Source of the DNA: Massalongia carnosa
Taxonomy: Eukaryota
Reading direction: 5' to 3'
DNA: 64,000 nt
Assembly: GCA_965645245.1 (NCBI GenBank)
Contig: OZ287083.1
Span: 1,426,001 to 1,490,000, forward strand
Shown here piece by piece: positions 1 through 64,000 of this stretch (position 1 is its first letter; each line of letters starts with the position of its first letter). Made by a program: the position numbers and the translations under genes. The notes under the pieces are model-generated. The model worked only from the letters and a program-made list of their open reading frames with translations, made no database searches and was not told where the DNA came from.

Positions 1-1644
1 GGGAGCGTTGTCTTATGGAACGGAGAACGCCAGTCGGGTTTTCTGACTCTTGGTTTATTTCTCTTTTGTTCGTTCTTTTTCGGGTCTTCTTTGGAGCGGG
101 TGGGGTAACACCAATCCCCTCCAAAAAAATCAAAAGCCAGAAATCAATCAGGAGAGAGGAAAAATATATCTCTTTTCAGCCTCTATTTCGCTTGCTTTGC
201 TCGATAACGGCTATTATTATGTACCTACGAAATACTGTACGGAGTACTAGTTGTGATGATGTACGTACTCTGTGAGGGGGGTTTTTTTAGTGGGGGGAGG
301 ATTTTATTATTCAAGTTCAAAACCAACGAACTCGATGTAACTAGTCAGTCAGTTACGAGTGTAATAAACTACATACATATCAATTGACTTTTGAAGATAT
401 GCTAATCATATAGTGTCTAGTTTACCTGACTGCCAGTTTTCTCTCCCTCTCTAAATATCCATCCATCCATCCATCCAACCCCCCCCCCCCTCCACAAAAC
501 CTAAAAAAAACCCACATGTACCGAACCACCGAGTCTGCTGCTGCTGTTGTGTTCGTTCGTTCTCCCCCCCTGTTCGGGAAATCCTTCCCGTTCCTTCGAG
601 ATAAATATCCATCTATTCCACCTGCCTATCAAACTCACAGAATCTCTGGATTAATCCCTTCCTCTCGGGACCGGGGGGGCTTTGGCATTATTTGGTTTCT
701 TTTTGGGAGAAGGGGGGGGGGGAAAGAGGAAAGAAAGATTGATGAATGAAAAAAAAAAAATTTTTCTTCTCTTCCCTTGGCATTTCCGCGGTCTTTCAGT
801 AACTCGATTTCGCCTTTTCTTCTTTCCGTCTTGGTTTGTCTTCCGGCTTCTTTTCCCCCTTTCATTCTTCACTCTTCAGCAGCGCCCCTGTTTTCGATTT
901 CCGTCTTTGTCCTTTCCCCGGCCCCCTCTTTTATTTATTTATTTTTTTTTTCAAAAGTCCTATCTCTCACTCTCTCTCACTCAAGATGCCAGCTTTCCGG
1001 TTTCAACGATTCACCCCCTATTTGAATTTCATGCTTTTTCGTTTGATTTTTTTATTTTAGGGGGAAGGGGGGGGGGGGGGGAGGGTTGGAAGAGGGGTTA
1101 GTTGACTTGATCTATCGTCTTTTGCAAGAAGGAAGAAGGGGAATAAAGAGAAAAAGAACGGATGAAACATAGTAGGAGGGGATTAGAATGGGAGAAGAAG
1201 AAAAAGAAGAACAGTTTGAATTCAAATCAAAATCGAAACATTCCAAGAACAAAAAAACAAAATCCATCTCCATCTCCATCTCCATCATCTTATCTATCCT
1301 CAACAGGAGCAGGAAATGAATGAAAAAGAAAAAAATATATATCCCTACTTGGAGGGAGTTCCTGAAATTAATTGGAAGCGGACGGTGATGTTGGAAGTAA
1401 ATGTTTAAAAGTAAGAGCGTTGCGAGTTTTTCTTTTGTATTCAGAAAGAAGGGGGAGGGGGGGGGCAAAGAGACGAGCCTCTCTGTCCCTTTCGCTCTCT
1501 CCCGCTAGTTATCCGCCAAAATCCCCAATTTCAACCAACAGTAAACCAACCCCCCGTTCACTTTCCTCTTGCATGCATGCCTACCTACCTAGATAGATAC
1601 ATAGATGGATAAATCAACTATCCGAAAACCCCGCAAATCGTCAC

Positions 1645-2871
1645 TCATTGCGTATCCTCCGGCAACGCCACCGCCGTCGTCGCCCGCCCAACTCCAGCGC
1701 TAGCGCCATCATCGCCCTTCGGCGTGGTGCCTCGCGCCACAAACTCCCTTACCCAGCGCCGAACGGTTTGGATTTTCTCCATCGCTTGCGCAGCTCCGCC
1801 CTCATCACCCCCTCTACCTCCACCCTCCTCCTCCCCCCCCTCCAGCTCCCACTCCCGGAACGCCCCCCCGCGATCGCTCGCATCAACCACGTCCCGATAC
1901 AGCAAGTCCAGCGTCGTCGCCTCGCCCCTCAAACTCTGCCCGTACACTTTCCCCCGGAACGCGCTCAGTGCCACGTTCCGCGCCAGCACGACGTCTCGCG
2001 GCCGCAGCCGGGCGGTGGCGGATCGTAGTTGCTCGTTGCGGTATGGGGGCTGCCGATGGGAGGGCGGGGCGGCGGACGGAGAGGAGGGCGGCGGCGGGAG
2101 CCAGAGAGTGATGCCGAAGCCGGCTTTCGTTTCGTCGCCCACGAGCATTTCGACCAGGGCGAGGGGGGAGGCGTGGCGGGTGGTGACGAGTCGGGGGGGA
2201 GGGAGAGCGATGATGCCGACGATCAGGGTGACGGTCATGGTTTGCGGGGTGATGGAATGGAGGTAGGTGGCTGGGGGGATGCGGTTGAGGTTCGTGATGG
2301 GGCTAGCAAGGACGCGGGTCCGGGCTTGCTGGGCGGTGGGGCTTGGAGGGGAGGAGGGGTTTACAGCGTCGGAGATGCTGCTGTCGAGGCTGCAGGGCGA
2401 GCAGAAAGTAGGGGGCATGGAGCCGGGGTCTAACGAGGAGGAGAGGTCTTCGTGCACGGCATAGGAGTGCTCGTAGAATTGCGTAAAGAGGTCTTCGTCG
2501 TCGTTGGGTGGGGAGAGGGAACTTTGCCGAGGAGCTTCGCCCGAGCCGGCGGAGTGGAAGGAGAGATCTGTTGCCGTCAGGAAGGAGCTTTCGGGGGCGA
2601 CATCGTCCCGTGGTTTTGCCGCCGGCGAGTAATCATGATCGATGTGGGAGAGCTGGGTGAAGCCGGTGGGGAGGTGTTCTCGCTCAAGGGGGAGAGATCG
2701 CCATGTTGGTCTGGGTCCTTCGGAGGAAGGAAGTCGGCTCGTCGGGCGGGGGGGGGGCTTTGTCAGGAAGGCCTCTTGCAGCGGAGCGGACAGGAACCGA
2801 TCGTCCCACTTTAGGGAGCTTGCCAATGGCGCACCGGTCAGAACGATGATTCTTCGATCAGAGACCTTCAT
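1645..2871 (-). CDS. OB-fold nucleic-acid-binding protein, SHLD2 (Shieldin subunit 2)-like
   Basis: Intronless ORF; first ATG gives MKVSDRRIIVLTGAP. The C-terminal half has an OB-fold strand pattern (TMTVTLIVGII...LVEMLVGDET..GFGITLW...RPRDVVLARNVAL..FRGKVYGQSL). The family call is by-eye recognition. Confidence 0.75.
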   Translation of the reverse strand: MKVSDRRIIVLTGAPLASSLKWDDRFLSAPLQEAFLTKPPPRPTSRLPSSEGPRPTWRSLPLEREHLPTGFTQLSHIDHDYSPAAKPRDDVAPESSFLTATDLSFHSAGSGEAPRQSSLSPPNDDEDLFTQFYEHSYAVHEDLSSSLDPGSMPPTFCSPCSLDSSISDAVNPSSPPSPTAQQARTRVLASPITNLNRIPPATYLHSITPQTMTVTLIVGIIALPPPRLVTTRHASPLALVEMLVGDETKAGFGITLWLPPPPSSPSAAPPSHRQPPYRNEQLRSATARLRPRDVVLARNVALSAFRGKVYGQSLRGEATTLDLLYRDVVDASDRGGAFREWELEGGEEEGGGRGGDEGGAAQAMEKIQTVRRWVREFVARGTTPKGDDGASAGVGRATTAVALPEDTQ

Positions 2872-5188
2872 TACAGTCTTCGCTGAGGATAAGACCTTTC
2901 GGCCGTGAAGTAATTTCAGCTTGCCGATAGTATTTTTCAAAAAAATTAAATATTTTAAATAGATAAATAAATGAAAGAACGAGGTGCAGTTGAATAGCGA
3001 GAAGAACTCAATAAGAAGCGAAAATCCCGAAATCCGGTTGCAAAGTCAGCTATATATGTAACACAACGAGGAAAACATAGGCTGGAAGTGTTGTATACAT
3101 CAAACTACCCCTTATCCCTTTCACCTATTCACAATTGACGAGAAAATGCCGAGTTTCTTCATCGACCAATAATATACAACAACCTTCCCTATTGCAGATA
3201 TGTAACCACCCGCAGCCAACTAAACCCAATGAAGCGAATAACCTCATGGGACGTACTTGCTTCAGCGACTCCGACCATTTCTATTGCTCCAGCTCCTTGA
3301 GGACGGGTTGGAAAGCACAGAGTCGCCGTGGCATGACTCTTATAGCACGCCCTTCCCCCATCCAAAGTTTCTATTCATCCACAACTTCTTCACGCAGGGT
3401 TCAGCTAACTTGAATGCCTGGTCGGCCTCGACCGTCTTGTAACCTAATTAGCAAAGGTTTTGCTCTTGCCACCGTGTATGTAAAACCCGACGAGTCATAG
3501 ACTTAGAGTTCTGATATCATACGAGTGGGATCCGTTCACGTCGTGTGCCAAGTTGAAGATCACGCGAATATGCTTAAGCGGCTTGCACTCGACTTAACTA
3601 CGATGAAAAGCTACAACGGAATCCCCATTCGCAAAATTCTTTCTACGGCAGTTCCTCGTGTCGCAACAGTTGCGAGTTCGACAGCCCGTGCGATTCCCCA
3701 AATGCGGGAACCAGGCACAGTAGCGGAGCTGTCAGGTTTGCATAGTTCATCCTACCGTGCATTATTCAACACCTTTACCTCGTTCTGCGAGCAGTGCTGA
3801 AGGCAGCCTGCAAAGGCAAAGACAAGTGAAGCGCGGAGAAGAGTGCATCTGCCGGCCTTGTAGAAATAGAACATGGATGGGGGGGAAATGATGAAATCTT
3901 CATTTCATGAAACGAGTTCCTCTCGAACGTGCCGTTGATAACCTTCTGGTTGATATTAAATTTGTGAAGGATCGTGGGGGCTCACAGCGGTGGTTCTAGC
4001 GGCATCTAATAGACTGCTTGTCCCAAAGGCTGCGGTGTGAGCAAGTTTGAGCCTAATAGAGGTGTAATAAACGGCGAGTTGACGCTGTAGACGTCAAACT
4101 GTGATACTTCCATGCTAGGGATAAGGCGAATTTTGATATCTGACGTTGAATGTAGTTATGTGGTGTTGTGATAGCCAAGATTGCCGAGAACCATTAAATA
4201 GCCATTGACCATTTCGTTCGATGGTAGGAGAGAGCGATGACTGGACGAGTGGAAGGGCTTTTGAATAGCTGAGCAAAAAGTGGGGGGTACGACAGATGGT
4301 CTGAAAATGAGCTGATAGATGATGCAAAAGGTGTCGTGAGATGATTAGAATCCGTCAAGATAAAATTTCAAGGAGCAAGGCTTGAACGTGTTCACAATGC
4401 ATATTTGTAGCCACACTGTTGTTCCGGCAAATAGTCCCTTTCCTTTCACTCCCGCTGAAACGGTAGAATGTGGGAATGTCATCAACTCGTAATATCTACA
4501 CTTCGTGTTTCCTTCTGCCCTTTGCCCAAGCGGTCGGATCGACATAGTTTTTTAATTGGCCATGCGATACTAGGACTCAATCCAAATGTTTCCAAGAACT
4601 GCAGCTAGGATTGTAACAATGGCAAAAGGTGAATGTTCTTGAAATTTCCCGAATGTTGGATCTTCAGAACTATCAATCGCAGTTCTACAGGAGATCTGGC
4701 TGCAAGCCACTGGCTCGATCCTCACAGCTTTCATCGTTGGCACACAGATTTCTGGCGTGGAAAGTAGAATTCATCACAACCTCTTGGCTCTGGAGAACAA
4801 GCTCGATACCAAGTTCTCAACTCTAGACACAAAGATCTCGACTTCAGATGCCAAGGTCGAGGAAAAAAGTGAATAAGATTCAGGAAAGGACGAACCTCAA
4901 TATTGCGTTGATCCTCAATCTGCGTAGATTTGCTGACGGTGCAACGAACTTCATGAGCAGCTTTCAAAGAAAAATGCACAAACGTAAAGGCCAGACACAC
5001 TAAACCTCATGCAAATGGGGTGTTTGCTGAGTTCAGCAATGTGACTAAGTCGGCTGAGAATGAGTGACAGGAACCGGAGTATAGCGATCAGAATTTGATT
5101 GAAGGGGTGATCAGTCAGACTGAAAGACGAATGCAAGGCGTGCACAACAACAGCTTGTATCATGCGTCTACATAGGGGCCTAAAGAAA

Positions 5189-5213
5189 GGACGGACGGAC
5201 GGACGGACGGACG
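5189..5213. repeat. (GGAC)n microsatellite
   Basis: ggacggacggacggacggacggacg read directly. Confidence 0.9.
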
Positions 5214-8200
5214 AGGTGCGGAAACATGGCGATGGGATGTTTGTTCGGAGGGTGTGCCTCTCAGTCTCTCAGTTCGTCGTTTTTCGCCGCGTGGTGAGAT
5301 GGAGCAAGTATGACGATGGCTAGGCAAGATCCAACACGTTTTCTAAACACCTACAGTCCAAATCCAATAGTATGATCCCTAGAGTATTCTCATGCACTCA
5401 CCCACCCATCAAGTCTCTCGGTAGGTAAACTTTGCGATCGTGTACACCTGGAGTTGGATGTCGCACTCCTGAACATTATTTCTTGACTGGAAAGGATGAA
5501 ATGATCCGTTGCGGCGCGTGTGCAAGACAATGCCTTTCTCAATCGACATGACTTGAAAGTAACTGCACACCATGATACCCGTTAGCGAGAGCTATGCCAC
5601 CAACAGCAAATGCTCGATGGGATACTCCAACCCCCAGATCTGCATCATGCGGCCGGTAATGCTCGGTACGGGTCCTTTGATGAACCCAGGAAAATTAGGC
5701 ACACAACACACTTGGCACTCCACCCATGGATAGGGAAATCCCAACGCGGAGACTTTCCAATTGCTTAGGGTCTTCTCTAAATGGTGGAGTCAGGCGTAGA
5801 TTGCTGGGTGATTTGGTTGACCACCGTAATCTCACGGACTTAAGTACGCCGAACTGGTTAGCCTTCGTGCAATCTGTGGCTGTGTGGTTGTCGAATTGAT
5901 TCGAGGAATCAATCGCTAGGAACAAGCCCCCGTTTATCCATGATGACCGATGACTTGGTAGGCTTGGCGCAACCTATGGTTTGGATGAAGTTACCAGATT
6001 TAACTCTAGAGGCAAGCCTACCATGATCAGGATGGCTTGTCGCAGATGCGTCGTGGGTGAGCGTGTAATAAAGACTATCAGACTTTGATCTTAGATCTAT
6101 GACGCCACGTGTGTAGCCCAGCATTTCGGGGAAGGGTAGGACGACTGGAAGACTAATCGTAACAGAGCCATGGTTTGAGATCAAGCTATTTTCTTCTTTT
6201 TACGTTCCGGATTTCCGGCTCTACCCACAGGATGGGGGGGAGGTTCTGAGGGGGCAGGTTGAAAAGGCTGAGCTTGTAAGCGACAAACGGGGAAGTCCGT
6301 ACCCTTTTAATATGCAATCCTAAGATTCGTGGCTTACTGCCTGACCATGGAATAAGACTTGGACAACCTTTCCGACCATATCCTGTACAGATGTCAAGGA
6401 AACCGAGATTATGGATCGCGGAACCACGGGCGCCACACCAACGTTTATGTTAGCCCTCTTCGAGGACCTGACGGCCAGGCTGAGAAGAGTAGTGGTTGGC
6501 TTGAAAATTGTTCGTAGAACCGATCTACCATCGAAAAGATTGCACAATCTAAGCGGTGAGCTTCAAGCACGCTTCACGCTTTGAAGGCTGAGCGATGTCG
6601 ATAAACGAACGGACTCGATAGTACGTGTGATCCAAGCTCCAACCTCCACCATCGTGAGTCCATTTCTCCTTTCCTGAGGGTCGACCAGGTAAATGCGGGT
6701 TGATGTGCATGCCTAGCGTCCGCAGTCCAAACCTTGGGACGCTGTCCCACCCACCTCGCTTAGCTGTACTACACAGACCATCCGACTTTGCAGCCATCGC
6801 CCCACGGTAGCTGTTGCCAACATAAGTGGTTTAATAATCAATTTTCCTCCCCCTCCCCCTCCCCTCCCCCCTTAGATCTGGTGGCTTGGCTTTTCTTCCA
6901 CGAATGTTCATGCCTCTCGGACACAACGACGTGACTTAGTCATGAGCTGTGCCACGCTCTTGGCTCTGCTCTTGTTTCTAAGTGATGCAGCCTCGCTTAC
7001 GGAAATGATTGGGGCAACCGTGCGGATTTTTCGTACTGCAGAGCTTCAGACGTGTGATGAAAAAATGTCAGACTTGCATGCAGCCAATGGGGCGGGACCC
7101 AGGAATATGTGCAATCAGAGTTTGGGATTTCCCAAGGATTCCGATCCGGTTGGAAAGTTCACAACGGGCGAAGATCGGCGACGTGTCTTCTATCATTCTT
7201 CTGTCCAAATTCCGGGTTTGGTCTCTGGTTGGCGCCCGCTTCCATAGTTTGGCGGAGGGAAACACTGTGCCGAATACGCTCTAATGCATCCTAATCTATC
7301 TTTCATGAAAGCGGATGACCCGTGCTTGGCGGGGGATCGTAGCTCTACCGTGGTCCATGAGCCGACGAAGACAAGCTTCGTTCGGGGTCGCATGTACTTT
7401 GCGCTCACAAGGAAGCTCTACAGTCTTCTCCAGTCGGTTGTCATCACACCTCGAAGAGAAAGTCTGCAACTCCATAGTACTTTTGGTTTTCTCTCGATTC
7501 ATCGATGTTTGGCCCCCAATCCCAGTCCATGCGTGACTCCTGTCCAACTCTATGAAGCTCTTTGGCTTGAACCCCTCACTTCAAAAATTCCTTTAGCCAG
7601 GGATTCATGAAGTGTGACGTATCAGAAGGTCCCAAAAGTCACAACTGGACGAATGCACTCAATAACCAACCTCGCATTATGAATCGTTAGGCCGTCTTTC
7701 GTGGTCGCTACAATCGGAATGCTTCAACGCCTTGGTGCCACTTGTGGATGATTTCGTGAAGCGCTGTAAAGCCGGAGTAGTTCCATGGTGAGGAGGTAGT
7801 AGTACTCCTTTTCCATTTCTAGTATTTCGAACGGCAGTGGTGCAGCCTTGGGGCCACTAATGTGCTTGTGGAAAGGGTTGTACCAAAAGGCAACCTTTAC
7901 CGCTCAATGCTAGCTGTTAAGCCTCTCCATCAGGTACGGGATATCCGTAAATGGACAACAGCAGTCGCATCGAGTTTCCTCTGGATTGCGAATGCATTGG
8001 GCCTGTCTCCTTTCACCTTCTGGTGCATACATAAAGCCTCTGGTGGGATGAGGGGTACTTATCACTCGGATGAGCAACTAAAGCCACGGATTATGAATTT
8101 TTCCCACTCATTCCTGGTCAAGGGTAAGTGCTTCCGGATAAGTGAAGTTCCACCCGAGCGCAGGCATCCTGATCGAGACATGCTTCTACAGGTGGCTGAA

Positions 8201-10307
8201 AATGGCGCCAAATGGCACCAATGGCACATCCTAAACTCTGTTTGCCTTGGCTAACCGTAAAAGAGGTTCAGGTAGACTAAGCCCAACTAGCCTCGATCCT
8301 GGTTGTCTTTTCAATTGTGTGAGTTGTAAGCGATTTTTAAGATCAATGATTTGCATGTGCCGCGTTGACCATGCGACATGCTGCCCTCATGCATAAGGTC
8401 GTTCGGGTAGCTGCACTTACTAGGGGGACGTCGACTCACTTCTGCTGCATATGTTCCAGTGTAACGACGATGCCTTGATATTAGCACTCTCCACGGGCTT
8501 TTCGACGTCAATTGCGCTCACTTTGGCCTCTCCAATTGCTGGAAACACCCTGCTAGCAATCGTCCCCCCCTCACTCCGTGCCTATCAAGATTCAGTTTTC
8601 GGCGAGAGGACCACAACCACAATCGGAGGATCCTCTCCCCGATGCCCTAAACGGGCCCTGGTTGTTCGTTGCCATCCAATCAGGGAAAGAATCATGTGCG
8701 CTTCCATGGCTCCGCCTTTACCAGCTCAACTTAGCGAGAGTCGGCCAGCAGGGCTCCCCATGCACAAGACTTCGCGATATCGAAAACTCTCCACTCTGCA
8801 CTCCCTATTATTGATGTTTGCCCGCATTGCGATGTCATCGAGCTTGGGGAAAGATGCGGGCGGACTTGATACGCGAAACCTGCAAAAACACCCAAAATAA
8901 TATAGAGCAACCACCTTTGCTCTTCGAGGATTGGCCTAACCAAGTTGCTTATTGTTGAATGCTGTATATACCCAACCTACTTGACCCTTAATACTTGAAC
9001 TTGACTGCGCGATCGCGTATCGACCATCCGCGTGGGCTAAAGCTCCTCTCAAAGCACGCCAGCAGTCATCACGTTCCCTGCAATTCTTCGGCTGAAGTAG
9101 AAATTTCTTGCTTGCAGCTGCGCTTGGTCAACAAACGGGTATCACGACTGGGAAAGCTGCACGTCTGTTTGTTCCCCAAGCACGACGGGAACGCCTTCTC
9201 GAGCTTCCCTGCCCGAGAAAATCCTGCCAAACAAGTAAGCATTTCGGTGTGTTGGCGTACTTCGACGAAGCTAGGGCGTTTGTAAACATTTCTCTTGAAA
9301 GCCGCGATAAATCCTGAAGAACTGCGTCCGAGCCCATATCGTCAATTTCAGGGATCTTTGATAGTGACGAAGCCTGTGAATCTCCTCCAAGACCGTGGTG
9401 GTGGAACGAAGAGGCTTCGCTGCACGAACCGAGTCCGCGTGGCGGTCTCAGAAATAGTCATTGACTTATCATAGGGTTTCGAGGCGCCACATTGATATTC
9501 CCATCTCGATGGTAGTGGAGGAAAGTTTAAAAGATAGCAGAGGTTGTCGGAACGATTGCCATAGCACAAATCCAGCTCGGGGGACCAAACTCGGTGAAAA
9601 TCTCCTGGGAAGACGGTGGGAAGTTGATTGACCATCATACTCTCAGCACACTTTGTGGGATTGAAGTACAAGTGAACCTTCCATAAGTGGGGTGAAGCCG
9701 AAGGTCGGGAAAGTCCTAGCCAGATCCTGGATATCGGTACCCTAGGACCAAACCATTCCTTACTTTTAAAGCGCACTCAGTATTCGCTGCGCCCTTCGCA
9801 CCTCTGTGCGTGGGAAATACTCATTCAGATCATTCCTAGTATCGACTTGCTCCCGCCATTCGTTCATGCTATAAAGATAAAGTACTCTATCCGGCAACTT
9901 AACCCTTCATGATCCTTCATCCCCCATCTAACATCTCGAGGCATCTATTCTTTATTTGTTCTTTGGCACCGCTTTTCACCAAGACTCAAAGGCGTCTTAG
10001 GTTCAGCCCAGCTCTTTAGTCTTGGCCTTGTGGAGTCGACGTTAAAACAAGATTCCTGCTCCGTCCCAAGGGCGGAGTCTTACGCACTGTCAACCACCCT
10101 ACACGTTCCGCTTAAGAGTGCTTTCGAATCCATGGGACCGCGCTGTCGCTCTCTCTGAACGCCTGATCGTGAAGGTTGATAGGTCTTACGCCGGTGATCA
10201 GTAACTGCTCTGGAGGGTCTCTTTCAAGAGACGATCGTTGATTTGGTGTTCTGTATTCCGAGCCTTTTCGAGTGACAAGAAGGCTTATCAGGGTGTGATT
10301 CATCTCC

Positions 10308-12144
10308 ATGAACAACCATCCTCCAACAAACGAAGTCTCGCATCGGCCGCGACTCTCAAGGTAGGGCAGTACCTTTGAAGCTAAAGTGCTCGCCTCACAT
10401 GACATTAGGCAGTCCACTGACCGTGCTTCCACTTAGCCATGACTACAGCCTGACGATTCGCCAGGGGCCGGAGCGTGCAAAGGTTGCCGGCCCCAAGGAG
10501 AAAGGTATGCCTATGGAAGAAAAAATTGCTAATGGGGCATATGCTGATTGAAGCACTGGTTGGTCTAGACCGCAAGCCTATTGATCCTCCACCTATAATA
10601 CAATTACAAATCCGAGACTTGTCAGATCCGGCCCAGTAAGACCCCCCGAAGTATATTATGGGTTCCTACCGCTAACGGCATCAGAAACTATCTTCAAAGT
10701 CCTTACTACTTCATGTGCTGCAATTTATGCGACTCCAACCCTGATCGTCCAACGCACCTTGCTTCTCAGTCAACGCTTGCTGGGACATTAGTCTCCTCGC
10801 TTCATAGGTTAAAGGACATAGACAATACAGGCGAGACAAGCTGCTTAGAAATATAAAGACTATTCGCTGACTGGTTGATGTAGATGGCGGCTTCTTCGTT
10901 TTTGGAGATGTGTCTGTAAAGATCGAAGGCGAATATCGCCTTCGGTTTAGCCTCTTTGAGATGCTCAAGTAACGCCCCACTGGAGGTTTCCCTACAACCT
11001 ACCACTTATAAGTATTATAGGTCAGAAGTTATGTACATTAAATCTATCACCTCCGAGCCTTTCCATGGTAAGAAGCTCTACCAGGTTTACTTTAAGTATG
11101 TCTATTAATAATAATGCAGTCTATTCGCAGAAGAATTTCCCAGGCATGTCCGAGTCCACTTTTCTTTCCCGCTCTTTTGGAGATCAGGGCGTACGTTTGA
11201 GAATCAGGAAAGAGCCTCGGACGTTGCTGTAGGTTAAAATACCCCGGTGCAGATTTGTATATTCTGATCCAAAAATCAGCAAACGACCAGCTCCTTCGAG
11301 TCTACGCTCGGAAGAGTTCACTCGTGCGTACCCTTCACACCAACCCTTTGAGAATCGAGGACCTCAACCACTACTACAACATAAGCACAGCGGGGAGTAT
11401 GGTCCCGCAAGCCCTAAAAGCTTTGCGCCAGGACCTGATGAGCAATCTTCCAAGCGACAGAGGACATCGATAGACTTAACGACTAGAGGAGTCTATACTC
11501 CTGACCAAAGATACAACGAGCGACCCTACGAGGACCACCGTGGCAACTATAACGCGTACACTCCACGAACCCAGCCGCCGCCCAATTACGGATCCAATTA
11601 CGCTCCAAGTCCCCAATCCGTTCCTGGGGCGCAGTCAGAATACTCCTTCAGACACCAGCGTACGAATTCCTCATCTACATCATCGCCCTACGTCTCCCCA
11701 CGAACCGAAGTCCCAGGCTATATGTCATCCGCAACGAATCTATCGTACCCTTCGCAGCCGAGGGATACAATGTTTCCCTATCAACAAAGCCAATACTCGA
11801 TGGTCCCACCAAGGCAATCGGCACAACTCACGCAACAAGTTGCTGCGTATCGGCCTCACGCTCCTCCTGAGCAAACCCAGACAGCTTCCTACACCCCGTA
11901 CGCACGAGTGCCACCCATTGATGATCACTCTATATTGAATCCGAGGCCTTCTTCCGGGTCATTTCCTATACTTTCAAATCATCAGAGCGATATCCGTCCT
12001 ACAATTACATCGCAATCTTCAGACCCCTTAGTAACAGGCCGGCAGCAGCAATTTCGCTCTAACCTGCCTAATCTGCTGCCACCCCTAGAGTCTACCGTAA
12101 CATCAGGGCAGCCTCGTGGGTCAACATTCACAAGCTTGCAGTGA
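10308..12144 (+). CDS. vosA: Velvet-domain transcription regulator, VosA-like (8 exons)
   Basis: Manual splicing with introns 10361-10436, 10505-10568, 10636-10684, 10831-10883 (GC-AG), 10969-11020, 11068-11119 and 11229-11279 gives [32 protein letters not shown]...[10 protein letters not shown]...[45 protein letters not shown]...[28 protein letters not shown]. This is an N-terminal velvet domain followed by a P/S/Q-rich tail. Confidence 0.92.
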
Positions 12145-12887
12145 CTGAGTTGGTACTTGAAAGGCGAAGTATTTGTTATATTAATAGCTTCGTTGGCTTA
12201 TCTCAGAGTATGACTCGGAAAGTTATGAGCCTGGAAAGTGCTATATCTCACGTAGCCCCTTAATTGTGTTTATTCCAATTAAAGTGATCAACCAACAAGT
12301 TTACTAATCTTTGAACGCGTTGTTTCTTTGATGTGGAGATGTCGAAATATGTTTGCTATATAAACGCCATCAGAGTTCTTATAAGGGGTAAATTGATCAA
12401 TGGTATCAAGCTCATTCATCTTTTTGCTATGTTTATGCAGAAACTTCCTTGGATCATATTCCTTCTCTGCCCATGGTTTTGTTCATCGTTTCCAGCCTTT
12501 CCATAAGTCTCTGGCTTAGTGGTTGGCAAGCGCTCAGCAAGATCCTATTAGTAGAACAGGCAGACAGTTCCTTCCAAACTTGACAACACTGGCACCACGT
12601 TAGCCCCTCCTAGCCGGTGGGCAAACCCTCATATATTTTAGTGGGCTATTGTTTCGGTTCTTTTGGTGTCCCAACATAATCAAGCCCAAAAAAATAAACA
12701 ATATACATGACTGTTTACCTTACCTCCTTACCCATAACATAGCTACAACTCAGGGTTACTGATGGAGCAGTCAGATAACCAGAAGTCTTAGGCCATATAA
12801 AGATCGGGCAAGGAAAACACTGTGCGACAGTTGGAAAATATCTGCTAGTACATACTTTCTAACTTGGAGCAGTTTATAACCACAGCG

Positions 12888-15800
12888 ATGGTTGAAAACC
12901 CACGTTTTGTGCGTTCGATCAGAAGTGTCGATGTCTGCGCAGCTTGGGATGGCTTGCCAACCCATTTGGTCCAGGCCAAAATCAAGATTAGAGTATACAA
13001 GCCTTTTGTGTACCCTTCTCTGCCTGTATTGACCTCTCCAGATCGAGTCTGAACCCGGTACGCAGTATGTACTGTTCGATGCGACTGGCTACTCTGGAAA
13101 CACTGCCACTGTTCGCAACATTCGCAGAATTACCAGTACATTTCCAGCACCAACTTTAAGTGATGCGCAATGTCCGTGGCACGGACTCTCGGAGGATACT
13201 TTGGTGGCTTTGGACGATCAAGCTGTTCTTCCAGAATTGCAACCTCTCGCTTCAGAGGTGGATAATTGTAGTATCGGTGTTGCTAACGTAGCTCCAAGCA
13301 CCAAGCGACGTCTCTTCCCAATATTCCGTTCGACAGGTCCATGTCGTTCCAGGTCTGGATGCAGCTCCAGTCGTTCGTTTTCCATGACTACCGCTTGCAC
13401 GAAGGAAGGTTTCCTGGTACAGCCTTCAGCAGTACATTTGGTAGGGTGTCAAAGCCAGGTTATGCCAGTACCTTTTGCAGTCAGCGAAGGGACTCGATCT
13501 ATGTCTGCGGGTACGGTCGAGATCCACCGGGCACCGATATGGCCACGAGAGCATTGGAAGATTGGTAGCACAAAGCGAGAGAACAGAGGTAAATGGAATA
13601 TCCCGAAGCAAGCATGGAAGTCGCCCAGCCAAGAAGATTTTTTGTCGTCGATTAAATCAAAGATATCTACAACGAAGTACACTCTGTCGAAAACAAATAG
13701 TACTAGAATTAGCAATCTCAATTCGGCCTGCCTACCAACAGCTCTCCTGAGTGAGCCTATATCGATATGGGATCTTCCGAGGCCTTCCCTTAACCAACGC
13801 GCTCTCATTTTTCGAAAAATCCCACCAGCTACCAAATGCAATATTCCGACAACCCCACGAATATATAGCGACAAAACTAAAGCTGGAGCTTGGATTGGCT
13901 CGGAAACGGAGAACTCTCAGAGATACCCAAGTTCTTCGTCGGAAAATCGGGTCTCGATTCCTCCAACTTTGGCCTTGCACGGGAGCGACGAGACACAGAA
14001 GCAGGAATTTCCTTGCAAGAATCGGTCAGGCTTCCTCCAAAAAACGCACATCACGGTGCCAGACCCCAAAAATTACAGCCCTTTGTCTCAGTACTGTCTC
14101 CAACATATTAGTGGATCGTTGTCCCCCGAGAGTCCCTTGCAGATGTGGCTTCGGAGGAAAGGATCAAGCAGCGATTATTCTCTACCACCAACTATGGCAC
14201 CCCTAAAGGCTGGTAGTGATCCTTATTGGGTTATAGAAGAGGCAAAAATCCAGATTCGTTTCCCGAATGACATTTGGCCTGGCATCTATGAGGTTGAGAT
14301 AGAGGCAAACATACTACTCTCTACGCCAGATGGCAAGGGTTGGCTGGAATTTATCTTACCCGGCATTCCCCCTTTACAAGAAGCAGCGCTCTTTGGCAAC
14401 GTTGATTTTCAGATTGGGCTTCTCTCTAACCAGTCAAAGACAATCGGCGAAACCAAGTATGATATGGACAAGCCTGGTTCTGCTAGGGCCCAGTTTGATA
14501 CAAGCTTCCTGACAGACGTTATAACAAGCCCAGACAGGATGCGAGTATCCGGTCGATTCTGCCCACAAGGCCCTAAACTCCTGAGACTGCGCTTGAAGTC
14601 GAAGATATTTAGCATTGACACCTGGGATGGATCTGTTACGTTTTGTACAACTCCACTATATGCTGAAGGCGCAGACATGCATTTGAGTCATCATGCTACT
14701 TTGGAGATGGAAACGTCAAAAATGGATATTTTTGCCGACCGTCTGAGCTTCTCATTTTTAATTAAAAATGGCGGTCGAAGTACACGGGAGTACGAGCTGA
14801 AGAGTGGCCAAAATTCCATTGACCTCGAAGAACGCAGTAGTCAAATGGGTTGTTTGGCACCAAACGACGAAGCGGAGATTAAAATATTCCGTGATACGGA
14901 AGAACTGGGGATACCACTCGAGATTTTTCTTGTTTCATGCTATGGGACGCAAAGTCCAGTGAGTATAGCATTACCAACAATACGACCTGTACTTGGAAAA
15001 CTATTTTCTGAGCAAATTATCCTTATCAAACCTCGGCCGCCTTTGATCATGAAACACATGGAGAGAGGATATTTTGGTACTTGGAAAAGGATTGATAAGG
15101 TAGACGGCCCGATTCATAGCATGCGTTTCAGTCGAGTTGAGTTACCCCACCTGTTTCCAGAGGGACTTAAAGACGATGTTGTCGTTAGGTTCATGGAGCT
15201 CCCACCAATTCGATTCACAGCGCTGGAGCCATCAGACGACGGCCTGGATCTAGAAAAGACGTCGGAGCTTATATGGGATCTTAATATCCAAATTGATAAA
15301 GTTTGCGGTCGAAACCTCGAGTGTCGGATGAAGCTAAGAAAAGAAGTTGGGGAAAGTGAGCGAGTCTTGACATTTGACGCCCAAAGTTGGGTCCCAGATC
15401 TAAGTATCATCAATGGGCGATTGGCAACACAGGAAGTTGGAGAGTGGCGTGAGGACGAAAAAGGATACATGGCAATGTTTCGTCCTACAACCATGCTACT
15501 AGGACAGGTAATTGAAGTCGAAATGCGTTGGAGGGTTTCCTTTAACCTCGACAACATTGAAGACAGCGGTGTAAATAAGCCAAAGCTTGAGTATGACATC
15601 CCGAAAATCATTGGGAGATCGGTCCTTGGAGGCTCCTTCACCTGCAAGGTGGGAAATGGTATGCACCAAGCATCCCTCCGCGCGTCTTTACCTTCACTAA
15701 CATACTCAATAGCGATGCTAATCTTGGATGATGGCCAAGCCCAAAGCGTAGCCATTCAGTTCTCAAATATGTATTCTCAGAACAAAATCCAGCTGCCAAA

Positions 15801-16512
15801 GTTACGCAAGAATTACAATATGCGTTTGTATTTCCGTCCGATGATTCCTCGTTCACCAAGGATCGTTCGGTTTGAAGACGAATGCTCCAGCTCCAGCTCC
15901 AGCTCCAGCTCCAGCTCCAGCTCCAGCGATGCCTCACAAGAGACTGATGATCGGGTAGAGCCTATCATTGAAGGCGAATCGCCTATCTCTTTAGAGCTCG
16001 ATCAACTTCCAAGGGTTATACAGAGCTCCCGTTATGGTGATGAGATTCTTGATCTTCCCCGTCATCATTTCGGACAAGCTATTGCAACGTTCCGTAGCCT
16101 CGTCGTTCCCTTACTGCTGATCACCGCAGCTCAAATTCTCCTTGCGCAGATCGGAAACATATGGGTTCCTTCCGCTACGGGGAGCTTCTTCTTACCAACC
16201 CCCCGTCCTGATGCCGATTCCAAATGGATTGAAAATCGAGCGAGCCGCCATCTTGAACGATCTCTCCCACACCCGCAGGCCACTGAGTCCCGCCTTAAAC
16301 CTACCATGCGATCCGATGCGATAGAGCTCGTTTCCACGCATGTGAGTTTCACGACGAGAGAATTCCATGAGCGGGGACAAGATGGCGAGACGAATGTCGG
16401 GATATCCTCCATCGCCGCAGGGGAACCAGAGCGTGCGAGGTCGTCGAGCGAGGTAACCGGGATGATAGATTGGATAGACCGTGCATTAGGGTGGAAGGAT
16501 GTTACAGCGTGA
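12888..16512 (+). CDS. Large uncharacterised protein (~1170 aa) with beta-rich regions, a poly-Ser tract and a probable single TM segment near the C-terminus
   Basis: The 1103-aa ORF is open upstream to an acceptor at 13041. ATG 12888 plus a phase-0 intron 12993-13041 (GTATAC...TTGAC..CAG) joins in frame. A probable in-frame 54-nt intron lies at 15659-15712. Hydrophobic stretch LVVPLLLITAAQILLAQIG. Confidence 0.75.
15886..15927 (+). repeat. (TCCAGC)7 coding hexanucleotide repeat encoding Ser14
   Basis: Seven perfect units read directly. Confidence 0.9.
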
Positions 16513-17706
16513 CTGCTTCAGCTGATCACACCGAGCAGACGGCGCTTTCCGAAAGCCCGCCTACTTGGAGGGTTTTCTGTATGGGCCGCTTATGACGGTG
16601 GAAGGGCAGGAACCCAGCGGACGCTGCGGAGGAGCCGTGGAACGGTTCATGCCATATGTAGCTGTCATGCTGCAGGCAGCACGTAGGATACAGCAAACAG
16701 GAAACAGCAAATAAATAGTGCTCTGTATCTTAGCACATGAGTCGATTGCCGGGGAGCTTCCTCGAGTCAACCAAAGAGCAACGTTGCAACGAGCCAATCG
16801 AAACCCCCGTTCGCTCCAATCCGATCAAATCATTGCGTTCACTGGTAGTCAAATCACGCTACTGGAATGCAACTGACATGTCGACCGAAGGACCTCCTTC
16901 TGTCGCTAGGTTCGTAAACCTGATTTTCCCTCCCTTTAGTACGTATCCTCGATCATGTCCGACGCGCTGCACAACCCCCTCTTTTTCCGCGCCGTCGTTT
17001 ACCAGTACATCGTAGTTTTGTACATTATCCCCCCCCTTTTTCCCCCACCCCCTTTCTTCCCTACCCCAATACTTGTGCGCCCCTCTCTTCCATCCATGCC
17101 CCCCCGGCACTCTTTCCTTGCTGGCTTCGGTCGTGCGTGCACACGACGAGGTTTTTTTCTTTTTTTCCCTCGCCAACGCCTATTTTTCGCGAGATTGGCC
17201 TGTGCTTTTCCCCCCCTGGAGTCAGAGTCCCCGCATCACCCCCACCGTGAGTATGATGCCTTGATGATATCAGATGAGAGAGCGATGAGGGGAAAGCGAA
17301 AGTACGTGCATATTCACTCACTCCCGCACTCCCTCACTCCCTCACTCCCACACACTCGCCAAGTGGAAAGCGGCTCCTTGTGCGTTGGTGTCGGATGTCC
17401 GGCAGCCTTTGGGCGTTGTTTTATCGATTTGGATTTATTTTATCTTATCGGCGCTTTTGATCTGCCCCGCTCCCTTCGTTGGGGCGAAAAGAGGCGGGGT
17501 TTTTTGGATCCATGGTTGGCTTTTTTTTTTATATTTTCTTTTAAAGCGCTTTTGGGAAGTCGGAGGTGGGTATAAAGAGGGGGCGGGAGAATCGGCGTGA
17601 AAGGTCGGATATCTGATCTTAACCTTTTCCCTCGCTGCACGGATTCAATTGGATTATTTACCTTACCAACTGACCTGATTGATCGATTGACTTTGAAACC
17701 TTAAGG

Positions 17707-18481
17707 ATGGCGCAAGAAGGTGCGTGTTCTGTTGATCCGAATGTGCAGAACCACTCCATCGCGTTCCCTCTGCTAACTTTCCCCGCTCCCCATAGACCAC
17801 TCCCACCACCACCACGACAACAAAGGCGAGTCGCACTCCCACAGCAACGCTTTCGAAAAGCACCTCGCCGCCAACAAGGAATGGGCGTCCAACATCGGCA
17901 ACTCCCACCCGGATCTCCTCCCCACGCTCGCCAAGGGCCAGTCCCCCAGCATCCTCTGGCTCGGCTGCTCCGACTCGCGTGTGCCCGAGACGACCATCCT
18001 CGGCGGGCTGCCCGGCGACATCTTCGTGCACCGCAACATCGCCAACGTGCTGCACCGCGGCGACCTTAGCGCCGCCGCCGTCATCACCTACGCGGTTGTG
18101 CACCTCAAGGTCAAGCACGTGGTGCTGTGCGGCCACACGAGCTGCGGCGGCGTCAACGCCGCCCTGGGCAATGACCGCCTTGGCCTGCTGGACAACTGGC
18201 TGCTGCCCATCAGGGGCTTGCGGAAGAAACTGGCTAAGGGAGAGGGCTGGGCCAACCTCAGCGCAGAGGAGAAGGGCCGACTTTTGGTCGAGGAGAATGT
18301 TCGGGAGGGGGTGAGGATCTTGCTGGAGAACCACGACGTGATCGACGCCATCGAGACCAGGGGCCTGACCGTCCATGGCTGCGTGTATGACGTCGGAACG
18401 GGCAAGGTCAAGGAGCTGGAACACGGCGAGGACAAGGGCGAGAAGGAGGTAAGGTTGGGCGTGTTCCGCATGAAGAAGTAG
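17707..18481 (+). CDS. NCE103: Beta-class carbonic anhydrase
   Basis: After intron 17720-17795 the protein has GQSPSILWLGCSDSRVPE, GDIFVHRNIAN and VVLCGHTSCGGV (Cys/Asp/Arg and His-x-x-Cys zinc ligands). Confidence 0.95.
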
Positions 18482-19013
18482 GCCCCGGGGAAAAGGGGGG
18501 GGGTAAAACTAAGCAGAAAAGAGGACTCGGAAACGGCCGATTTGGAAAGATTACTCGGCCAACTTATTTATCTATCTCTTTCGCACAAACCATTATCGAA
18601 CCTATGCTTCCCCGTCCCTGTCTCCTTCTCTCTTCCCTCGAACCAACCATTATCCCAAAACCACACCAACCAAGCCAGCCAGCCATGCCATGCCAACTAG
18701 TCGGTAGATTCCTTTTTCCTTCCCTCCGTCCATTCCTCCCATCTCCATCTCCTAGATATCCCAACCTACCTGCAACCAATCAAGCACCCACCCAAACCCA
18801 ACATAATAGAAAAACCCCACCAGCACCACTGGCACCACCAAACTAGATAGATAGGTAAGTTATGTAACTCAAACTGATCGCGAGTGAGTGCGGGATAATC
18901 ACACCAACCGTTCCCGCATAAGATTACATATCCTTTATTATTATTATTTTTGCCAAAAAAAAAAAAAAGCTATCAAGCTACGAGAGGAAGAAGCTACAGT
19001 TAGAGCGATACGT

Positions 19014-19106
19014 TAACCGTGCGACCGAGGTAAATCCGATGGACCGCACCCGGAGCTACGCTCCAGCCGGGTGCGGTCCATCGGATTTACCTCGGTCGCA
19101 CGGTTA
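19014..19106. mobile_element. MITE-like perfect inverted repeat (40-bp arms including terminal TA, 13-bp spacer)
   Basis: Arm 19014-19053 TAACCGTGCGACCGAGGTAAATCCGATGGACCGCACCCGG is the exact reverse complement of 19067-19106. TA occurs at both ends, as expected for a Tc1/mariner-pogo target-site duplication. The repeat is certain; the MITE identity is inference. Confidence 0.6.
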
Positions 19107-19662
19107 GGCAAAGCTCTTCACCAACCTCCCCCTTTGCCCCTAATATATATTCACTAAAAGATAGACGGGAAAGACGGGGAAAGATGAACAAGGGTTGGGT
19201 GGGAAAACAACTAGTTAAGGGAAATAAATCGTGATCAAAGGCCGTTGTTAACTATGCTCATGGGGATGCGCAAAAAAAACTAGCTAGCTAGGAAGGAGCC
19301 AGGAGGGGCCCCGGTGCAAAGCCGTTGAATCTCCAAATCACAAGCATTTGGTAAGGGGAAAGGAGACAATGAGAAATCCCCCTGCCTGCCTGTCTGCCTG
19401 CTAGCCAACCAAAATAATAATAACTTGTCTGTTCCCTGATTGAAAATTAAATACGAAGGAAAGCACTCCAAGTCCAATTTTTCTTGCAACGCCCACCAAC
19501 AATCTTGTCGATAAAAGATCAAACCAAACTCCCCTTACCATTTTTGTCCAAACCCCCCCCCCCCTCCCTCTGTTTGCTAAGTCGTGAAGAAAAAGGCATG
19601 AAACTCCATCAATCTTGGCCACTTCGCTTTCGAAAATCAATCGTTACGTCGGACAAGTTTAA

Positions 19663-22440
19663 TCAGAGCCATCCCCCATCGTCCAGCCCACTCGCATCTC
19701 CGCTCTTCGCTCCCAGATCCAGTTTCGGTATTTCCAACCTCGGCATTTCCAGCTTCGGCGGCCCTTCGTCTCGCTTCCCCTTCTTTGGGCTTCCCTTCAT
19801 CACCACCTCCTCCCTCCTTGGCCCATCCTTCACAAACGTGCAGTCCCAGCCATCCTCTCGCGCGGCGCCGATCCAAGTACTCAACCCGTCGTGCACACTG
19901 CCATAAAACTTTTCCTTGCAAGTCCGCAAGCTGGCTCCCATGCACTTCTCGAACCCGCTGTCTTTGAGCTCCTGACGTAGACTAAGGCGCTCTTCACGCG
20001 AGGGCAGGGCGGCGATGATACCATTAAGGAGATCCAAGTGCGAGGCGAGGTAGTTGGTGGCATCCCACTCGACACCACCGACGTATGGGGCTGCCGGAAC
20101 GGGAGGTCGGTCGCGGGGAAAGTGGTTGGTGGCGTAGCTTATGGATGGAGGATTTGGGTCTTCCGGGTACGGGATGACGTTAAGGTGATGGAGGAAGATC
20201 CAAAAGACTTCCTTGGTGACATTGACAATCTCTTTACACCAGACGCGATATGGACGGGGTTGATGCATCGATGCGATGAAGCCCGGTGGCTGGGCAGCCT
20301 CAGGCCGGGAAGGATCGTGGAGGTAGGAAAGAACAGTACGGGCCCGGGTGGCGAGGTCAGTGGAAGAAGAGGCGGACAGGTAGGTGAAGAGAAGGCTGGT
20401 GACGATGCTGCGGGTTAGAAACTCGCTGGGACCTTTCTTTTCCTCGTCAAAAAGCATAGCGAGAAGCGTAGGAAACAGGCTTGATTGGATGGTAGAGAGT
20501 TGCTGAAGTGCCAGGGACGTGGTACACAGTGCTTTCAAGCAAAGTAATGTCTCATGCAGTAGCGTGTCTTCGTGCTCCTCTCTGTGTAAGATTTTGGTAA
20601 GTATTACCAATCTTCAATAGAATTAACCTAAGAATAGCGTACCTCCATTCAACCTGTATGATTCTGTTTAGAAGACCCACAATCTCGGCCATTCCGCCCC
20701 TGGTAATGAAAATGTCCACCCAAGTGACCGTCTCATTCCTGAGCAGTTGACGTAGCTTTTGTATTTTCCCCACTTCAACGGATTCTGGATTTTGCACCTT
20801 ACGTAGGTAGAAGATGTACTCTTCAGGTACGGCTGGCTTTGGTGCTTTGCTCAAGAATGAAAGTGCTTGAAAGGGGCTAGCAGCTGTCAATGATGATGCA
20901 ATTGATGGTGTTAAATCGGTGGATTTTGGTCGTCCACGAGAAATGGGACGTTCGGGCTTCGGTTTCTTGGAAGGCGAAGAGTCCCCTTTGGTAAGCGTGA
21001 AGGTGCGACTTCTAGGTCTTGATTTCCTCGAACTATCCACCACTTCGCTTGTTTCAACCTCTATGTTTGTGGTAACGATACTATCATCTGTCTTCGATCG
21101 CCGTCCAGGGCATGGTCTGTTGGGAATCCGAGACACAGAAGTATACGGTGGGAGCTCGTCAAGGGCAGATTTTGACCCCGAGCCCGTTCTGTCCTGCTTG
21201 ATAAAATCGGCTTTAATATTAGTATCTAGCGCTCTCATCTTATCTTTCGTATGCTGTGGTACGTTTCGCGAATCCTGAAACCGGATCAGTGCTTGAATAT
21301 GAATCACTCAGCCTAGCGTCTCACCAGCAGACTTTCAAATGCGTTCTCGATAGCCTTGACGTCCATCTTAGTCTCCGCGACATCTTTATGCGGCTCTTTG
21401 GATTTGCCATTGAACGCAGCTACTACCGCCATCACCCGAGATCCACGTTTCGCGATCGTCATGCCGGAGTTGGAGGAATTATCGCTAACCTTACGGTTCT
21501 CTGAAGTTTCACCTCGATTTGAACGCCAATCGTCAAAAGAGGGTTTACGGTTGCTTTCACCACTCTTTCGTTGTGGTTCACTCGGGTTCGAAGACCGAGA
21601 TTGCCCCCTTTCATGCCCCTGTTTCCGTAGGCCGGAAAGAGTCTCAGCAAACGATGATGTCGAAATTCCTGACGGTAAGAAGGCGGACCTTGGCCGAGGT
21701 TTGGGTTCCCCTGGGCGGGATAGACTGGGTTTTTGGTAGTCATGGAAGTTCCTTTGCTTGGTCGGTGAATATTCTGGAGGCGAATAAAGGGCCATCTCTT
21801 TATCCACATCACGAGCATCGTTTAAAGGTATTTTTATGGCATTGGATGATTTCTGCATGGGCTGGTGTGCAAACTGTGCCCATATTGGAGGCGCAACAAG
21901 ATCGGCTGTCATCGGTGGTGTCATGTTTTCCTTGTCCTTTTGTTGATGCACCATGTCTGCTTTTAGATCCCTAGAGGATTTAGGTCTTGATAATAGAGCA
22001 GAAAGGCTTGTGGAAGACTTGGACTTCTTCGGTTTAGGTATCTCTTGTTTCTTTGGTGACTTGGGTTTTGGGGTATTGACTTTTTCATTTCTCATTAACG
22101 ATTTGAGCGAAACGGAGCTCTTCGTTTTCTTGTGAAACCCAGGTACCTGTGACTTGTCCTCGTATACGTCGACCGGCTTCGTGGGGGATGGCTTCATGTT
22201 TTCCCGCTTCCTGCTTTCATCTTGTGATTGTTGTCTGGAGGGTGGCTGATTCGGGGGCAGCATTGACTCTTTGCTCCAAGCAGCATGAGCATTCGGTCTT
22301 CGATTTTCACCTATCATATCAATTGGCTGTAAAACTGTGGCCTGTTGATGCTGATAATTGCGAGGAGTCATGATGGCCTTTAGCACAGAGGACGTCGTCT
22401 TCTTATGCTGGCGTTCGGCAAAAGTGGTTTGGGGCTGCAT
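19663..22440 (-). CDS. Formin-type GTPase-binding (GBD/FH3, armadillo-like) domain protein without FH2, Rid1-like
   Basis: Three exons (about 22440-21325, 21274-20643, ~20582-19663). Motifs: AFESLLDSRNVP..KDKMRAL..NIKADFIK, KLRQLLRNETVTWVDIFI..GG, EWREEHEDTLLHETLLCLKALCTT, RPYRVWCKEIVNVTKEVFWIFLHH. Confidence 0.8.
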
Positions 22441-23389
22441 TGTGGTATTTACTACGCAATAGCACTACATCCAGATGTTAGTCAGTTTCTTATCAATCCA
22501 AAATAGCGGAAACGAGTCAACCTTTAGTTGTTGACTCGAGGCTGCTTTCCTTCTTCACATAAATAAGGATGAATTCGCTCGTCTCAAGGTCGACCAGGCA
22601 TGACCTGTTTGAACCCCAGTTCTAGAAGAAGGGATCAGCTTATCAGTGTATCAGCGTAATAATATCCTAGTTGCCTAAGATACTGTTTGCAACTTTTGTG
22701 ATTCGACCGACCACATCGGCCAGCAGACTGGCACATGGAGATTGGACCTTTGTTGTGGTGGTTGTCCTATGCGGTTAGCGGATTCCGTTGGCATGGCAAA
22801 ATAGCCGATCGCCCACGCCACTTCAATGAGCTGTCATCCCTCCATCTGCTCGTGCGCACATTTCAATACAATGAGAGCGAACAAGTGGAAATAGCCTTGA
22901 TGATAGGCCATCGCAGTCGTCATGGACACCGCTTCAAGCTAGTCGGCTTTTTCCCAAAAAGATGGAGAGTTGAAGGGTCGTTGGCGGTGGCGTCGGCCAT
23001 AGACAAGGCCCGGCTTCCGCACACAAACGCGCCTCCATCCCTTGCGGCTTGCATTCAGTATCCTCGTTATATTTCCCATCGTCTAGAATGCGAAGTCTAA
23101 TCAATCCTTTTATATTAGAGAGCAATGATCGAATGGCAGGTGGAGCGTGTCTCCAATTGAGGAATGACGATGCCACATTACGTCTAGAATACGGGCTTGA
23201 TGCCCTTGGATTTTTTTGTTCTCTTTTCTCCGGCGGGGAAATGCGTTCTGAGAGCCCGAAAAAAGAATAGTCTTGCCCGGAAACACCCGTTAACCTTCCA
23301 ATTCTAATTACGACTACATTTCACTTCCCTCCGCTTCGTTAATTTTCGCTTGCTTTTCCTTTCCGATTCTCTTCCAAGATCCTACCAGT

Positions 23390-25192
23390 ATGAACTGTCC
23401 GTCCCGTACAGATGAGCCGCTGGAACCTCAGGGCTGGAATCAAAATCCGCCCCAATTGGCGGCCGATTTGACAACGAGACAAGACTTGAATGGCATTGCA
23501 AATCTTAGAACTCAGAGAAGTTCAGATGTGCGTGATGTGCAGGATCCTATTGATGATGATCCAGGTGAAAGGGTATCCAAAGTGATGCAAGCTAGTCGGC
23601 GGAAACTGAGCTCGGGGCTGACCACGGATAACAAGTCGTTGGATGGACCTCAACATGTGCATTCAGCTTTAAGCCTCGCACTATCATCTTTGGCCGGTGG
23701 GGGCACTGGCGTTCCGTCAAGGAAGGGGTTTCGAGGCTATGTACAGCATGTTGTGAGAGTGCTGGCAAAATATAGTAAATTCATTGGTCCAGGCTTCATG
23801 GTGTCTGTAGCCTACATAGACCCTGGAAATTACTCGACTGATGTAGCCGCTGGTGCTTCCACCAAGTTCAAGCTACTATTCGTCGTTCTGATGTCCAATG
23901 TCTTTGCGATTGTACTGCAATCATTGGCAATTCGTCTCGGCACGGTGACAGGACTCAACCTGGCTGAGCACTGCAGGGCGCATCTTCCACGATGGTTGAA
24001 CTTGATCTTATATGTACTGGGAGAATGTGCTATTGTTGCTACAGACATTGCGGAAGTGAGTGCCCTGGTGTTTATACCTGGGTTGGCGGGAGCTAATGAG
24101 GCAAAGGTGATTGGATCCGCCATCGCGCTTAACCTACTACTGAAGGTCCCTCTAGTGGCAGGATGTGCCCTTACGCTGGTGGATGTGCTCATAATTCTTA
24201 TTTTTTACAGTCCTGACGGGTCTATGCGCCGTCTGCGAGCGTTTGAATTTTTCGTCATGACGCTGGTGCTTGGCGTTGTCATTTGTTTCTGCATTCAGCT
24301 TTCTTTCATCGAAGATACTTCGATCGGCGAGGTCTTGTATGGCTATCTTCCATCCTCTACCGTTGTTAAAGGCAAAGGCATATATCTAAGCTGCGGTATT
24401 CTCGGCGCCACCGTCATGCCTCACAGCCTCTATCTAGGCAGCGGCATTGTGCAGCCTCGACTTCAGCACTTTGACACGAATGCCGGCATCGTAGCTACCC
24501 GTCAAACAATCAACTCGGACGAAAAAGTAGCCTACCGTCCGTCCATAGCCGCCATCCGCTCATGCTTAACCTACTCCACCATTGAAGTGGCCCTTTCGCT
24601 CTTCACATTTGCTTTGTTCGTCAACAGCGCCATCCTTATCGTCGCCGGCGCCTCCCTCTCCTCAAACTCAGCTGCCGAAAGTGCCGACCTCTTTAGTATC
24701 CATGATCTTCTCTCGCGAACCCTCGCTCCTGCCGCCGGCACTGTCTTCGCACTCGCGCTCCTCATGTCCGGCACTTCGGCCGGCATCGTCGCCACGATCG
24801 CCGGGCAAATGCTGAGTGAAGGTGCCTTGAACTGGACTCTGGCCCCCTGGCTGCGGCGACTGCTCACACGGTCTATCAGCATCACGCCTAGCATCATCAT
24901 CGCTGGCGCGGTCGGCAAGAAGGGCCTCTCGAATGCGCTGAACGGCACTCAAGTGGCGCTGAGCGTCGTCCTGCCGTTCGTGTCCGCGCCGTTGATTTAC
25001 TTCACCTGCCGTAACAAGTACATGGTTGTTGCGAGGTCGGAGGCGACAGGGAGGGAAAGTGATGATAATGCGGTGGAGGCGGTCAAAATGCGGAATCATT
25101 GGATTGTTTCGGTGCTGGCCGTGTGCATTTGGCTGGTTATTGCTGTTATGAATGTTTCTTTGCTCGTTTTGGTCGGGCTTGGCAAGGCATAA
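23390..25192 (+). CDS. SMF1: NRAMP-family divalent metal (Mn2+/Fe2+) transporter, Smf1/Smf2-like
   Basis: FIGPGFMVSVAYIDPGNY and ILGATVMPHSLYLGS NRAMP signatures, multiple TM helices. An in-frame 51-nt intron at 24056-24106 restores DIAE|VIGSAIAL. SMF1 versus SMF2 is not resolved. Confidence 0.93.
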   Translation: MNCPSRTDEPLEPQGWNQNPPQLAADLTTRQDLNGIANLRTQRSSDVRDVQDPIDDDPGERVSKVMQASRRKLSSGLTTDNKSLDGPQHVHSALSLALSSLAGGGTGVPSRKGFRGYVQHVVRVLAKYSKFIGPGFMVSVAYIDPGNYSTDVAAGASTKFKLLFVVLMSNVFAIVLQSLAIRLGTVTGLNLAEHCRAHLPRWLNLILYVLGECAIVATDIAEVSALVFIPGLAGANEAKVIGSAIALNLLLKVPLVAGCALTLVDVLIILIFYSPDGSMRRLRAFEFFVMTLVLGVVICFCIQLSFIEDTSIGEVLYGYLPSSTVVKGKGIYLSCGILGATVMPHSLYLGSGIVQPRLQHFDTNAGIVATRQTINSDEKVAYRPSIAAIRSCLTYSTIEVALSLFTFALFVNSAILIVAGASLSSNSAAESADLFSIHDLLSRTLAPAAGTVFALALLMSGTSAGIVATIAGQMLSEGALNWTLAPWLRRLLTRSISITPSIIIAGAVGKKGLSNALNGTQVALSVVLPFVSAPLIYFTCRNKYMVVARSEATGRESDDNAVEAVKMRNHWIVSVLAVCIWLVIAVMNVSLLVLVGLGKA

Positions 25193-26077
25193 TTGGGCGC
25201 TTTATGAAGGAGGCGGTACATATATTTTTTTAAAAGGAACTTATGGCTTTAGGGGTAAGTAGTGTAAAATCTCCAGCTTGTTTTTCGCGGTTTGGTTTTG
25301 GGGGGCCTTTGGGGTGGGGGGGGGAGGGAAGGATCTCATCCTCTACGGTGGTTTATTAAGCTCTTGAGACCTCCATTCGCACATCTTTCCCCCCTTTCCT
25401 TCTGAAGTAACGAACTTAGTATATAGCATAAGTAGCCTTCTACATCGATTCTCACAAGCCAGCAACCGAAAACTAAACGAAATAAGTGAGAGCCCCCACC
25501 CATCAAATCTATCCATCTCTCTCTCTCCTCTACTGTTAACTAATACATACATACTTAGCGCTGCGTTGTTTCTCCTTCTTTTCTTGTCGTTTCTTTTCTC
25601 CTGTGAAATCCGGCTATCGAACTTCCATCCGCCCCATCGTTCCGCCTCCCCAACTATCTATCTAGCTAGCCAGCTAGCCAATGTATACACGAACTCGAGA
25701 CGCAAAGAGGTAGTAGGTACCTGGATACTACCTAGGTACCTGTAACTGGGGGTGTTAGATAGATAGGTAGATGGGAGGCCAGAACCTGGAACCCGTAGAT
25801 TAAATATTAAAGAACAGGAAACGCCGGGTGCGAAATGCCAAAAAAAAAAAGATCGTAAACGAACTCCGCCAGCTCCGTCCCGCCCCGCCCAATGCCGGTT
25901 ATGCTATGCTATGCTATGCTATGCTCTGCCCCTCGAACTCATGTCTACGGCCGACTTCGCCGCTACCTGATGCTGGTCCTCGTGTTGCGTTATCGCAACT
26001 TAGCTTTTCCTTCCCCCGCTCCAGCCTCCCCATGCGCCGGTCGGCTCATCCCATATATGTCGACCCCCCGCTTCCCC

Positions 26078-26789
26078 TCACCCGGCCGCCTCCTTCACCT
26101 TCCCCGTCTCCGGCGGCTCGTCCACAAAACTCGGCACCTCATCCAGCATGAACCCGGGCGTTTCCCCCACTCCCAAGCCCATCCCCACGCCAGCTTCGAA
26201 CTCGGCCTCCTCTCCCAACGCCTCCAACTCGGCGTCCAACTCGGCCTCATCGACACCCTCCGGAACGTCATAGCTGCGCCCCAAACTCTCCTGGATGTCG
26301 TTGCCCATCTCGATCAGATCCTGCATCTCGTCCTGCATGCGCTCGATCTTGTCCACGTCGATTTTCCCGTACTGCCGGCGCAGCGTCTTGTTAGCGCTCT
26401 TCATGGCGTCAACGGTGGTGAGCACGTTGGCGAGATTGTCCGTCATCATCGACGCCTGCTCCATGTTCCACGACTGCTGCTGCAGCTGGTCGCGCTGCGC
26501 CTCGTGCATCTTCCGGCGCTGCAGGAGCTTGAGCGCTTTTTGCCGCAACGCCGTTTTCCCGGGTCCGTCGCGCATTTTCGCCATTCGGGTTTGGTAGGTG
26601 GTGAGTTCGGCGTTTATCTTGGCGAGTTTGACGTCGAGGCTGTCGACGTGGGATTCGGTCTGGACATGGGGGGGGGGGGGCAGCGTTAGCTAAGGGTTGG
26701 AAAGGGAAGGGAAGGGAACTTACCTTGGAGATGGCGCTGTTGAGGGTGGGTTTCGGCGTGGTGTTTTTAGCTCCGAACAAGCGGTTCAT
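26078..26789 (-). CDS. VPS60: ESCRT-III-associated Snf7-family protein Vps60/CHMP5
   Basis: MNRLFGAK start, intron 26660-26723, ALKLLQRRKMHEAQRDQLQQQSWNMEQA, IQESLGRSYDVPE.VDEAELDAELEAL. Confidence 0.93.
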
Positions 26790-26995
26790 GATGGGTGGGA
26801 GAAGAGGGAGCTTGCGCTCTATTGCTTGGTTTCGTGAAGCTTAGGATTGAGTGCGGTGGAGACTAACGACTCTGCCTGGTTTACAGCCGGTCACGGTGCA
26901 CTTTGTACGCAGTAGCGAGTATAGAAGTGAGAATTGGATGGCTGGCTAACGGCAGATTTACAGTGTAATGGAGGGAAGGGAAAAGCTTGACTAGG

Positions 26996-27727
26996 TACGG
27001 AGTACTTCGTGCATCTCTATGTACACATAACTAGGCGAAAACGCCGGGGTATGGGGGGTTTGGGGGTGGAGCGTACACGAGAAGGGGCACGGGGGAACCT
27101 CTGTGCATACTTCTTACTATACTCTGTATCTAGGGGGGCCACAGGGGTATAAACCACTTATCTTTCTCGCCTGTTCCCTTAGACGGATCACCCTTTTTTC
27201 ATTCCAGCGGAATCCCCAACACACTCACCCGTTCCGAACGCTTCATGATGCGTGAATAGCGTTTTCATATGTACGCATGTTTGCTGACGAGTGCACATCT
27301 GTTGAAGCGCTAGGAAGAAGCATACAGAGTACGGAGCAGACCGTATCGAGTAGTTTGGTAACGTCCAAGCCATGAAATGAATAGTTAGGGGGAGATCGAC
27401 GGCCGGTGGGCAGCCTGGCAGGGATATGAGCCGGAGCTACACATCACGCCTTATGGAAAATAACCAACTGTTACTCTGTACTCCGTACATGTAGAGTACA
27501 TGCTCTGCACAGAGCAAGTAGCTGTAGTTGATCCAGTGTACCGAGTGCTCCGTACCTCAAAGTGAAGACTTTTTCGCTGCTTTACACTCATCTGAATCCG
27601 ATTGGACTGGACATGTGTCCGACCTGACGAGTTTCGTGAACATAAGCAAGCGTTTTAAATAGCAGACTTCAAAACGTACCGAGTACCGAGTACCGAGTAC
27701 CTCCATTGACAGCGTGCTCTGTACCTC
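26996..27727. promoter_or_regulatory. Cluster of TACNGAGTA/TACTCNGTA motifs in the VPS60-SAPS divergent intergenic region
   Basis: Copies at about 26996, 27120, 27323, 27330, 27472, 27479 and 27546, plus tandem TACCGAG x3 at 27677-27700. The regulatory role is inferred only. Confidence 0.45.
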
Positions 27728-28233
27728 CGCTGAGGTCCCTTGTACCTACTCACAGGTCGCCCCACGCGACTAAACAAAGTCTCTACGCTGGGCAACCTTA
27801 AACGGTGCCATTGGAACATCTGCTACCGACTTGTTCCTGCAAATTTGTAACGCACCGTCGAATCGAAATCATCGCCCTGCCATCTCTTCACCTTCAATTC
27901 ATGTCATCGAAAGAGCTCATATCCCCAGCGTTATAACAGTTCAGACCAAAAGCATCGTCCACCAAAGGAACCGTGTCAGCCAGGAGCTTGCTTGCAGCGT
28001 TGTCATTTCGGATAAACTTGACGTGTTTCTAGAGATTTGACAACTTTTAGCTGGCGATTCCACCGTCGATTGACTTTGATGCATTTGCGCAAAGACTGAG
28101 GAGCAGTGCCCGAAGCTGACGTTCTTCTCGTGTACCAAATCCGCTCGCATGAACGCATCTGGCAGTTTCGATCTCCACATCCGAAAAGGCGGGACTGCCG
28201 TCATACCCTCACATTTTCGTAACATAGTCCACG

Positions 28234-31200
28234 ATGTTTTGGCGTTTCGGCGGATATGCGAATATATCAACCCTTGATACGATTCTCGATAAACCCGATG
28301 TAACGCTCGAGGAGCTTCTGGACGAATCGGACCTGATTCAGGAGCTGAAACAATGTAATACAAAGTTAATAGAATACCTACGGGACGAGAAGGTGCTGCG
28401 AAGATTGCTAGAATACGTGATCGCTCCGCCGGCTCCCAAGCCCGAGGACGATGCAGATGAGGAAAGCGAAGAACCCACGCTTCCCGAGAAAGCCTTGAGC
28501 CCTTTAAGGAGGAGTAAGGATCGGAAGGAGAAGTCAAGGCGGCGAGAGGAGCGGGAGCAATGGGACAAAGCCGAAAAGGCGCGGCAAAAAAACGCTTACA
28601 TCGCCAGCGAGGTTCTGTCGTCGGAGACATGGTCGATCCTGGAGGCTTTGATGGAAAATCAGCAACATCTACGGAGATTCTGGGATTTCTTGAGGCGGGA
28701 ACCGCCGTTGGATCCGACAGAGGCGGGCTACTTTACGAAAATCAATGAGACGTTACTGGATAAGAAGACGGAAGAGACGCTGCATTTTGTCAAGTCGTTG
28801 GAGGGAATCATACCAGCAATGCTACAGCATGTGGATTGCCCCATGGTGATGGATTTGCTGTTGAAGATTATTAGTATGGAGAAGACCGAAGGGGGAGCCG
28901 GCATCGTTGACGTATGGCGCCCTTTCCGTTTGTGAGCAAATTTCTTCCTTTTCGTTGCTAACCTAGGGGTAGTGGCTGCAAAGCCAAAATCTTGTACCGC
29001 TTCTGCTTGCATACTTCGACCAGCAGCACCCACCGTCCACCCAAACTTCGGCAGGGGACTTCATCAAAGCTATCATCACAATCTCGGCGAATGCCTCGCA
29101 GAACGAACAATCTTGCATCGGGCCTAACAATCTTACACGACAGTTGGTTTCCGAGCCTTGTATCGAGAAATTGATCTCGGACATGCTTCGGGGCGGAAAC
29201 CCGCTGCCGGTAGGGGTGGGTACTATCATTGAGGTCATAAGGAAGAACAACTCGGATTACGACCCAGACGTTGGGGCTGGGGCAGAGTCAGTCCCTTCGA
29301 GCAATGATCCCATCTACTTGGGAACTCTTTTGAGATATTTTGCGAAGCATGTCCCGGACTTTATGGAGCTAATCCTAAGCCCGACACATACGGTTTTGGA
29401 TGGTGACAGCACGATGACGGTCAAACGCAAAGACCTTGCCGTTGCTTTTGGCACCAAAATTGAGCCCCTGGGCTTCGATCGATTCAAGACATGCGAGTTG
29501 ATGGCGGAGCTTCTTCATTGCAGCAACATGGGCCTTCTGAATGAGCGCGGCAGTGAAGCATTGGTTCGACAAAGGGACGAAGAAAGAGAGCGCCTCAAGG
29601 CCGAAGGATCATTGACAGCTTCAAGACCTCCAACGTCCGCGGTCACGGACTTTTCCGAAGACAGCGTTGGCTTTGCGAATGGTGTTTCTCCTCTTGGGCT
29701 TGGCTCAAGGTCTGCGGATGTAATCCGAAAGCTTGAAGTTGCAAATAGCGCAGATGATGATGGATTTGAAGACGTGGGGACTCCTGCGGATTTGGCGGAC
29801 GATGTCAAAGACGATTTTGACGAGAAGCCGGCTTTTGAACTCGAATCTCTGCCTGCAGAAGTCCCTGAATTGCGGAAACTATCGAAACCTCGCCTAGACC
29901 TTGACGAAGATTTTGTGGATGAACCTCTGACGTCCCCTTGCGTTGAAGCGCTGGACGAAAGGGAAGAGGAGCTGTTGGAAGATCTGGGCGCCTCCAACAA
30001 CCTTGACCAGGAGCCTCCATCACCGACTTTTGGTTTACGATCTCAAGTCGAAGGTTTAGCGCTCGTCCACGGCGCCGCCCTGACGAGCGCGACCTCCTCA
30101 TCACAGCACGCAGCAGTTTCAGACCCAAGGACAGATAAGCTTAACCCCCTTGCTCTAGCCCCTGCCTCCGATGCGCCTCCTCTACCCCATCGAGAGCGTT
30201 CCTCGGAACCCAACGCTACACCTGCATTTGGCAACGTTCGAGACCTTTCACCCCATCCGGACGACAAACCTCAACCCCTTTTTGCCAGTCGCCCCAATCA
30301 GAATCAAGACCATCCCTCACCTCAACTTGATGAACAGGGCATTGGCGGTGGAAATAGTCAAGACACGATTGATTCCACCCTCGGCGAAGAGGGTGATAGC
30401 GTCCGATCCGTGCTCATGAGCGGTACCGATCAAAATTATACCCCACATATTGAGAGCGATGTTGACGGCCAGCCAATGGTTGGAGATTTCTTGAAAATGA
30501 TGTTTGTAGAACATAAGGTTGTACCTACAATATTGGTGAGTAAACTCCGTAAAACCGTGAGGTCATATTTGGGGCTTATTTGGCAATCATCCAGGACTTT
30601 TTCTTTCGATTCCCCTGGAACAATTTCCTTCACAATGTAGTATATGATGTTGTACAGCAGGTGTTTAACGGCCCAATGGATAGAGGTTATAACAGATCTC
30701 TTGCCATCGATTTATTCCAGACCGGCAGGATCACCGAACGAATAGTTGAAGGTCAACAACGAAGTGACGAAGCGCAGCAACAAAACAACATGCGACTTGG
30801 ATATATGGGCCATCTCACGCTGATTGCGGAGGAAGTAGTCAAGTTCAGCGATCGACATCCACCGGAACTGTTGTCACAGGTTGTGTTGGACAAGGTTACG
30901 AGTAAAAAATGGAGCGATTACGTCGAGAACACTCTATCGGAAACGCGAGAACGAGACAATGCTATCCTGGGCGGCGTCAGACCTGACATGACAGTGGGCC
31001 CACGACAAGCCGTTCTGAATGCTGTCAATGCCGCCCATGGTTTCAACAACACGGGATCCTCTGCTCTCGCAAACGCAGGTCTCAGTGGCAATCCCGGACT
31101 TGATTCGATGGATCTAGCAAGCAACGGCAGTGGTACATCTGGCGGCGTCTTCGGGCTAAACAGCGGCTCCTTGCTCAGCGGCTTCGGTAGCTCAAGCGAT

Positions 31201-32533
31201 GAAGAAGATGAGGAGATGGAAGAGATTGAGGACCACGATGGTGGTGCAGATCAAGTGGGTGATATTTCTTTTTGGGACGTTGAAATGAACGATCGATGAT
31301 GATACCCGTTCGCGAACACAATTGGCTTGTTGCACACATTTTTTGGTTTGAAGAATGATGCATTGGGATTTTTGGAAGTCTTTCCGTTCCCCATTTGTTC
31401 GCAACCACACGGTGAGGAAGGGACAAGAGGGCCGAGGGGACGCGGGGGGGAGGGGCACGCCTAAAGTGGGGACTTGCAGTCTGCATACAGTCCGGGTGAA
31501 TAGCGGGGACCAGGCATATTGGGGGACCGGGGGGGCGCTTGACGTGCTTGATGGGCCCTAAACCTTTCAGGCATATCAGGCAAATATAGCTTCAGCCCTC
31601 TTGATCTTCTTTTGCGTGAAACGTCTCCGCTACATCTGTACCTGCGAGCCTCCTTCAAGGGCCCTGGTTTTGGCCATGTGCAAGGCCTCTATCCTAGCAG
31701 TTTCTCCCCTCTATGTCTCACATCATGTATTTATGCGCTCTCTTTTTCCTGCTATGCTTTCTTGATATTTTTTTCATCTCTTTCACCCTCGTCCCAATCC
31801 CAACTCTTGCCGCACTGTTACTTCCCCCCCCCCCCCCCCTCCAAAAAAACAACGCTAACCCACTCCTCTCAAAACGCAGACCCCCTCCTACCACCACCAG
31901 ATCCCCTCCCTCCTCTTCTCACCCACGCCCACCCCCCCCCTTTCAACCACAACCTCAACAACCATGACCACTCATCCCCCAACCGTCATCTCCTCCTCGT
32001 CCTCGTCCTCCTCCACCGCCCCCCCGCCTCAAAACCCCCCTCCCGCGCCCCCTCCCCTCAACGTCCCTCCCAGCCGCGCCCGCCGGCAACTTGCCGTCCG
32101 ACTCGCACGCCACACTCAGGCGCTCCAGGCCCAAGTTGGCGGCTTCAACGCCCCCTCTTCCTCCTTCGCGCTGGCCGAGGGAAAGGCGAAGGAGGGCAGG
32201 GAGGAAGGTGGCGGCGAGAGCGGCGAAGGCAAGCAGATGGAAGGGCAAAGGACCGGGGAGGAGGAGGGATATAGCGACAGGAGTAGTGGTAGTGGTGGAA
32301 TAGTAACGGGGGGCCTATCAACCACGACGGTCTCTAGGAGCGACTATAGCGCTGGCGGCGGATTGGAGGGGTTCGCGCGCAGTCCGTTGGCGGGCGAGGG
32401 GGAGGAAGGGGGCGGCGGCGGTGAGGGGAACAGTAGTGGCGATGGTGATGGTGGGAGCGGTGGCGGAAGTGGAGACAACAGTAGCGGGGAGGAGGAGGAG
32501 GAGGGCGTGGAGATGAGGGTGTTGTTGAGGTGA
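28234..32533 (+). CDS. SIT4/PP6 phosphatase-associated protein (SAPS family, Sap185/Sap190/Ekc1-like)
   Basis: MFWRFGGYANISTLDTILDK, EPLGFDRFKTCELMAELLHCSNM, FFFRFPWNNFLHNVVYDVVQQ, RLGYMGHLTLIAEEVVKF. Introns 28912-28972 and 30536-30594. The CDS ends either at 31299 (unspliced) or at 32533 via a phase-0 intron 31255-31879. Confidence 0.9.
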
Positions 32534-32929
32534 CCGATCGATTCCGCCTGGGTGGGGGGACCGGCGAGGAGGGTGAGGAGAGACTAGGGGGGCGGGAGGG
32601 AGGGGACGTGGAATGGCGGGGACGTGGAGGGGGGGAGGGTGTAGGATAGATACCTAGATAGAAGAAAAGGGGGAGGAGAGGGTTTTTTGGGGGAGGATTA
32701 CAGTGGCTTGGTGGGTGAGTCTGCTGGATTTAGCTAGGGCTGAGGGGCGAGGGACGAAGTGGTTGTGTATGTGTGGCAAGCTTTTTCCATAGCGCTCTTT
32801 TCTTGGCTGTCTATATGGCTGTCTCTCTGCTTCTTCTTCTTCTTTCTAGGACAGGGCAGGGCAGGGGAAGTAGCCAAGTGATCGATCGATCGATATACCT
32901 TTCCGTTTCCTTGAGCTGTATACCTACCT

Positions 32930-33598
32930 ACCTACCTACAGCAATAGTACGTGACGGCTGCGTTTGCGTTGGTTTTATGACCATGGTTATGGGGGCGGAT
33001 GTCTGTGTTTTGTTCTGGTAATGGGATGTTGCGTGGATGGAACGAGGTGGGTGGGTGGGTAGGTAGGTAGGTAGGTTAGTAGGTTAAGGAGGGAGGGAGG
33101 GAGGGAGGGAGGGAGGTATGGATATGTAAGTGGGTGGGTGGGTAGGGAAGGTGGATGATCGAAAGAGAGTGTGAACGAGTGGGTTTATCCAGGTGGGCTG
33201 AAAACAGGGTGCGAGGCAGCGGCAGCGAGAGGGATAGACAAGGGAGAAGATAAAATATCGGGTTGGATAGCCCGAGCGGGGATGAGAAGAGGGAGGAAGA
33301 GGAGGAGGAAGAAAAAGGAAAGTATAGGCTTTTTGGTATTTTTTTCTTTTCCACAATCATCATCATGATTTTGGATTCCGGGTTCAGCATGAACAGAGAC
33401 TTGTTTTCTTATTCACTCGTTTCGAGGATTACGAGTAGACACATGGATCGAGGAAGTGGGGGGGGGGGGGGGTTTTCTATCTTTCCTTCTTTCCTTTTCA
33501 CTGCTGTCGGGACATGGCCATTATATATAGAGAAGGGGGTCATAGTAGGTCTGGGCGGCGGCGAGGCGGCAGCGAAGGGGGGGGGGATTTCGCCCTCC

Positions 33599-33630
<32 letters not shown>

Positions 33631-33812
33631 ACGCGAATTAGCTATCTATATAAGTGGCTGGAGGAGAGAAGCATGACGTTCTGGAGAAAAGTGTTAAATT
33701 TTTAAAATTTTATAATTTCATGCGGGAGGATCTAAGCGGCGGCGTGGTAACATGGTGGTAACGTGAAGAACAGCGTGTATGTAGGTAGGTAGGTAGGTAG
33801 GTAGGTAGGTGG
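32930..33812. repeat. Simple-repeat-rich convergent intergenic region: (TAGG)n, (GGGA)n, (GA)n and poly-G tracts
   Basis: For example ggtaggtagg at 33058-33075 and 33781-33810, gagagaga at about 33599-33629, G run at about 33458-33472. Confidence 0.85.
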
Positions 33813-34203
33813 TTGTATATGGCGAAGCGGGTGGTAGTAATGTAAGATCCGTTCCGGGTGATCACGGCGTGCGGTTAGTCGTGAAGATTGTTTAGGCAGG
33901 TACTTTGCGGTGGAGGCGACTGGCTACATTGACAGTATTTCGTGGGTACGGCCAAGTCGTGCATGGGAGAAGGGAGGCTTGGATTCGGACGGGAGAGTCA
34001 TGAAAAAGGGGGTGGGGGGGATGGATTCGGAATGTTGAGGTGATGTTACGAGTACGTGCGCTGCTCAGCCTCATGTTATCAAGTAAGTGAGGCTGTATAG
34101 GAGTGATGTTTGATATCTTGCTGGAACCAGGATCTGGTTAATAGACAAGATAGAACCCAAGCGTACAAAGCACGGATAGCAGAAGCCATCGTCATGTCCT
34201 CCG

Positions 34204-35817
34204 TCATACTTCAGGGGCCGTGGCTTCACTCTCCTGATGAATAAGTAGCTGAATGGCTTTTTCATCGCCTTTCCTTTTTGCGCAAACCAACGCCGATTCT
34301 CCGCAAAAGCGTTTCGCGTGAATATCTGCACCATGATCAAGTAGAAGTCGCATGATGTTGTGGTAGCCCTTCGATGTAGCCTGGTACAAAGCCGTGTTTC
34401 CTGCGGGAGGGGTTGCTTCGACATCTGCACCATGTTCCAGCAGCAGTTCCACTACCGCCTGTTCTCCTTTCGACGCTGCGTGGTATAACGCACTTGGACC
34501 GCCAGGGGGTGTCTTCTCGATATCGGCGTTCCGTCCCAGCAGCATTCGCATGAGTTGTAGGTCTCCCTTTCCAGATGCCTTGTAGAGCGCCGTACAACCT
34601 CCGGGAGGAGTGGCGTTCACGTCAACTCCATGATCCAAGAGCATTTGAACGATTTTTATACCACCCTTGAATGCTACGTGGTAAAGGATAGGCTCGTTTC
34701 CCAGAGATGTCGGATTAGGATTTGCGCCATGATCCAAGAGCTGCTGTACCAGCACAACGTCTCCTTTCGAAGCAGCAATGTAAAGCAAGGCTTTTCCTCC
34801 GGGCGGCGTTGCATTGACATTGCTTCCATGGCTTAGTAGCAACTCGACAATCGCAACATGTCCTTTTGACGCTGCACGATACAATGCAGGCTCACCACCA
34901 GAGGGCTTTGCATTGGGGTTGGCTCCATGATCAAGTAGCAATCGCACCATCTCAGTATCTGCTTTCGAGACCGCCGTATAAAGTGCTGTCGCTCCTGCTG
35001 TCGGCGTGGCTTCAAGGTTTGGTCGCTTTGCAATTAACATTTGCGCAATTTCATAATCACCCTGTTCGACTGCCCTGGTGAGAGCGGGAGTAGCACATAG
35101 AGGCTTAGCGTTTACATCTGCTCCAACCTCAAGAAGCACCCGTACCCACACTCGATCTCTGTTCGTGACTGCTTCGTACAGTGTCATGCCCTGTGAGTTC
35201 TTTGCCTTTGCATCGTCATGCCTTTCGAGCTGCTTGTCCTCTTTTCGATCAGGGAGAATCTGAGTAAGCTCCCATTGCGATTCGTTCTCATTCCCATTTT
35301 TAGTTGCTCTGGCCGGGCTCACAAAGTTTAAGGTTATTCTTAAACCTCGAGGAAGAAAGAATCCATGATTCCACTCCTCGCAGACAGCACGATATCTTGC
35401 TAGTAATCCTGTCTTCCGTTCTCCCACTCCTGTTCTGTCCCCTCGATACTGCCCGCCTGTAGTCTCCAAGATCCCCTCGTTGCCTGGATGAATGATCAGA
35501 TGACCCAGAAACGTTGCCCAGTCTTGGTGATCTACGTCTCGTCCAAGTAAGCTGCTTTCTGGCTCTGGAAACACGATATTCTCTACCGTTATATCTGGCG
35601 CTAAAGCCAGGCGGTACGCGAGAATAGGAGTCCGCCGTGCGAGGGATGGCGGACGCATAGCGAAATACGCAGCGCCCGACACATACAAGGCATTTCCAGC
35701 TTCATCATGCTTGTCGTTTAAAGTGAGAGTTCCGCCATGTGGTGCCGTAGATGTTGGCCGTGACAGGCGGGGGTTTGGGTCCTGGAGAGAATAAGGCGGA
35801 GGCAGTAGCTCGTCCAT
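34204..35817 (-). CDS. Ankyrin-repeat protein (~10 repeats) with an N-terminal PPPY motif and a fungal N-terminal domain
   Basis: Intronless 537-aa ORF with tandem 33-aa units (ALY.A.SKG...V.LLL.HGA.(P/V)NA.P.GG). Confidence 0.92.
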   Translation of the reverse strand: MDELLPPPYSLQDPNPRLSRPTSTAPHGGTLTLNDKHDEAGNALYVSGAAYFAMRPPSLARRTPILAYRLALAPDITVENIVFPEPESSLLGRDVDHQDWATFLGHLIIHPGNEGILETTGGQYRGDRTGVGERKTGLLARYRAVCEEWNHGFFLPRGLRITLNFVSPARATKNGNENESQWELTQILPDRKEDKQLERHDDAKAKNSQGMTLYEAVTNRDRVWVRVLLEVGADVNAKPLCATPALTRAVEQGDYEIAQMLIAKRPNLEATPTAGATALYTAVSKADTEMVRLLLDHGANPNAKPSGGEPALYRAASKGHVAIVELLLSHGSNVNATPPGGKALLYIAASKGDVVLVQQLLDHGANPNPTSLGNEPILYHVAFKGGIKIVQMLLDHGVDVNATPPGGCTALYKASGKGDLQLMRMLLGRNADIEKTPPGGPSALYHAASKGEQAVVELLLEHGADVEATPPAGNTALYQATSKGYHNIMRLLLDHGADIHAKRFCGESALVCAKRKGDEKAIQLLIHQESEATAPEV

Positions 35818-36355
35818 GACCGGGAGGGACTTAAGGGAGACGGTGGACTGCGTTACTGTATGAAAGACTTCTTATATTTATGACATTGTGAGAGGTCTGA
35901 CCATTGGGTCAGCGCCAACAGGAATCGAACCTATCATGATAATAAATGAATTCATCTTATGGGTGGCTTAAGCCACGCGCGTCCTTATTCAGCTAGCCAA
36001 GCATTCCCTCAAGCCATGTCCTTCTTATCCTTTCTTTCCTTCTTCCTTTCTGCTGATGATGGTCCTATTCTCGAGGTCGAACGTCCAGAGTGAAGAGACT
36101 GCGATCATATCATACAACAAGATTTGTCACAGGTCCGATTCGATGGAGATCGCCCTGGCACGTGACGTGAAGCGGGAGAATGAAGCGGCAGGAGATGAGC
36201 CTTGCGCCGAGTGCAAAATTGACTGTTCCGCAATGCAGGATTCACGACTCGTAATGACTTAAGCTATCGACTTCCATTCGACTCATAGTGTATGCTAAAA
36301 TTTGTACAGCTGGTTTGTACGTTATTTGGCACCCTCGGTGTTGAGACTCGCCACG

Positions 36356-37753
36356 ATGTTGTCCCAAGGCAAACTAAAACGCAGCTTGCTGCTCATTGGC
36401 ACCATCTTTCTAGTCTTTGCTACCCTTCTCACCTTTCGCACTGGCGCCTATCCAAAGATGGCCCTTCCTAGGGCAAAGCTCAAGGCGGACGATCCTCTGC
36501 CACCGCCCAAACCATTATACAAACCATCCCCAGAACCCCCCCCCCCAATAGTCGATAACTTTCCTCAGGCTGCCTCCGCGAATTCGAGCGCCGACCTGCC
36601 ACCCATTCCGATCTGGAATATCCCCCCAACGCCACATGTCACCGAAACTACTCCCCTGTTCATCGGCTTTACGCGCAACTGGCGACTCCTACAACAAACG
36701 GTTGTCTCTTACATTACGGGAGGATGGCCACCAGGCGACATATATATAGTCGAAAATACAGGGACCATGCAGTCGAACCGAAACGGAAAGCTTACGCTTC
36801 AAAATCCTTTTTATATTGATTATCACCGCCTGACTGCGATCTTTCGTGTCAACGTGATTTCTACTCCCACCTTGCTTACTTTTGCACAGCTGCAAAACTT
36901 TTATGTTCATACGTCGCTCGAAAAAGGATGGGAGCATTACTTCTGGAGCCATATGGATGTCGTGGCTGTCTCGGATGAAGAGTATGATACGGAGCCATAT
37001 CAGTCACTCTATACACGCGCTGTGGATGTAATGCGGAAATCGATACGTCCGGAATATGGACCGTTGGCAGCACGCTGGTTCGCTTACGATCGGCTAACTC
37101 TGGTGAGAACGCAGGCTTATGTGGACGTTGGAGGCTGGGATACCTTGATCCCGTTCTACATGACGGACTGTGATATGCATGAGCGATTATGGATGAAGGG
37201 TTTCAAGATTGAACCAGCTGAGGCGGCCAAGGTGTGGGATGTCAGCACCAGCCTCGACGATTTGGAGATGCTATATCGACGAGGAACGAAAGCAACCAAA
37301 TCAAAGCGAAGCATTGAGGCACGGACAGCAGAAAATGCCCCATCCCCGGACGCCGCTTCTTCTTTTACTGTCGAGCGCAACTCTCCCATCTATCAGGATC
37401 TTCTTCACACGCTGGACGAGATGCAACATCATAAGATGAGCGACTCCGGCGGTCGCAATACATGGCAGGCTCGTCAACGCGGAGGCCAAGGGGAACCTTT
37501 CTATCGCGATCCAGAAGGTTTCGAGCAGGGCATCGACATGACAATAGACTTTGGAAGAAAGGTTTTCGAACAGAAATGGGGTCGCGGAGCATGCGACCTT
37601 AGGGAGGTGAAATTAAGTGAAAAGGATGCATGGAGAGTTGTGTTGGACTGGGAGAAGCCTGAGGTGCAGCTGCAGGCGCAGAAGGATAAAAATAAGCAAG
37701 AGAAAGAAAAAGCCAAGCAAAAAAAGGAGGCGAAGAAAAATAGTAAAGGATAG
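36356..37753 (+). CDS. Putative type II membrane glycosyltransferase (GT-A fold, GT2-like)
   Basis: ATG in a good context at 36356. N-terminal signal anchor LLLIGTIFLVFATLLTF, Pro-rich stem, YFWSHMDVV (DxD-like position) and VGGWDTLIPFYMTDCDMHERL, which resembles the GT2 GG(F/W)D...Y.(E/T)D.D...R motif. Confidence 0.7.
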   Translation: MLSQGKLKRSLLLIGTIFLVFATLLTFRTGAYPKMALPRAKLKADDPLPPPKPLYKPSPEPPPPIVDNFPQAASANSSADLPPIPIWNIPPTPHVTETTPLFIGFTRNWRLLQQTVVSYITGGWPPGDIYIVENTGTMQSNRNGKLTLQNPFYIDYHRLTAIFRVNVISTPTLLTFAQLQNFYVHTSLEKGWEHYFWSHMDVVAVSDEEYDTEPYQSLYTRAVDVMRKSIRPEYGPLAARWFAYDRLTLVRTQAYVDVGGWDTLIPFYMTDCDMHERLWMKGFKIEPAEAAKVWDVSTSLDDLEMLYRRGTKATKSKRSIEARTAENAPSPDAASSFTVERNSPIYQDLLHTLDEMQHHKMSDSGGRNTWQARQRGGQGEPFYRDPEGFEQGIDMTIDFGRKVFEQKWGRGACDLREVKLSEKDAWRVVLDWEKPEVQLQAQKDKNKQEKEKAKQKKEAKKNSKG

Positions 37754-38429
37754 AGGGAACGGGTTTGACAGCCGGAAGGGGCGCACAATCTCAATAAATA
37801 GTTTTAAGCGCATTAGCATGGCGAGGGCGTACTGGGCGTATATTGTCAGATTATTTGTAGTACGTGTATGAACTCGGGGTCGTTTCAGGCGGAAGTGAAG
37901 AGCGCGAGGAGGGTTTCCAGCTTGTATAACACATTTCTCGACAATTGGATATAGGTATCGAAACATCGTTGTGAGCAGTTAAGTAGATGACATACATATT
38001 TTTCAGCTGATGACATTTGCAAGGGGGTAAACAAGCATGGATCTGACGTAGGAGTCCATGCAAGTCATGCAAGTCACCCTTCGGCGCCATGCATCCCAGT
38101 TGGGAAACTCGACTTTAGAAGCTTAACATTCTATCTCTTCCTTTCTCAATGGAATCACCACTGGATAGTTACTCTATAAGCTGCGTTTGATATGCACTTA
38201 CTTTTCATGTTTGATAACTAATCCATGTGGATTGACAGGTTGTCAGAGCGTCCAAACACTGTCGTCGAATGTTCTGATTGCCATTGTGTACATACATAAC
38301 ACTTGGTGCAAATCGGTGAAAATGCCAACTATACGTAAGGCAAAAGTCTTCGTGGCTCGCAGATGACCGACGGGAGGGTTTTATCCGTGATAACCTACAG
38401 CTCTCGATCTGGACGGTATAACACTAGAG

Positions 38430-41400
38430 ATGTTTACTTACCTCCAGGCCATTCGTCCGAACAATCGACGATCAGCCCTTCCTTCCGCAACTGCTCCCCA
38501 GCCCGGGAGGCCGACAAGATATTATCATGAAGCTCCTTCATACACTGTCAATGCCTCTGGCGATCATGTTCCATCCTCGGTCTTTTACGAGGAGAGTCCT
38601 TCCTTGCCATCGCCAGTTGCTTCAGACCGTTCCAACCTGCCTACAAGCCCTCGGAATGCTTCTCGGGATGATCTGGGGAGATTGAGAGAAGATCAAGGCG
38701 GTACAAAACAAGAGCTGATACCGACCGAGGGACTGTCTGTCGAAAAGAAAAGGCCATGGCTTATGTTATCAAGATCAATTGTCGGCGAGAAAACTACTGT
38801 TCATCCGGCCACAAAAGATGAGTCTCATAGAAACTTATCCCCAACATTACAACCACCGCCACGGTCATTCGTATTTCATGATCAGATTCGGGATCAACGG
38901 CTACGGCCCCTTAATTCTCCATATGACAGAATCAACTCCAGTTTCGAGTCCTCCCAGAGTCACCCAAGACCGAACTCTGCAGGGAACCTTGCCCTAATGC
39001 CACAGCCTGGACGTGCTCCTCCACCCCCACCAATACAGTTATCACAGCAAGCAACATCTGGGGGCGGCCAGGTCCGCCATAGCAAGGCAAAGCTCCATCT
39101 TCTGAATCCAATGTCTTTATTGGCTCGACGAAGATCATCTCAGGCGACGACAGAAGTCTCTGATAAGCATATTCAAGTTAAAAGTCCGAGCATCCCTGGT
39201 GTGAACTTGCCGGATGACTACGATCCTCGAATTCGTGGCAAAGTCGTCCATGATTTTAGCGCCCCACGTCCAGGACATGGCGTATCCTCTATTGATGGCA
39301 AAGTTTTGTCTGCAGATTCGAAAAATATCGACGACTCGGAAATATCTAAACACTCTAGATCATCCCCAAATCCAAACTTAGTGTCTCTGCCAGATGCGGA
39401 CAGTCCTGAACGACAGCATACACCAATATTCAAAGAACACTTCGATGACGATGTTAAATTAAAACAGAGCGACCCCGAAGGCCTAGCAAACCTAAGTGCA
39501 TCTGCTTTGATGTATCAGTTGTCCCTAAATGATTCTTACTCGGATCCTGATTCTTGCTCACTACCACCCTTTGCGCGGAACCTAGCTTCCAGACTATCAA
39601 AAGCTACCGAAGGAGGCCATACAGCCTCACCCATTTCGCCGAAGCCGTCCTTAGAAGTGGTTTTAGAAGGGGACCTAGCACAGGACCCATCATCAGAAAA
39701 ATCTGCAAAAGCATCGCCACCAAATTCACCTCCAAAATCTAGGTCTAGGGCTTCCTCTAGCGCAGATTCGCCATTTCAGACCGCAGGACTACCTAGACGT
39801 TTCAAAAGCAACGCTTCAAGATTTAGCTTCGATCTAGCCGGGGTAGGCTCTTCCGCTCAAGAGAAGTTGCTGGAGGAGAGGCACAGGGAAAAGGCAAGAC
39901 AAAAGTTACGTGAAAGCGGTGCATCTGGTGTAACAAATGTATACGATACTCAAAATGATGCAGATGACAGTGGAGCATACTCTGAATCTGATTACGATGA
40001 CATTGACGATGACGATGATTTAGAAGAGAGAATACCCGGAGTCAACGCGGATGCTGATGATTCCATGAGCCCGGTCTCTCTTCCGGCTATCGATACTATC
40101 TCGCCGACGAACTTGTCCTTCACAAGCCCAGTGAGTCCTCTAAGTGACGAACTGGCCTCAACAGAGATCCCCGCTCAAACTTTGCCGATGCAAGGGCAGG
40201 AATCTTCATATTCTTCAGCGATCTCCCAGGATACTAATATCAAGCCCCAAGAAAGTTTCGCTCTCAAATACACTGTCCACTCAAGTAAAGACAGTCTTGG
40301 AGATGTTGAAAATGCCCATGATAATCCTCTATTGGGTCTTCCCTTTAGAAGTGAGGTCGAAGACGATGATTTGTACTTTGATGATGGATTGATCGAGGAT
40401 CTAGAGAACAGAGATGGTCAAACGTTTGACGAATCGCTCTTTGATGATGATACCAGTAGGATATATGGATTGCCTTTACGGGATCTCAAGCCGCAATCAG
40501 GACCTACTAAGACCGCTGAGGCGCAAGAACAACAATCTCCGCCAGCAAATGACTGCTTTACGTCACCTCAAGGTGTTGAAGGTATAGGAGCAGAAGAAAA
40601 GTTAGGTAAAATACAATCCCGAGATTCTTTCGTAGATTTTAACCACGATTTTCATCCTGCTTTTAGCCAAGGAGCTGGACTTACAGAGGATAATCTTGCA
40701 GCCTATCACGGCGCTTTAGCACATGCAGCAAACCAAGCAGCCATGAATGGCGAATTTGACCGCCGACTAAGTCTTAGCCGAAATTTCAATGATGGGCAGC
40801 TTCATGACTTGGAATCAGCGCCAGCGATGACGCCGGACGACGGTCGAGCTAGCCAAGAAATCGACGCCCTTTTTTGCGGCCAAGGCATTGATGGTACCGA
40901 GGATTTCGACTTCGACGACACGCTCTCAGACGACCCTATAATCGCCGCTGCAAATGCCGAAGCTCTTGAAAATGATGACGACGGCTTCTATGGCCAAGAA
41001 TTTGGATTTTTCGCCAACGCGACGGGCTCTGCAGAATACGCTAATGGAGGATATTTTGGTCCTCGTGGAGTAGAAGGCATCGGAAGAAGCCATAGTGGCC
41101 GCGTCAACTTCCAAGAACCGAGCCTTACGCCCATTACAGAACGCAGCGAGTGGAGCAACCGCAACTCAGCCATCTCCCTTGCCATGCTTGGATACCCACA
41201 ATCCGTGCAGCAGCAGCATCAGCAGCAGCAGCAACAGCCCCTTCCGAGTCCGGGTCTCGCGCAACTGGCTGATATGATGACTCAGGGTGAGGATGACAAT
41301 ATGTCGCTATCCGCGCTTATGAAGCTACGCCGCGGTGCTTGGGGTGACAGTAGCACCAGTCTACACAGCAGCTCTGGGGGTCAAATTAGCCCTTCGCCGC

Positions 41401-41801
41401 TTAATCTGCCCAACCCCTTTTCTTCCCTGAACCCAGTTCCAGCCTCGAACCCCGCCATAGCCTCGACCTTTAGCCTTGCCAGCAGCAATGGTTTCAATTC
41501 TTCCGACTCCGACGCCTCCCCTTCCAGCCCCACCGTCACCGTCACCGCGCATACTGGCATACCCCCCCCTCCAACAGTGACATCCCCACGTCTTGAGAAT
41601 ACCCCGCCCGCACGACCACAGCTGCGCAAAAATTTCAAGGGCCACACACGGGGAAGCAGCGGCGGTGGAGCAGAGAGTGTGAGCTACGTGCACGAGCGGG
41701 ACGGTGAGGGAGGCCGCTGGGTCGTGGAGAAGAGGCGCGTAGGGGAAGGGGGGAGGGTCGAGGTTTTGGGACGCGAGGTTTTACAGGGGGGAAGGATTTA
41801 A
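38430..41801 (+). CDS. Large acidic, Ser/Pro-rich, probably disordered hypothetical protein (1123 aa)
   Basis: Long uninterrupted ORF with short ordered-looking islands (LLNPMSLLARRRS, LPDDYDPRIRGKVVHDFSAPRP, SRFSFDLAGVGSSAQEKLLEERH, EPSLTPITERSEWS, WVVEKRR). No catalytic domain recognised. Confidence 0.85.
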   Translation: MFTYLQAIRPNNRRSALPSATAPQPGRPTRYYHEAPSYTVNASGDHVPSSVFYEESPSLPSPVASDRSNLPTSPRNASRDDLGRLREDQGGTKQELIPTEGLSVEKKRPWLMLSRSIVGEKTTVHPATKDESHRNLSPTLQPPPRSFVFHDQIRDQRLRPLNSPYDRINSSFESSQSHPRPNSAGNLALMPQPGRAPPPPPIQLSQQATSGGGQVRHSKAKLHLLNPMSLLARRRSSQATTEVSDKHIQVKSPSIPGVNLPDDYDPRIRGKVVHDFSAPRPGHGVSSIDGKVLSADSKNIDDSEISKHSRSSPNPNLVSLPDADSPERQHTPIFKEHFDDDVKLKQSDPEGLANLSASALMYQLSLNDSYSDPDSCSLPPFARNLASRLSKATEGGHTASPISPKPSLEVVLEGDLAQDPSSEKSAKASPPNSPPKSRSRASSSADSPFQTAGLPRRFKSNASRFSFDLAGVGSSAQEKLLEERHREKARQKLRESGASGVTNVYDTQNDADDSGAYSESDYDDIDDDDDLEERIPGVNADADDSMSPVSLPAIDTISPTNLSFTSPVSPLSDELASTEIPAQTLPMQGQESSYSSAISQDTNIKPQESFALKYTVHSSKDSLGDVENAHDNPLLGLPFRSEVEDDDLYFDDGLIEDLENRDGQTFDESLFDDDTSRIYGLPLRDLKPQSGPTKTAEAQEQQSPPANDCFTSPQGVEGIGAEEKLGKIQSRDSFVDFNHDFHPAFSQGAGLTEDNLAAYHGALAHAANQAAMNGEFDRRLSLSRNFNDGQLHDLESAPAMTPDDGRASQEIDALFCGQGIDGTEDFDFDDTLSDDPIIAAANAEALENDDDGFYGQEFGFFANATGSAEYANGGYFGPRGVEGIGRSHSGRVNFQEPSLTPITERSEWSNRNSAISLAMLGYPQSVQQQHQQQQQQPLPSPGLAQLADMMTQGEDDNMSLSALMKLRRGAWGDSSTSLHSSSGGQISPSPLNLPNPFSSLNPVPASNPAIASTFSLASSNGFNSSDSDASPSSPTVTVTAHTGIPPPPTVTSPRLENTPPARPQLRKNFKGHTRGSSGGGAESVSYVHERDGEGGRWVVEKRRVGEGGRVEVLGREVLQGGRI

Positions 41802-42208
41802 GATGACAAAATGTAAGGTAAATATCTGTGTTCTGTAACCAAAGATACGTACCTGAGAGAGATATGGGAGTGGCCTTTTGAAAATATCTGCTTTGGCGTG
41901 CGTGGTGGAGACTCTTGGGGAAAAAAAAACTGCCAAAGACGGTTTGCGTTGTTAGGTTTTCTTTAGATACCCAGCGGATATAACAGTACCTGTTTTTGGA
42001 TGTGGCTTCTCGATCGCTGCCCATTTCCTATTACCTTCGCCTTTCAAGGTAGTGAAGGAAGGACGGAGGTGGGTGGAAAGTGAAGCGGAAAGATTGATTC
42101 GATCCAGGTTAGCATTTAGCTAATGGAAAAATAAGGATTAATAGCTCCAGTGTTGATAATGTAAAATACATGTATGTACACGGAGATGTTGCAACCCCGG
42201 CCATTCTG

Positions 42209-43506
42209 TCAGCCCCTCCCAATCCTTGCTTCCCACTCCTCCCTCAATCTTTCCATCTCCCTCCAAGTCTCTCTACTCAACTCCTCCCATTCTGTCGATC
42301 CACCGCCTTCCACCGCCGTCCGGAGCACTCGCTCTCTGCCGAGGCGGTAGGTGCCACTGCCCCATTTGCTGCTGCTAATGGTATCGCCCTCACTGATCTC
42401 ACGTCCAGCCTCACCTCCCGCAGCGGTTTCCATAGCTTCAAGCTCCTCGCTAGACGTGAGCGCGAGCCAGACGGGGGCGCGCGCGCCTTTGTATGGAGAT
42501 ACCGTGTGCCAGGGGGAGCCGAGGAGGCGAGCTAGATAGAAGGCTAGCGTCATGAGCCATTGCAGGGGGAACGCGAGGGGTATGATTGCTGTGGCGCAGA
42601 TGCCGGGGTGGGCGAGATAGAATTTGGGGGTGGAGGGTTTTGCGGTTAGGGATTTCATCAGGGGCCGTGGCGGTGGGGATGTGGAGGCGGAAAGGAAGCG
42701 GGAGACATAGGGCAGTGTGGAACGGAGGTTAGCAGTTAGTGCTAATATGTCGGTAAGGCGCTTAGAGGATTCGTAGGGTTGTGGGGCGGCCAGGCCTTGG
42801 ATGTCCGCAGGGGAAAAAGTGTGGGCGTAGGCTTCTAGGCTAGAGATCCAGATGATGCGGCCCGTGGAAGTGGAGCGAGAAAGAAGTGGCACAAGTCCAT
42901 GGGCAAGAAGATAATGACCGAAGACGTTAGCGCAGAAGATCTCCCCCAAGGGAGGATCTTCGCCTTGCGAGAGGTCAGGGTTTGAGCCAGAGGATTTTTG
43001 GGAGAGCGTGGTCGCACCGATGCTGGAGAGCTTGAAGGTCGGGTAGGTGACTGCCGCTACGAGATTGGTAATTACGCTCCATATCGCCAATGGCCAATTA
43101 ATGCCCGTGAAGCCACCAACACCAGCGTTTAGCAAGATGGCATCTAGTCTGGGGATAGAGTTTATGAGTCCTTGAGCGAGATGCTGGACTGAGTGTAAAG
43201 ATGTAAGATCGAGGTTTTCGGGCTGGAAGGAGACGCGGGGGTGCAAGGTTTTAGGGTATTTTTGGAGATGTTTTTGCAGGCGTACGAGGGTGGAGATTCT
43301 TTTTGCCGTGGAGCGGGTGGTGAGGATTAGGTGGAGGGAATGGAAGTGGGGGCGCGTGAGGAGGAATTCGTCGATGAGGCGAAGGCAGATTGCGAAGCCG
43401 AGACCACTTTGAGTGGGTTAGACGATATCCCGTTGAAGGTCACGCTGAAGACGAACCTGTTTGCTCCCGTCACCAGGACGAAGGTGCAGTTGCTTTCAGA
43501 AGTCAT
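42209..43506 (-). CDS. ERG27: 3-keto-steroid reductase (SDR)
   Basis: Exon 1 MTSESNCTFVLVTGANS joined by a short intron to GLGFAICLRLIDEF. Also LDAILLNAG, LGEIFCANVFGHY, GRIIWISSLEA, YESSKR (YxxxK) and ARLLGSPWH. Confidence 0.92.
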
Positions 43507-44121
43507 CGTGAAAGATTCTTCGGAGAGGTTTTTTGTTTTCGTCCGTCTTGGCTGTTTAACGATAGTGTGCCTAATCGAATGTGGTTTAGCTTGATTACCG
43601 GAAACGGATGTCGGGCATTCGAGTCACCGACGTCATTCTTCCCCCTTTTCCCCCCTTTTCTTTCTCATCCCCGTCTCCTTTCCTCCTTCATTCTTCAACG
43701 GGAGTTTATAAACCTCTCCATAGTGATATTCCTTGTAGATTTCAATACGTGGGAGTCATAACGAAACCTTGGTGGATATGCCGCTTGCCAACGGTTGCTC
43801 CTGCTCGTTTGCCTTGCTGTTATTCACCCCCTTCTATCGGTGACGGATTCTAAAACTTAATGAGTTAATCCACTGTTGAGGATCACATATCTCCGTTGTC
43901 TGCCTTCTTCCGCATATGTATCATTTAGTTAGTCTCAGTTGGTTGCGAAACCCATTTGCATCGCAATGCTACCAAATCCGGCGATAGATTTATCGACCAG
44001 GCTCCGAGCGGTATGACTTCATTTCTTTATTGCGAGTATTGCCGATTTCAATCCGCTACTTTGGGCACAATATGTCGCTATTCAAATATTGTCTGCTCGA
44101 CTCCCAAATCTACTTGCCCTC

Positions 44122-45670
44122 ATGATGCTGCTTTTTGCGTGGCTCGCTAGCTTCTCAGTAATGGTCGTGGCAGCGGACACAGACACATCACTGCTTACTC
44201 CGTGTGCTGTAAGAAATATCCCGAGACCTTGAATACATCTTTTCCTACTAACAGTTTTCACCGGCTAGCAAGGATGTGCTGGAAATTCCACCAGTCAACA
44301 GGCTGGCTGTTCCAACGTCGACTTTAAATGCTTATGTAGCAATCTGAATTATATTGGCGCCATTGCCTGCTGCCTTTCCACGAAATGCTCCAGCGACGAT
44401 CAGCTGAGTGTGTACTCTGCACTAGAATGCATCTCCAGGCTAACATCTAACAGAAGCCGTTGCCTTCTACTCAAAACTTTGCATCTCCGTCAACGTCACC
44501 ATACCTAACTTTGTAGGCTGCTCGCCTCTAAGTTTATCCAAGTCGGCTGTTTCGAGTTCGTCCACAAAATCCAGCCAGAACGGAACATCTGCGTCTAAAT
44601 CCGCAACGGCTACTGGCACAATTGGATCCGCTGTAACCATAACCAGCAGCGCTCCCGTAGCAAGGTTTACAGGCGAAGCGCTCTTGACAGGGTCTTGCGC
44701 CGCACCGCAATTCGCTTCGGCCACCACCAACGGGAGCCTAATCATCGAATACCCTTGGATAGGATGTTCCTATGAACGGCCGAGTTGCTGTCCGTACGAC
44801 GTTCAAGTGGGCGGCACGCTGACGATATGTCCCAAAGACTATGTGACCATGAGTAGCGCCTGTTGTCCCTCGTAAGCTTTCCCTTGACTTTTCGTTCCAA
44901 GTTCCTTTGCTTTGCTACTCCCTCTCTGGTTGAAGCAGTTGCTAATCCCAGCAAAAAGGGGCTGGGCAATCCATACCGAAGCCTTCGCCAGCCAAACCCC
45001 CTGTTACAGCACCGCCCCCCTCCCTCTCTTAGGTCCGAGGATCACCTCCCTTCCCCCCGGCGCCTCCGTAAGTTCCATCACCACTAAAATATTCACTCTC
45101 AAATACCCCCTCGCCACTCGTAGCAACGGCGGCCTCTCCACCGGTGCGAAAGCCGCCATCGCCATTGGCGTCGTCGTCAGCGCTCTCGCCGGCATGGTCC
45201 TCTGCGGCATTTTCCTCTTACGCCGCAGACAGGCGTCCCCCAACGGCCCCATGGCTACGCGCGCCTTTTCCATCTTCCGTCGCCAAAAAGTGCGCCGCGC
45301 CGCGGCCGCGGCCGAAGCGAAAGCCGCAACGACAGCTGACAATCGCGCCAGCACCATGTCTCCGAACATCGCGCCGCTGGAGAATCTCTCCGAGCTGGCC
45401 AGCCCCAGCGGCTTAGCGCCCACCATCCTACCACCACCGCTGCCGGCGGCAGTCGTGCCGACCGAACTGCCGGCTGCGGTCCCCCCGCCCGAAGAGCTGC
45501 CCGGCAGCACATATCTGCACGAGCATCATCCAGCCTACGGTTTCGCTCCTTCCGAGAGGCAGCGGGAGAGGGAGGAGTGGAGGCCGGTCTTTGCGGGGCA
45601 GGGCGTGAGCCCTGAGGAGGTAGTTTCGCCGATAGAGGAGGAGGGGAGGGGCGCATGGAGGAACCCTTAG
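44122..45670 (+). CDS. CFEM-domain single-pass membrane protein (cell-surface sensor-like)
   Basis: Signal peptide MMLLFAWLASFSVMVVAA; spliced PCA-QGC...GC...DFKCLC......IACCL...C CFEM cysteine spacing; Ser/Thr linker; second Cys-rich domain (GCSYERPSCCPY...CPKDY....ACCPSGW); TM segment GLSTGAKAAIAIGVVVSALAGMVLCGIFLLRRR; cytoplasmic ELP motifs. Three introns. Confidence 0.85.
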
Positions 45671-46448
45671 GTTGGTAAGCTAGCGGGGGGGTTGAAAGGC
45701 CCGGTCATTTTTGCAAGGAAAGAAGATCGGGAAGGAAGGGTGCGAGTTTAGGCATAGCTAGTGATTTGCGAAATATTCACTCTTAGAGATCTCCTTTCCA
45801 CTCCTTCCTTTCTTTCTCTCCGTTCCTGGATGATCCAATCCTGAAAACATGTAGATCAGCAGAAATAGATTGGTAGATTGATAGATGTCTGGCTTGCCTA
45901 ATATCCCCTCGAAGAAAATAAATGGGCAAGCTTGCTAACGTAACCTATTCTGCCTTTCTCTCTCTTTGATTTGCTCCCATCTCAAACTTAAACTCAAACT
46001 CCAGAATGCAGGGGTTAAGTTCAATGCAACTCGCCTCCTTCTTTTCGTTAATGTTTCGGCATTAGAGTTAGGGATAGAGGGTTTCTTCCTCTTTCTTCTT
46101 TGGCTTAGGTAAACAAGGGGGAAAAGGTTGGAGTATAATCATAGTTCACGGACCATGTATACGGGCTTTATGCGGGTTTCGTGTCTGGCTTGGAGGTGGG
46201 TTGGTATGGTTCATTAGAGTTAAATCCACTTCAGGGCGTTGCTAGATTAAGTCTCCATTTGGAAAAATGTATCAAGATCCATCCCAACCCATCCCGTCCC
46301 ACCTCATTCCCTCGATCCAATCCATCGCCATGCGTCGCCCAATTTGAAGGAAAAAAGAACGCCGACTGGACGTTTTCATGATGGTCCCAGAGGACAAGTA
46401 ACCGCAATCCGCCATGAATATAAGCAACCCATAACGCCAAATTTGGGG

Positions 46449-48761
46449 TTATCGTAAAGCTGGAGAGGTGACGGTGGCGGTGGTGGGAGTAGAGGGAGCC
46501 GTGAGTTTGCCCTTTTTTAAAAGGTCCTTGCATTCGTCGCAGAACCATTTCGCTGCGGGAAAGGAAATGTTAGTTTGTAAATTTATATAAATTGTCGTCA
46601 AGAGGGACACAGTACTCACCATTCTTCGTCGGCGCCTTCGTCAAACCCGCGCAATCTAAATGAAACCATTCACGCGCGCAAGTCTCCATGTCACACGCCA
46701 CCATTTCCCCGTAGCTCACCTGATTGCAGTAACAATACCTCGGTTCCGAATCATCCTCATCTTCATCTTCGTCGCCTTGCATCGAAGACCCTTCGTCCTC
46801 ATTATTCGCCGCAGCTGCCGCCGCCGCGAGCTGAGCAGCAAGCCCCGCGCCTTTCTTGTGGGAGCGTTTGACCGGGGGTTCGATGGTGCGTGAAGGCCGG
46901 GAGCGAGGTGGAGGTTCAGAAAAGGATGCGTTCAAGGGCGTGGTGGTCTTGGAAAGCTTGCCGCTGCCTCGGGTGGAAACTGTGATTGAAGGATCGCGGT
47001 CGGGTCGTGCTTTTCCGGTGCCATTTTCGGTTTCCTCGCGTTTTAGAGCGCGGTCGGTAACTCTAGTGCTTGGGCCGACCACGCTAGAGCTGCGCGGATC
47101 TCCAGCGCCGTCATGGGGGTTAATCTCTTCGATTACGTTTTCACTTTTCGGATTTTTGGTTTCTTTTGTTGTGGGCTTGGTGTCCCCAATGATCCTGCTT
47201 GCAAGACTAGACGCCTTTTCTATATTGACGGGTGTTCCGTATACCCCGTTCACATTCGGGGTTTTGTTAGATGTAGAGGAAGATGGCCGGTTTCTGGTGT
47301 CTTGTGCTGCGGACTGTGTTGAGTTCTGTCGACCTCGTGATGGCTGAGCTCGCTGGATGATGCTCGGCGCGGGGCTTTTGCGGTGAATGTCCTTGTTAAC
47401 GGCGAATGTGCCAGCAATTGGTGACGATGCAATCAGAGGCGAATTGGCGGCTGAGTTATTTGTGTTGGCTCTGTATACAATGGTGATCAGTGTATTTTTG
47501 ATGATGCATGAATCGCGGACTCCTACCTTCTCCGTGAGGTTCCATTGGCTGCTGTTGTAGCACGTCCTCGCTTCTTTGATACCTCAACAGTCGGGGTTTC
47601 TCGTGGACTTCCTGCCGCTCCTTTTGCAGACCCCATATTCGATCCATAAACCGAGCTCATCCCCCTCTCCATGGGAAGCCCGCCGACCGGGGTGCTCACC
47701 GCCGGTTTTTCAATTTTGCGTCGTTTGCTCGGCGGAGGCGCGGAAGGTGGTCCATTGGCAATACCTAGGCCAACGCCTAGAGTGTTGCTAGTAGCAGGAG
47801 GATCTGCAGCTCGTCGGCCTTTGCCAGCGGGTTGAGTTTTCCGGGTTGTCGTCTGCGCAGGGAGTCGGGTATCATCAAAATCCGAGTCCAAGGGGTGGTT
47901 CCGCTGTTTACGTGCTGCTAATGTTTCCCGCCGCGCCTCGCTTCGTGAAATAACCCCATCCAAATCGTGACTTGCCGCCGCAACAGCAGTGTGGCTGTTG
48001 GCTGCAGTATCTCTTCTTGTGCGTTCACCAGCCAACGTTCCCTTCTTCTCCGCCGCCTTCTCAGTATATGCCCAATGATTCAAGCTTCCATAGCGCGCCT
48101 CCTCGCTCACTTCATCAGAAATGCGGACATACGAACTTTTGCAGCGCGCAAGTTGTTTATTAAGCTCGTCATTAGCGGTAGACATGACGTGGTTTTTTTC
48201 GTCCAGGGTGCTGAGCATATCATTCAGTACAAATCTTAATTGCTGAAGCGTTCTTCTGCGAGGTAAATCCGACGAATTGGGGGTATGAGGGGTCGCAGCC
48301 TGAGCTAAGGCAATTTCGCCATTTTTGGCTTGAGTTGAACTTCCCTCATCATTTTGTCTTGTACCGTTGGATCGATACCTTGTTGCTTGACTAATAACAT
48401 CTGGGATCTGAGATGATTGTGCGATCTTCCGAGGTGGTACTGGGGCTTTCAGCAACTCCGTCACTATCTTCCCTAACAATTCTTCTGGCCCATAGATTTT
48501 AGCGTCGACCTCCTTCAACATAGTATAATTCCGAATCATTTCTTTAGGGAGAGCTGCGATTGAATCTGTAAAATGAGTGATTGCGGGAAAGAAGCCAGGG
48601 CTTGTATTCTGCCCGTTGACTTGAGGTGTAGCTACAGCGCCCCGCAGTTGAGTTACATTTGTCGCGTTTCTGCTAGGATTCGCCCGTGTTTGACGGACTG
48701 GCTGGCGTCTATTTGATGTTGAGGGCGGCTCGATAGTCGTAGTGTTGGAAAAGGCCCTCAT
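46449..48761 (-). CDS. PHO23: ING-family PHD-finger protein (Pho23/Rpd3L-type)
   Basis: N-terminal ING domain (HFTDSIAALPKEMIRNYTMLKEVDAK...LDEKNHVMSTAN) and C-terminal PHD (EPRYCYCNQVSYGEMVACD...CAREWFHLDCAGL...KWFCDEC). Introns about 47471-47526 and 46553-46619. The paralog assignment is less certain than the family. Confidence 0.85.
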
Positions 48762-50981
48762 TATGACGATGCGATCAGTTGAGAAGATGGGGGCTCGAAT
48801 GCGACGCGGAGTTGCTTGGGAGCTGCTTGTAAGAAGGAGGAAGATACCTTGGAGTTCAGGGAGCTGAGGGGGTTAGAAGGAAGGATTCGGTAGAAAGATA
48901 CTTCATGTTGTGTGAGTTTGGAGTGTTTGTCAAAGAAGTGAGTGTGAACGACGAAAAGAAAGTGAAGGGAAAATGGGCACATGGGGTACAATCATACACC
49001 CCTGTACTCGGGACCACTTTACCCGTACCCCTGTAGCCAGAACGGCTGATATATCTTCCGATGACGTAACTAGCTCCATCCACTGAGCATATGGCACTGT
49101 CACGTGTTCTAGATGATGTTCAATTTTAGACAAACATCTTTGCAGCTACGGAATGGGAACCGCACCAGAAGATGCAACTGCCATAGCCTCTCAAGGTTTC
49201 CCTCTGGAAAACGTTTCATTTTTAGGAGCATACTTCCAATTACGCTGTAATGAAGGTATGTAAAGGAGCTTGATGAATCTATATAAAAGGAGAGGAAGAA
49301 GCCTAGGGGACAGACTTGCCACCCAAGGAATATACCTCAAATCCGTTCAACATGAAAGATCTATTCAGTGCAGGCGTCTTGCGCCGGCGCTCAATAGCCA
49401 TTTGAGCAGATAGTACCTTCGGTTTGAGTGATTGTTCTACTTCTAAAGTGCAGACCGCTGTCTAGTCAAGTGTTGAGGACGTCGTAGACCCAACGCTATA
49501 TTGGGTTGATCACAAAGGCCAATGCTGGAGTCGAGATTGATGTAATTGGCAACAGGATTTCGATGATATATGAGTTACAGGGTAAACTTGCCCCCTTCTT
49601 TAGCTTTGTTAGGGTATAGAGTATCGATTAGCAATTTGCTATGTGCTGAGGCGAGCATATAGAGAAATGTGGTAGAGGTTGAGGCAATCAATATAGTTTG
49701 AGTAGAGAGGCGTCACCATCCTCGGTGCATTGTCGCCGTATATGTGCTATACATCGAAAGATCATCTCTAAACTAACGGTCGAAGAACAAGATGTTTGTG
49801 TGCATTGCACCTGAGAGAGAACTTTCAAAGATCGTTAACTGTGACTTCTTGTAGGTCTCCTGACCTGGATATCAATTCTGGGCTTTGCAATGCAGAGTAC
49901 CTCACTAGAACATCAACCTCTTACAGGCTAAGGAGTTCGGTTGACCAATTATCGTGCGAGATAGTAATGAGAATGGATACTCGGCGGAAGTTTTTTGAGT
50001 CAGATTTGGGCGATAGAGCCTCTGCAATGTCTTTCTAACGAAACGCCCAAAGATGAAATATGGTGAAATAAGGGTAGAAAGCTTAAGGAAGCCGAAGATT
50101 GAACTACTAAATTATATTTTCATGGATGAGGAACGTCAGGTTTGGGGTCAAAGGAGCCTGGGTTTGCAAAACCTGCGTACTGAGGAGGCGGCCGGCGATG
50201 CCTATGCTAGTGAGATCTGCGGTAGCTTCTACCCCTATAGATACGTGGCGAGGGTGGATCTCGTTGTTGGAGAGATGTTTCAACGCGCTTTTTGAAATAC
50301 TCCTAGCAACCAAGCGTTTGGAATACATTCAGACACGTACTGGAAGCAATCCGTCACAGCTGGCCAAATGGAAGAGCTAATCAAAAGCGAGGCCACATTT
50401 GATCACATAAACTGCTTCGGACCATGTTACTCCTCGAAGGACTCCTCGAAGGAGGTAGAGCGAGGGCCTGTTTTCTTTAAAGCTGATACCACCTCACCCG
50501 AGAGTTCCGCCATGATCGATGCATCTAGATCTAATAATAATAATCTCAATAACGTCAAAACGTTCGAGCATTGTAGAACCCAAAATGCTGGAAACTAATA
50601 CATTGAGATAGGAACAACTTCAATGAAAACCCCCTGTACTTAAGGATATATGAAAAACGCTCTGCACTCTGAGAAAACCGACCATAGGCCCAATCTTTGT
50701 TCTTTTCCAAAGAAAGTAATATACATAATGCTCACTACTGAGCAAAAATCCTCGCTAGTTTTCCCTTGATTAGAGAAACGAAATAGGCGTTGGATAGATG
50801 TTAAACTGTTAGAAAATTCACATCTTAACCCGTCATCTTCTAGTATTCAGCTTCACTGGAAAATCTGCGTAAGTTGAGAGACTTATGAAGCATATGCCGC
50901 TCAGGATACCTGGAAAGTACGGAGTACCTAAGGTAGGTGGTACAGAGTACAGAGTACTTGGTGTGCAGCAAGTTTCTAATC

Positions 50982-50995
50982 TTAGGGCTAACCCT
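50982..50995 (+). promoter_or_regulatory. Telobox/Tbf1-like ribosomal-protein promoter element TTAGGGCTAACCCT
   Basis: Located about 120 bp upstream of the RPL8 ATG. Resembles the TTAGGG-N-CCCTAA elements known in fungal ribosomal-protein promoters. Confidence 0.55.
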
Positions 50996-51109
50996 CGTTT
51001 AACGTTATCGCCAAGATCTCGCTTAACTAGTTCACCACAATCATTCTCAATCTTGGATTACTTATTTTCATCGTCTTGAACCTTTCAACATAGCGACAAT
51101 CATTCGACA

Positions 51110-52385
51110 ATGGTAAGCCCAAACCACAACCATCTTCTTTTGTGTGCCTCTTCAGAAAGCCTTGCTGAAGGCACGATGTCCTCGTCATCGAGATACACTC
51201 AATCAACCCTTGAGCTGTAAGCTTATTGCAAGCGAACCAGCCTCATGAGGGACAATCAATGGCTTGAGCTACGACCTTTGCAGTAATGCAGCTCGTAGTC
51301 TCTTTAGAGTTCAAAAGAAGATTCATGCTTGGTGAACACAATTCGCTGATGATCTTCTTTTTCTCAATGACAGCCTCCTAAGTCTGGACGGAAAACCGCA
51401 CCCGCGCCTTTCCCTCAGGGGAAGGCCGGCTCTACCAAAAAGCCAGCTAAGGTGTGTGCTTTTTATATTCGAAGTGTTACCAAACCCTGAACTATTGCTT
51501 CTTACCTCCACCTCCTCCCCCGGGTTTCCCCCGTCCTCTAGCATAACTAACGACAAACTAACCTAACCTCCCTTCTTCCCTAAAATAGAACCCTCTCATC
51601 GAAAAGCGTCCCCGCAACTTCGGCATCGGCCAAGACATACAACCGCGCCGTAACCTGTCACGCATGGTGAAATGGCCCGAATATGTACGCCTGCAGCGTC
51701 AGAAAAAAATCCTCAATCTGCGCCTTAAGGTCCCACCCGCCATAGCTCAATTCACCAACACGTTAGACCGCAATACGGCCGCGCAGACCTTCAAGCTACT
51801 GAATAAGTACAAGCCCGAGACGAAAGCAGAAAAGAAGGAGCGGCTACTTAAGGAGGCTACAGCGATTGAGGAGGGCAAGAAGAAGGAGGATGTAAGCAAG
51901 AAGCCGTACGCGGTCAAGTACGGATTAAATCACGTGGTGGGCTTGATTGAGAATAAGAAGGCTGCGCTGGTCCTCATTCCCAACGACGTGGATCCCATCG
52001 AGTTAGTCATTTTTCTCCCTGCGCTATGCCGCAAAATGGGTGTGCCGTACGCGATTGTAAAAGGAAAAGCAAGGTTAGGCGTCGTTGTTCACAAAAAGGT
52101 AAAACCCCCTTCCCCCTTCTCCAACTCCCTCCCTGCCGTGCAAAAGAGAAACCTCAAAACTAACATCACCCCCCCCAAAAAAAGACAGCAGCAGTCCTTG
52201 CCCTCACCGAAGTCCGCTCCGAAGATAAGTCTGAACTTGCCAAGCTCGTCTCCGCCATAAAAGAAGGCTACTCAGACAAATACGAGGAAGCAAAACGGCA
52301 TTGGGGCGGCGGCATCATGGGCCAGAAGGCCGTAGCGCGTACGGAGAAGAAGCGCAAGGCGCTTGAGAGCGCGATAAAGATCTAG
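51110..52385 (+). CDS. RPL8: 60S ribosomal protein L8 (eL8/L7a)
   Basis: ATG|intron 51113-51373, then PPKSGRK..., [73 protein letters not shown]. Three introns. Confidence 0.97.
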
Positions 52386-52941
52386 AAATCGAGGGAGGGG
52401 AGGGAAGGAAGGATGAGTTGTGGTTGGGTCGCTTCAGTTGAGTGGAGTGCTCCGTAATGGCTGGCGAATGCCAAGCGAAACAGCTCCAACTATTTGTACT
52501 TCCTTCGTCAAATTGCATCATAGCAAAGTCCGTCAGGAACTCTTTTGTCTCCTTTCACCTCCGCCCTACAAACCCCATCACCCCACAAAAAGTCCTACGA
52601 CACAAGTTAGCTAGGCAAGTTATGTAACTTAGCTATCTTCCATTCCAGTTTCTACTCAACTCGTCCATATACATTTCAAAGCCCTCTCCCTCCCCCTCTT
52701 CGGGAAAGAAAAGAAAGAAAAGAAAGAAAAAGGGAAAGCCAATCCCAAAGCCCCCATAAACGCAACGCTTGCTTGCATGATTGCTCGTAAGGGTATCATA
52801 TCCCCAGATCCCCCGTCCTAAGTGGAAACCGACCACTGCAACACCTTCATTCATGCACATACCTGGGTTCGTAGCCCCGCCTGAAGTCAAACATTCCTCT
52901 ACCTACTTCCCAAGGGGTGGGGGAGATTCAAGGGAAGGAGA

Positions 52942-55834
52942 TTAATGCGTTCTCGAAAGCCCCTGCTTCGCCTATGTGTGCCATCAAGTGATCAGTTTTC
53001 GCCCAAGACCCTTATCGAAAAAGCCTAAACTAAGGGGGGGGGTTTACCTTCATCTGCTCGATGCGTGCTTTCAGCGCGCTCGTCACCTCTGCTGCCCGCT
53101 TCCAGGTCTCGACCGGCTCCCCATTCGCCCCTACCTCCGCCGTGCCTTCTCTTCCCCGCGAACCGCTAACCTCCCGGCTCAGCGGTGGTTGCATTCCACC
53201 TCCCGCACCTTCCACGGCTGTAGCCGTAGATTTTCCCGACTGTTGCTTCTTCGGCTGCGGCTCAGCGCTTTCTAGACCGCCGGTGCTAGCTGAGTGTTCT
53301 TTTTCCTCGCTGGGGCTGGACATGTAGCTCCGCGCGCGCTGATAACCGACGTCCCTACTCTCGGACATGGCGCTGTTGTAGCGCTCCACGCCCGGGTGAT
53401 GCGAGCTGCCGTTCACGCTCGAATCGCGGTAAATGTTATGATCTCGGTAGTCCTGCGCCGCCGGCGGGCTGTTGGCGCGCATCGTTCGGCTGAGCTCGCG
53501 CTTTAGCCGATCGATCTCTCGCTGCTGCTTGTAGACGGTTTCTTCGGCGGCTTCGGCGTCGGAGCGCGCGCGCACTAGCTGCGTCTCCTTGGCCTTAATG
53601 CTCAAGACGTCACGGGTGTGGTCTTCGATTAGCTGCGCGTTTTGATTCTGGAGTTCGTGGACCTGGGAGGTAAGTTTGTACTTTTCCGCACGAAGCTCCT
53701 CGGCCGTGCGTTGGAAACGGCCTTTGTCGGCTCGTAATTCTTCGAGCTCGGCTTTATCTGCAGATGTTATAATCGTAGGGGGTGGTGCGGTAGTTGGCTC
53801 GGAAGGATTAAGCGCGGGTTTTCCCAACGGTCTTCCAGCAAGGCCTCGACCTAGTTTAGGCGCTGGAGTAGTCTCATCGTCGTAGGAAGGTGGTGTGATG
53901 ATACGTCTGGGTGATGATACGCTTGGTGGAGCTACCCCCCCAGTGCCTGTAAGCTTTTTCTGTAATTTGTGGCCTGTGGCTGGAGCTGCTAATCCTGATT
54001 TCGGTACAGCTCCGGGCTTTGGAGGTATACTTCGACCAGCCGCTGATTTCGGTTGAGGCGGTGGAGGCTCTTCTTGGGGGGTAGAGGCTCTTGGGGCTGG
54101 TTTTTTCGCTCCCGCAGCACCCTTTTTGACTATTCGTTTTTGTGGTGGTGGGGCAGCTTTTGGTGGTGGTTTCGGTTTGAACTTAGCTTTCACCTGTGCT
54201 GTATCAAAGTACTCCTTGATCTTGGTTTTTCGGATGTCATCTAAACCTTCGAGGTATGGAGCCATGGCTTGCTCACCCACAATCTTCATTACCGTCCCCA
54301 GAGCCTCCGCGGCCCCTGATCTAGTCACTTCACTGGACTCAGTCAATAGCTTAGTAGATGCATCAGCTATAAACTTGCTTTCAGGTTTCGAAGGAGCCTC
54401 GGGCGTAGTCTTGAGGCATCGAATAAGGAACTTCAGGGTTTCAAGCTTTACCTGAGGATTTTTATGCTTCAAAAACTCGAGGATATCTTCTAAACACTCT
54501 GTAAGACCCGTTGACCTGAACACCGAGTCCAGCGCTTGACCTAATGCATCCGCCACAGTTTGTTTTTTCTCTTTGAGCCGTTCCATTATTGGACCCATGA
54601 TTCTGCCTCTGTACTTGGCGAACGCTCTTCGAAGGCCTTTTGCCAGAACGTCGATGCAATTGGCGGCAATAGTAACAACAGCAATGTTGGCATCTTTCAT
54701 GCACTTGGCTAAACATTGGACAATCTCATCGAAATGCCCCTCCTTAATCCGATCGACGTTTGCTACAGCATGCAACGCCTCTAGAGCCTCTTTTCGATCT
54801 TTCCATTTTGTCGAAGCTAAACTCTCATAGAGATCTTTAGGCAACTTGGTGATAACATCGATAGGTTCGGCCAGATCGATTATTTCAACTTCAGGCCCCT
54901 GCTCTTCTTCTTCCTCCTCTCCGGCCTCTACATCTTCTTCGGCTAGCTCAGATGAAGCAATCGCTGCCTGCTGTGACCTAAGTAATCGTTCTTGCTTAGG
55001 TGGCGGCTCTTTCTTGACAACTTCGAACAGCTTTTCTAAATCCTGTTGCTGCACCGGTTTAAGTTCATTCCAGAACAACGTTTTCATAGCATCTCGAAGC
55101 CATCGATAAAGCTCAGTAGCTAGATTCGTTGCTTCGGCGCGGACGTTTTTGTCAGCATGGCTGAAAACTTTAGGTAATGCCTTTAGTATCGGCTTCGGAT
55201 CCACTATTTTTACTCCGTACGCATGATAGATAGCAGTCAGTGCAATCAGTGATGCGGCTACAATTTTTGGCTGCTTGTTTGCTAGGGAGGGAAGTAAATC
55301 TTCGATTATAGGATCCGACTTATCCAGTTCAATATAGAGAAGGAGCGCTTCCAGAGCGCTCTGTTTTGTAGCTGCACGGGTTGATGACAGGCCTTTCTCG
55401 ACAATGAGAGAGATGGTTGCATTCCGCGATCTAATGGTAATTAGAGTGAGCTATCAGCGTTTAAAAGAGTATGTGTATAGCCGCTCTCTACTGACCGTGT
55501 ACATGCTTGAGCTCCACCAAACTTGAGAAAAGAACATAATGCATTGATTCCTTCTTGTTGCGCCGCAACATTTGAGTCTGCGACTGCACTCTTCCAGAGC
55601 CCTGAATCCAATATGAACGGTCTGAATATAGGGTCGGACTCGTCCTGAGTACATTGAAATGCTTTTGTAGCATCTTCATACCCTTGCTTTCTGACTTTCC
55701 AGTTCTATTACAGGATATTAGCTTAAGCATTGAGGGGGGGTGGCATTGCATAGGATCGCTAGTAGACGACAAACCTTGTGGGCAAACCGGTCGGGTAGCG
55801 GAAGAGAGCTGAAGTCTTCCTCTTGTTCTGCCAT
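52942..55834 (-). CDS. STU2: XMAP215/Dis1-family TOG-domain microtubule polymerase (Stu2/Alp14/AlpA)
   Basis: MAEQEEDFSSLPLPDRFAHK start, two TOG domains (WKVRKQGYE; STKWKDRKEALE), basic SK-rich linker, coiled coil, C-terminal WKRAAEVTSALKARIEQMK. Three introns. Confidence 0.93.
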
Positions 55835-56483
55835 ATTTTTTAGGGACAGATGGCGCCTCTATGGCTTTAATCCTTTCGGGAAAGCAACGAGCCGGCGCAG
55901 TTGTGGGGATAATGGGAAATACTGTGGATTGACAAATTTGTCCGGAAATTGATGGCTAGAAGAATTTTTCTTTTGAGAATTATTCTAGAAGCACTATTAG
56001 ATTCCAGAAGCTGAAAGAATGTACGCTTCCACCAAATGAAGTGGTGAAGTTGGTTAGATGTTGTGGTTCTGTGACTAACGATGTCAACAAACGCTCTGGG
56101 AAAGGCTTGGCATGAAATGTTGCCGCCGCTTCTCCGCCCGCTCCAACCCAACTAACGCCCAAGCTTCTTTTGTGAACATTATGTTAACTACGGAATGATG
56201 CTGGAGAATCTCCTTCATGAAGTTTGCTCCTCACAGAAAGCTGCCGCCGCCTTAGATGCCAGTTTATACCTCTTCCTCCCTCCCCTTCTGACCACACTCT
56301 TGTGCCCCGCTTCAGTTTGCCATCCTTCATCCAGGGGCAGCGTGCCAATTTGAACCTTTACGGAATTGATTTCGAAGCAGTGTTGAATTTATCTAGAGTG
56401 AAGCTAGTGCAGGTATTTTCAAAGAAACTGGCAGGTTCGATTCTCAAGGGGACCTTGCCGTCAACCTACCTACACCTCTCACC

Positions 56484-57966
56484 ATGAGCCAGCTTCTTAC
56501 AACCCGGCAGGCAGAGGAGCTGTGAGTAAGGATTCGCATTGCTGCCGCATTATATGCTATCTTACATATCCCATAGTCATAAATCTATAATAGCCTACCT
56601 CACATCCGTGAAACTTACGGCCACTGCCTCCGCTCTGCGGCAAGAGTTGGATATTGGGGACACGTTTGATGATGCAACAAGCAAGAAATACGAGGGCCTG
56701 TTGGAAAAGAAATGGACGAGTGTGGTTAGGTTGCAGAAAAAGGTATACTTAATGGCAAATGGACTTCAAGCGCATGAACTGAAGCTTGTGCTATTTTAGA
56801 TAATGGACCTGGAAGCTCGCAACTCCAGCCTCCAATTCGAACTTGATTCAGCAACTCCAACCTCCCTTTCGCGGCGGAATCTAGATCCCACAACTTGGCT
56901 TCCCCGCTCTCCTGCCCGGCATACCCTCCAATCTCACCGTCTCCCTATTACCTGCGTCGCATTTCACCCCATATTCTCCTCCCTAGCCTCCGGTTCGGAA
57001 GACACCACCCTCAAAATATGGGACTGGGAGCTAGGCGAGCTTGAACGCACCATAAAAGGCCACACTAAAGCCGTTCTAGATGCTGACTTTGGTGGTCCTC
57101 GTGGGGGTACGCTGCTAGCCTCATGCTCCTCTGACCTCACCATCAAGCTCTGGGACCCCTCAGATGAATACAAAAACATCCGCACCCTTCCTGGCCACGA
57201 TCACTCCGTCTCCGCCGTCCGATTCGTCCCTTCTGGCGCAGCCGGCTCGCCGGCATCCGGTAACCTCCTCGTCTCAGCCTCCCGAGACAGAACCCTCCGA
57301 ATCTGGGACGTCTCAACCGGATACTGCGTCAAAACTCTGCGCGGCCACGCAGACTGGGTGCGAGACGTATCCCCCAGCTTCGACGGCCGCTGGCTCCTCT
57401 CGGCGGGCAACGATCAAATCGCTCGTCTATGGGACGCCGGCTCCGGCGAAGCGAAAGCCACTTTCCTCGGGCATGACCACGTCATCGAATGCTGCACCTT
57501 TGCGCCCGCAGCCTCCTACGCCCACCTCGCTACACTAGCCGGTTTCAAAAAACCGCCCCCTGCCAGCAGCTCGGGCGAGTTCCTTGCCACGGGTTCCCGT
57601 GATAAGACCATCAAGCTGTGGGACTCGCGAGGCACGCTCATCAGGACGCTGGTCGGGCATGACAACTGGGTGCGCGCACTCGTGTTCCATCCGGGGGGAA
57701 GGTATCTTCTTAGCGTAGGGGACGATAAGACAATCCGCTGCTGGGATCTGGCCCAGGAATGCAAGTGCGTCAAGACGGTCGAGGACGCGCACGGCCATTT
57801 CGTCAGCTGCGTCCGCTGGGCCCCGAGCCTGGCGAAGAGTCCTGCCGTCGTGGCGAACGCGAACGGGGAAGCTAGCAGGAAAGACGATCCGGGCGGGAGG
57901 GAGAGCGTGAGGTGCGTGATTGCGACCGGGAGCGTGGATTTGAACGTTAGGGTTTTTGCGTCGTGA
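56484..57966 (+). CDS. nudF: Dynein regulator NudF/LIS1/Pac1 (LisH, coiled coil and WD40)
   Basis: [17 protein letters not shown] (LisH), [25 protein letters not shown]...L.SHR.PIT.VAFHP, WD40 repeats. Two introns. Confidence 0.97.
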
Positions 57967-58195
57967 GTACCTACCGCTGGGGGCATCTTCAGGGAGTGGC
58001 ACTGTGAAATGAACACAAATGACGAGAACAAATTTTCGAAGGCTTATGTTAGTTACATATTCGTCGCCCAGCGTGTGGCTGTTAGCGCTTTCGTTTGATG
58101 CTAGCTCCCATTATCAGCTCCGCGTCAACAGTGCACAACACAAGTTCTTGCACCTCCTTATCAAGCCCCTTCCCTCTCCCCATCTCCCCAGCCCC

Positions 58196-59910
58196 TCATT
58201 TTCCCCTCCACATGTCCCTCCAAAACTGCCTAAATCCATAATGTGGCCTCTTACTATCAAAAACCCTCACCTCCTCTCCCTCCCCCCCCGTAAACCGCTC
58301 CAAAACCCCCTTTGGCTCTCTCCCTCCCTCGCCTGTTTCCCTTTCCCGAAGAGCCGCCCAACTTCGCGCCCGCTCCACCAGCTCCGGCGCGACCAGCGGC
58401 GCGACGTCGGCGAAGCAGGTGAACAGCTCACGCGCGAGGGAGAAATAGGGTTTTTGCGCGAGGGCAGGGGCTTGCAGGTTGTAGGAGCGCGTGAGGGTGT
58501 TTAAGGAGGTGATGGCAAGGGTGTGGTAGGGGTTTTCGAGGGATTCCCAGGATGGGTCGCGGAAAGGGGGAAGTGCAGGGAGGGGGGTGGAAGAAATTAA
58601 AGAATCAGAAGGTACAGACGAGGCTGTTGAGGGGGTAGATCGGGGGATCGGGGACAAGGTTGTTTTGACGACGGGTGTAGGTTTGGGGCTGGGGGGTGGA
58701 GTTGAGGTTTCTGGGACGGCGAGCTGCGTAATCTTGCCGTCAACGTCGATATTGCTCAGAAGTTCAGACTTCGGCGTTTTGGGATTGGCGGCTGCCTCGG
58801 CGGCCGCGTTCGCTTCGGCTCGGCGAACTTGCTCCTCCAGCGAGCCCCCTTTACTGGCAATCACCCGGACCGCGTGACGTTTCCAATCCGCGCGGAGCCG
58901 GGCTCGAAATATGGCCGCAGCTTTCACAAGCTCCTGTTGCTTTTCGATCCATGGGGGCACAATCTCCTGCTTCTGGATGATCTTGTTCATGAAGTACTCG
59001 GTGGTGTCGAGGAAAGGACTACTGGCGGTGTAGTCGCGCTCAATGTGCTTTCCTTTCCCGCGAGCGATATTTCGAAACTGTCCGCGCGCGATGGCGTCCT
59101 CGATGCGCTCGTTGGCGAGGGCAGCTAGACCTTGGAGTGTGCCTGGCATGGGACGCGCGGAGGGATGGAAGCGTTCCTTCAGTTGTTTACGCATTTGCTC
59201 CTTCTCGTACTCAGTCAGCGAAGGATCCTGGCTGAGAGCATAAACCGAGGTGCGGTCACGGGCGTTGGCGAGTCGTTGGCCTTGTGATTTCTGCACGGTT
59301 TTCTGCATGCGCATGTCTACACTGAGGGATGGCCTGGGGATTCGGGCAGGACCAGTGCCGCGCAAAGGCTTATGAGCATCTGTTAGCATTCGTAGCGCTG
59401 CATCTTCGACGGCCTCAGCACCAGTCCAGGGCTGAGCTACTGCAATGCTTCGAGTTCCTTGACCTGCGCTGGGCTGGAATCTTATTAGATGAGCACGGAG
59501 GTAAAGGTTTCATGTCCTTGACATACAGACAAGGTAAGCTCGGCGAACGCAGCAGGGTTTTCATTTTTGAACGTGCTATCCAGGATCTTCTGTTCTAATC
59601 GTTTTCTCAAGTCTTCAGAGAATCCCGCCTCCGCAACCGCCTTCTAGGCGCTATAACCCCCTTGCTCAAGGCTCTCCTCCGTCATTTGAGCCAGCCGTCT
59701 TGACATCCCCCCGACTTTATTGGCATGACGGTCGGTTTCTTGCGTTTTCCCATCCTCAAGTTCTCTGTATGTTGGTGATCGTTCATGATGTAGCGAACTT
59801 AATGAGTCGCTGAACCATCTAATAAAATCGGCATGCCTCTTTTCGACGCCTGAGGGCCCATATAGCCAGCGAACGCAGATGAAAGGAAGCACGTTTCTAA
59901 CAACGATCAT
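58196..59910 (-). CDS. DUF1992 (DnaJ C28 conserved domain)-like protein, probably mitochondrial, interrupted by an in-frame TAG at 59644-59646
   Basis: RLANARDRTSVY, LANERIEDAIARGQFRNI.RGKG, LDTTEYFMNKIIQKQEIVPPWIEKQQE, LNTLTRSYNLQAP. One intron at about 59474-59526. The reading frame continues through the TAG (GGYSA*KAVAEAGFSEDL). Confidence 0.75.
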
Positions 59911-60571
59911 AAAGAAGGTTCAGAAATATGCGGGAAAAAGAAAGAGAATGAAGGAAAGGTTGAGGTTATGGACATACCTTGCGAGTCATGCTTATCGAGG
60001 AGCGAGTCAGGGATCATGTCTGACGTAATTAACGATAGGTAGGCATCTAATTACTTACTTAGCACGCGGGGCCAAAAAAGTTCCCACACCAAAGAACTAA
60101 GCAAGATAATAAAATCACTAAATTTATCGAATGTAAAATTGAGCTTTATAGAAGTGTTCTTTTAACATCAAGCAGTTTGTATAAAAGTTTTGAAGCAGTA
60201 ATCTTGCAGTGTTATTTTTGAAAAAATCTCTAAAACCTTTGCATTTCTGCGTGCACAGCTCTCCGAGTCTGCTAAGCCCTTTTGAGTTAGCGTCTCATCT
60301 GACTTACGCTAGCACTTATCCATTACTATACGCACGTGACACCTTTGGGACCAGAGACCGAGATGACATCGACGTTAAGAACCTACTTGCACCATATTCT
60401 ACATAATCATTTAAATTATCTAAAACCGGAGGAAACGGGTATGTGGGCTAAACAACATGCCATGCGATCAAGGTAAATCCCAAAACTATGGACGCTAATG
60501 AAGACCTCCCCAATATCACTCAAAGACTCTATGTCACTAGTTTTTAGGAACCGGCCAACCAATGAGACGTA

Positions 60572-63500
60572 TCATCGAGGCGTGTCGAAGAATCGGCTGC
60601 ACTCAATGATCTTCTCGTCACCATTAGCAAAGTCCCAGCCAACTATCCTCACATCCTGCGAGCAACAAACAATCCTTCGAGCGTCAAATTGCAACTTGAA
60701 GACTCTTGAGTTGGGTGGAGGAGCCGTCACGCTGGGGCCCGGAGTATGGTGAGAAGAGGGTGGACCAGCAGCAGGCAGTTGCTGCGAGGCCTGCTGATGT
60801 TGCGCGGCCTGATGCGCAGCTTGTTGCGCAGCTTGTTGTGTGGCGCTATGAGCAGATGCAACCATACCGGTGATATACTGTTGCTGATATATCGGTAGAT
60901 GTGCAGTGGCGGTAGTTATACTCTGCTGGTTTACGGTGGAAGAGACATTTGTCGTCGTGATTGTCGAGGACGACGCCGCTGCAGAAGCGGCAGCCATTTG
61001 TTGCTGCAACTGCTGTTGGTGTGCGTTGACTTGTTCTGTCATGGCCTGTGACATATTCGAATATAAATTGTTCATGTGCTGAGGAAAATCGTTCGCTGTG
61101 CCGCGTAATTCAGTCTGCAGGCTGGTCGATCCAACCTGCATGGCGTGCTGAATTACATGAGGCGCTGATAACAACCCCTGAACGCCTTGAGAGTTCATCT
61201 CAGGTTGATTGGCGGAACCATGATTGACCTGCGGATTATTCGCTTGGCCATTTTGAGGCGCTGCAAAATGTGTTTGCCGCGAGAGCAGATCCGACTGGGA
61301 GGGCAATGGACCACCGGCAGCTTGAAGAGCTTCCTCTTGGCGAAGTCTATGACCCATCACCCAACGGCCATCCGAGGCTTTCTTCCATATTATGATCGTC
61401 TCATCGTAGGATCCCGATACAATTCGGCCCCATCTGCTGCCGCCGCCTCCAGGCGGTAACTTCGCCCCAATTGCCGTGATGTCTTTAGGCTGCTTTGACC
61501 CATCGTTTCGTGCACGGCTTCTGCTGGAGCTCGTGGGAAGAGTTCCTGTGCGTCTGGCCTCGTAATATTGCTGATCCACTTCGCTTGCCTCCATCGCGAG
61601 TTCCTCCCGGCTGCTTCCCGGGTAATCCCCGAATGCTGCTTGAATGGTACGCACAAGCCTGCTGTGGCCTTGTAGACAGGCAACTTCAGCTTGGGTAGCA
61701 GGATCGTAGATGCGGATCGTGTTGTCGCTGCTCCCGCTTACAATTCTCTTACCGTCATACTGAACACATGCAATACCCTTGGTATGGCCCCTACATGTTG
61801 CTGTGCACAGTCCTGTATGGATGTCGAATACCTTGACATATCGATCACCAGAAGCTGAAACAAGTTGGTCTTGATGTATATAGATGGCATTTACAGCAGC
61901 ACCATGAGAATCGATTCGCATCAAAAGTGAAAATGGCTTCAACGGCTCTCTTTGCTCCGCAGTAAAGATGTTGTCCCTGTCAATGGAGCCTCCACTTTTT
62001 CCTAGATCCACAATATATGCTGGGCATTTGCCTCCGTAGAGAACGTCTCTCACCGGGTAATCTTTAGTCCCTGGCCATAATTCATGGCGATTCCAAATCT
62101 TTATTGTTTTGTCTTTTGAACAGGTTACCAGGAAGCGATGATCAAATTTCAGGTTTAGCACTGACTCCCTGTGCGCCTTAGATATCTTTTGTATCATCTT
62201 GCCCGTCGAAAATTGCCATATTATGACGTCTGTATCGCTGCTTCCGGAGATGATAATGTCTTCATTACCTCGATTATCGAACTGCAAACAGAGCACAGAA
62301 GCGGTATGACCGGTCAGAGGTTTCCTGACGAGTCGTTGCGTATCTAAATCCCATATCCTTAGCGTACGGTCTCGGCTACCGCTCACGAGATACCTTCCAA
62401 TATGTTGAATCGTATACACGCATTCCGTGTGAGCTTCCTCTGGATAATCCCGATGAGGCAGCTGAAAGATTTTATATGAGCCAGCGTTCCAGTTACCCTC
62501 CAGCTTCTTCTTTTGTTTGAACACATAATGGTAATTAACCCGGGACTGGCCCGAAGTTGTGTGAATCATCATATCGGGGTCCCGACTAGAATCATCTAGT
62601 GCATCCATTTCTGACCCAAGGTCTGGGCTTTGTTGACTTTCTATGCGATGCGGGCTACTATCCACCTCAAGGTCAGTATCCTCCATGCTGGGCTGGAACA
62701 GCGACTGATGTTCCGTGCCATTAGAAGATCCTCTACGATACTTTGGGAGGACGGGATCCAAGAGCGCATCATGCATTTCCTCATCATGATTCAACAAGGC
62801 TGGTGAACGGAAGAGCCCGCTATTCATGCGAGCTGCTTGAGTCCCTTCATGCTGCGTTGAAGTGCTCCGAGACTGCCGAGACGAACTGCCTTCTTCCGCT
62901 CCATCCACTTCATGTCGAGGACGTTTCTTCAACCTTCTCTGATCGGCTTGCGACTTTCCACTGCCGGGCCGATTCATTCGGGAAAAGTTGTATCTTTGTT
63001 CAAAGCTCCGAATCTCCCCAATGTTCAAGCCCCAGCCTTCCGAGTTAAAATTTTGTTTCCAGAGCCGGCCATCAAGGGTCGATTCCCGCCATGCTTTCGA
63101 TGCTCGTGACGCTTCGAGTAACATGGATGGGGTTAGGTAGGAAAATATCTCATATGTTATCTCTGGTGGCAAAACCGCGACCGGATCTATGTGAAGAAGC
63201 GGTCTCAATCGTTCCACGATAGCTGCGATAGACGATGTTCGTAAGGTTCGTAAAACATTGTAAACAAAATCTGAGCATGGTCAATCGCCAAACATTTAGC
63301 GCAATGGGGAATACTTGGATGGGGGTCACGAGGGAGCATACCACTTCTTTCCGCCTCGTTGAGTACCATAACTCCATCCGACAATGAACTGGCTGCCATG
63401 GGCATCGAGACGCCATTCGTTTCGTTGACTCCCGGTTCTAGTTTCATGGGAGAATCGACATCATCCAGGCTTCGCGTGTCCTCGGAATATCCCTCGTCAA

Positions 63501-63588
63501 TCTTGAAAGACGAATCTATTCCCGAGGGGGCGTAGTTTCTCTGATATAATCGCGCATGAGTCAACGAATTTACAGGGTAAATATTCAT
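60572..63588 (-). CDS. fwd-1: F-box/WD40 SCF substrate receptor, FWD-1/beta-TrCP-like
   Basis: Intron about 63271-63341. F-box DPVAVLPPEITYEIFSYL; WD40 repeats (AHTECVYTIQ, GHTASVLCLQFD, AHRESVLNLKFD, GHTKGIACVQYDG); terminal RVFKLQFDARRIVCCSQD after a Q/A-rich insert. Confidence 0.88.
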
Positions 63589-64000
63589 GTTTTGACAGTC
63601 CTTTCGCGATTAACGACAAGTGACGACCCGCAACTTGGGCAAGAAATGAAACAGTCAAATGAATATGCAGAACATCACCAGACCACACTATTACCTTTGG
63701 CAGCAAATATTCTTCTTTTCGTTTGAGAAAATGGTAATATCGCTTCTTTAATAGAGATGGGCTTTTGCAGTATGGAGTGTCATGAGCGCCTTGAGTGCCT
63801 AGCAACGCCCTATGGTTGGACATTCACGTGACCCATAGTACCCATAATAGTACCGGAACATTCCATCTCACGCTACTACATATTAAGTGTTCTCCTTTGA
63901 GGAGGGGAGCGACAATAATCGAGCCAATCACGCGGCATCTTCACTCCCACTAGTATCCATGCCCGCCTTTCACTGCATTTCGACACTAGATCGACACCAC

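Follow-up and report, generated by a model that had tools for sequence, protein, structure and literature searches.

The N-terminus of human SHLD2 (FAM35A) carries the elements that join it to its Shieldin partners: strand 1 (V7, H8, I9, F10, W11) binds open REV7/SHLD3, residues K37, I39, L41, Y43, L48 and L50 bind open REV7 and SHLD3 as well (PMC7181697, PMC7923543), and the P14A/P17A substitution abolishes REV7 binding (PMC6156606). The disordered SHLD2 linker holds a conserved SQ site (PMC6003645) and a conserved helix, residues 237-255, predicted to dock on the OB folds of the protein (PMC10398656). HHpred has likened the FAM35A OB folds to POT1 (PMC6156606), and the OB2-OB3 region is where SHLD1 attaches, with a contact to CTC1 also predicted there (PMC10398656, PMC6156606). 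SHLD1-3 are stated to be undetectable outside vertebrates or animals (PMC11526942, PMC6003645, PMC6156606), and the available text of PMC11377751 makes no mention of fungi.

A Shieldin-like pathway has nevertheless been reported in the fungus Cryptococcus neoformans. Its NHEJ factor Njf1 (650 aa) co-purifies with Rev7, Rif1 and Rev3, and modelling made it a ligand of the Rev7 seatbelt in the manner of SHLD3; according to the available text, Njf1 is found in basidiomycetes only and the ancestry of the pathway is not traceable beyond them (PMC11526942). The preliminary description of the locus analyzed here had suggested that fungi may carry a minimal Shieldin-like module, although Shieldin is usually described as animal-restricted. 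Any view of such a pathway as entirely new in fungi has to be narrowed, because the Cryptococcus pathway was already reported (PMC11526942) and Pfam already labels part of the fungal family described below automatically as SHLD2_OB1. New here are the range of this family across Dikarya and a checkable candidate, CNAG_03411, in a purified fungal Rev7 complex. We propose, with a probability of roughly 55%, that the gene encodes a mini-SHLD2, in which a docking region at the N-terminus is joined by a disordered linker to the first OB fold only.

The gene and its fungal family

The window, a stretch of 64,000 nucleotides from Massalongia carnosa, contains a genuine gene near its beginning (Table 1). 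In agreement with the preliminary description, a single uninterrupted frame on the minus strand starts with an ATG at position 2871, comprises 408 codons and a stop, and ends at 1645; the plus strand of this interval is broken by stops. The protein starts with MKVSD-RRIIVLTGAP and ends with LPEDTQ. The segment RRIIVLTGAP, originally taken for its beginning, is therefore present as residues 6-15, and the true start is MKVSD. A copy-number search of the genome returned one match among two candidates. Positions 1500-3100 lie within one public contig with zero differing letters, and this contig is possibly the assembly's own source.

Upstream of the gene, about 8 kb (window 2900-11200) hold no frame above 160 codons and no evident gene, and an unbroken frame of 1159 codons on the plus strand (13033-16512) could not be assigned a name by eye. 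The genes in window 17777-63280 presumably encode a beta carbonic anhydrase, an NRAMP transporter, Snf7/Vps60, a SIT4-associated protein, an ankyrin protein, a 3-keto-steroid reductase, an ING PHD protein, ribosomal L7Ae, Stu2/XMAP215, LIS1/NudF and an F-box/WD40 protein. No link to DNA repair was seen among these presumed neighbouring genes in the window.

Searches with phmmer identified 513 homologous proteins at E<=1e-3 (8000 scored candidates) and 543 family representatives at 50% identity. The best named matches are from lichen fungi, for example Sticta and Pseudocyphellaria; named members also come from Aspergillus, Penicillium, Knufia, Thyridium, Monosporascus, Sodiomyces, Plectosphaerella, Xylona, Thelocarpon and Cirrosporium. 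Except for one that bears an unrelated name, these members are annotated as hypothetical or as "nucleic acid-binding (OB-fold)". The name of P0200, mannose-1-phosphate guanyltransferase, and the annotated fusion of P0398 with a short-chain dehydrogenase (711 aa) both look like errors of gene model or naming. Lengths among the 150 listed representatives range from 114 to 521 aa; 126 of them were aligned with the query after removal of 24 entries that were cut or had an N-terminal extension, and eight residues are invariant in the resulting 127 sequences (G13, P15, W57, P199, D246, W257, D293 and W373). Because of these invariant residues and the 513 and 543 homologues, we regard this as a conserved family and not a chance ORF.

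Longer proteins were also considered. A weak search with the family alignment for homologues of 826-2355 aa gave 0 of 7997 scored candidates, and lengths of 715-825 aa were covered solely by the 50%-identity representative search. In the ESM Atlas, the family reaches Basidiomycota (clusters at 0.95, with 208/256 features, and at 0.90, with 186 features), and according to these clusters it is found in both Ascomycota and Basidiomycota (Dikarya). A hypothetical Ascomycota cluster at Atlas rank 5 (520 aa, 79 members, 0.83, 144 shared features) may represent a branch of the family that is longer or has diverged further. A literature search, with subscription journals mostly outside its coverage, found no paper on the family or naming CNAG_03411.

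Motifs, linker and OB fold

Table 1. Location of the gene and of its protein features in the window, with conservation in the family alignment.
Feature	Window positions	Strand	Conservation or other support
Intron-free ORF, 408 aa (P0001), single copy in genome	1645..2871	-	Full-length alignment to homologues
Residues 6-15, hydrophobic strand + G-A-P	2827..2856	-	G13 127/127, A14 113/127, P15 127/127
Residues 19-35, S-L-x-W...L...F segment, short predicted helices	2767..2817	-	L20 118/127, W22 117/127, L27 118
Residues 55-73, P-x-W-R-x-L-P-L + H-L-P-T-G-x-[ST]-Q	2653..2709	-	W57 127/127, R58 124/127
Residues 94-105, short F-centred linker motif + helix	2557..2592	-	F97 111/126; helix 100-104
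Residues 123-147, linker helix L-[ST]-Q-[FY]-Y-E-H-S + S-S-Q	2431..2505	-	Y133 120/127, S136 126/127, H140 122/127
Residues 178-382, single OB fold of POT1/RPA70/TEBP type, C-terminal helix	1726..2340	-	Invariant W257
Residues 403-408, L-P-x-D-T-Q	1648..1665	-	T-Q in 99/127

A hydrophobic-hydrophobic-x-G[ASP]P motif is present in 131 of the 150 representatives; the other 19 comprise 15 N-terminally cut entries and four variants outside the pattern. Conservation of the GAP motif among fungal orthologues, which had been set as a test of the SHLD2 proposal, was thus found, with both G13 and P15 in all 127 aligned sequences. The position of P15 matches that of human P14 when counted from V7-W11, and residues 6-15 are a candidate equivalent of SHLD2 strand 1 (V7-W11) and P14, with human G12-A13 in between as quoted in the preliminary description. 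Conservation does not extend to the second proline, P17 in human SHLD2: in column 18, S stands in 47, D in 15 and A in 12 of the 127 sequences, and a proline at +2 from P15 is seen in 18. Further along, W57-R58-x-L60-x-L62 shows the same alternation as human K37/I39/L41 at a longer spacing (31-64 residues, median 44, from the G13-type G to the W57-type W), and residue 60 is aliphatic in 125/127. As judged by sequence, residues 55-73 are a candidate equivalent of SHLD2 strands 2-3 (K37, I39, L41), of which strand 2 sandwiches SHLD3; in SHLD2 the G-to-W spacing would be about 24, W36 presumably being the human counterpart. No conserved PxxxxP Rev7-binding motif was found across the family alignment. 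The tails of a few representatives show a P-x-x-x-P-P spacing like that of the Rev7-binding motif, which is not family-wide.

The long S/P/D-rich disordered linker noted earlier is evident from both composition and modelling: residues 74-190 contain 24 S, 14 P and 12 D in 117 residues, and their pLDDT is mostly <60 except for two helices. The helix of residues 123-147 has a pLDDT of ~90 in the full-length model, compared with ~81 in the N-terminal piece alone, and in the modelled structure it probably docks on the OB fold. Residues 94-98 may resemble the acidic-T-x-F-L motif with which, we assume, SHLD2 helix 237-255 begins. Four S/T-Q columns are conserved, every one outside the OB fold, among them 72 (84/127), 130 (93/127) and 146 (86/127); other [ST]-X pairs have <=3 such conserved columns each. 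The total S/T-Q count is 754 compared with 460+/-19 in shuffled sequences (150 sequences, related and non-independent). Near the C-terminus, P-x-D-[TS]-[QP] is present in 132 of the 150 representatives, and L-P-x-D-T-Q is a candidate phosphosite or docking motif. Several representatives end in a W-D-x-P-P-x-D-T-Q-like tail.

The preliminary description had the protein end in an OB-like domain. The OB fold is indeed there (residues ~178-382), and a 26-residue tail with the conserved LPxDTQ comes after it; no OB2, OB3 or Zn ribbon is present. The strand pattern that had been quoted from the first OB fold of SHLD2 was recovered, namely V244-x-D246-x-T248...I254-x-L-W257 and R292-D-V-V-L296...V300...G307...Q312-S313. 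Residues R227, R232, F305 and R315 of the OB fold are near-invariant.

Folded alone, residues 1-150 gave a pTM of 0.26, compared with 0.68 for the full-length protein. Such an unfolded N-terminal piece is expected if its motifs fold on a partner; the model was kept out of the fold search, since low-confidence models give meaningless matches. The same two values suggest that some of the motifs can pack against the OB fold of the same protein, as they might if it were a fungal ssDNA adaptor with one OB that arose independently within the RPA70/POT1/SSB superfamily and has the build of HROB, SPATA22 or hSSB1. Single-OB adaptors of this kind (HROB, SPATA22, hSSB1/archaeal SSB) combine short motifs, a linker and one OB. 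Under this explanation, which we consider rather unlikely, the N-terminal motifs would fold on their own OB or have a partner outside the HORMA proteins, resemblance to the GAP segment would be coincidental, and the Pfam SHLD2_OB1 labels would reflect generic OB similarity. However, the correct order of the two N-terminal motifs and the same overall layout would also have to be a coincidence.

Relationship to SHLD2 and other OB families

The best solved folds matching the OB domain are POT1 OB1/TEBP and RPA70 DBD-B, which tie, with 12-14% identity to the matches; Foldseek also returned a match to human SSB. Residue W257 aligns with the RPA70-B Trp, to which we ascribe a DNA-stacking role, and the model suggests that the OB fold may bind ssDNA. 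No SHLD2 OB chain is among the listed fold matches, and this does not rank SHLD2, because the solved part of Shieldin is the SHLD3-REV7-SHLD2 subcomplex only (PMC10398656). POT1-like best folds are expected for a SHLD2 relative, since the FAM35A OB folds themselves were likened to POT1. Nevertheless, the tie of POT1, TEBP and RPA70 is in line with an independent adaptor, and so are the sole PDB sequence matches of the family profile, archaeal SSB/RPA including Sulfolobus SSB (E 3e-4, weak). SHLD2(1-52) was not retrieved among PDB sequences at E<=10 by either the family profile or residues 1-60, with the caveat that such searches may overlook short motifs interrupted by a 20-residue insertion.

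Profile searches gave a similar picture. P0001 has no OB Pfam match, either full-length or with the domain alone. Among 117 representatives, sub-threshold matches at E<=0.5 were obtained with REPA_OB_2 for 27 (best 1.7e-4), Ssb-like_OB for 13, SHLD2_OB1 for six (best 0.062, all below cut-off) and POT1 for one (weak). REPA_OB_2 matched 12 of 32 close relatives and SHLD2_OB1 none of them, nor any in a further set of 29 members (0/29). The larger number of members scored by RPA and SSB profiles than by SHLD2_OB1 favours the adaptor, as does the below-cut-off match that PF21669 (SHLD2_OB1) gave in an archaeal control genome; the PF21669 search of the organism's own genome found nothing. Pfam scans of the query and relatives gave no HROB or SPATA22 family matches.

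What speaks against an adaptor unrelated to Shieldin is the ESM Atlas, where the three nearest named clusters, from two phyla, carry SHLD2_OB1 and not an RPA or POT1 family. The nearest is from Ascomycota (0.96, PF21669 on 19% of 114 members), and the next two are the Basidiomycota clusters (0.95, 26% of 70 members; 0.90, 18% of 107). With POT1, SSB, tRNA_anti-codon and CDC24 families skipped, the chordate FAM35A cluster appears at rank 6 (0.76, 113 features), which is a lead only; POT1 clusters stand above it (0.80 and 0.79), and the rankings with and without the skipped families are one source. The proposed SHLD2 homology thus gains from three Atlas clusters, whose members carry PF21669 in 18-26% of cases, and from the second N-terminal motif, but a clear SHLD2 preference among OB families, also set as a test, was not seen: POT1 clusters rank higher and RPA profiles match more members.

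The resemblance of the fold to POT1 OB1 and RPA70 DBD-B would fit a diverged POT1 or RPA1 orthologue; the frame might also not be a functional gene. To these two readings together we assign only a very small probability. The query shows neither a match to the POT1/POT1PC profiles nor tandem OB folds, no four-OB architecture of the RPA70 type and no REPA_OB_2 match over cut-off. Canonical genes for both proteins exist elsewhere in the genome, RPA1 as a separate gene on contig C18 and two POT1-family genes with PF02765 over cut-off on contigs C5 (L012) and C1 (L013), whose open frames are 587 and 1523 codons long. Together with hundreds of full-length homologues that share invariant residues, these separate genes largely refute both readings.

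Partner genes and the Cryptococcus complex

Genes for two Shieldin-pathway partners were located in the genome. Rev7 is a two-exon gene of contig C8 (L006 1330-1566 and 1898-2623), and its relatives match human REV7 (E 6e-32) better than MAD2 (1e-13); Rif1 is on contig C5. The Rev7 HORMA domain has Pro-rich and acidic insertions, and the gene escaped a search of the genome with the Pfam HORMA profile, whose matches we take to be Hop1 and Mad2. Profile searches of this genome are insensitive, since the HORMA profile found Hop1 and Mad2 yet missed Rev7. The SHLD3-like FxPWFP pattern had four matches in the genome, the same number as a control pattern, and none was SHLD3-like by eye; PF08939, used in the SHLD3 search, gave no candidates in the organism's own genome and matched nowhere, and hence is uninformative.

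The Cryptococcus data contain a further candidate. In the untreated Njf1 pull-down, the normalised areas are 0.94 for Njf1, 0.51 for Rev7 and 0.32 for CNAG_03411, and rank 4 lies 87-fold lower (ranks 1-12); Zeocin treatment gave 1.68, 1.06 and 0.88, and ranks 3-49 have at most 0.01 against those three (PMC11526942, supplementary file 5, sheets H and I). CNAG_03411 is a hypothetical protein of 420 aa, unnamed in the available main text (PMC11526942). Two points speak against the lead: the protein is also present in untagged controls, with 0.021 in that with Zeocin (42-fold enrichment) and 0.11 in one where Njf1 also shows, and its deletion falls in no phenotype cluster (PMC11526942). The Njf1:Rev7:CNAG_03411 ratios of area to mass are ~1:1.5:0.5 untreated and 1:1.8:0.8 with Zeocin, which are crude values from one replicate each. 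They recall the 1:2:1 stoichiometry of Shieldin. CNAG_03411 could be a relative of the fungal OB family, a lead given by its length and context; two scans of metagenome contigs for its locus had 0 matches each. By analogy, a Rev7-Rif1-linked NHEJ complex with an abundant 420-aa third component lends circumstantial support to a mini-SHLD2.

We also entertain, tentatively, a broader possibility: Shieldin would be ancestral to fungi and animals, the family would be the fungal SHLD2 with CNAG_03411 as its Cryptococcus member, and the pull-down would contain intact Shieldin. Njf1 would then act as SHLD3 with two Rev7 and one mini-SHLD2 (~1:1.5-1.8:0.5-0.8), model-yeast lineages would have lost Shieldin, and one OB would be enough for the core function.

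Alternatively, a true SHLD2 relative may have shifted its job, binding Rev7 or another HORMA protein not for end protection in NHEJ but to help Pol zeta fill gaps, or for a telomeric or meiotic role. The presence of Hop1 and Mad2 in the genome would suit such a role, as would telomere-end proteins as best solved folds and a query without the OB2-OB3 region, which in SHLD2 binds SHLD1. In Cryptococcus, Rev3 co-purifies with Njf1, and the CNAG_03411 deletion, placed in no phenotype cluster in the available data, does not group with the NHEJ genes (Njf1 is in "NHEJ", Rev7 in "DNA repair 2"); however, the sole characterised fungal Rev7-Rif1 complex that we found acts in NHEJ (PMC11526942). Since two separate POT1-family genes also argue against it, we consider a shifted job improbable.

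The mini-SHLD2 that we favour might work as follows. The hydrophobic-GAP strand would slot into open Rev7 and be locked there by a strand from a SHLD3/Njf1-like partner, which would also capture a second, closed Rev7 and bind Rif1, and the W-R strand would complete the Rev7-partner sheet. The linker would tether the OB fold, which would bind short 3' ssDNA tails at breaks, limiting resection and favouring end joining or Pol-zeta fill-in. Tel1/Mec1 would tune the module by phosphorylating its S/T-Q sites, and recruitment of SHLD1/CST via OB2-OB3 would be absent or done otherwise. The gene, its fold, its motifs and the partner genes have been demonstrated; all of these interactions and functions are inferred. 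Pairwise AF2 misses the human SHLD2-REV7 contact when SHLD3 is absent (PMC10398656), a point of relevance for modelling the fungal pair. If the proposal is true, the origin of Shieldin moves back to the fungal-animal ancestor, docking strands and OB1 define its minimal core, and the 53BP1-RIF1-Shieldin question opens to Neurospora and Aspergillus genetics. A mini-SHLD2 might also explain in part why filamentous fungi are so strongly biased towards end joining, a point of importance for gene targeting.

Compared with known systems, the fungal protein resembles vertebrate SHLD2/FAM35A in the order of its parts: an N-terminal hydrophobic strand with GAP, then a candidate second strand of W/basic/aliphatic type, a disordered linker that bears S/T-Q and a conserved helix, and an RPA70/POT1-like OB. 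It differs in having 408 aa and one OB, whereas SHLD2 has 835-904 aa and three, in being without the 4-Cys Zn ribbon and the SHLD1-binding region, and in the query's having no PF21669 match; the family has no conserved second proline, a longer gap between strands and an extra C-terminal PxDTQ. With HROB, SPATA22 and hSSB1/archaeal SSB it shares a disordered region and one OB fold, and its long motif-bearing N-terminal arm on a single OB sets it apart from POT1/TEBP-alpha OB1 and RPA70 DBD-B. The Cryptococcus Njf1-Rev7(-Rif1, Rev3) complex is likewise fungal, and its unnamed CNAG_03411 is near the family's length; Njf1 itself, at 650 aa, was modelled as a SHLD3-like seatbelt ligand and is reported from basidiomycetes only.
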